Below are positions 1-60,346 of a stretch of DNA of 60,346 nucleotides, piece after piece. This DNA comes from Chara braunii (lineage: Eukaryota > Plantae > Charophyceae): the NCBI GenBank assembly GCA_003427395.1, contig BFEA01000002.1, forward strand, positions 1,556,685 to 1,617,030, given 5' to 3'. A model generated the notes under the pieces. The model searched no databases. It was not told the DNA's origin and saw nothing but the letters and a program-made list of their open reading frames with translations. A program made the position numbers and the translations under genes. How positions within the stretch are numbered: the stretch's first letter is position 1; each line of letters opens with the position of its first letter.

Positions 1-216
1 GAAAAAACTACCACTTCTGCCTCAAAAAAACGTCCCTATACCGAGGTATCGCAAAAACGGCCTACCTGAACTACTTTCCCTGTCACTCGGGCGTCCCCCA
101 ATCAAAACCCATTTTGCAAACCTGTAGTGCCCATGTATCTACTGAGTCCGGGGTATTCTGTAGAGAGATAAACCCCCCACAGACCTCCAGACAATCTGGC
201 GAATCTAGCCAGAGCC

Positions 217-218
<2 letters not shown>

Positions 219-282
<64 letters not shown>

Positions 283-401
283 GGGGGAATGGTGGATGGG
301 GGATGGGCTATGGGAGGATTTACTGCATGTGAACAACTACGCACAAAGCACCACACCCTTCTCTCTTTCTCTCACATATGCATCTGTGAATGTGTGTGCA
401 C

Positions 402-438
<37 letters not shown>
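219..438. repeat. (GA)n microsatellites next to an assembly gap
   Basis: Two long GA tracts (~219-277 and ~404-438), followed by an N gap at 439-1399. Confidence 0.95.
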
Positions 439-2429
439 NNNNNNNNNNNNNNNNNNNNNNNNNNNNNNNNNNNNNNNNNNNNNNNNNNNNNNNNNNNNNN
501 NNNNNNNNNNNNNNNNNNNNNNNNNNNNNNNNNNNNNNNNNNNNNNNNNNNNNNNNNNNNNNNNNNNNNNNNNNNNNNNNNNNNNNNNNNNNNNNNNNNN
601 NNNNNNNNNNNNNNNNNNNNNNNNNNNNNNNNNNNNNNNNNNNNNNNNNNNNNNNNNNNNNNNNNNNNNNNNNNNNNNNNNNNNNNNNNNNNNNNNNNNN
701 NNNNNNNNNNNNNNNNNNNNNNNNNNNNNNNNNNNNNNNNNNNNNNNNNNNNNNNNNNNNNNNNNNNNNNNNNNNNNNNNNNNNNNNNNNNNNNNNNNNN
801 NNNNNNNNNNNNNNNNNNNNNNNNNNNNNNNNNNNNNNNNNNNNNNNNNNNNNNNNNNNNNNNNNNNNNNNNNNNNNNNNNNNNNNNNNNNNNNNNNNNN
901 NNNNNNNNNNNNNNNNNNNNNNNNNNNNNNNNNNNNNNNNNNNNNNNNNNNNNNNNNNNNNNNNNNNNNNNNNNNNNNNNNNNNNNNNNNNNNNNNNNNN
1001 NNNNNNNNNNNNNNNNNNNNNNNNNNNNNNNNNNNNNNNNNNNNNNNNNNNNNNNNNNNNNNNNNNNNNNNNNNNNNNNNNNNNNNNNNNNNNNNNNNNN
1101 NNNNNNNNNNNNNNNNNNNNNNNNNNNNNNNNNNNNNNNNNNNNNNNNNNNNNNNNNNNNNNNNNNNNNNNNNNNNNNNNNNNNNNNNNNNNNNNNNNNN
1201 NNNNNNNNNNNNNNNNNNNNNNNNNNNNNNNNNNNNNNNNNNNNNNNNNNNNNNNNNNNNNNNNNNNNNNNNNNNNNNNNNNNNNNNNNNNNNNNNNNNN
1301 NNNNNNNNNNNNNNNNNNNNNNNNNNNNNNNNNNNNNNNNNNNNNNNNNNNNNNNNNNNNNNNNNNNNNNNNNNNNNNNNNNNNNNNNNNNNNNNNNNNG
1401 TCCCAAACTTTCTGAAAATTATTGACACGGTGTTGTGTGTGTTAATAATAAGCTCTTGAGGTATTTTCTTTTAATTGTCGTTGTCGACGATACTGTTGAT
1501 GTGTTAATACTACTTAACAGTAATATTTCAAATGTCTTTGTTGCAAAGTCATGTTATCGATGACATTGTAACAGTGTAAGGGACTGACATGGGCGGCTGC
1601 GGGCGGATTCAGGTGGGTGTGGGCAGGAGAAATGTAGGTCTCGGATGCGGCCGGGTAATGATATTCTTACGGATTGGGGTGGGTCTAGGTGAACACTTTA
1701 TTCGGGTGCTGGGTGGGTCGACCACGGGGCCAAAATTTCAGAAAATGTTTTGGGTCAGTGAGGTCATCTTGAATCGGAAATTAAAATTCCTGGGTTGGGT
1801 GGGCAGTACAAAAACAATTGGGCGGGTTGGGTTAAGGGTGAAAAAAAAGGAAAAATTGCCATCTCTGAAATCGGGTGTAGAATTTTTTGTGGATATATTT
1901 TTAGAATCAGCCCAAAAGCCGACATGGCGTGGCTACCATCAAGCTTGTTTCTACGTATGTTGTGTCAAGTCCTTTGTTTTCTCATTTTATGCAGATAGCA
2001 CATTGTCATACATACGGTCAGCCTGGTCAGGTGCATGCATGGTATGTCTCTGGCTATGTCGAGTGTCACAGTGTGTTTTGACGACGGCTGGAATCTGTTC
2101 CCTTTTTTTTTCCCCTTTTTTTTGGGGGGGGGGGGGGGTTCCAATGTAACTNTTTTCTGAAGTCACCCTGGAAGTTAACATGGTCTAATTACCGTCAGCC
2201 TCACTTTTGCATGCTGGCCGGTGCACGACTCATTACATACACCAATTCTTGTTTTGCTGTTTTTGTTCTCCCTTTTTTCCAGGCACACCAAGTCTTACTC
2301 TGGAGGAGAGAAGAAACATCATTCAAGTTCACACTGGCTATAATTACACAGCAAGAGGAAGGACTGCATACTATTATTGACTAAGATCTTCAAGAAAGAG
2401 CTGATTCTTCTTAAAAAATGGAGGACATT

Positions 2430-2960
2430 GCACAGCTGCAAACAGTTACCTGAGGACGGAATCCGATGCTGACACAAAGAACATGGAAGCAATGTCACGA
2501 AGAACACGGGAGCAATCTGTGAGACAGGGAAGGTGAGAAAGAGGAGAGAGCACAGCTGCAAGAATTAACTAAGGACCGAGGGGCTGACAAATAGAGCACG
2601 GAAGCAATGTCTCTGTGGTAGCAATCTGTCGGACAGGGACCGTGAGAAGGAAGGGAGAAGACATTACCCAGCTGCAACAGTTGACTACACCCAGAAATTA
2701 TAGCTGTATTTGGCACAACTTTCAGCCCAGATACGGCGATAATTACCGGGTGTTCTATTCGGGTGAAGACGGTAGTAAGAACCAATGCTGGCATGAAGAA
2801 CATGGAAGTAATAGCTCCGTGGTAGTACAAGGAAGAGAGAAATCTGTGGGACAGCGAAGAAGAGGAGGAGGAGAGAGGACATTCCACAGCTGCAACAGCT
2901 AAGGACCGGTGCTGACACGGAGAGCATGGGAGGAATGGCTCCGTGGTAACGAGGGACACG
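2430..2960 (+). repeat. Degenerate tandem repeat (~120-140 bp unit, ~4 copies)
   Basis: The motifs CAGCTGCAA...AAGGACC...GCTGACA...CATGGAAGCAAT...AATCTGT recur at ~2432, 2552, 2669 and 2887. The third unit is interrupted by a MITE at 2688-2772. Confidence 0.7.
2688..2772. mobile_element. Partial copy of a TA-flanked Tc1/mariner-type MITE
   Basis: The right end TTCGGGTGAAGACGG|TA matches the complete copies at 40410-40515 and 43293-43399. The left TIR is mostly deleted. Confidence 0.6.
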
Positions 2961-3694
2961 GAAGGATAGTAGGAAGGGAGAACAAGGGGATATATGTGCG
3001 AGCGGAAGGGGTGCCAGACTATGGTACACTGTCTTCATTCTCTTCGGGAGGTCAGACTTGCATAAACATGTTCAGGGCGTACTCACACTATTTCACACCA
3101 GCACTGTCTTAAATGTATCTGACTGCATTTAAGGCCCAACGGGGATGAATCTGACTGCAATTACGTCCAGAAATAAGTAAGAAAAATTCCTACTGTATGT
3201 TCTGAAACTGATGTTGCTGTCGGCGTTGTGAGGCAGAGGCATTTTATGAGTCGTCTGTGAGCACTTCCTGAGGCTGGATTCACACCTCTGGGGCACAATC
3301 CCACTTCCAGAGAGGATTGAATGTGGACGTGTTTGAGGAGACGTGCAGAACATCGCAATTCGGCAGGGCATAGGCCGAGGAGGAAGAAACAAGAAGAGCA
3401 GTAAACTTAAGGTAAAAAGAGAGGGAGAAAGGCGGCTTTCCGATTCCATCATGTAGAAGGGGCCTCACACAAAAAATGCATCCTGCCAGTGGGGTTTCAC
3501 CGCATCAAGTGACCAGTTTCCCAACTTCGCCCATAATTTTTTCCGATAGTCTTTTGAAAAATCTATGATCCTAGTTTTGGTGTTGACTGGTTGAGCCCCG
3601 ACTGTAATTTTGTTGACCATAGTCGTTCGAAAATTTATCATAATTCTTTTGGTCTTGACGGGCTGAGCCCCCCGCCTTTAAACGGGCCGCGGAT

Positions 3695-6280
3695 ATGGAT
3701 CATACTCCAAGTCGTCACGGTAACGGTAATGGTTGGGGAGAGAGCGATGGAGAAGTGGAATGTGGGAGAGGAGAGGGAGTGGTACCACACACTTTTATGG
3801 CTTGCATCATGCAAGGTCAAAGGCTTGGTGCAGCATATTACGACCATTCGACCGGGGAGGTGTTTGTCCTGGAGTCGTGGGAAGACCCAGGCGAAGCTTA
3901 TCCCAGCCTTCAATTGCTTAAGCTTCAGGCCCAGCCACAAGTAATCTACACGAGTACCAAATCTGATGTACCCTTCTTTGAGGCACTGAGGAGGAGTTTG
4001 ACCAAGGATGGACCTGAGTTCGAAGTCAAGACGATGAAGAGCTCTGACTTCAGCTTGGACCAAGCGAAAACAAGGTTGGCCTACTTGAGGGTGAGGGGGA
4101 TGCCGGACAACATCTCTGAAGTGGAACGGCTGCATCTGATAAATTCCATGATAAATTTGCGGCTAGAAGTTCAAGTTCGAGCAGCTGGGGGTCTTATCAT
4201 GGGCCTCCATCGGGACTTGATTATGGACACCATCGGAGCATCCAGTGCTGGTGCTGTGGATGTCGAAAAGCTTGCGGAAATCAGTCTTGATGGAATGTTG
4301 AAGGTGGACCCCACCACACTTGATGCGCTTCAGATCTTTCAACCAGAACGACACCCAAGCGCTATGGGAGTCGGAAGACCAAAGGAGGGACTCTCGCTTT
4401 TCGGCTTGCTGGACAAGTGCTCGACGAGGCAGGGCCGTAAACTGCTGCGGCTTTGGTTTCTTCGCCCGATCGTCGACGTGGATCGGATTGAAGACAGACT
4501 TGACACAATTGAATGGCTTTCGCGCTCGAGGGACCTCATCGATGCGCTGAAAAAGGGGCTGCGATGCATCGAGTGCGTGCCACGAATCCTTAAGAAGTTC
4601 ACCTGCTGCGGGTACGCTTCGACGGTTAAAGATTGGTCGCTTCTTGTGCAGAGCTTGTCGAGCATGTGCAACCTGAAAGACGTGCTCAGTATAGCCTTCT
4701 CTTCGAGGCATGTTGGTGGTAATCATGAAAACGAATCACTCGGAAATCTGTCCCCGGTCCAGAAGGTGTTGGAAGTCGTGAATGAGGATCTCATTTACGT
4801 CATCGAGCTTGTGAACAAGATTATCGACTTCGATCAGGAATTCTTTGATGGAAAGCGGGCCCTTGTTCGTTACCATCTCAGCGAGCAGCTCGATGACGTC
4901 AAACGGAAATACAATGGGTTGGTGGATATTCTCGATGGGGCAACAAGGCGAGAGATGACAAGGATTTTGGAAAGTGTGGGACCGTTGATTCCGCACCAGA
5001 CACTGGCATCGGGAGCGATTGTGTTCACGCCTGAGATGGGATATTCTCTGCGTTTTGAGGGGGCAAGGCTCCCGGACTCCGTCTTGGAGATTCTATCCGA
5101 CCTGCGGCTCATCATTGAGGGGGAAGACCAGAATGGTCGAGGAGTGCATTACCAGACTGCTTTGACACTTCAGATGAACAAAGTTGTTGGTGACCTCTAC
5201 AATGTGATCACCGATATGGAAGGTGAAATTATTCGGGGGCTGGAAGCACGGGTACTTGGCTTTACCGACGTCCTTCGAAAGGCTGCAGATGCGATGGCAG
5301 AACTGGACTGCGTTGTTTCTTTGAGTGAAGCAGCTCTTGAACATAATTTCAAACGCCCTAGACTTGTCAGAGGCTCCGACGTGATGAAGATAAAGAATGG
5401 CAGACATCCATTGCAGGAGCTCGTTGTGAATACCTTCATCCCAAACAACACACACGTGGACGAAAACAAGGGCAGGGTTAACATAATCACCGGCCCCAAC
5501 TGTTCTGGGAAGAGTGTGTACGCGAAACAGGTTGCGATGATTACTTTCATGGCACATATTGGGAGTTTCGTACCCGCAGACGAGTGTATTCTGGGACTGT
5601 GCGACAGGATATTCACCAGAATTTTAAGTAAAGAAACAGCACTGTTACCGCAGTCAACCTTCATGATCGACCTCAACCAAATTGCGGTTATGCTACGGCA
5701 TGCGACTTCAAAATCACTGTGCATCATCGACGAGTTCGGCAAAGGCACGTTGGCCTCGGATGGGATCGGCCTGCTTTGCGCAACAATTCAGCACTTGATG
5801 TCGAGTGCAACGCCTCCGAAGGTTTTCGCGTGCACCCATTACACGGAACTCCGGAACGAGGAGTACCTCCCAAGATCGGAGCAGATCGAATTCTACACAA
5901 TGTGCATCCTTGAGGCGAAAGGCAAGCGACCGGCGGTCCCAGCAGATGAGCGGAGTGCAGAAAAACTTTCCGCTGCAGAAGGTATGAGCTCAGAAAGCGA
6001 CCTGGATCGGCAAATCACATTTCTGTACAAGCTCGTTCCTGGATACAGCACCTCGAGTTTTGGAATTCATTGTGCCCAGCTAGCGAACGTCCATGCGGCG
6101 ATTCTAAAGAGGGCAGAAGAATTGCTGAAGCATGAGAGAGAGGGTCAGCCCGTTTGTCGCTCAGAGGATATGCTGCAGCATTTGAGCACGACCAGGACGT
6201 GTAAAGAAGTCGGAGAGGCATTTCTGAAGCTCAGCAACAGTGCTGACGCTGTCTCTGTCTTCCTGCAAGAGATGGTGTAG
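3695..6280 (+). CDS. MSH5: MutS homolog 5 (meiotic crossover MutS-gamma subunit), single-exon ORF of 861 aa
   Basis: Motifs seen: KEGLSLFGLLDKC...GRKLLRLWFLRP, GRHPLQE, Walker A IITGPNCSGKS, STFMIDLNQ, Walker B IIDEFGKGT (MSH5-type rather than DELGRGT), THY, and the HTH region FLYKLVPG...SSFGIHCAQLA. There is no N-terminal mismatch-binding domain. Confidence 0.93.
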   Translation: MDHTPSRHGNGNGWGESDGEVECGRGEGVVPHTFMACIMQGQRLGAAYYDHSTGEVFVLESWEDPGEAYPSLQLLKLQAQPQVIYTSTKSDVPFFEALRRSLTKDGPEFEVKTMKSSDFSLDQAKTRLAYLRVRGMPDNISEVERLHLINSMINLRLEVQVRAAGGLIMGLHRDLIMDTIGASSAGAVDVEKLAEISLDGMLKVDPTTLDALQIFQPERHPSAMGVGRPKEGLSLFGLLDKCSTRQGRKLLRLWFLRPIVDVDRIEDRLDTIEWLSRSRDLIDALKKGLRCIECVPRILKKFTCCGYASTVKDWSLLVQSLSSMCNLKDVLSIAFSSRHVGGNHENESLGNLSPVQKVLEVVNEDLIYVIELVNKIIDFDQEFFDGKRALVRYHLSEQLDDVKRKYNGLVDILDGATRREMTRILESVGPLIPHQTLASGAIVFTPEMGYSLRFEGARLPDSVLEILSDLRLIIEGEDQNGRGVHYQTALTLQMNKVVGDLYNVITDMEGEIIRGLEARVLGFTDVLRKAADAMAELDCVVSLSEAALEHNFKRPRLVRGSDVMKIKNGRHPLQELVVNTFIPNNTHVDENKGRVNIITGPNCSGKSVYAKQVAMITFMAHIGSFVPADECILGLCDRIFTRILSKETALLPQSTFMIDLNQIAVMLRHATSKSLCIIDEFGKGTLASDGIGLLCATIQHLMSSATPPKVFACTHYTELRNEEYLPRSEQIEFYTMCILEAKGKRPAVPADERSAEKLSAAEGMSSESDLDRQITFLYKLVPGYSTSSFGIHCAQLANVHAAILKRAEELLKHEREGQPVCRSEDMLQHLSTTRTCKEVGEAFLKLSNSADAVSVFLQEMV

Positions 6281-6395
6281 GAGAATTGATGGCATGCTCA
6301 CCACACTCGATCTCGAGGGCTTCCTTGGATACATCTCATCATGGTAATCACGGCGAGGAACTTCCTACAGACCAGGTGTGAGTAGGCCTTCGGCC

Positions 6396-6471
6396 CTCCA
6401 ACATCACATCTTGCAGAAAGGCATGAACAGCGTCAGCACTGTTGTGTATTTTCTCTTCATTTCAGAAATGC
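6396..6471 (-). repeat. Short inverted copy of the MSH5 stop-codon region (~6219-6284)
   Basis: ACAGCGTCAGCACTGTTG and the flanking CTTGCAG/CTCC and TTCAGAAATGC are reverse complements of the last MSH5 codons and the stop region. Confidence 0.8.
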
Positions 6472-7195
6472 TGCCAAATGCAAGCTTTGCTCACGGGAGA
6501 AAGAAAAGATGCATTACATGCATGTAGCAATTGGTCAGAAGCACTCGACCGTAGCACAGTTATCGTACTCACACTGGTAAGTTTCTGGATGAATCTGGCA
6601 GCGTTCACAGCAAGCGGCCTGATCGACAAATCACGTTCTTGTGCAAAAGCTTGTTCCTGGATACAGCACCTCCAGTTTTGGCATTGATTGTGACCGGCTA
6701 CGGAACGTCGCTGCAGCGATCCTAAGGAGGGAAAAAGAAGCGTTGAAGTGTGAGAGCGAGGTTCGGCCTGTTTGTGCTTCCAAGAATTTGCTGCAGCATT
6801 TTACCTCTACACCTCTTGGTCTCAGTAAAATGCTGCAGCAAATCCGTGGAACCACAAACAGGCCGACCCTCGCTCTCACACTTCAGCACTTCTTTTTTTC
6901 CCCTCTTTAGAATCACTGCAGAGACGTTCACTAGCTGGGTACACTGAATTCCAAAACTGGAGGTGCTGTATCCAGGAACAAGCTTTTGCACAAGAATGTG
7001 ATTTGCCGATCAGGCCTCTTGCTGTGAACGCTGCCAGATTCATCCAGAAAATTACCAGTGTGAATAAGATAATTGTGCTACGGTCGAATGCTTCTGAAGT
7101 TCTGATCAATTGCTACATGCATGCAATGCATCTTTTCTTTCTCCCGTGAGCGAAGCTTGCAATTGGCAGCATTTTCTGAAATGAAGAGAAAGTAC
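6446..7195. repeat. Long inverted repeat (arms ~6446-6804 and 6825-7195, 20-nt loop); the inner half of each arm is MSH5-derived
   Basis: The arms are reverse complements throughout, including a perfect 46-bp pairing of 6636-6681 with 6951-6996. Both arms translate to KLVPGYSTSSFGI...LLQHF, matching MSH5 nt ~6001-6183. Confidence 0.95.
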
Positions 7196-7640
7196 TCAAA
7201 ATCATTCAACTTATGAAAACTCGGCATTGCTAATCGTTGAAGTATAGCCCGACTATGTTACTGTGTTGAGAAAGCTGTTGAGTGGTGTCTGTTCTTCTGG
7301 GGGCTTGCCAGTAGAACTTAGAATTTGTACTTGGTCTAAAAGGTACATACTTAGTCACGGACCCTTCTGATATTTCTACGATGCAGATTACTATGGTATC
7401 TCCTACAACAGCTATTGCACTAGCTAAACTTGTAAAAAAATTGTAATTACAGTAAGTAGCTCCCCCCAAAAAATTGTCCCCATGGCATCACATACCCGGG
7501 GAAAAGACCCTGCAGGTCTGAGAGTATAGAACCCGCTGATAATCTTGTTTCTTTTGTTTTTCAGGATTTGAACTCAGGTCCGGATTTCAACAGTTTGTGA
7601 GTGTACAAACTTATAATCATTTCAATGGGGATCGAGTACC

Positions 7641-7806
7641 TTTCTTTTTTTTTTTTTTTTAATGAAGTGCAACGGCCTTGAGATTATCATCATCCGAGCT
7701 GACTGGCCCTAGGTGGTTCAGACTCTCTCAGTGGAGTTCGAACTCGGGTCTGTGATTCAACAGTTCAGGGGTGTAGCAACTGTGCTAGGTCAGTTGGTGA
7801 GTTCCC
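7641..7806 (-). mobile_element. tRNA-derived SINE
   Basis: On the minus strand there is an A-box-like TAGCACAGTTGCTA (7787-7774), a B-box GAGTTCGAACTCC (7745-7733) and an A-tail at 7641-7660. Related heads occur at ~7561-7611 and ~35105-35185. Confidence 0.65.
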
Positions 7807-8505
7807 TTTTTCTTGTTCCTTGTTGTCTGAGACTCTTTCTTTTTTATTTTTTTTTTCCCTCTTGAGATTTTTCACTTGTTGTTTTTGTTGCCACTTCAGT
7901 AGACCCCTTTCCCTTCTCCCCCCCTCCTTGCCCCCAAAACATGAACTCAAATTATTACTATTATTATATATTATCATTTTAAGAAAAACCTGGGCTCCTC
8001 CTATTCTGGGAAGCAGTAGTCCTGTTCCGTCTCCGCCGGCAAGTCAAACAATGGAACAGGTTATACTCACGCAACGGCGGCAACGCTCCTCCCCATCATG
8101 GTTGAGAGGTCCGCGTGGACAGTATTGATTGCTTCCCTCAGGAAAGGATATACGGTCATATACCACCCCTCACCCCTGCCTAAGTTAGCCTCCTGTACGC
8201 TGTTGCCCTCAATTGGTTTTGCAACTTTGCAGTGCTTGCACTAGTATCTAATTCCCAGTCAAATCCTTTCTTGGTCCATGACAGTCCCCTTTGAAGGTTA
8301 AGCCCCTAGACCCTAGCAGCGGCCTTAATATAAGCACCCTCCGCTTGCAGCCTCTTCTCCTAACCGTCCTCCCATTTGGTATCCTCACCTAACTTCCTCT
8401 GATGCAGCGTCGGGATTCCCTGGGAAATCCTGGGGTGTATATCCTGACATACGGCGAGACCACTGAGTGTACCACTGTACCCTATGGCAGGCCCATCAGC
8501 GCTTA

Positions 8506-8975
8506 GTCAGTTAGAGTGGGAGTTGGCGTCCGTAACCTGTGAGAAGCTGCTGTCAGTTAGAGTGGGAGTTGGCGTCTGTAACCTGTGAGAAGCTGCTGTC
8601 TTGCAATCGGACCTCCTCCCAGTCGTTTGTGTCGGTCCCCGGTGGTGCTGTAACTGTCCAGTAAGGCCTGAGTATTCCGGCGGTTACGGTTCCCTGCTTT
8701 CCCCTGCCCAATACTCTCTGTCTGAAGCCCTCAGTAATCTTCTGCATCTTGGTAGGATCTATTTTGATCAGTTGCTTGGTCTTGCGATTCGACCTCCTCC
8801 CAGTTGTTGTTTGTGTCGGTCCCCAAGTGGTGCTGTAACTGTCCAGTTAAGCCCGAGTATTCCGGCAGTTACGGTTCCCAGCTTTCCCCTGCCCAATACT
8901 CTCTGTCTGAAGCCCTCAGTAATCTCCTCATCTTGGTAGCTAAGGATCTTTTTTGATCAGTTGCTTGGTCTTGGA
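8506..8975 (+). repeat. Two adjacent tandem duplications (~46 bp x2 and ~185 bp x2)
   Basis: GTCAGTTAGAGTGGGAGTTGGCG...GAAGCTGCT occurs twice, then TCTTGCAATCGGACCTCCTCCCAG...GTTGCTTGGTCTTG occurs twice. Confidence 0.9.
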
Positions 8976-11317
8976 TCAGTCCAAGCAAGGGGAAAAAAAA
9001 TAATTCAGACGAATGGTTGTGTTCCAATACTCAGAACGCGAACAGAAGCTTGACATGATTGGACCAGTTGCTGCTCCGGTCATCCTCAGGCAGCACGCCT
9101 CACACCTACCCTTACGGCTTTCCACCTCTCAATCCTACCACTGTGCCATCCTTTTTTTTCTTCTTTTTTTTAATAAAACCCTGCGTCGACAGATAGGAAT
9201 GATGATATAAGAGCATACACTCGTACCTATCTTGCAGGGGGCTCCAGTCTATTGGTGGGGAGTGTTATTTGTTTTACGTTTTTGTGTTCTCTAGAAGCTG
9301 TTTTCTCTAACTTTAAATTTCTGTTTTAGCAAAATAAAATAATAAAAATAAAGTTTAATAAACATTTAAGGAAAAACTAAATCGCCTGCACTAACACAGC
9401 GAGCTGCTGAAGCTGACATCAAATCGTCGTTTTAGACGACTTCTCATACGTGTGCTGAGCGGATCTGGTTTTGTACAGTTGCTGGCCTGTAGTTTTTTTT
9501 TTCCCGGCGTGATTGGAGATTACGAGAGATTGGTTTCCCGGAAAAAAAAATAATAATAAAATTACGAGAGATTGGTTTATGGACAACATATCTGACGGGG
9601 TTGGAGCATGTGATTTGTATGTGCTGGCCGCTGGCATTTGAAGAGTGTTTTATCGTTCTGATGCGTCTCGACCTGCGTGCTGTTGTTGAAGTGTGCCGTG
9701 GCTATTGCAATCAGACTCACTCTCATTCACACTTTTCATGCATCTAAACAGCAGCGCAGCAAACTGGCGACATGCGCCCACTCAAAACTCAGAGATATGG
9801 CATCCAGATACGAGTTCACTTTCAATTGGCTATGGCGACTCAGCGCCCAAACAACTCACAGTTCACATACACCGGATCACCCTGGATATCCCACACGCGA
9901 CGCTCTGAACTCATGCACACACACACTGAACACTAAACTACAGCTATGGCAGCTATGGCAGCTATGGCTGCCGCTACCCTATCGCTATGCTACGCTCCTT
10001 CTCTCTCGCCCACGTCAGCTCCGGGCTCACTGCAGACCTCCTTGCACAAGTCGCTGTGGCAGCGCTGCCGCATGGCTCACGCAGGAATGAATGAATGGCT
10101 GGGCGCTGCCTCTTGATTTATACTTCNGAAACTCGTTGGTCTGCCCTCTTCCATCGGCCCATGGTGCTCACAGTCCCTTATGGTACTTGCTGGACCGGAC
10201 TGGGACTGACTGGACCTTACCGCTGACTGAGTGGGGACTCACTGCTAACCTACCGAGATCGCACTGCAATTGCACTGCAGTTTACTCCACCACTTGACTC
10301 ACCACTTGCCCACTTGCCCACTTGCTGACCTTCTAGAAGTACTACAGCTAAGACTTCTGGAACTCGCTAAGACTTCTATCCTACAGATCTACAGATCGAA
10401 CCCCGACCTACGGACCTATGACAGCCTATCAACTGTTTGCGAACACACAGGTCACAGGTTCAACTCTCGGGGTCTACACAGATACTGTACACAGGTAGGG
10501 CAAGGTCTAGGGATCGAACCCTGGGATCTGCGTCTACTACTGCAAAGAGTTGAAAACCGTTTCACTATAATCGATTCCAAGCAAATGCAGCTGCTGGATT
10601 TGCATCTTTGCGTCCGCAGGTTTTGACGTTTGGTCAGGCTGTATCTAAGCACGTGCTTCTGTTCCGTTCGTCAAAGATGTACTTGGCTGAATTGGAGCAT
10701 GAGATTCTCTTGTGCTGGACTCTTTGTGGGAACCTTTTTCTTCAGGTCGCCTCGCTTGGTTCTGCCTTTTAGGGTCCGTGTATGTTTTCTTCCTGCTATC
10801 TTACGCGATCTGGTTCTTCATTTCAGTTTTCTCCACTGCTTAAGGCATCGCGCCTGTTGCTGCTTTGAGCCAGCTTTCTATTCTGACAGAGAGCAGGTGT
10901 GATTTTCAACTGAATATGGTTGGTTTCAGCTGGAGGACTGAAGATCTGCTTCTAATATGAAAGAGAGTGGGTGTGGCTGACTTTTAAGTGTCTGATCGCT
11001 GCGAATAGGGATTTTGCTCGTTCTTAGATTTGATTCTTTTTTAGAGGAATTGTGTGAGTGAAATGGTCGACGACTGGTAGACTGGAGCCGTTACGGTTCG
11101 TTTTGGTAGGATTTTGGGATTTTTGTTAAAGATTTGGACTGAATCAAGTTGGGATTTTCTCAGTATTTTTCTTGTTTACTACAGGGGCACCGCTTGGCCT
11201 GAGGGTTGAAGGCTTGAGGCATGTTGACCCCAGCAGTTTGCAATGATTTTGCTATTTGATTGATGTATAGCCTTGGGCACTGGGCTTGATTGAAGGGGGG
11301 GAAAAGAAGCTAAATCG

Positions 11318-11495
11318 CCTGGAGCAAGGTCCCACTAGCGAAGGGGATTGTTGACTAAGATCCCGAATGTAGATGGGTTTCAAGCAGAGATGCAGGAAAG
11401 CAGATCCAATCAGAATTGTGTGCACCTCCACACAAAGCCGTCCACATTCAGGCATTAAATCCAATCCTCTTTGCTAGTGGGACCTCGCCTCTAGG
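11318..11495. mobile_element. MITE with ~30-bp TIRs (GC[A/G]AGGTCCCACTAG...)
   Basis: Terminal inverted repeats GCAAGGTCCCACTAGCGAAGGGGATTG / CAATCCTCTTTGCTAGTGGGACCTCGC. A second family copy lies at 41337-41486. Confidence 0.75.
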
Positions 11496-11613
11496 GTGGG
11501 GTCCCACTTACGACTGTTGATGATACATGAAGATTAGCAAACGGCCAGAGGTGAATAATCCGTGCAAGAGGGACCTCGCTTTGAGAAATGAGACAAAAAA
11601 GCCGTAGTTTTTT

Positions 11614-24434: not shown

Positions 24435-24702
24435 TGTTACGGAATCAGCCAGGGCTCGATCCCTGGCCCGCGGGTTACCACCTGCCACGCTGCAATTTTA
24501 TTTTTTCAGAGTCCCTGATCTCCTGTTCCTGACTGTTGGCGCCCTCTGCAGTTGGCGCCCGTTCTCAAATCCCTTCTCTGGTACTGTCGGACTTCGATAC
24601 TTGGTGTCATCCGGCATTCTGGCGCCCAACTTCAAACCTTCGATTTCCAGTTCAGCCCCGAGGCAAATTGCACTTTTGCCCTTGGACTCAACTTGAGTCC
24701 GG

Positions 24703-25661
24703 TGTCGAGCGCATGATGCTGCGCATCGGCCCGCGCGCGCGCAAGGGCCCTCCCACTTCAGCACCCGTCATCTGGCGGTCTTGTTTGAGTGCTTTTTAGT
24801 TTTTTTTTTGTTTTTTTCCTCCTTTCTCGATTTAGGCATTTCATCCTTGAAAACGTAGGGGCCTTGCTGAACTGCGTGCGACCGTTTTCAGCCGCGCGAT
24901 CTCATCGATCGCACGACCGTTCTCGACCGTGCCAAAAGGCTGGGCTGCTCCAAAAGGAGCTGGCCCCAGTAGGATGCATGCAGCCGGGCTTTGATCCCAG
25001 TATTTGCTAGACGAAAGTCTAGCATCGTAACCTACTAGGCTAGCTCCTATCACGATAGTGATAGGAGCAACTCTTCTATAAGAAGAGTTTCGCCCCAGCC
25101 ATTTCCCTTGCATGTGGCCTTGCAGGCCTTGCCTGCCTGAAGCCTAATAGGTTTGATGGCAGGCCCTGCCCTGTCGGTTGGCCGCAATACCTCGGCATCG
25201 GCCTATCAACCCCCTGGCTCGATGTCAACCCCCGCGGTCCAAGAAATAAAACCCCTTCTACCTATTCCCCCTGCGTCGCGGCTCTGTACCCGGCGCACCT
25301 CTCTTTTTAGCCTTCTTAGGCCCTGAATCGCGCGGCAGCTCTATACCCGGCGCACCTCTCTTTTTAGCCTACTTAGCCTACATTATTTTAGGTAGACTAG
25401 GTCTAGCTTTAGTCTTTCCATGACCGTGCACCACTGCGGCCTTGTCAGGAACCGTGGACGACAAGTCGTACTGCCGACTCCCGCTGTTTCGATCGAACGT
25501 CAATGACGTCAGGTCTTAGGTCTCTCAGTTATAGGGTTGGTCATAATAAACTTTGGCAACGTCAATCTCATCATGTTCCTCAAATCCAACGAAAAGAGTC
25601 GGACAGCGTCTGACCTTGAAAAACTCGGGCAGAAACCGTCACAGGGTTTTCTGTCCCGACA
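24703..25661. mobile_element. Solo LTR of another family inserted in the 3' LTR
   Basis: Termini are TGTCG...CGACA. It is absent from the 5' LTR, where GAGTCCGGTACTT is contiguous. The 4-bp duplication is CCGG/CCGA. Confidence 0.8.
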
Positions 25662-26015
25662 CCGATACTTAAGACCGGACTCAAGCTGAGTTCAGGGGAC
25701 TCAGTTTTCGGCCTCAGTGTGACTTGCTGCGACATTGTGCACAAAACCAGGATTGAGACTTTGCGACTTTGCGACTTTGCCACTTTGTGTCCGCGTCCGT
25801 GAGTCATGTCGAGTCTGTGTCAAGTTGAGTGAGTGTGTGTGTGAATTCTCACTCCCTCCCTCTCTCTTCCCCGACCTCGCTGCTCTGCCTCAGCCCGGTC
25901 ACACGAGGAATGTCTAACGTGCCCCTTAGCACAACATCTTTTTTTGTGTGAAGTTGTGTCCCTTTGTGTATTAGTTTGGATTCACGGTTGATGTGCACAT
26001 ATCAGGACTCCAGAG

Positions 26016-27700
26016 GGTCACGATAACAAATAAAAGTTCTTCTTTAATACTAATATATGCAAGGAAATTGAGCGAGAGCGAAAGACAGAAAACCAAATTG
26101 CAACATCACAGTGAAGACCAAATATTTGTGTATCAAGAAGAAAGTAGTATGCACAGAGATACAAGCCAAATAATTTCTTTAATAATATGAGCAATGCAAT
26201 GAACTCAAATGTCAATGTCAGACCCAGACTTGCCACTATCAACAATGTGTCCAATGTCGCTCTTCGTTTATGGCGCTCAGTGCCCAGCCTACCACTACCC
26301 AACACCTATACTTGGCTACTCTACGAACATGCAGGCAGGAAGCGCTCCAGCGAGGTCAGCCAAGCTATGGCTGCCTTGTGCGCGGACTCTGGTCAACGCC
26401 CAACCAGCGCCCGTGTGCACCTCAGCCCGTCACTCTCTCGTCGAGCCGCAACGCAGCAACACTGCCGCGAGGGAACCCAGACTGAATGTCTGGAGGGCTA
26501 ACTGCTCTTTCCTATATGGATGCAGCCCGACCAGTTGGGTTCCCTCTAGCCTCACGTTGGAACCAGTATCTGAAATGGACTGGGACCCGCAGTTGAGGTC
26601 ACCCAGAAGTGTGAAGTGGCACACACTGTTTGTTGTGTGCTCCCATTTGTCGAGAGCCAGCGTGTGACATGGCAACGTGGGTGGGCCTTGTCAAGCAGCC
26701 CAGGGCCTGGTCGTGCATGCACTGAAAAAGTGTGGATTGTGTCCAGAGCCCACAAAACCCCGCCACATGTCCCAAAAGCCCACAAAAAGTCAAAGAGGGT
26801 CGCGAGTAGACCAACCAGTAGGGTCCTTGCTAGGGCCAAAAATCCTCGCACTCCCTCCTCCTTAGCTTGGAAAGTCCACTGAGATGCTTTTACTTAGCTG
26901 CTTTCCGGTTGAGTTTGCGCTCGGACTCTGCCACAATCTGAGGTGCTCTCTTCATCAGCTCCTCCTTCATGAACCAACGATCATCTTTTGGATCTGTACA
27001 ATACCTGAATCTGACTCTGCCAGTTGGCTTTGGAACTGGCATGTCTGAGTGTTCGTTAATGTCGTCGATGTTCATGTAGCCATCCATGGTTGGGGGCAGC
27101 ATCGATCTCCTTGATGGAAATTGATCAGTCTCAGCAAAAGGTGCAAGCTTAGAGGTGTGAAATATGGGGTAGGTGCGTAAGTAACCAGAGATTCGAATGA
27201 CATAGGAGGGACGTCCAGATCATTCCGAACAATATCAAGGACTTCCCTAGGACCGAAGTACTGAAGCATTAGTTTCCTAAAAATGTGAGTCTCCTGTCCG
27301 AACTCGCTAGACTTATTAACCGAAACTCATTCTCCCACCTAAAATGTGGACTGTCATCTACGTATGTTCTCAGATGCGATCATAGCATCTTAAGCTTCCC
27401 GCATGTGATCAACAGCCTTCTGCAGCATCTTTTCATGCTGGACACCAAACTCGATGGTGCCAGGTGTCGCAACTGGCCAGTTTGCAAGAGGAAAAAAGTC
27501 TAGTGCTGATCTAGGCTTCCAACCCAAGTGTAGCTGATTCGGAGACACACCCGTGGTGCTATGAAAATCACGCTGTTGTACAAGCTGGCGATGAGAGGAA
27601 GCTTCTCATCCCAGTCCTCTTGGCTGAGCTTGATATAGTGTCGAAGCAAGTGCTGCACCATGTGACGTTCAAACCTCACGCCCTGTTCTGTCTTCCGGTC
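26016..27700 (-). mobile_element. 3' remnant of a Gypsy element (integrase end, chromodomain-like region, PPT, LTR)
   Basis: Minus-strand QHLLRHYIKLSQEDWDEKLPLIASLYN and DDRWFMKEELMKRAPQIV. The purine tract AAGGAGGAGGGAG abuts TG at 26850. The distal LTR end is approximate. Confidence 0.7.
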
Positions 27701-27936
27701 GGAGTGACTAAAATTTGGAAAAAGGCCTTGGAAAACAACAATATGGGGGGGGGGGGTGCCAAGGATTTTTGGAAAGTTGAGTGTGGAGAGCCAGTCCCCA
27801 GGCAATTTTCCAGTGCCTGGTGGACCCCCGAAAATTGTTGGCACAGTTTTTGGTGGACCGCTGGGCCAACCGGACCGGCCCTGAAGGGCCTGTACATGCA
27901 ATCTTGGGTGAGCTTCAGCGGGCCAAGCAGAACTGG

Positions 27937-27937
<1 letters not shown>

Positions 27938-27988
<51 letters not shown>

Positions 27989-28219
27989 TTTCCCCCCCAA
28001 CAGCCCCAATTCCACCCAGATGAATAGATTCGGAATCAAAGCAGTCTTTGTCGTATTGCAGACAACGAGAGCATTTGAGATGAGACTCTGTGTGTGTGTG
28101 TGTGTGTGTGTGTCTGCATGTGATTTCCCCCCCAACAACCCTAATTTCACCCAGATGAATAGATTCAGAATCAAAGCAGTCTTTGTCATACTGCAGACAA
28201 CGAGAGCATTTGAGATGAG

Positions 28220-28259
<40 letters not shown>

Positions 28260-28304
28260 NNNNNNNNNNNNNNNNNNNNNNNNNNNNNNNNNNNNNNNNN
28301 NNNN

Positions 28305-28353
<49 letters not shown>

Positions 28354-28457
28354 ATGTGATTTCCCCCCCAACAGCCCCAATTCCACCCAGATGAATAGAT
28401 TCAAAATCAAAGCAGTCTATGTCGTATTACAGACAACAAGAGCATTTGAGATGAGAC
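27938..28457 (+). repeat. Three ~100-bp units separated by (TG)n tracts
   Basis: GATTTCCCCCCCAACAGCCCCAATTCC...GCATTTGAGATGAGAC occurs at 27987, 28122 and 28358. Confidence 0.9.
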
Positions 28458-28689
28458 AGTCACAAGCCAATATTAAGGCAATTTTATGATTAGACAGTTT
28501 TTGGTTGTCCTTGGGGTACCCCTTCCATTGTTCTTGCAGTTGTGTGTGTGCACGACACTATGTGTGTATGTGAGTGTGTTCAAGATAAGTCGGATAACAC
28601 AAGCTACGCAACTACAGTAGCGTGTTTTTTTTTTAATTATTTTATTTTATTTGATTTTAGTTGATTTTATTTTTATTATTATTTTTTTT

Positions 28690-28829
28690 TAATTCGAAAA
28701 TCCGGACCTGTTCTTTCATAACCGGACCGTCCGGGTCCGTATGTCCGGTTTACCGGACATCCGGATTAATCCAGACACGGGTCCGGGCCTGGTGTTCGGT
28801 GTCTGGATGTCCGGGTCCGGGCAACCATG
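28690..28829. mobile_element. hAT-like element end
   Basis: Clustered CCGGAC/GTCCGG subterminal motifs end in GGCAACCATG. The partner end was not found. Confidence 0.4.
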
Positions 28830-30924
28830 ACAAAAACCCACCGATAGTTTCTTTGAAAGAAATGATAACCGTCGACAAAAAAATTGCATTAAGGGGGGGA
28901 TGCTAACTTGATCGAATGCTAAGGGTTGCGCATCCTCGATCGATCGGTACGTGGCGAGGCTTCGGCCTGCTTAGAAAGCGAGCACAGAGCGGGCCAGGTG
29001 GATTGATTAAAGACGCGAAGAACTCTTTCAAATATCAAAGAAAAGAAATGAATGCACATCTCTATACAGCCTTCTATTCAGTCATCAATGCAAACGACAG
29101 ACGCACATTTTGAACATCAACCTGATTTCCATTTCCGTACATACTACGTTGACATCCCTCGCCCAACGAGATCACGTCTTCACAAACATGAACGTTCATC
29201 CACAAAGCACCGCAAGTCTACCATTTTTTATTCATACATTCATAATACAAGATTTAAAACAGAAGGAGATCTTGGCTTATTGGTTATTGCCATGCACTTA
29301 GCTTCCGAAAAGTTAACCGCAAAAGAGAACATGCAAGAAAACAAGGCACAAGACCTTCTGCTCTCATGCCGTAGCCCCGGGCCAGGCAACCATTCATCCA
29401 TGCACACACTTCTCATGCCCAGGCATTGGCGATCCCATCCGCCACGTATCCCGCATCAATACCTCAGCGCTCGTCACCCCGCCAACTCGATCATTACGTC
29501 GATGCGGCCATGTCCCGTGGTCCATCGCGGCTATCCGACATGCAGCCTCGTATAATCGCAGTCGGCTCGTCAGGACTTTCCAACCCACTGATCACCAAGT
29601 TATCTAGCCACTACTACTGTGCAGCTGGCCAATGGAATGCGAAAGAGCTTCCCAAATGCGCTTGCGGGTTTTATAGTTGCGAGAAGGAGAAAATGGGATA
29701 GATAGGAAGGGAAGAGAAGGGGTAGACGAATAGAAGAGGAAGAGGGGGAGGGAAGATCGCCTCGGGAAGGCCATATCAATCTGAAAATTACCTCGCAGCC
29801 AATCAGATGGTAGTCGTAAGAGGTTCAAAGCACGCTTACACTCTACCGCATGGCTTTTTTAGGGCTTCAGGGATTGATAGGGTCCTCTTGTACGAGGGCA
29901 GGCGGGAAGGAAGAGATCGAAAATCAGTGCGAAGCAAGACCAACGTGAAGATTCAGTCGAAGCAAGAAGGGAAAAGAGCGCTAATGGGGGGGGAGGAAAA
30001 CAGTTACGGTTGAGAAAAAAAAACGCTAAGAAGAAAGAATGGGAGATGGTTAAAGACGCAGCGGGAGACGGGGGAAGCTTGCATGCATAGCGTTGACGCA
30101 ACAAAAAAGGCACCAAACAGTTATGTTGAGTCTGACTGAGGACATGCCTAATTCCTAGTAGAGCTAATTCAAGATTGAAAATTCGAAAGCGATATCTGCG
30201 CGCATGGATCCCATGTTTATTCCTATTCTTTCATAAAATTCACGGGGTTTTCCAGCAGTGCACAAGAAAAGACACGTCACCGAGAAGTTTGTCCGCAAGT
30301 TTCGAGAATTTCCACCTACCGAACAAAATTCCCAGCGCGCTCGCTACTAAGGCCGCAAGGCGCGCGTAATTCCTATGTAAACTTCATTCCGACATCCTGA
30401 AAAACAAAAGACACCTTAAAGGTGGGAGGCCTTGGCGACCATTCATGCATCACCCACCAGCCGAAAAGAGATACCCTAAAAACCGTTGATAACCAAAAGA
30501 AAAAGCAGCAAAAACATAGGGGCTCATAAGTTTGTTCAAGCACAGGATCTGGTACGTCACATATGTGATGTTCAAGGGGTTCCAAAATTATGCGATCTCC
30601 TTATTGCATGCATGTGTGCCTGCGAAGAGTACTTTACACAAAGGGACAGGCTGAGAGAAACGGAAGAGGAGAGAAAAGAGGGAGAAGGAAGGAGGAAGAA
30701 GAAGATTGCTATGGTCCAGCGACGTCGGCATATCAACAGCCAGAGGCAGACATGTGTCGCCTTGTTGAAGTAATGTTGACTGATGCACCGAGAAGCATTT
30801 GATTCGGAGCTTTCACCTTCATGTAACCATGTTGATGCCAACTCCACTTGCAGTATCCTCGCAAGGGAGACACTTGCCAACTTCTCCCGCTGTTTCGCGC
30901 ATCCATGAGGAGGAATCAATATCT

Positions 30925-32600
30925 CTAGTGTCTGGTCGTCTTCCAGGTGACGCCATCAAGGTCTCGATTGGCCATAGTGGTTTCTACGATCGCCTGCTCA
31001 CTGATAATCATCCCAATTGTAGTCGACAAGGAGAGGGGTAGGCGGCGGTTGAGGCCATTGTCGAGGGAGCGGGGGAAAGTGATTGCTTGCTTCGTCGTCA
31101 AGATCGATGAAGTGAACGATCCGATGGGCGTGAGGGAATCGATGATTGGGTCGGGGAAGGGCGACAAAATATTCAGCGTAAAGGGTGGGGATGGTGGGGA
31201 GGGTATTTTCTCGCATGGATTCGTAATCATCGGTTGCAGGAAAGATTCCCGAGACAGTGCAATATAACTCCATGTGGTTATATTCTCTCTGGGTGGCGCT
31301 AAAAAGTAGGATATTAAGTGGGAAGGAAGGGTCTGATCCAGAGGAGGGGTGGAGATGGACTTCACACAGAAGGCGGGCGGAGTGATGTTGATAAAAAAGA
31401 TTGTTGGCAAAGATGTGGTAATTAGGGGGAAATTCGATTTAAGGGAGGGCGGAGAAGGAAAGAAAGTCAAGAGGGCGGTGAAAAAGAAGATGTGGACGGA
31501 ACGCTCGAGCGGGATACCGATGGGAACGAGCCGTGGAGAGGGCTTCTGAGGCCCGGAGGTGGGGGAAGGTGAGCGGGACCGATGACGGCGATGGGAGAAT
31601 TCCGCGCCATCGCGACAATGAGTGACACTCTTAGGGAGATCAGGATTCTCCTCAAAATCCGCTACTCAGGCTGGTAATGAGCTTGTTGATGGTTCCTCGA
31701 GATGTCGGAACCTCGACTGATCGTCAGGTCGCTCAGGCAATGGCTTTTCGCTTTCTTGACCCTCCGATTGCTCAGTCCTTGCTTTTGCCTCTTCTCCAAC
31801 TTCTTCTTCCTCGGACAATTTTATCGCCTCGTCGTCTATCGGGATCTCACCGCGTCAAATATGAGTATCTCAGAGATCCAATTCAAAGTCCATTGGCGCT
31901 AGATTGTCTAATTCTAGGAAGCCCCACATGGCATGATTGTGTGCGTCCGCTCTCCTCCGTACACCCGGTCCAGATGACTGTGGGGTCCAATGTCCGTTCT
32001 AATGTTACCGACGTCGTCTACTCTGGATCGCTTGGATTGAAGGAGATGAGATCGAGAAGAAGATCGCCGACGATCTGCTCCTGAAACACCAGGAGCTCGT
32101 TCGCAATGATTGCTCTTCCTCCTTCTTTCACTTCCTCAATGAGAAGCCCGACAAGTAACCCTGATCTCCTTGTTTCCCATGCTTGAATGAGCAGGAGAGT
32201 GATCTTGTCTGGGAGAACCATCTCTCTGTGCCAATCATATTGCGCCCAATGTGCCACCTCCGAAAGCATGCAACTGTTGACTGCCACGAGGCTATTGAGC
32301 CAACCTTGATGAAAACGTGCCGATCGAAAAGGAGGAGTCCGAAGAGGACGGATCTCTAGAGAAAGAGAAGGATCGACCCCAAAGGGCCACAACGGAGGAA
32401 GGTCGGAGGGAAGGGAGAAAGTAGAAGGACGATTCATCGGCGAGGAGGATGAAAAGGTCGGAGAACAGGAAGTACTGTTGCCGGAAGGTCCACAGGATTG
32501 GAGCGCAAAGAAAAGGTGTCAATACACGCCGTCCCCACCACTTGATCGCCCGACCGTGCCAATCGCTCCCGCCAATCAGCCACTAGTTCTCATCCCCAAT
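30925..32600 (-). pseudogene. Degenerate LTR-retroelement-associated coding remnant
   Basis: Minus-strand fragments HWAQYDWHREM...LLIQAW...DLLLDLIS and HRIVHFIDL (resembling the Gypsy pre-RT linker). No catalytic motif was seen. Confidence 0.35.
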
Positions 32601-32955
32601 CGTAAAGTGCTTGTGTCACCTCCAATCGCTGAGGCGTCGAGATGGAGCAGACGTCCCCGATGAAGATCATGAGCACTGTGACATCACTCTGTCTTGGCCT
32701 AGAGTGATGTAAGAAAGCGGATGCTTCTACTAGAATTACTGCTGCACCACCAGATGTAGAGATTGCCACCTCTACCGCTGACTCACTTAGTATTGTGCTT
32801 GTGTACAAAACAGATGCCCGAACTGCAGCATATCCAGGATAAGTCGAGGATGAAGCACCTGACATAATCGCAGAGAAGATCGACGTCGTAGAAGTCGATG
32901 CCAATATGGCATGCCCCAAGGCGGGACTCATGGCGATGGCTGCTGGCACAAGGTA

Positions 32956-33810
32956 TCAGAGAAAGAGGAGGAGGTGATTTCGTCGCCTGCTCCAAGGAGA
33001 GGGCGAGGAAGAGGAGGGAGCAGCAGGTTCAAACGAAGGAGGGAGAGGCCAAAAATAGGATGTATGGCGGAGAATAGGAAGACAGTTATGGCTGCCGTCA
33101 ACTTCGGGTGCGATGTGGACAGTATTTACACCGTTAGGCCCTAGTTCCACTGCGTGGAAACAGTGGTAATACTTTGCTGCGAGTTTCCTGTTGCGTGCAC
33201 AGCTTTGTAGTTGTACTAAGTCCCCTAATTTATACTGGATATGTGGGCCCGCGTTCCCATTGCGGGCTTTGTAACTAAGAACCTGCCTACCGTGGGCCAA
33301 TTCCACCATCCTTTCTCGTTTGCGGGCAAGCTTTGGAACCGCCTTTTCCATCCTTTCTCGCTGGCTTGGCCTTAATCGACACCCGGGTGTCCCTACCCCG
33401 TGGTTCGACAATGTCCAAGACATCCCGGTTAGTGACACAGGAAGGTTTTTTGTCCGTAATTGGAAGGGGGTGAATCTTGTCGATTCGTGAGGGGTGGCTT
33501 GATGAATGCCGATAATCTGATAAACGATCTCAGGCCAAAGACACGTGTCATTCACCGTGAGGTACCTCTGTAACGCTGTTTTAATCATACGGTTGGCGTT
33601 TCTGCCAACCTGTTAGGCTGAGATACGTGCGGGTCGGAGGGCTACGCATCTACGTGTCAGTAGGCTAAGGCCGCTAAGCTGCTCTACCTCGACCGTAAAC
33701 TCAGACCCATTGTTGGTTAAAATTTCTTTCGTATCTAGATGGGTATTGAGATATTGGTCGATGTAAGTAGCTGTTTCGGAGGTCTATGTGTCTTCCAGGG
33801 GTAGACCTCT
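32956..33810 (-). pseudogene. Gypsy-type integrase fragment
   Basis: KEILTNNGSEF (~33730-33700), then MIKTALQRYL...WPEIV...ATPHESTRFTPFQL...YKLGDLV. Confidence 0.75.
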
Positions 33811-33879
33811 ATGAACGTCACAGGTATTCGTAGTACACGTTGTACACGGCGTACCTCGCGTACAATGCGTACAATGGTA

Positions 33880-34085
33880 AGCCTAGGTCATCAGCAAAGA
33901 GCGAGCATACTGGAATGGCCTCCTTGGGAGTAGACGTTACCTGAATATGCTTGATGTCCTTATGTTGTCTCAGATTAGCCGCGAGGGCCTCCATGATTAT
34001 TACAAACAGAAAGGGGGCAATTGGGTCGCCATGTCTGACCGAATGGCATAAAGGAATCAGTGGGGCCACATTACCATTAACATCA
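33880..34085 (-). pseudogene. LINE reverse transcriptase fragment
   Basis: SVRHGDPIAPFLFVIIMEAL...SLFADDL (QGDP-like and FADD motifs). Confidence 0.85.
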
Positions 34086-34504
34086 TTCTAGTGATGGTAT
34101 TCTCCTCCAAAATCCTTTTGCTTTTCCTTTGTTCATGCAGAAGAACCTAATAGGCTAATCATACTCGTTATACAAGGCTGGCTATTTTGGATTGTGGACA
34201 GTCTGAAGGCACCCAAAAGATTCTCCGAGGACAGAGAATGTGCTCTATGAACTGCCCAGTGGCGGCCCTAGGAACGACTCGCAGCAGACCTAGCAGCACC
34301 TAGAACCTGCCATCATCCTCCGCCGGACAGCATGCATAGTATTTGTGACAGAATCGCACAGGAAATTTAAAGTAGCTTATATACATTCATAATTAGGGTG
34401 CATTGTGCTCCAGGGAAGATGATTACTGCAGTCATAAGGCCTCTAAAGGGCAGAACTGGACAAAGGAACATTCCCTTCTTCTTCTTCTTTTGTTCTTTCC
34501 TTTT

Positions 34505-34800
34505 TCTTTTCTTTTTCTTTTCTTTTTCATTCTTTACCATTTCGTACTTTGATGATCTCCTCAATGATTCACTATGAGGCAATCCAGAGATAAAGGTATT
34601 GAGAGGTTTCCCAGCCTCGATCCCCTTTTTTTTCAGTTTTTTTTTTTTTTTTTTTTCTTTTTCTTTTCTTTTTCATTCTTTACCATTTCGTACTTTGATG
34701 ATCTCCTCAATGATTCACTATGAGGCAATCCAGAGATAAAGGTATTGAGAGGTTTCCCAGCCTCGATCCCCTTTTTTTTCAGTTTTTTTTTTTTTTTTTT
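34505..34800. repeat. Tandem duplication of ~125 bp bounded by poly(T)
   Basis: TTCATTCTTTACCATTTCG...CCTCGATCCCCTTTTTTTTCAG is present twice with near-identical sequence. Confidence 0.9.
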
Positions 34801-34969
34801 TAAATAAAAAAGCAATCCAGAGATCCCTCATTAAAACACCAGTCCACACGACGGAGGTACCTCGCGAGCCTCCTGACTAGGCCTTCTCGTATTGGCCTTC
34901 TGTGTTTACTACCGGCCCAGACCCGAATCACTCACCTCTTACCGCATAAACCGGCAAGCAAGAGCCCTG

Positions 34970-35023
<54 letters not shown>

Positions 35024-35959
35024 TGCTACTCTGTCAGGCAGACAGGCAGACAGGCAAGACGAAAGGCAGACAGGTGGGTAGGTAGGCAGGCAGGCAGTTA
35101 CTCATCAAGTTCCATCATCTGGATTCGAACACAGGTCTGTATTCACCAGTTCATTGTGTACCCACTTGGGTCTGCAGACCAACTTTTTTTTTTTTTTTTT
35201 TTTTTTTTGATAAGTTGCAGGTTGTATTATAAAAGTAATAGGATGAGGCCGGGAGCCCTGGTTCATTTCGGTTGAGCTAATGATCCAGTACCTGAGCCGA
35301 TTAACACAGTTGGGCAGTTCAGTTGGGGCCCACAGGGCCCTATGGAGGGGCCCACACAACTTTTATTCTTTATTTTTTATTAAATAGAAAGAAGCATCTT
35401 CAGGGGCAGACAACTACTGAGGAGGTGGTAAGAGAAGCACCTGCGTTGGTGTCTGCGGTTTTCGATGGCTCAATTCTTTTTGTTTGTTTTTCAGGGTTTT
35501 TTTTTTTTTTTTTAATGGCTCAATTCGGATCGTGGGAGAAGCGGCACTGCTGGAAACTGGATCCAGCGTCCTAGATAAATGCAATAGGCCCCACAATCAG
35601 TGAGCTCGCATTGATTACTTCCATATGGAATGATTGACTGTCAGTTTGTCCCTGTCAAAAGATTCTTATCACTCCATCAAGCAAATCCCAAACGAGGACC
35701 GTGAAACATACACAGTGGTGCACCACACAATACCCCTGCACCTGCTTCCTCTCTCTTTGCTTCCTAAACCGCAATTTCATCAAAATGGGCATTTTATGTA
35801 TTTTTTTAAAGAAAAATTGAAACTGACCTTTTCAGCCTTTTTTTTTTTTTTTTTTTTTTTTTGGGAAATACGCGGGAATCATAAAAGGAGTTTGAAAATA
35901 CACTTTGGGCGAAAAAGAGTTTGAAATTGCACTTTTCGGGCAATGTATACAAGCTAGCT

Positions 35960-36600
35960 TTCCGGTCAGGCAGGGTTGTGTGGGGGAAACATGGAACCCG
36001 TCCCAGACGGACGAGTTCACTATCAACCTTTATAAGGTAGGAAGAAGGGCAATCCTGTGGGCTCTTTGGAACCGACGCTGCACATATGAAATGGAAAAGG
36101 CTAGGATTGACGGACCAGAATTTACGGACTCGATAAAGCATCAAATTCAAACTGAAATCAATGCTCAATGGGACAAGGTAAAGGAAAAAATCAAGTACTT
36201 ACTAACTAAGGTAGAAATTCAAAAGCATATTCAACAATTCTGTGACCACTGGCTAGGGGGCACCCAAGGGAGGTATCTGGGAAACGTCATATGGAAAGGG
36301 GCACTGAAAGAGGATATCTCGGAAGGAGGGCAGGAAAATTTTTCAAGGGATTATCGCTTGGTCTATCAAGACTGGACAACTGTGGACCCAGCCATCCCTC
36401 TCAGACCCCTCACAGACTTCCCAGACCCTTTTCCACCATCAGCCTTGTGTTTAGTGCCTATGAGTTGGTTTGGTGTGGTTTAAAATAAGATTGGAAGTGC
36501 TAGGTGGACATGCATATCTGGCGCCCGTTCAGGGTGAAGAGGCACAGGAGCCAATCTGATCAGAAGGGACGCTGGGCCGGGGGTTGATTGTCCATGGGAC
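35960..36600 (+). mobile_element. 5'-truncated L1/Tx1-like LINE (ORF2 C-terminus to the stop at 36483, plus 3' UTR)
   Basis: GRRAILWALWNRRC...RDYRLVYQDWTTVDP...DPFPP is homologous to the minus-strand LINE (GRRSVLWTIWWRRC...RDYQLIFHDWTTIDP...DPFPP). Confidence 0.75.
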
Positions 36601-37619
36601 TGACTTAATCCTTCCCTCCCGGGGAAGCAATCAATGCTCAGTGCCAAATCTTCATTCTCCATTCTTGTTGTACAGGGAACCTGTCCTTAATGGGAGCAGT
36701 GGCCGAGGCTCTTCCAGCCCTAATGGGAAGAGGCGTGTCTGTCATGTATTCAAAGTTCTAAATATGAGCCTTGGGCACTGGGCCCCATTTAAAATAAAAA
36801 AAATAAATAAAAAAATTGGTTCAACGGGGTCCTCACAGTCTACCCGGAGTAAAAAAAATATATATATATACATATATATCGTCAAATAGATATATGTGGG
36901 AAACATTTTGGCTTGCATCTACACAAAAACCACTGGCAGGCAAAAATTCAAAAAACATTAATTTTAAATTAGGCCCTTCTACAAGGCCTCTATCCTGGTG
37001 GGGGTAAGAGAACCACCGGGATTGAGGCTTTGCCTGGCGGGCCGCTCCGTCTATTGGTGGGGAGCCTCACCTGCTGGGAACCGGGCCCAGCGTCCCATGA
37101 ATACATCTGTACAAAACAGTACAAAACAGTACATCCTTGAGGAGGACGCCCTTGGGCTGGAAACCGGGTCCAGCATCCCAAATCTACCTTTACTCTTCCC
37201 CCCTAGCCTGCAGCACCTTCGGTTACTGGGGGAGAACCACCGGGGGGCACCAGTGGAATATCCCTCCCTCCCCTAGCTCCTGCGCTCCACCTACTGTCCT
37301 CATGGCGTCCCGTGTCCCATATACCAAAATCAGAATATCTGAATATCTGAGCAAAGTGAGGATTGTGGGATTGTGGGATTGTGGGATTGTGGGACCAAAA
37401 TTAGAGCAAAGCGAGGATTGTGGGGCCTGCCAACGTTAAATACCCAGCAGCCCAGGGGGTCAAGCCAAAAAAGAACAAGGGAACTGAAAAGACTAAAGGA
37501 TAAAGTCCCGTAACTCTCCAGCACCCCTTGTCCCAACTACCCGTCCAAACCCTTCCAAACTGAGGAGGACTCACCAGTACTGACCATGCATTGAAGGGGA
37601 CAGGGATAGGCCGGGATAT

Positions 37620-39335
37620 GGAAACCTGCTGGAAACCGGGTCCAGCGTCCCTTAGTCGCTACCTTTCCTTTTTTTTTAAAAGCAAGGCCGCTACCTATCG
37701 CTACCTAGTATAAAGCCTGCGTCGCCTGCTGAAAGCCGGGCCTCATGCAACTGGCAGTACTTCGGCCAGGGCCAGCGGTCGGGGTGGGAAGGGATCTGCG
37801 AATTCCTGGGCAGGTCGTAGCTGGGTGCCGGGATCAATTGTGGTCCAATCGTGGAATATCAGCTGGTAGTCTCTTACTATCTCTGTCCGGGGTTCTCCCT
37901 GCGCTTCCCTTTCAGGTTGGCGGCCGGTCCATAACACCTTGGCCACCTATCCCTCCCTCTCTCCGCCTACTAGCCAGTCCTTGCTAAATGTGGAGATGAT
38001 CCTGTTCATGTCCTCCCAGGTATTCATCAAGTCGAGCTTATCTTTAACTGTCTTCCATTGGGCCGCTATCTCGTGCTGGACCAGTGTCCGAAATTTGGTC
38101 TAGGGCCTCACCGTCTTCCACCCTCGCCCCCTCTATCTCCAGACAGCATCTTCTCCACCATATCGTCCACAGGACACTCCGTCTGCCTAGGCTGAACATA
38201 TTTTCCTCGAATGTCTTCTCCCTGGTTGGAGGGTAATACCCTAAGAGAAGGGCCCTCCAGTCCCATGGCCAGACTGCCCCAGGAACTATGTGACGCCAAA
38301 TCCTGTCCCAGCTTCTCCATAATAGCACTGATGCGGGGCATTGGAGGAGTATATGTTCGATGGTCTCAGCCCTCTTTCTCCCTAGGTAGCTCAGGAGGCA
38401 TTTATGGCACAACGGTAACGCCTTCCCTTATTGTTCCAGGCCGGGTATGGTCTATCAACCAATCGTTGGTTGGTAGGCACCTGTGCTTAATTTGCCACTG
38501 GAGGGCGGAAATTTTAGCGGGTCTTCTGTTGTAGTGTGCAAACCACCGGATGGGTTTTAGGAGACTGCGGTCTATATTGAGGTGACAATACCATCTGTCT
38601 TCAATACGGTCGCGTACTCTGCGTTTGGGTCTGAGCATCCGGTAAGCAGATTTAGATTTTAAGTTGCATAGTGCCAACACGTTTGCCTCTCCCTTCCTGG
38701 TTGGGATATTCAGGGTCCATTGCCACTCGTCAGGGTCCAGAGGGAGGTCCTTAATTGGAGTCATTGGGTGATACGCCCTCTGGTTATCTCCCTCCGTAAT
38801 GACCCTGATGCGATAAACTTCCCTTTGGTCCTTCCATATGAAGGGTTACTGGTTGCGCTGCAGTCTGTCGTCCTTTATAATGGCGAAGGTTTCGACTAGC
38901 ACGTGTGTGCGGTCTGTGAGGTGCACCTATCCTACCTGCCGCTCGTGGTCAGGCAACCCTACCCAGTCATCTTCCTTTACGCAGGGGCCTCTTCTCAGAG
39001 TGGTGTACCAATGGAGGGGGAAGCTGTCAATCAGCTCATCCAGTGCCCTTTCAGTGAGGCGACAATATCGCTGAGTTGTTTGTAATCTCTCCACGCTTTT
39101 CCAATTCCGTGCCTCTGTGTCCCAAAGGTCCCCAACCCTTCGTACACCGTGTTTCACCTAGCCTTTCCATGGTGAGTCCGACACGCATCGTACACACCCT
39201 TCTGAGTCCGATATCAAGTGGTTTCCAAATAGGGGCTGCCTGAAGATTTCTTCCCACCTCTCTGGAACAGGCCGGTTGGGGGGGGGGGAGTTTCCTCCAT
39301 GTGCGTATGAGACACACCCAGTATCTGTCGGTAGG
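37620..39335 (-). mobile_element. L1/Tx1-like LINE 3' segment (frameshifted ORF2 with zf-RVT, plus 3' UTR)
   Basis: VRRVGDLWD, KISALQWQIKHRCLPTN, CHKC...ETIEHILLQCP (CCHC) and VLWTIWWRRC. The stop is at ~37743. Confidence 0.85.
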
Positions 39336-39990
39336 GACCTCACCATAATGGTAGAAGCAACCGAGGCTAACATGGAAGAAATCCAGCACCTTATGAACAA
39401 ATTATGCCACCTGTCGGACATGACTGTAAATTGGGGACAAAAGACTATGGGATGGTGGATGCACCACCAAGGGGGCAAACCTCCAGAAAACCCGCGAATC
39501 ACATGGCTCCCCCCTGAGGACCCCCTGAGAATTCTAGGGGCACTGATCACTACTAAAGGAAGGCCAGCATCGAACGACGAGTGGTTGACTGGATCAGCAC
39601 AGAGTAAACTTGGAAAATGGAACAATAAGAGTGCATCCATCTTTGGCCGGGCACTTGTCATCAATAATGTGATCCTGGCCACACTGTGGTATAAGGTCAT
39701 TATGTGGCCGATGAGTAATGGAGGACTCAAGGCATCAAAACAAAAGCTGGCGGCCTTCCTGTGGAGAGGTGATAGCAACATCACCCACGCCATCAGCCGA
39801 GTAGCGTGGGACTCGGTGATCCAACCCAAGAATCAAGGTGGTCTAGGAATTGTGGACCCGGCCACACAATTCCAGGCCCTTTCGATTCGCTGGCTTCAGC
39901 TTATCATCTTTTCACCGTCCTCCCCATGGGTCCCCCTCGCCCAGACACAGATCTCTGACCTCGCCCCGGAATCTCCACCTGAGATTGACC
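39336..39990 (+). mobile_element. Inverted upstream segment of the same LINE (RT end and thumb region)
   Basis: (D)DLTI...LRILG...KLGKW...SIFGRALVINNVILATLWY...FLW...VAWDSVIQPKNQGGLGIVD...ALSIRWL. Confidence 0.85.
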
Positions 39991-40409
39991 CCTGTGTATC
40001 TCTTGCACGCACTGTCAGGTTCCTATACTCTTTTAGAAAGCAAATCCAGCAATAAAAGGCTCAAACGGCATTCAATCAATTTGAAGAAAGGCGGCAATGC
40101 TGTCCTTCCTTTCCCTCGTGCCTCGTCCTTCCCTTCCCCCTTAAAGTTTCCTGCTTTCCTCTTTTCCCTAGTACCCCCTATGAGGCCCACCCACCCTCCT
40201 CAGAGTCTCTTCAATCTCCCATGCGCACCCCCACTCCCCCCCATCCTTCCTCGGTGTCTACCACTCAGGACCATCACCCTTCCGTACGTAGCGGGCACCA
40301 GGGCTTAGAAGGAACCCTTTCCAGCCCTACGAGATGGCCATTGTGGATTTCCACTGGTTGGGACTGGGTAAGGAAGGAGAGGCGATTACCTGAAACCCGA
40401 GTACAGCTA

Positions 40410-40515
40410 CCTTCTTCCCCCGAACACAACATACGGTCATTATAGCTGCATTTGCTGCATCTTTCAGTCTAAACAGCTATAATGACCGTAGTACGTTGTA
40501 TTCGGGTGAAGAAGG
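40410..40515. mobile_element. TA-flanked Tc1/mariner-type MITE
   Basis: TA|CCTTCTTCCCCCGAACACAAC...GTTGTATTCGGGTGAAGAAGG|TA, near-palindromic. Confidence 0.8.
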
Positions 40516-41039
40516 TAGGTTCTCATGTGATTTCTGGCAGTCCAGTGTGGACTGAAGAGGCTGTTTCTCGTTCACACATCTTTTTTTGACTCTGAATTTC
40601 AAAAATTATTTTTTATTTTATTATTATTATTATTATTTTTTCTCAAATTTTATGTCCCAGGGATGCTGGACCCATTTTCCAGCCGGTGCTCATATCACCA
40701 CTCCTAGCTGTAGTCGCTGTTTGTTGCTTCAAAAAAGAAAAAGAAAAAAAAAGAAAAAAAAAAAAAGAAAGAAAGAAAGAAAAAAGGCTGAGCACAGAAG
40801 CCCTACTCAACCCTGGTTCAACCCTCTTTTCTGCCTCTCTTTTCTGCCTTGTCCAGCCATTCTCTTAACTCCTTCGTTTCTTTTCTAAGGTCTAGTTAGT
40901 TCCCTCCTATTCTTTTTTTTTTTGCTTTTTCCCTTCTTTTTTTTATAAAACCTACGCTAATATATTCTTCACTCAAATTTTTCATCATCTTTGAAATTCT
41001 TTCAATTCACCTTCACTTCCTACCTATTACCACTACTCC

Positions 41040-41120
41040 TTTTTTTTTTTTTTTTTTTTTTTTAAGGCTCCATCTATTGGTGGGGAGCAACACCTGCTGG
41101 AAACCGGGTCCAGCGTCCCT
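41040..41120 (-). mobile_element. Solo LINE-3'-end motif with A-tail
   Basis: Reverse complement of the 14694-14748 motif, abutting poly(T) at 41040-41063. Confidence 0.7.
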
Positions 41121-41336
41121 CATATTACAAGACATTCCGTGACTGACAGTGATCAGACAACTGACTCATGTACTCGGGGCTTTCTACTCCTAAGGCTTAC
41201 TTAGACAGGGGACCCCTGCGAACATACTAGCTTTGTTGTCTCCCTCCAGCCCATCAGAGGGGATGTTGTGTTGTTTAGTATTTAATTATTTTCGGTTCTT
41301 TTTTTTTTACGTCGTATACCTTTTTATTCTATGTAT

Positions 41337-41486
41337 CCTGGGGCGAGGTCCCACTAGGAAAGAGGATACGAGGATTGAAGACCTGAATCTGGACATGTTT
41401 GCGGAAAGGTGCAGAATGTCGAGATTGAACTGCTTCTCTGATTCAGGATATTTACCCAATCGCCTTTGCTAGTGGGACCTCGCTCC
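41337..41486. mobile_element. MITE, same family as 11318-11495
   Basis: TIRs GCGAGGTCCCACTAG / CTAGTGGGACCTCGC. Confidence 0.75.
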
Positions 41487-41830
41487 TCTGTTACCTGCTC
41501 GAAACCTTATTCCCTGATCGCGATTATGGGTCTCGCCGCACGGCACACGAAACGAAAACGAAACGAGTGCATCTGCTCACGAAAGGTGTCAAAATACACT
41601 CGTTACTATTTATAGCAAACCGATGAACCTGGCCATTTTCTGCAGGAAGAAGCACTCGTTTCGTTTTTCGTGTCCCGTGCAGCGACGCCCTATTACTGCC
41701 CATTCTACTTTGGCCTGCCTCTTTTTCCATAGTACTACCATCTTTTCTACCATAAAATATTATATTATTTATATATGTATTCTTGGTATTCTACGTACTT
41801 CTGTTTATGAAACACCGGTGGATGAGGCAG

Positions 41831-41861
<31 letters not shown>

Positions 41862-43292
41862 GGCAGGTTTGGAGTTCACAAAGGCAAAAAAAACACGTTC
41901 CGGTAGAGGAAANNNNNNNNNNNNNNNNNNNNNNNNNNNNNNNNNNNNNNNNNNNNNNNNNNNNNNNNNNNNNNNNNNNNNNNNNNNNNNNNNNNNNNNN
42001 NNNNNNNNNNNNNNNNNNNNNNNNNNNNNNNNNNNNNNNNNNNNNNNNNNNNNNNNNNNNNNNNNNNNNNNNNNNNNNNNNNNNNNNNNNNNNNNNNNNN
42101 NNNNNNNNNNNNNNNNNNNNNNNNNNNNNNNNNNNNNNNNNNNNNNNNNNNNNNNNNNNNNNNNNNNNNNNNNNNNNNNNNNNNNNNNNNNNNNNNNNNN
42201 NNNNNNNNNNNNNNNNNNNNNNNNNNNNNNNNNNNNNNNNNNNNNNNNNNNNNNNNNNNNNNNNNNNNNNNNNNNNNNNNNNNNNNNNNNNNNNNNNNNN
42301 NNNNNNNNNNNNNNNNNNNNNNNNNNNNNNNNGATTTGTGAAATCACCCTGAAAGTTAACATGTATTGTAAATTACCCCTAAAAGATGTGGGTGGATGCC
42401 AATTTCTACCCTGCGCCAAGCTTCACCGGACCTGTGCAGACTCTAAATGATCGCGTTTGCTTGCCTCGCAAACCATTTTGGTCCAGTAGGCCGAGTCCAA
42501 GAGGACGCGGAATATTGATTGGAACAAAATAGCTGGGATAGGTACGGGTAGTTTAAAACACGGAGTCCAGGCTGTAGTGGGCTGGATGGACCTGAGGCCA
42601 GAAAGTATGGATCCACGGCTACGGTGATGGAAGCTCTCCCATGGAAACCACGGGTAGGTGGCCGGTGGAGTGATCGGCCAACCAATGGAGCAGTGGAGGA
42701 TCACGTGCTGGATTGCAGCGAAGTGTTCGAAAATTGCCACATCCATACGTTGTTATATGAGAGTAGGGGCCTCGCTGCACTACTCTCCAGATGCACAAAA
42801 GACAAAAGAAATGGCGATGTATCTTTCCATGTTCTAGTGTTGAATTCAGTCTCATTTTGCACATTTGGAGAGAAGTGCAGCGAGGCCCTAGGACACTACA
42901 GCCGTGCAGGGGTGAGATGGATATCATCACGGGTATGGTTCCACTCTAAAACACACCGTGTGTCCTGGCTGTAGTCGTCAAACAACCAGTAGCTTCCCAG
43001 CCATTTTTTTTCAGAGACGAGGCGTGCACAACATTGGGCGCCATTTCACTGGACGTCCACCCAGGCAAGACTCTGCTCTTGTGGCCAAGGGTGCCCGTTC
43101 CATTCCGTGCATGCACGGTGGGCCTGAGGCCAGAAAGAATGGATCCATAAATAATACTTTCTTTTTTTTTTCCTTTTCTTTTCTTTTCTTTTCTTTTCTT
43201 TTCTTTTTGAATTAAACGCCCCCTCCAGTGTTAGTGGTGCTGGTGTGCAGAGAATCTGGAAAGTCAAAGGCCGAAAAGTGAGATCAGTACTA

Positions 43293-43399
43293 CCGTCTTC
43301 CCCCCCGAACACAACGCACCCTTATTTTGGCTGTATCTGGCCGGAAATATAGCTTGTATACATGCATTTTTAGGGTGCGTTATGTTCGGGGGAAGACGG
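43293..43399. mobile_element. TA-flanked Tc1/mariner-type MITE
   Basis: TA|CCGTCTTCCCCCCGAACACAACGCACCCT...AGGGTGCGTTATGTTCGGGGGAAGACGG|TA. Confidence 0.85.
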
Positions 43400-44115
43400 T
43401 AGACCTGAGGAAATGTTCTCTGTTTTCACATTGAATTGCTCAGTTTGGACTCTGGAGTGTGATATACTGATGCTTTTTCCAGGGGTGAGGGGCCACACAC
43501 CCCTTTACATTTCTGTTGTCAATCATCAGCAAAGGCCTGCAATCCATCAGCCTGGGGAGGGGTAGGAACCCAAGGCTAATTGAATGCCCACCGCTCTGGA
43601 TGGCTCCGTTCTCGTTCTCGGTTCCATTGGTGGCAAGCAGGACATGCTGGGAAATGGGCCCAGAGTGGCACAGGTAGAGGCTATCATGATGATCCTGATT
43701 TACTCTGAAGACCCCTCACCCTCGATTGTGACCGACACTCCACTACGAAACACTCGACGACGAGATGTATCTCTGGAGCTTATGATCCTCCCGGTGCATC
43801 CGAAATGTTGGACTCGACTAAATGGACCTGGTCGCGAGAGCGTCCAAATGCATGTAGATGTTGAGTAGCGGAGCCTGGCCTTTCTCACCAGTACAGGTTT
43901 CTGGAGACCATTTGAGACTCTTCAATTTCTTCTTTTTTTTTTTAAAGGTGCGAAAGACCAGGGGCAAGGTTCGATGTACCTGGATTCTGCCATCTCGTCC
44001 ATAGATGACGAGGATCAACGGCCGGAAACACATGATTTACATACACGGGAGATGATGGGACCTTGCCCCAAGGATCAGGTATTACAATGATCAGAACAGA
44101 TGGTGCCCTTCCAAA

Positions 44116-44154
<39 letters not shown>

Positions 44155-44984
44155 TAAAAAAAAAAAAAAGAACAGATGGTGCCCTTCATCTTACGTTACC
44201 AAAGGCTGAGAGAAGCTCCCCACTAATAGATTGAGCCTGCCCCTGGGTGCTTAAAAAAAAAAAAAAAAAAAAAAAACCGGGTACAAAGTTAATACAAACT
44301 ACTCTTGATTTCCAATTATAGGAAAAATTAGCAGGTAGGAGAGAGAGAGAGAGAGAGAGAGGAGAGAGGAGAGAGGAGAAGCAGGAAGCAGGAAGCAGGA
44401 CCTACCTCCCCTGTTAATAGAAAGAGACTCGGCAGGAGAGGTGGGATGGTTGTCGTGTCGGTCCAGAAGGTCCGATCTGTGATTTTGCGGCAGGTTAACT
44501 GCCACGTCGGCTGTGAAACGGACTGTGTCACTGTGGTTTAAACTTCAACGCGCCCGTTATAGAAAATCACAGAGTTGATAGAGATAGTATGTGGTTAGTC
44601 CTTCTTGGGTGAAGCTATGGATGCCGCCTTCGGAGATATTGTGCTGAGCCATAGCAATAGCGGACAAGTCCGGTCTATCTGTTCGCCGGTCCACATCTGT
44701 GTTCCATCCGGACTTTGCAGGTCACCGGTCGCCGGTCGCCGGTCGCCGGTCGGTGTTCGGAAGTTTGGAAGTTCGTATCAGATTCTGTGTTTGGTGCACA
44801 AATGGCATGCTCGCAACTTTACAATTTTTTTGTTTTTTTGTTTTTTTTTGTTTAGGAGATTGCTTTTAAAATCTGCATTTCTTTCTTTTTTCTTTGGTAA
44901 GGGCAATTCAGGAGGGAGGTCCCACTTTCCCAGATTCCTTTTTTTTCTTTTTTCTTTTTTCTTTTTTAGATTCCTTTTTTTCTT

Positions 44985-45279
44985 GGAACACCGGCGGACG
45001 CGGCAGGTTTTAAGATCGCAAAGGCAAAAAAACACTTGCCCGCAAAGATATCACGGTGTGAGTTTGAAACGGCGATTCAGGTAGAAAAGACTCCCCCTCT
45101 CCGCCTCCTCCTCCCCCCGTCTGACACCATGGTCGACCCCTGTAGTTATGACACGGCCTGACACCACGACCGTTGGTACTTGCATTGCTTTTTTTCGAAC
45201 TCGGCGCCTGTTTTCTTTGGCGGCGCATGTTTTCTTTTGCTCATTCGATACTCAAAAGTGACATCAACGTACTTGCCCC
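44985..45279. mobile_element. Short deletion derivative of the 12440-14473 Mutator-like family
   Basis: It has the same left end (GGAACACCGGCGGACGCGGCAGGTT) and right end (GTGACATCAACGTACTTGCCCC), with T-rich flanks. Another left end lies at 41809. Confidence 0.6.
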
Positions 45280-45488
45280 TTCTTTTTTTTTAGGCTCCTA
45301 TCCCTTACAACCCCCTCCTACCCTTCCTCACTTCTGACGGTTCATCTTTGTCAAAATCTAGAATCAGAAGTGAAGAAAAGGAAGCCCACAGTCCTCTTTC
45401 ATCCATGGGGGAAAGGTGGTTAACCCCACGTAAACATTTCCAGCTATGTAAATAAGGAGAAAGAAAAAAAGCACACCCATTTGTCATC

Positions 45489-45570
<82 letters not shown>

Positions 45571-46372
45571 NNNNNNNNNNNNNNNNNNNNNNNNNNNNNN
45601 NNNNNNNNNNNNNNNNNNNNNNNNNNNNNNNNNNNNNNNNNNNNNNNNNNNNNNNNNNNNNNNNNNNNNNNNNNNNNNNNNNNNNNNNNNNNNNNNNNNN
45701 NNNNNNNNNNNNNNNNNNNNNNNNNNNNNNNNNNNNNNNNNNNNNNNNNNNNNNNNNNNNNNNNNNNNNNNNNNNNNNNNNNNNNNNNNNNNNNNNNNNN
45801 NNNNNNNNNNNNNNNNNNNNNCACAGTCATGTTTTCTTTGAGTGTACAGTGAATATGACAACACACACACACACACACGTGCTTCATAAAGGCTTCTCAT
45901 TATGACATGCGGTTCTGATTCGTCCGGTGTAATTGGCCCGGATAAATGCGAGGGCTTCTCCAGTATGGTGGATTGAACGTGAACTGCTATATCGATACGT
46001 CGTCCACTCAGAAATGGGAATCTGCCTTGTGTTCATTTTAAATTTCTGGTCCATATGATGCTATGATTTCGTTATGCTAAAAAAAAAAAAATAATAAAAA
46101 AAAATGATTTCGTTATGCTATGAATTAAAACTGACCTGAATTTAACTAGCTACATATGAATGAGCATCACTAAGAGAACATAAAAAATATAAGCTGAAGA
46201 TCTGATTCAGAAGAAGAATGTACAGGAGTATACCCCCTTTTTACTCTGCCTCCTTTTGTGACGTGCAAGTGTGCCGTTAAGGCACACGGGGATGTGGCAG
46301 CTGGCACTCAACCACAATCAATGTGGCCAGCCTTGTACATGAGAGGCACAGTAAAAAGGGACCTGCAAGAAC

Positions 46373-47680
46373 AGTGGTATCTCAGTTGGTAGGGAACAAG
46401 AGTGGTATTCAGGAGTCGTGGGTTTGACTCCCCACGTCGTTCGTCCGATTCCCCACAGCCCCCTGCTGTGTGTTTTGGGCTCACCAGCTGAGATAGTTGG
46501 CTTCCCCCCCTCGCAGAGGTCGCAAAACCATGTTTTTTCTTCCCATATCCGACCCAGCCCAAGCCTTGGTGTATCATATCTAGCCGGACCCACGTAAACA
46601 CAATTTTTTTACCCAGACCCAGCCCACCCGCACTAATTTAATTGTTTTTCTACCCTTACCCAGCCCACCCAGGGTGATTAAAAAATTGTCTACCCATACC
46701 CAGCCAAACCCAGGCCAAATTTTCGTTCATCCGCATCCAGCCGCACCCGAACCCAGTATCCATCCACCCGTGCCTAGCTGTACCTGTGCCCAAAATTTTC
46801 CATCCAGGCTTAGTTTTTGTCCTTATTTCAAACTTAGGCCTTTGCATGTTGGATTCTTCTACTTCGAATTTCGGCGGCAGCAATGGGCCAGTGGCTGGGG
46901 ATACTCACAGTGATACTTTCTTGTCAACATTTGGCAGTAACTACAACCAGATTTCGATGGATCTGACCACAATTATGGCCAGAGCTTATAAGCGAATGCC
47001 GTATTCCCTAAGATGAAACGACTGGGACCAGGCCGAATTAATAGTATGGCCTGGCCCTAGTACTACCTCAGCCCTAAGATGAATGACAGACGGCCAGAGA
47101 CAAATTTGTACTAGGGGCACACCCCGCTACTACCACTATTTTCCAGTGAAGAAAAAGGATCAGGCCTGGCCCTAATACTACCTAGGCTTGCCTAATATGC
47201 CTAGTATGCCAACAGACCTCAGGTCACCCGCACGAAACCTCTACCCAGCCGTACCCGGAACCAGGGCAAACCTTTCAACACCCAGCCCCACCCACCCTAC
47301 AGTTTCCTGCCCCGGCCATATCCCCCCCTCAAATTTCCAGACCCAGCTGCCCCAGTGAATGCTAATCATGCCATACCCGCACACGTCCAGAACTGTCGGG
47401 TATGGCTGGGTACGGTCGGGTTGGGTCACGGCCACCCAGTGTCAACCTCTGCCCCCTCGGCCAGTCCTGGCAGGACTCGAGAATCCGGCCATCCCCTGAT
47501 AAGGGCTAGGAGCCTGGGTACTACTCCCCGCACAGAGTAGAGTGGATAGGTTTAGGTGGGTTCCCTCTAACACTGGTGCATTGATATGGTGTTCTGCCAA
47601 GCTAGATATGTGGGTAGATAGCACGGGGTATGTAGGTAGTTTAGTGTAAGGGGTGAAGAACAAACAAAAAGAAAAAAAGG
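46373..47680 (+). mobile_element. tRNA-derived SINE interrupted by a hAT element
   Basis: A-box TATCTCAGTTGGTAG and B-box GGTTTGACTCCC (46378-46433). The body resumes after 47459 and ends in an A-rich tail at ~47656-47679. Confidence 0.55.
46514..47451. mobile_element. Non-autonomous hAT DNA transposon
   Basis: TIRs CAGAGGTCG / CAACCTCTG. The perfect 8-bp TSD CCCCCTCG is at 46506-46513 and 47452-47459. ACCCAGCCC subterminal repeats are present. Confidence 0.85.
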
Positions 47681-48019
47681 GTAAATTGTGGCTGTGACAC
47701 ACTTTCAGTGCAAGAAACGACACAGTGCCACCGGTGCCATGGTGTGAGTTTTGAAATGTGCAAGTTTACCGGGGGTCTAAAACTGCACCAGTCATTACCT
47801 GCAGTGGCGCTTGGCAGATTTAGGGTCGCCTTTTGTGCTGCATATGGGGAACTGCTAAAATTGCCCATTCTGAAAGTAGGGTGCGGCTCCAAAGAGAGGC
47901 AAAGTAAAGGTAGTCAAGAAAGGCTCGATGATGCTTGTATAGAGGTAAAACTGGTTCACTGTCTGCAACAGAGGTAAAGCTCCATCAATGTTGGATCTAC
48001 TCATCTGAGTGGAACAGGG

Positions 48020-48098
<79 letters not shown>

Positions 48099-49873
48099 GT
48101 CACACACAGTGTGGAAGTGCGACGATCGTACAGTCATGCTTCTTTTGTGGAGTTGTAATGACCTGCCAAACACGGACCGAGACACAGCTGATTTCTGAGT
48201 TTTGCTCATGGAATGTACGCCTTACTGAGTTCCCCGCTTGTTGCTGAGTTTTCTAAGTGACTGTCTGTCTGGGTGTGTGCTTGCTGGTCTGCATGCCTGT
48301 CTGAGTGCCTGTCAGCTTGAGTGTGTGTGTGACCTGCAAGGGCACTTGTTTGTTCGGAAGGCCCGAAGGGCCGGTACTTACCTGTGGCCGTTACATTGAG
48401 GGTTGTAGGGGGGAAAACACTCAAGTGGCAGGGAAAGAGGCCTGGGGAAAACACTCAAGTGGCAGGGAAAGAGGCCTGCGACACTTAGAGCAGTGGAAAA
48501 CACTCAAGTAGCAGGTAGGCTGGTACCACACCAAGGAGAGGTAGATGTGCCGGGTACTCGACACTGAGCAGAAGAAGACAAAAGTTGGCATTTTTAGAGG
48601 CCCGGTAGTTGTAGGCTACGTCTAGGCGGGTACCAGTCCAACCAGTCTGAGTATAGGACCTGTATGTGCAATATCAGAGTCTGCAATGATGTTTCCCTCC
48701 GAAAGGGATGAGGTACCGGTTGCTTGGGGGTCGCACGGCCTAAGTAGTCACTCGCCAGAGGCAAGCAGGCCGCTATATCTCCAGGAGGAGCAAGGTGCTC
48801 CTCATTGTCTGTGTGCAAGTTCGGCGACACACTTGGAGCGCTGGCTGGAGAAGCGATAGCATCGGAGCAGTGCTGCTGGGAAGGTGGGACGAGCGCCAGA
48901 GGTACTTACCTGGCTATGGTGAATGCCATCTTCATCACCTTGGTGGGTGCTGCATCCGGATGGACCCCGGTGGGGTCGAGCTACACCAAGAAGCTTCGAG
49001 GCAGAGTCAGGCATGACGGCCTGAGCTAGAGTAGTCATGGCTGCTTTGTGTCATCCTTTGCACAGCAGGGAAGTGCCCTGGTAGTCCGCCATAGCCTTGG
49101 CTGTGGAAGGAGGAGGAAGAGGGTGGTCATGGCTATGGTGGACCTCATGTGATGCCTGCAGTAGAAGAGGGATTCAGACATTGATTCCGGTTCAGCCATT
49201 CACCATCTACATCTACATCTACATACTACTAAAGGAAAAGCTGGGTCTCGCGTGATGCCGGCGCCAGACCCGGTTTCCGGGTTTGGGACCTCAGGTGGCG
49301 GGCCCAGGCTGGGAAGAAAAAAAAAGAATGAAAATTGTGACCGTGCCGTACAAACAGGCGCGGCCTGGGGAGACCTGGCGACTGTCTTGCGGCCATCGGG
49401 TCCAGTCCGCGCCTTCCCGCCCACTTCCTGCTGCGTCATGCCGCTTTCCATGTTCTAGCGGAAGATTCATTCGATTTTGCTCATCCTATCGATGGAAGTT
49501 GCATGGGGCCAGCCACAGGGTTGGAGACTACCTGTTTGCTGGTGTGTTGCTCATCCNNNNNNNNNNNNNNNNNNNNNNNNNNNNNNNNNNNNNNNNNNNN
49601 NNNNNNNNNNNNNNNNNNNNNNNNNNNNNNNNNNNNNNNNNNNNNNNNNNNNNNNNNNNNNNNNNNNNNNNNNNNNNNNNNNNNNNNNNNNNNNNNNNNN
49701 NNNNNNNNNNNNNNNNNNNNNNNNNNNNNNNNNNNNNNNNNNNNNNNNNNNNNNNNNNNNNNNNNNNNNNNNNNNNNNNNNNNNNNNNNNNNNNNNNNNN
49801 NNNNNNNNNNNNNNNNNNNNNNNNNNNNNNNNNNNNNNNNNNNNNNNNNNNNNNNNNNNNNNNNNNNNNNNNN

Positions 49874-49941
<68 letters not shown>

Positions 49942-50724
49942 CACGCAACCACTGTTACATGCTGCGCCTGCACATGGGCCCCTCAAGAGGGGCCCGACGG
50001 TTGCTGAGGGGCCCCCAGGCCGCATGCCATCAGACATGCGCCCTGAAGGCCCACGGCGGCCCCCAGGCCGCAGACTCCAAATATAGGCGGCAGTATAATT
50101 ACTTACCAGTTGTCCTATTCTGTGTCTGTGCAGACATCATTTCGGACTTGCAGGCCCCAAGGCAACGCCTTGGAGGCAACGCCTTGGGCCAGGTACAGAG
50201 GGACGAGGCCCTTCCGAAACCAGGCGCGTTTTGGCGCCTGACTGAACAGTACCAATGCCGTTTCGGACTGCAGGCACCAAGGCAGCGCCTTGGGCCAGGT
50301 ACACAGGAACAGGGCCTGATCAAGGCCAGGCGCGTTTTTGTGCCTGCTGCATCAGCAGCATGGTCTGGACTCTCTTATCTGTGGTATCTCCCCATGTGCG
50401 TGTACAAGGAGGGACCTTTTCTTCTTGGTGTGTGGTCCCTCCTCCTCATCTCACATGTGTGATGTATGATGGGATGTCGTGTCAGTCCCGGTCAGGTCAG
50501 GACTTATGCTAAAGTCTTCCGCTGCTCTACACTGTGCCGTTTTGTTCGTATCAGGATGTACATTGCTTGTTGATGTTCCACTAACATTGCATTGTCCATT
50601 CAGTCCTTTTCATCACCTTGCGGATCCTTGGCTCTACCTACATTGCCCAACTGGGCATGTATCAGTTGGTATTGGAGCCCCGCACGTGAATCAGGACAAC
50701 CTGATCCGACACATGTGCGGGGAC

Positions 50725-50855
50725 TATTGATTAGTGATTGATTGATTAGTGATTGATTGATTGATTGATCATGGACTGGTTAATTGATTGATTGATTGAT
50801 TGATTGATTGATCATTAATTGATTGATTAATTGACTGATTGATTGATTGATTGGT
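50725..50855. repeat. (ATTG)n microsatellite
   Basis: An imperfect GATT run lies just after the PBS. Confidence 0.9.
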
Positions 50856-51234
50856 TCATTAGGTCATACTAATTAGTCCCCAAAACCGCGAAATTTTTTG
50901 ACCTAACTGCCAAAATCGATTTTTTTTTTCTTTTTAGGTTTCGTTTTCTCAGCGCTACTTTCGTTTGTGAAAATCGCAAAATCCGAAATAGCGCAGCATC
51001 TGAAAATTTCGATTTTCGTTTTCTGTTGAAATTTGAAATTTCGTTGTTGAGAAATCCAGAATATTTTACGGAAAATTTCGATTTGTATGCCCTTTCGCAT
51101 TTTCCCGTTATTTCGAAAATTCCGAGAAAGTTTTTTGGAATCTCCGAAATTCCTTATTATCGCGATTTGATACTCGTACGGGAAATCCCTTTTGCCGTCA
51201 CGTTTGCAACTGCGCATCAGAGTAATTCCGAGAA

Positions 51235-51592
51235 TTTTTTTTACTTACGGAATTCCCTGAACTTGCGCTAATTTTTTTTCACAGTTCTATTATTCTTTAT
51301 TCATTATTATTCTTTGTTAATCATTTGCAGTCTGAAAATTTGAATTTGGTCATTTCGAATTTGAGGGAGATTGGGAGATCTACTGAACTTGCAAAGTCGA
51401 GATTGTTATTATTTTTTTACTTACGGAATTCCCTGAACGCGCTAATTTTTTTTCACAGTTCTATTATTCTTTATTCATTGTTATTCTTTGTTAATCATTT
51501 GCAGTCTGAAAATCTGAATTTGGTAATTTCGAATTTGAGGGAGATTGGGAGATCTACTGAACTTGCAAAGTCGAGATTGTTATTATTATTAT
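51235..51592 (+). repeat. Tandem duplication of ~178 bp
   Basis: TTTTTTACTTACGGAATTCCCTGAAC...GCAAAGTCGAGATTGTTATTATT occurs twice. Confidence 0.9.
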
Positions 51593-51988
51593 TATAATCA
51601 TTAATTTCTCGAATTTTTTTTTGCAAAAGTTCGAACTTTTCTTTTGATTAGTGGCTCCTTATCTGGGCGATTTATCCCACCCATCCGTCCCCACCTATGT
51701 TGTTGCCCCCTCGGGTCTCCTCTTCTTCATCTGTCTTCGGGTACCCCCTACTGTGGCATTGGTGAGTTGCCATGTCAGCAGGCCACGTCAGCAGACCATG
51801 TCAGCAGGCCACATCAGCAGATCACGTCAGCAGGCCACGTCAGCAGTGACACATCAGTGCCACATCAGCAGACCACGTCAGCAGCACACGTCAGCAACAC
51901 GTCAGCCGACAGGCGTGCCACGTCAGCAGCCGAGCAATGCCACGTCAGCAGCAGGGAGTGCCACGTCAGCGGTCCTCCGGCCTGGTCT

Positions 51989-53945
51989 ATGCTCGCGCAG
52001 TCGCAAACAGCCATCATGGACCAGAAGTCCGGGGAAACGGCCCCGGCCTATCAGGCCCAAATGCTGACTTTGATTACCGAAGCCAAGCAACGGGCGGATG
52101 CGGTAGCAGCCACAGAGAAGAAGAAGGCGGAGGACGCCGAGAAGGCACGTCTGTAGGCGATCGAACAGCAGCGCCAGCACGACGAGGCAGCAGCAAAGGC
52201 TGCCGATGAAGAACGCAATCAGCGATGCGAGGAGGTGTTCAGTGAGGAGAGAGCTTTGCTCACGATGGAAACGGCATGACGGACCGAGGCTGAAGATGGC
52301 AAATTCAGCGACAGCGGACCATGCATCTCGCTGTTGCTCTCCCACCTCACGGACCTTCTGGCCACGTGCATTGCACAACAGGAGGACATCCATAGCCTCG
52401 ATGATAAGGTGAAGAACCAGCAACGGACGTTGGGTCAGGTGAACAGCCGCCTCCTGCAGTTGGAGCAACGACCCATCACCGCCCCCGTCACCAGCTCCTC
52501 CAACACCTCCGACCAACTCAACGCATTGGAAGTCGACGTCGGCGCACTCAAGGATGTCATGCAGCTACAACAAACCGCGACTCAACAACTTGAGCAGCGG
52601 ATCTGCACCGCCGCCACTCACTCGAGCACATCACAACGCGAATCGACTCCGAAGTTCGAAAGTAAGGAGATCTTCTGCGACGCAACAAAGACGGACCCGA
52701 TTCCGTGGTTCCGCCAGTTCGAACTCAAGTTGCAGCTCCACCACGTCCACGAAGCGAAGCACCACGCGTACTTGTACTCCTGATGGGGGGGGGCGTGCAA
52801 AGCATGGATGGACAACCTCGTGTCTAAACACGACGTGATGGCGGCCGACTTGCATACCAAGATCAGCTGGGAGGATCTGAAGGCAGCATGACATGAGCGG
52901 TTCCAAATCGAGCCGTCGGAAATGAAAGCAATCGACAAGCTGATCAAGTTCCACCAAAACACGCTGTCAAGCGGAGATTGGATTGCCGAGTTCCAACGTT
53001 GACATCCGTACTAGGCGTACCAATGGGCTTTCAAGCCGTGAAACACTACTTCATCTTGAGGTCGTGTCCGACATTGTCCATGGCGCTGACTCAAGTCACA
53101 GACACGCTCACTACAACTGCGGAGCTCTTCGACAAGGCCGCGCAGATCATCGTCACGAACACGGAGGCCAAGAACCTCTCACCTGCGGCAGGCCCGAGCA
53201 GAAAACAACATTGGTCGAAAGTGGACGTGGTCGCGGCGGTAACGTCGACCGACCCCTCAAGCGAGGCCGTGTCTGCCAATGAAGGGGACAAACTCGCAGC
53301 CACCAGAGATGGTGGCCGCCCTGACAGAGGCAGAGGACGCGACAAATCGAAGACAAACACGACATCCCCCGAGCCCGCATTTATCACATGAGCGAGGAGG
53401 AGTTTACGGTCCTCCACGCGCAACTCGATGACTTTTTGGACAAGGGATGGATCCGCCCTAATAGCTCCCCATATGGAGCGCCAATTCTCTTCGTACGGAA
53501 GAAGAACAAGGATCTACGATTGTGCATCGATTACCGCATTGCCAAGCTCAACGCGCAAACCGTCAAGAATGCGGGGCCTCTTCCTCGTATTGACGATCTC
53601 CTTGAGCGATTGGGCGGCACAAAGTACTTTTCCAAGTTGGATTTGAAGTCGAGGTATCATCAGGTTTCAATCCGCTCGAACGGTCGCTATAAATCCGTGT
53701 TCAAGATCCGGTATGGACATTCTGAGTGGGTGGTCATGCCTTTTGGCCTCACCAATGCCCCAACGACCTTTCAAGCGGCAATGACCAACAAGTTCCGGGT
53801 GATGTTAGACCGTTTCGTGCTGGTCTACATCCTCGTCTATAGCCGGACCTTGGAGGATCATCTTGAACACCTTCAACGAGTGTTGGAGACGCTCCGCTGC
53901 GCGAAGTACAAAGTCAAATGTGACAAGTGCGAATTTGCCCAGCAA
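51989..53945 (+). pseudogene. gag (coiled-coil and retrotransposon-gag region) joined to an RT fragment; protease missing
   Basis: DPIPWFRQFELKLQL...ISWEDLKAA, then QLDDFLDKGWIRPNSSPYGAPILFVRKK...LCIDYR...MPFGLTNAPTTFQ. The YLDD motif is deleted. Confidence 0.88.
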
Positions 53946-54857
53946 GCTATGTGACACCTGCGGCCTAGGCCGCGAGCATTTCGGTCGCTGCGGCCGAAAA
54001 AGTCGGCCGCAGCCACGGCCTATGGTTTTAATATTTTTTTTTTACCCCTAAAAATACGTAAAAAACAAATAAATATAGGGGTGGAGGGCTTGGAAAACCC
54101 TACAATCCTATGTTTTTTATTTCGGAATCCGACTTCGTTTAAAAAAAAATTAAAATGAAAAATGAAACTCGATTTAAAAAAAAAAACCAGAAAAAAAAAA
54201 AGCAGGATTTTTATTTTGCCATTTTTTATCATGAGGGATATGGTCCCTGAGTTGTGCTATATATTTTTTTTAAATGATTTTAGGTTTTTTGTTGGTAAAT
54301 AAGGTGTTTAAAAAAAAACGAAGATGCAAAAAAAAAAAAAAAAAAAAAAAAAAACTTCAAAAAANNNNNNNNNNNNNNNNNNNNNNNNNNNNNNNNNNNN
54401 NNNNNNNNNNNNNNNNNNNNNNNNNNNNNNNNNNNNNNNNNNNNNNNNNNNNNNNNNNNNNNNNNNNNNNNNNNNNNNNNNNNNNNNNNNNNNNNNNNNN
54501 NNNNNNNNNNNNNNNNNNNNNNNNNNNNNNNNNNNNNNNNNNNNNNNNNNNNNNNNNNNNNNNNNNNNNNNNNNNNNNNNNNNNNNNNNNNNNNNNNNNN
54601 NNNNNNNNNNNNNNNNNNNNNNNNNNNNNNNNNNNNNNNNNNNNNNNNNNNNNNNNNNNNNNNNNNNNNNNNNNNNNNNNNNNNNNNNNNNNNNNNNNNN
54701 NNNNNNNNNNNNNNNNNNNNNNNNNNNNNNNNNNNNNNNNNNNNNNNNNNNNNNNNNNNNNNNNNNNNNNNNNNNNNNNNNNNNNNNNNNNNNNNNNNNN
54801 NNNNNNNNNNNNNNNNNNNNNNNNNNNNNNNNNNNNNNNNNNNNNNNNNNNNNNNNN

Positions 54858-54914
<57 letters not shown>

Positions 54915-55147
54915 AATACATTACCCAATGGCAAGAAATGCCACGAACCCCACAACAAGCTGCGGTACGACTGTTCTACTGCAGGTTTATAGGCTGCACC
55001 CAGTCTTATACGTATCTTCCGATCAATAAGCATACTCATTCCTCATCCTTCCTTTGATGCCAATACTCCCCACCTTTCAGAGTACTTCATACATCATTGA
55101 TGCAAAAATTCTCAACAACCACACTGTTTGCTTTGTGTACGAATCCC

Positions 55148-55441
55148 TCAGGCCTCATCTCCTTGTGTGATGATCATGGCGAGTACAACATAGAAGGATA
55201 ACATGAGGAGGAAGGTGAGTGTGACCCTGATTAGTCGGGAGGCGGGGAGTGATTTGTGCGTGTTGTTATGGTATAATGCCTCCTTGAGTTGGTTGATCTC
55301 TAAGCTGAGGGCCAAGTTTGCCCTCATAAGCTGTCTAATCTCCTGGTCATTTCTATTCTTCGTACATAGCGCAACGTTCTCGAAGTCATCTAATAGGGAG
55401 CGGTGCTGAGTGTAGATCTCCGAAAAATCGATGTGGTCCAT
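55148..55441 (-). CDS. Possible small coiled-coil protein with a C-terminal transmembrane segment (97 aa), unknown function
   Basis: Heptad-like IRQLMRANLALSLEINQLKEAL is followed by hydrophobic LIRVTLTFLLMLSFYVVLAMII. No homolog was recognised. Confidence 0.25.
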   Translation of the reverse strand: MDHIDFSEIYTQHRSLLDDFENVALCTKNRNDQEIRQLMRANLALSLEINQLKEALYHNNTHKSLPASRLIRVTLTFLLMLSFYVVLAMIITQGDEA

Positions 55442-58400
55442 TGTCTGATCTTCGTATAGTCGTTAGTCGAGGGGGCATCGTAGTGGTAATCAGGGGATAC
55501 AGATGGGGGATCCCCCCTTCTTATCAGGACGTCATTTAGTAGCGCAATATATCTTTCAATGGCGACCAGTTTTTCGGTGAAGGTTGCTCTAACAGGTGGG
55601 AGGTCATCCATAGTTGCACTAGGTGCAGTGGTAGTGTAAGCTTGTGACGGGCAGTTATCGGAGTAGGGTGGTGAGGATGTCACCAAGCTTTTGACGTGCT
55701 ATCTGGATGCTGGTGGGTAGTGGTTCGCAGAGGCTCATATGCCAAAGGTGTCATCAGCCGTGGTACACGATGGTGTCGATAAAGGGAGAGAGGGGAGAGG
55801 GGGAGGGAAGAGCAATAACACAGTGGCGATGTCAATTCCAAATGCCATAAATACCAAAATTCTCAGTTAAAATCCCCGTAAGTATGATCAATTTAAGTGG
55901 CTGGTATGGTGTCGGGGTCCAATCGTAGATACGTGAATAGTCACAGAGGACTAAAAACAGAAGAATCCTACTGTACTCGGGGTCTGGGGGATGCCGAGTA
56001 TATTGCCAACTCCTGGTTACAGTGCTAGTTCAGGGTGCGACGAGGGGGTGGGTTTTACTAGGCTCACTTATCGAGACCACCGTCCGTCCCCACGAGGGGG
56101 GTTGTAATACACATTGACTATCTTTGAGGTTTATCCTATGTGCTACCCAATAGATCGTGTATTAGCCCATACTAATTTAATAAACCGTGGACTCCACTGT
56201 TCTTTTAAGCAATCAAATGAGAAACTATTTTAGTTATGCATAGGGGAATGAGAGGGTCCGTGTGTACGTTCTTCAGAGTTTTTTACGCATATGCAACCAA
56301 TTAAGGTAGGGGCATCAGACTAGTTTATTCTACATGTATAACGGAAGAACCGCCAGGCTCATTGGTGGAAGTAGTAGGGCATGGCAGGTACACAATTCAA
56401 CTATTTGTGTCGAAGTGTGGCGTTCGAGCCGTCAAAAAACATCTATGCGAAGAGACAATAGAGACAACTGGTATGGGGAGGAGGGAAGGGGGGGAAAAAT
56501 ACGCATTCATTCAATCAATAACTCATATGCTATCTGGGCACTGGTAGTGAACTACCCCTTGTCTCGTTCGATGGTCCACAAAGTCCCACCACGGTATTGC
56601 ACAACGAATCTACAGACCTTATCGTACGAACTCGTAGAGCCGTAGCGTATTTGTTCCGTTTTTCAGGATCTTGTCGAACGTTCATGCCGTCAGAGCTCAC
56701 AAAAGGAAAACGGTACCATCCTGGGATTACACAAGTGCATAGAGGGTATGGGGGTTGTGTGTGAGCAGACAAGTGCTGGAATGCTATGCTTAAACGAGGT
56801 GCTCGTAGTCATCCAGATCGTCATGCGAGTGGCTCGGAACCCCTCTTCATGTTGCCGTCTGAATGATGCGGTTACTCGGGTCAACGAGATTCCAATAGTG
56901 CGAAGTTGGGGGCTGAAGACCGTGTAGAGCCCGAGTAGGGTGTAATAGGATGAAGGCGAGGAAATTTCAGTGGGTTTTAATGAGAGAAATAGTAAGATCA
57001 ATCATGCAAAATTCTAATAGCAGGTTTAAAAGTAAAGGGAATCAACCCAGTGTCCGGTATAAAAATTCTTCAAACAAGGAGGCGAATAGCCAAGGTGCTC
57101 GAATATGTGGTGAGAGCGGGGGTAGAGGGACGAGGGTTCCCAATCATTCATTGTCCAATTTCTCAGTTTGATCAAATAAGGTCCTATGTACCGAGAATCA
57201 CAGGTAGCGCACTAGGCCTAGCTTTAAAAATTGACAAGGTAAGATCCGTCATCATTTTGTCCGTTGAGTTCTCCAACAAATAATGAGTGGTCGATGCATT
57301 TAGCAGAAAAAATCTTCATAGACAATCGGAAGAACCGACGCCCTCCAGCCAAGAATTACAGACTGCGTCATTCTCATGTATGTAGAGTAGCACCATCTCT
57401 CCTCTCTCTCTTTCTTCCTCCCTCCCTTTTGCACACGCCATCCGGGTTCTAAACTCCTAACAAAAACCGACCAGGGATGAATCCGTTTATATCGAACATG
57501 GGGCCGATGCAATCGAGACAAGTATTATGCATACTCATAGTCCAATCCTCCAACATGATCAATCAAGGTTATATGTAGTCAGAAAAACTCAAGTGTAACA
57601 TACTAGGCTTGGCTAGTGTTCTCATAAAAAAGATCCAGCACTAATTCTGTCCGTTCGATCTCTGATGGAAGAAAACCAAATCCGATGAGAAGAAAAAAGG
57701 TGGCATGCTCGGCTTGGGCAAAGATAATTGCTGATATACCAAAAAAAACACACCACTATTGTATCTGTTTAATCCTCGATTAAGAAAAAAACAAAACAAA
57801 AGCAAAGACAAAAAACAAAAGGTCCTTATCTCCCTCCCTCTCCCTCTCTCCCCTTTCTATCTCTCTTTCTCACTCTCTCTCTCTTACTCTTCCTCCCTTT
57901 CTCCCCTTCTCTTTTTCCCTCCCTTCCTCTCCCTTTCTCTTACTCCCTCCTCCTGAAGAGTGAAAAAAACAAGTCTGACGATGTCAAACCCCGTCAGAAC
58001 CTGCTGAACATGGGGCTGAAGCATTAGAAACAAGGTTCATGCATGCCTAATCTACCAGCCAGGATTAAACAAGGTTTCGTGTAACAAACGACTCAAAGGT
58101 GGCGCATCAGGTCAAGACTAACTGCTAACGAATCGACCCTCTTGTGTCCGTTTAACATGAGAGGCTGATGTCACTATTGTATTTAGACAATAGGAAAGAT
58201 TCCATTAAATGTCGGTAAAAATATGGTCCCTCAGTCGAGAAGTTCAGATTGCGACATTCAGTATTCTATAGAGTAGCATTATCCTCTATTCTACCTGATT
58301 CTAGATATGGACGTGTCTACAAATAGTGGAAATAACAAGGACTTGGTAACGTCAACCCCATCTAGAAACAATCCAGAATAGTGGGTCGATGCGACTATCA

Positions 58401-58909
58401 TATTTAGACAGGAAAAAAAAAAGAAAACGAAAGAATCATTCTCCCGAGAGTTAGCAAAAACTACGGTTCTGTTTCAAAATTCTAGACTACGTTTGTAGAG
58501 CAGCATTCGTTTACTAGAATACGACGTACTAAGAACGACACCGCCTGCTGATGTCAATCCTACCCAGAGATAATTTCATTACGTAGATCCTGATGAGCTA
58601 GTCATATCGAAGGTGAGAATGAGGCCAGCTGAGGTGTTACCATACCAATACAGTTTGTCAGTCAGCTAATTATCGGTGCCAGACTACGAAGTACAGGTTC
58701 TATTCAATCATCCGGTTAGTAGGGGAGGGCCAGGTCGTGAGCATTCATACACGATTAGGTGAGGGTGATCCATCACACTTAGAGATAGAGGTCCACCAGA
58801 TAATCCATAGCCAAAGCACTCTATATCTGGAGTGACGATGCATAGTCATTGATGGATGACACATAGACAAACAAAAGAGGCTGGCGAAAGAACTCCCAAT
58901 CAAGCAGCG

Positions 58910-59830
58910 ATTGCCATGGACATCACTGGGCCGTTCCCCAAGCACAAGACCCGTGTGGACATAATTCTCATGGTGGCCGACCGACTCACCAAGTTCGCCA
59001 CGTTTTTGCCTTACCGCTCTCATGCCAAGGCGCCGGAGTTGGCCGGAGTTCTATACGTCGGTTGGATTCGAACCAAGGGTTACCCCAAGGAAATCGTCTG
59101 CGACCGCGACACTCGGTTCATGTCGGATGTTTGGTTGGCATTCATCAAACGATGGGGCTCATCTCTTAAGCTGAGTTCGGGTCGCCACCCCCGAACCGAT
59201 GGCCAAACGGAGAGGGCGCATCAGACCGTACAGGTTCTCCTTCGCACTCGCATCGGTGTCGACCAAAAGGATTGGGTTGACCAGCTGCCAGATGTCGAGT
59301 TGGCATACAACTGTTCCATCCATCCGGCTATCGGGATGTCGCCCTTTGAGTTTGAGCACGGCTCACCAGTCACTTCTTCATTGGACACAATCATTCCACG
59401 AGCAGCCGAGAGCGATGACCATCTTCTCTTCTTACGTCGGATACAAGAGCTACTTGTCAAGGCATGCGACCATATGGCAAAGACGCAGCAACGCATGAGC
59501 CAACAGGCCAATTGCCAGCGTCTTCCTTGTCCATTCCGCATCGGCGACCTCGTATGAGTTTCCGTCGTGGAATTCAACCTCGAACAAGATATCTCTCGCA
59601 AGCAGAACGTGACGATTTTCCCGGGCGATGATCGCAGGACGGTTTTCAAGAGGTTGGCGACATCATCTCCCAGCGACACTACGGCGACAGGTCGACCGAA
59701 TACTTGGTACACTTTGCGTACTGCACCCACAAAGTTGACCGTTGGTTGACCCGTGCGGAACTCCAAGCAACAACTCCAGATGTTCGCGCACNCTACGAAC
59801 GCAAGATGCAAGGCAAGCCGGTATCTTCAG
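58910..59830 (+). pseudogene. Gypsy integrase plus chromodomain-like remnant
   Basis: IAMDITGPFP...VADRLTK...IVCDRDTRF...HPRTDGQTERA...ELAYN, and YLVHFAYCTHKVDRWLTRAEL. Confidence 0.9.
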
Positions 59831-60346
59831 CTCCACGTCGCGCCCGCATCCAGGTTCCACCTTCAGATCGTCAGCTTCGCCCTCGACCCGGCTCGACTTC
59901 ATAAGGAGGGGCAGGTGTTACATGCTGCACCTGCACACGGGCCCCAGTTGAGGGGCCTAACGGTTGCTGAGGGGCCCCAGGCCGAATGCCATCAGACATG
60001 CGGCCTGGAGGCCCACGACGATCCCCAAGCCACAAACTCCAAATATAGGCGGCACTATAATTATTTATTTATTTATTTAATTATTTATTTAATAACTCAC
60101 CTATTGTCATATTCTGTGTCTGTGCAAACGTCGTTTCGGACTTGCACGCCCTAAGGCAACGCCTTGGGCCAGGTACANAGGGACGAGGCCCTTCTGAAAC
60201 CAGGCGCATTTTGGCGCCTGACTCAACGGTACCAATGTCNTTTTGGACTACAGGCACCAAGGCAGCGCCTTGGGCCAGGTACACAGGAACGGGGCCTGGT
60301 CAAGGTCGGGCGCCTTTTTGTGCCTGGTGCATCAGCAGCATGGTCT

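Follow-up and report, generated by a model that had tools for sequence, protein, structure and literature searches.

The window analysed here, a 60,346-nt stretch of the Chara braunii genome, contains a gene for the meiotic crossover factor MSH5 and, shortly behind it on the same strand, a long inverted repeat. The product of the gene contains the Pfam domains MutS_III (6e-28) and MutS_V (3e-48), and its best relatives were plant and algal MSH5 proteins, to which it is 41-45% identical; the naming of the open reading frame at 3695-6280 as MSH5 is therefore sound. The top 60+ protein matches were all MSH5 proteins bearing MutS5_N, MutS_III and MutS_V domains, and a search of the protein collection returned no MSH5 above 45% identity to the Chara protein. 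The composition of the protein is that by which MSH5 is recognised: MutS domains III and V are present, the mismatch-binding domain I is absent, and the nearest relatives are MSH5 orthologues. Exactly this protein, of 861 aa, is annotated on BFEA01000002.1 of the Chara braunii assembly GCA_003427395.1. The MSH5 genes of land plants have many introns. The Chara gene is one intronless open reading frame, and is annotated likewise; a retrogene may have taken the place of an ancestral gene with introns, or the lineage may simply be poor in introns.

Several smaller features lie on either side of the locus. On the upstream side, a (GA)n/(TC)n microsatellite at 100-1430 borders a long run of N that marks an assembly gap (the window contains 3687 N in total). 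A short, repeated and expressed stretch at 3110-3165 has a word depth of ~255 in X5, a set of contigs from a run whose RNA status was guessed. A recurrent joint, at which the sequence 'goes back 56', was seen there in three RNA runs and one contig, as if another place in the genome held a tandem or rearranged variant of the repeat. On the downstream side, two 45-nt direct repeats (7567-7611 and 7737-7781) are 73% identical and contain a TTCGAACTC motif that by eye resembles a tRNA T-arm, beside a poly-T run at 7645-7660. ARAGORN found no tRNA gene in 7000-9500, and the two repeats therefore look like SINE-like or tRNA-derived fragments. Partly matching RNA reads accumulate at 7388-7435 and at 7737. 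A motif of ~31-34 nt at 8158-8191 occurs in very many transcripts and contigs (X5 word depth ~258) and is short, highly repeated and expressed, with dozens of reads per RNA run that diverge from the window on both sides. Within 8494-8930, a segment of ~190 nt from near 8556 recurs by eye near 8741, and a short tandem duplication with a unit of ~50 nt starting CAGTTAGAGTGGGAG, also found by eye, lies just upstream of that segment. Some 4.6 kb beyond the hairpin, at 11790-11893 (+), is a full-length match to U6 snRNA (74.7 bits, gathering threshold 44, E = 8.5e-18).

The inverted repeat behind MSH5 spans 758 nt (6442-7199) and is made up of blocks of 75-206 nt with 89-95% complementarity, the innermost arms being separated by 20 nt. 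Global alignment of the two arms gave 331 matches, 32 mismatches and 12 gap columns (3 indels), which corresponds to 91% identity over ~363 nt. When folded as RNA, the region 6440-7200 formed a single hairpin with a free energy of -594.8 kcal/mol, compared with a mean of -215.7 for shuffled sequences (z = -62). The locus thus has the extended, dsRNA-capable stem that is expected of a hairpin RNA (hpRNA), with ~360 bp and arms that are 91% identical. The hairpin starts 161-165 nt beyond the MSH5 stop codon. The first-pass annotation of this DNA had described a hairpin of ~750 bp with arms of ~360 bp and a 20-nt loop at 6805-6824, placed ~165 bp downstream of MSH5; every coordinate given there holds, as do the dimensions and the distance from the gene. 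A single further inverted repeat of 60 nt or longer lies in the window, at 21624-21816; it has 66-nt arms that are 83% complementary and a 61-nt spacer.

The same annotation had taken the inner ~185 bp of each arm for a diverged copy of MSH5, and BLAST bore this out. The left arm (6608-6801) aligned to MSH5 5991-6183 with 79% identity (E 1e-41), and the right arm together with the loop (6805-7024) aligned to MSH5 6206-5991 with 80.5% identity (E 1e-52). Homology of the arms to a protein-coding gene, a further property of hpRNA loci, was thus found at 79-83% identity to MSH5 5991-6206. A three-way alignment of MSH5 and both arms contained 149 invariant sites, 23 changes common to the arms and absent from MSH5, 14 changes specific to the left arm, 5 specific to the right arm and 2 sites that differ in all three sequences. 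The arms had been said to share changes that MSH5 lacks; these number 23 substitutions, and they support the accompanying claim that the fold-back arose after the fragment had diverged from the gene. In the predicted fold each arm has the other arm as its partner (91%), and not the MSH5 coding sequence (~80%).

The outer parts of the arms showed no significant nucleotide similarity to MSH5, local alignment to 5700-5990 and to the whole gene being no better than alignment of shuffled sequences. A blastx search gave a 23-bit match to a fern MSH5, next in line to the main match, and the MSH5 profile reaches weakly into the left outer arm. An origin of the outer arms from diverged MSH5 coding sequence or from an intron was nevertheless rejected on the nucleotide alignments, since a true copy in neutrally evolving arms should still be ~80% identical.

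A second inverted piece, B', lies between the gene and the large hairpin and had been overlooked in the first-pass annotation. Its source (6235-6301) comprises the last 15 codons of MSH5, the stop codon and the 21 nt beyond; the inverted repeat formed by 6235-6301 and 6378-6444 is 76% identical (BLAST E = 2e-6), and by blastx B' matches MSH5 aa 845-861. The reverse complement of 6340-6444 and 6805-7060, joined in silico, is collinear with MSH5 5985-6301, interrupted by a single gap of 28 nt at about 6204-6231. The parent segment can be divided into block A (5991-6206) and block B (6235-6301). Identity between A and its copy A' is 176/212 (83%), and between B and B' it is 48/64 (75%), or 36/44 (82%) in the coding part; the similar identity of the two blocks (83% and 75-82%) fits one primary event. 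A spacer of 76 nt (6302-6377) separates the MSH5 segment from its inverted copy. Because B', the loop and the right arm are together collinear with MSH5, the right arm belongs to a tail-to-tail inverted duplication of the last ~315 nt. An inverted partial copy that lies directly behind an intact gene and is collinear with its 3' end is the arrangement of the Lgc1/PAI type of locus. A + strand transcript of 5950-7210 is predicted to fold into two adjacent hairpins, of which the first (hairpin 1, 6234-6445; -108.8 kcal/mol, z = -8.2) appears to be the remnant of the middle of the primary palindrome. All features of the locus are collected in Table 1.

Table 1. Features of the MSH5 locus and of the nested inverted repeat behind it (positions in the window).
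Feature	Position	Strand	Description
MSH5 gene	3695-6280	+	Single uninterrupted 861-aa ORF; parent of all copies
Parent segment of the duplication	5985-6301	+	Last ~97 codons, stop codon and 21 nt of 3' flank; from collinear alignment
Hairpin 1	6234-6445	+	MSH5 coding end pairs with B'; stop codon in the stem
B'	6378-6444	-	Inverted copy of MSH5 6235-6301
Left arm (putative secondary copy)	6442-6804	+	Inverted duplicate of 6825-7199 inside the primary copy
Left arm, outer part	6442-6607		Without MSH5 homology; matches only the DNA beyond the right arm
Left arm, inner part	6608-6804		Matches MSH5 5991-6183
Perfect-pairing stretch	6636-6681	+	46 bp, pairs with 6951-6996; covers the parent's conserved LVPGYSTSSFG coding motif
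Loop	6805-6824	-	Still primary inverted copy, about MSH5 6184-6206; from BLAST and junction view
Inner right arm	6825-7025	-	Primary inverted copy of MSH5 5991-6183
Outer right arm	7026-7199	.	DNA beside the primary copy, origin unassigned; template for the outer left arm

These observations show that the locus was built in two steps. In the first, as the alignment demonstrates, MSH5 5985-6301 (~315 nt) was duplicated in inverted orientation, tail to tail and directly behind the gene, and the remnants of this copy are the present 6378-6444 and 6805-7025. In the second, the alignment shows inverted copying of 6825-7199, which comprises most of the first copy and ~175 nt of neighbouring DNA; the new copy was placed at 6442-6804, inside the first, where it replaced 28 nt. 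Both arms have afterwards decayed as non-coding DNA, with the conserved residues of MSH5 being retained in the gene.

The order of the two steps can be read from the extent of the homologies. The MSH5 homology of the left arm ends 23 nt before that of the right arm; the right arm and the loop reach MSH5 6206 and the left arm only 6183, and the right arm is therefore the older copy. The excess of shared changes (23) over arm-specific ones (14 and 5) places the second duplication well after the first. Jukes-Cantor distances were ~0.19 between the parent and the primary copy and ~0.09 between the arms, which puts the second event roughly halfway through the history of the first, so that it would have occurred after about half of today's divergence had accumulated. 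The outer parts of the arms are 93% identical to each other and the inner parts 89%; as these values do not differ significantly (Fisher P=0.2), the arm appears to have been copied as a single block. At the left junction, the left arm overlaps B' by TTG, a 3-nt microhomology. Errors caused by replication template switching or fold-back priming typically leave a short spacer, microhomology at the junction and the loss of a few bases, and the second step may well have proceeded by such a mechanism. A greater divergence of the left arm from MSH5 than of the right arm (14 versus 5 changes) was considered and rejected as not significant (binomial P=0.064); gene conversion between MSH5 and the right arm is a possible source of this non-significant imbalance.

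The structure of the locus and its local origin in two steps are well supported, and we hold them with high confidence. The reading preferred here goes further, and as a joint statement is given a probability of roughly 0.6: the hairpin is a nested local rearrangement of the MSH5 3' end, not a transposon, and is most likely without a selected regulatory function. The hairpin would accordingly be a real but decaying structural relic, which could produce siRNA.

Of the alternatives, the one that survives best is a regulatory one. The first-pass annotation had proposed a functional hpRNA or proto-miRNA acting on MSH5, in which the hairpin would be transcribed alone or by read-through from MSH5 and then diced. 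Antisense siRNAs from the right arm would cut or repress the MSH5 mRNA at ~6027-6083, or direct chromatin marks to the 3' end of the gene, and MSH5 would be kept off outside the zygote. The arms have a 2-nt frameshift near their start, their shared changes are spread evenly over the three codon positions (7/7/9), and residues that are conserved across MSH5 proteins and kept in the Chara gene are replaced in the arms, differently in each; the arms have therefore decayed as non-coding DNA. As an hpRNA too would lose coding constraint, constraint on pairing and on targeting was examined.

With respect to pairing, the perfect 46-bp match of 6636-6681 with 6951-6996 to which attention had been drawn is present, and ends at 6681 as described. 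Under random placement of 35 differences, a perfect run of at least 46 is expected with P=0.23 over the whole arm; for the inner part alone P=0.035, a restriction that was chosen after seeing the data. The run therefore carries less weight than had been implied, being within chance expectation at this divergence. Mismatches compatible with G:U pairing numbered 8 on either strand, so that no transcribed strand is favoured, and transitions and transversions were equally frequent (16:16).

With respect to targeting, the 20-nt perfect antisense match to MSH5 6035-6054 was also found, ending at 6054, and by a rough calculation is unremarkable for sequences ~80% identical over ~200 nt. None of the 21-mers of either arm is perfectly complementary to MSH5. 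Among those of the right arm, 21/196 have one mismatch and 17/196 have two, so that 38/196 lie within two mismatches, with targets at 6005-6083. Preservation of the arms is highest where they are also most MSH5-like (MSH5 6027-6083), which a targeting model predicts, and which is not statistically unusual. Selection on the 46-bp run, on the 20-nt match to MSH5 or for G:U compensation was rejected, none of the three exceeding chance. The sequence gives no evidence for selection, with one genome providing little power. Membership of a miRNA family was likewise rejected, since Rfam models matched only the tip of the hairpin and far below threshold (mir-8186, 30.6 bits with a gathering threshold of 80; mir-734, 23.4 bits with a gathering threshold of 100). 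With a stem of ~360 bp in place of a short imperfect fold-back that yields one precise miRNA/miRNA* duplex, and with no match to a curated family, the locus does not have the form of a canonical MIRNA gene.

Expression data were available from several sources. Three oligo-dT paired RNA-seq runs, examined to a depth of 0.9-1.7 billion letters per run (6-13% of each), yielded no reads on 3776-7073, a region that takes in almost the whole of MSH5 and the greater part of the hairpin. The absence of reads speaks against a transcribed hpRNA, and is weak evidence given this depth, the unspecified tissues, the fact that MSH5 itself was readless and the failure of poly(A) libraries to capture diced or non-polyadenylated precursors. 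In the probable RNA run X5, one exact contig of 193 nt fell on the left arm (6565-6757, depth 3) and none on MSH5. The Chara braunii genome is under 2 Gb, and the X5 contigs total 198 Mb; by a rough calculation one contig of this length in 1 kb of sequence is within the background of such a set, and it was therefore not counted as specific transcription. Three further probable RNA runs from two further studies contained 10-17% of the words of the stretch, and together with the X5 contig they make low-level transcription of the stretch possible.

If the region were transcribed, its RNA could enter a silencing pathway. The sequence between the MSH5 stop codon and the hairpin contains no clear poly(A) signal, and a transcript that crosses the region, for example by read-through from MSH5, would form one hairpin of ~210 nt and one of ~360 bp. 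Chara braunii is reported to possess AGO and RDR genes (PMC7994812; bioRxiv 10.1101/2022.01.18.476847), and a literature search found no paper reporting small-RNA sequencing in Chara. Given the two hairpins and these genes, a region-crossing transcript would probably be a Dicer substrate, and the 360-bp stem, 91% paired, should be a good one whatever its origin. Transcription of the + strand would place the right arm in antisense orientation to MSH5, and antisense small RNAs would be produced from this arm. Such small RNAs, if made, are more likely to arise as a side effect than to act as a brake that evolved to restrain MSH5.

The case for a functional hpRNA therefore consists of a long and well-paired stem, placed close behind its parent on the same strand, whose right arm would be antisense to MSH5 and near-complementary to it in many 21-mers, in an organism with AGO and RDR genes and with one exact contig on the left arm. 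The origin of young MIR genes from inverted duplication of a target gene is documented in plants, although it is a rare route, the majority of young hairpins having some source other than a gene (bioRxiv 10.1101/2024.07.25.605110). The inverted MSH5 duplication on which the earlier proposal was built stands; the regulatory function that was attached to it has no positive support, there being no reads, no excess conservation of pairing or of the target site, no strand bias in wobble compensation and no perfect 21-mer, and the contig being attributable to background. A functional hpRNA or proto-miRNA is thus considered unlikely, and that the locus is an evolved regulator of MSH5 is, at best, equally doubtful. 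The more specific proposal, that the nested repeat is a working cis-linked generator of hp-siRNAs that silences MSH5 in the haploid vegetative body until zygotic meiosis, is slightly less likely than the hpRNA reading in general.

A second alternative places the hairpin in a foldback or Pack-MULE-type transposon, the outer arms being the terminal inverted repeats (TIRs) of mobile elements, one of which took up a piece of MSH5 and landed beside MSH5 by chance. This would fit the lack of detectable MSH5 homology in the outer ~165-175 nt of each arm. It would not explain why B', the loop and the right arm run collinear with the 3' part of the neighbouring parent, which follows from a local duplication and not from an insertion. 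The flanks (6430-6441 and 7200-7215) share no direct repeat, i.e. there is no target-site duplication, and the supposed TIRs enclose only the 20-nt loop and no unique internal region. Apart from MSH5, the 60-kb window contains no second copy of any part of the structure, which is also its only long hairpin, and the arms draw no partial RNA-read matches although repeats nearby draw many. In searches of low power, a protein word search with an 81-aa open reading frame of the outer arm gave no candidates, and two scans of metagenome contigs gave no match to the outer arms. Neutral capture by a multicopy foldback or Pack-MULE element had been named at first pass as the outcome that would overturn the regulatory proposal. 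From the collinearity, the missing target-site duplication, the lack of a copy in the window, the solitary nature of the hairpin and the absence of a read pile-up, such capture is judged highly improbable.

In a third alternative, both hairpins would be part of the MSH5 mRNA, as a structured 3' UTR or terminator with a cis effect on stability, translation or 3'-end formation and no involvement of small RNAs. Both are on the sense strand right after the open reading frame, and hairpin 1, with its strong fold, encloses the stop codon. The readless RNA-seq runs place no 3' end, however, the sequence evolves like neutral DNA, and long near-perfect dsRNA in an mRNA would normally be diced and not tolerated; there is very little likelihood that this reading is correct. 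An assembly artefact, such as a collapsed repeat or a palindromic read of chimeric origin, for which the N gaps in the scaffold might be cited, is the least credible of all, because the arms differ from each other by 9% (32 sites and 3 indels) and the copies from the parent by 17-25%, where artefactual palindromes are near-identical, and because contigs of four DNA runs contain 82-93% of the 31-mers of the stretch.

The nested local rearrangement of the MSH5 tail thus remains the preferred reading. As it stands, the locus is a clean example of two successive fold-back duplications that turned a gene's 3' end into a long hairpin, and it shows that structures of this kind can endure (9-19% divergence) beside an intact and essential meiotic gene. 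If siRNAs against MSH5 were shown, it would represent a rare and datable first step on the inverted-duplication route to plant small-RNA genes, beside its parent, in an algal lineage near the land plants, and acting on a meiotic crossover factor. A streptophyte alga would then have a self-silencing hairpin right beside the gene concerned, and the locus would be an instance of early MIR-gene birth. The locus is a well-defined first place to examine with small-RNA and 3'-end data from reproductive stages of Chara.

Several known systems resemble the Chara locus in part. In a model reportedly put forward by Allen et al. in 2004, young plant MIR loci arise when the target gene is duplicated in inverted orientation. 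Aha-miR217 is an example of a MIR locus that arose in this way (bioRxiv 10.1101/2024.07.25.605110). Like the Chara hairpin, young plant MIR loci contain a fragment of a coding gene in direct and inverted orientation that forms a long hairpin, and the homology of their arms to the parent extends beyond a single small-RNA site. The Chara locus differs from them in abutting its parent tail to tail, in having been built in two nested steps and in that half of each arm is not derived from the gene. The stem of this candidate locus (~360 bp) is far longer than that of an evolved MIRNA precursor. In Drosophila, hpRNA loci yield endo-siRNAs against the genes from which they derive, and, as in Chara, they are long hairpins from protein-coding germline or meiotic genes with partial complementarity to the parent (PMC10317233). 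What defines the loci in Drosophila is an abundance of Dicer-2-dependent siRNAs together with target de-repression, whereas the Chara locus is a candidate read from its sequence; the lineage and the silencing machinery also differ.

Pack-MULE and foldback elements share with the Chara hairpin the inverted arms with outer parts unrelated to the gene fragment. They differ from it in that the Chara structure lacks both a target-site duplication and unique cargo, is present once in the window, and has a fragment that is collinear with the adjacent parent. Tail-to-tail inverted repeats that silence by read-through dsRNA include rice Lgc1 (glutelin), Arabidopsis PAI1-PAI4 and the soybean CHS I locus. 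The primary event in Chara is of the same form, an intact gene being followed by an inverted partial copy of itself, so that read-through RNA would be self-complementary. The repeats at Lgc1, PAI and CHS I are young and near-identical, and silencing has been demonstrated for them; in Chara, identity between parent and copy is only 75-83%, and the two derived arms now pair more strongly with one another than either does with the gene. Fold-back and template-switch inverted duplications are events of the MMBIR/FoSTeS type. The Chara event is old (~9% diverged) and its mechanism is read from the junction anatomy in one genome, but it resembles them in the inverted copy beside its template, the 20-nt spacer, the TTG microhomology and the 28-nt deletion at the insertion point.
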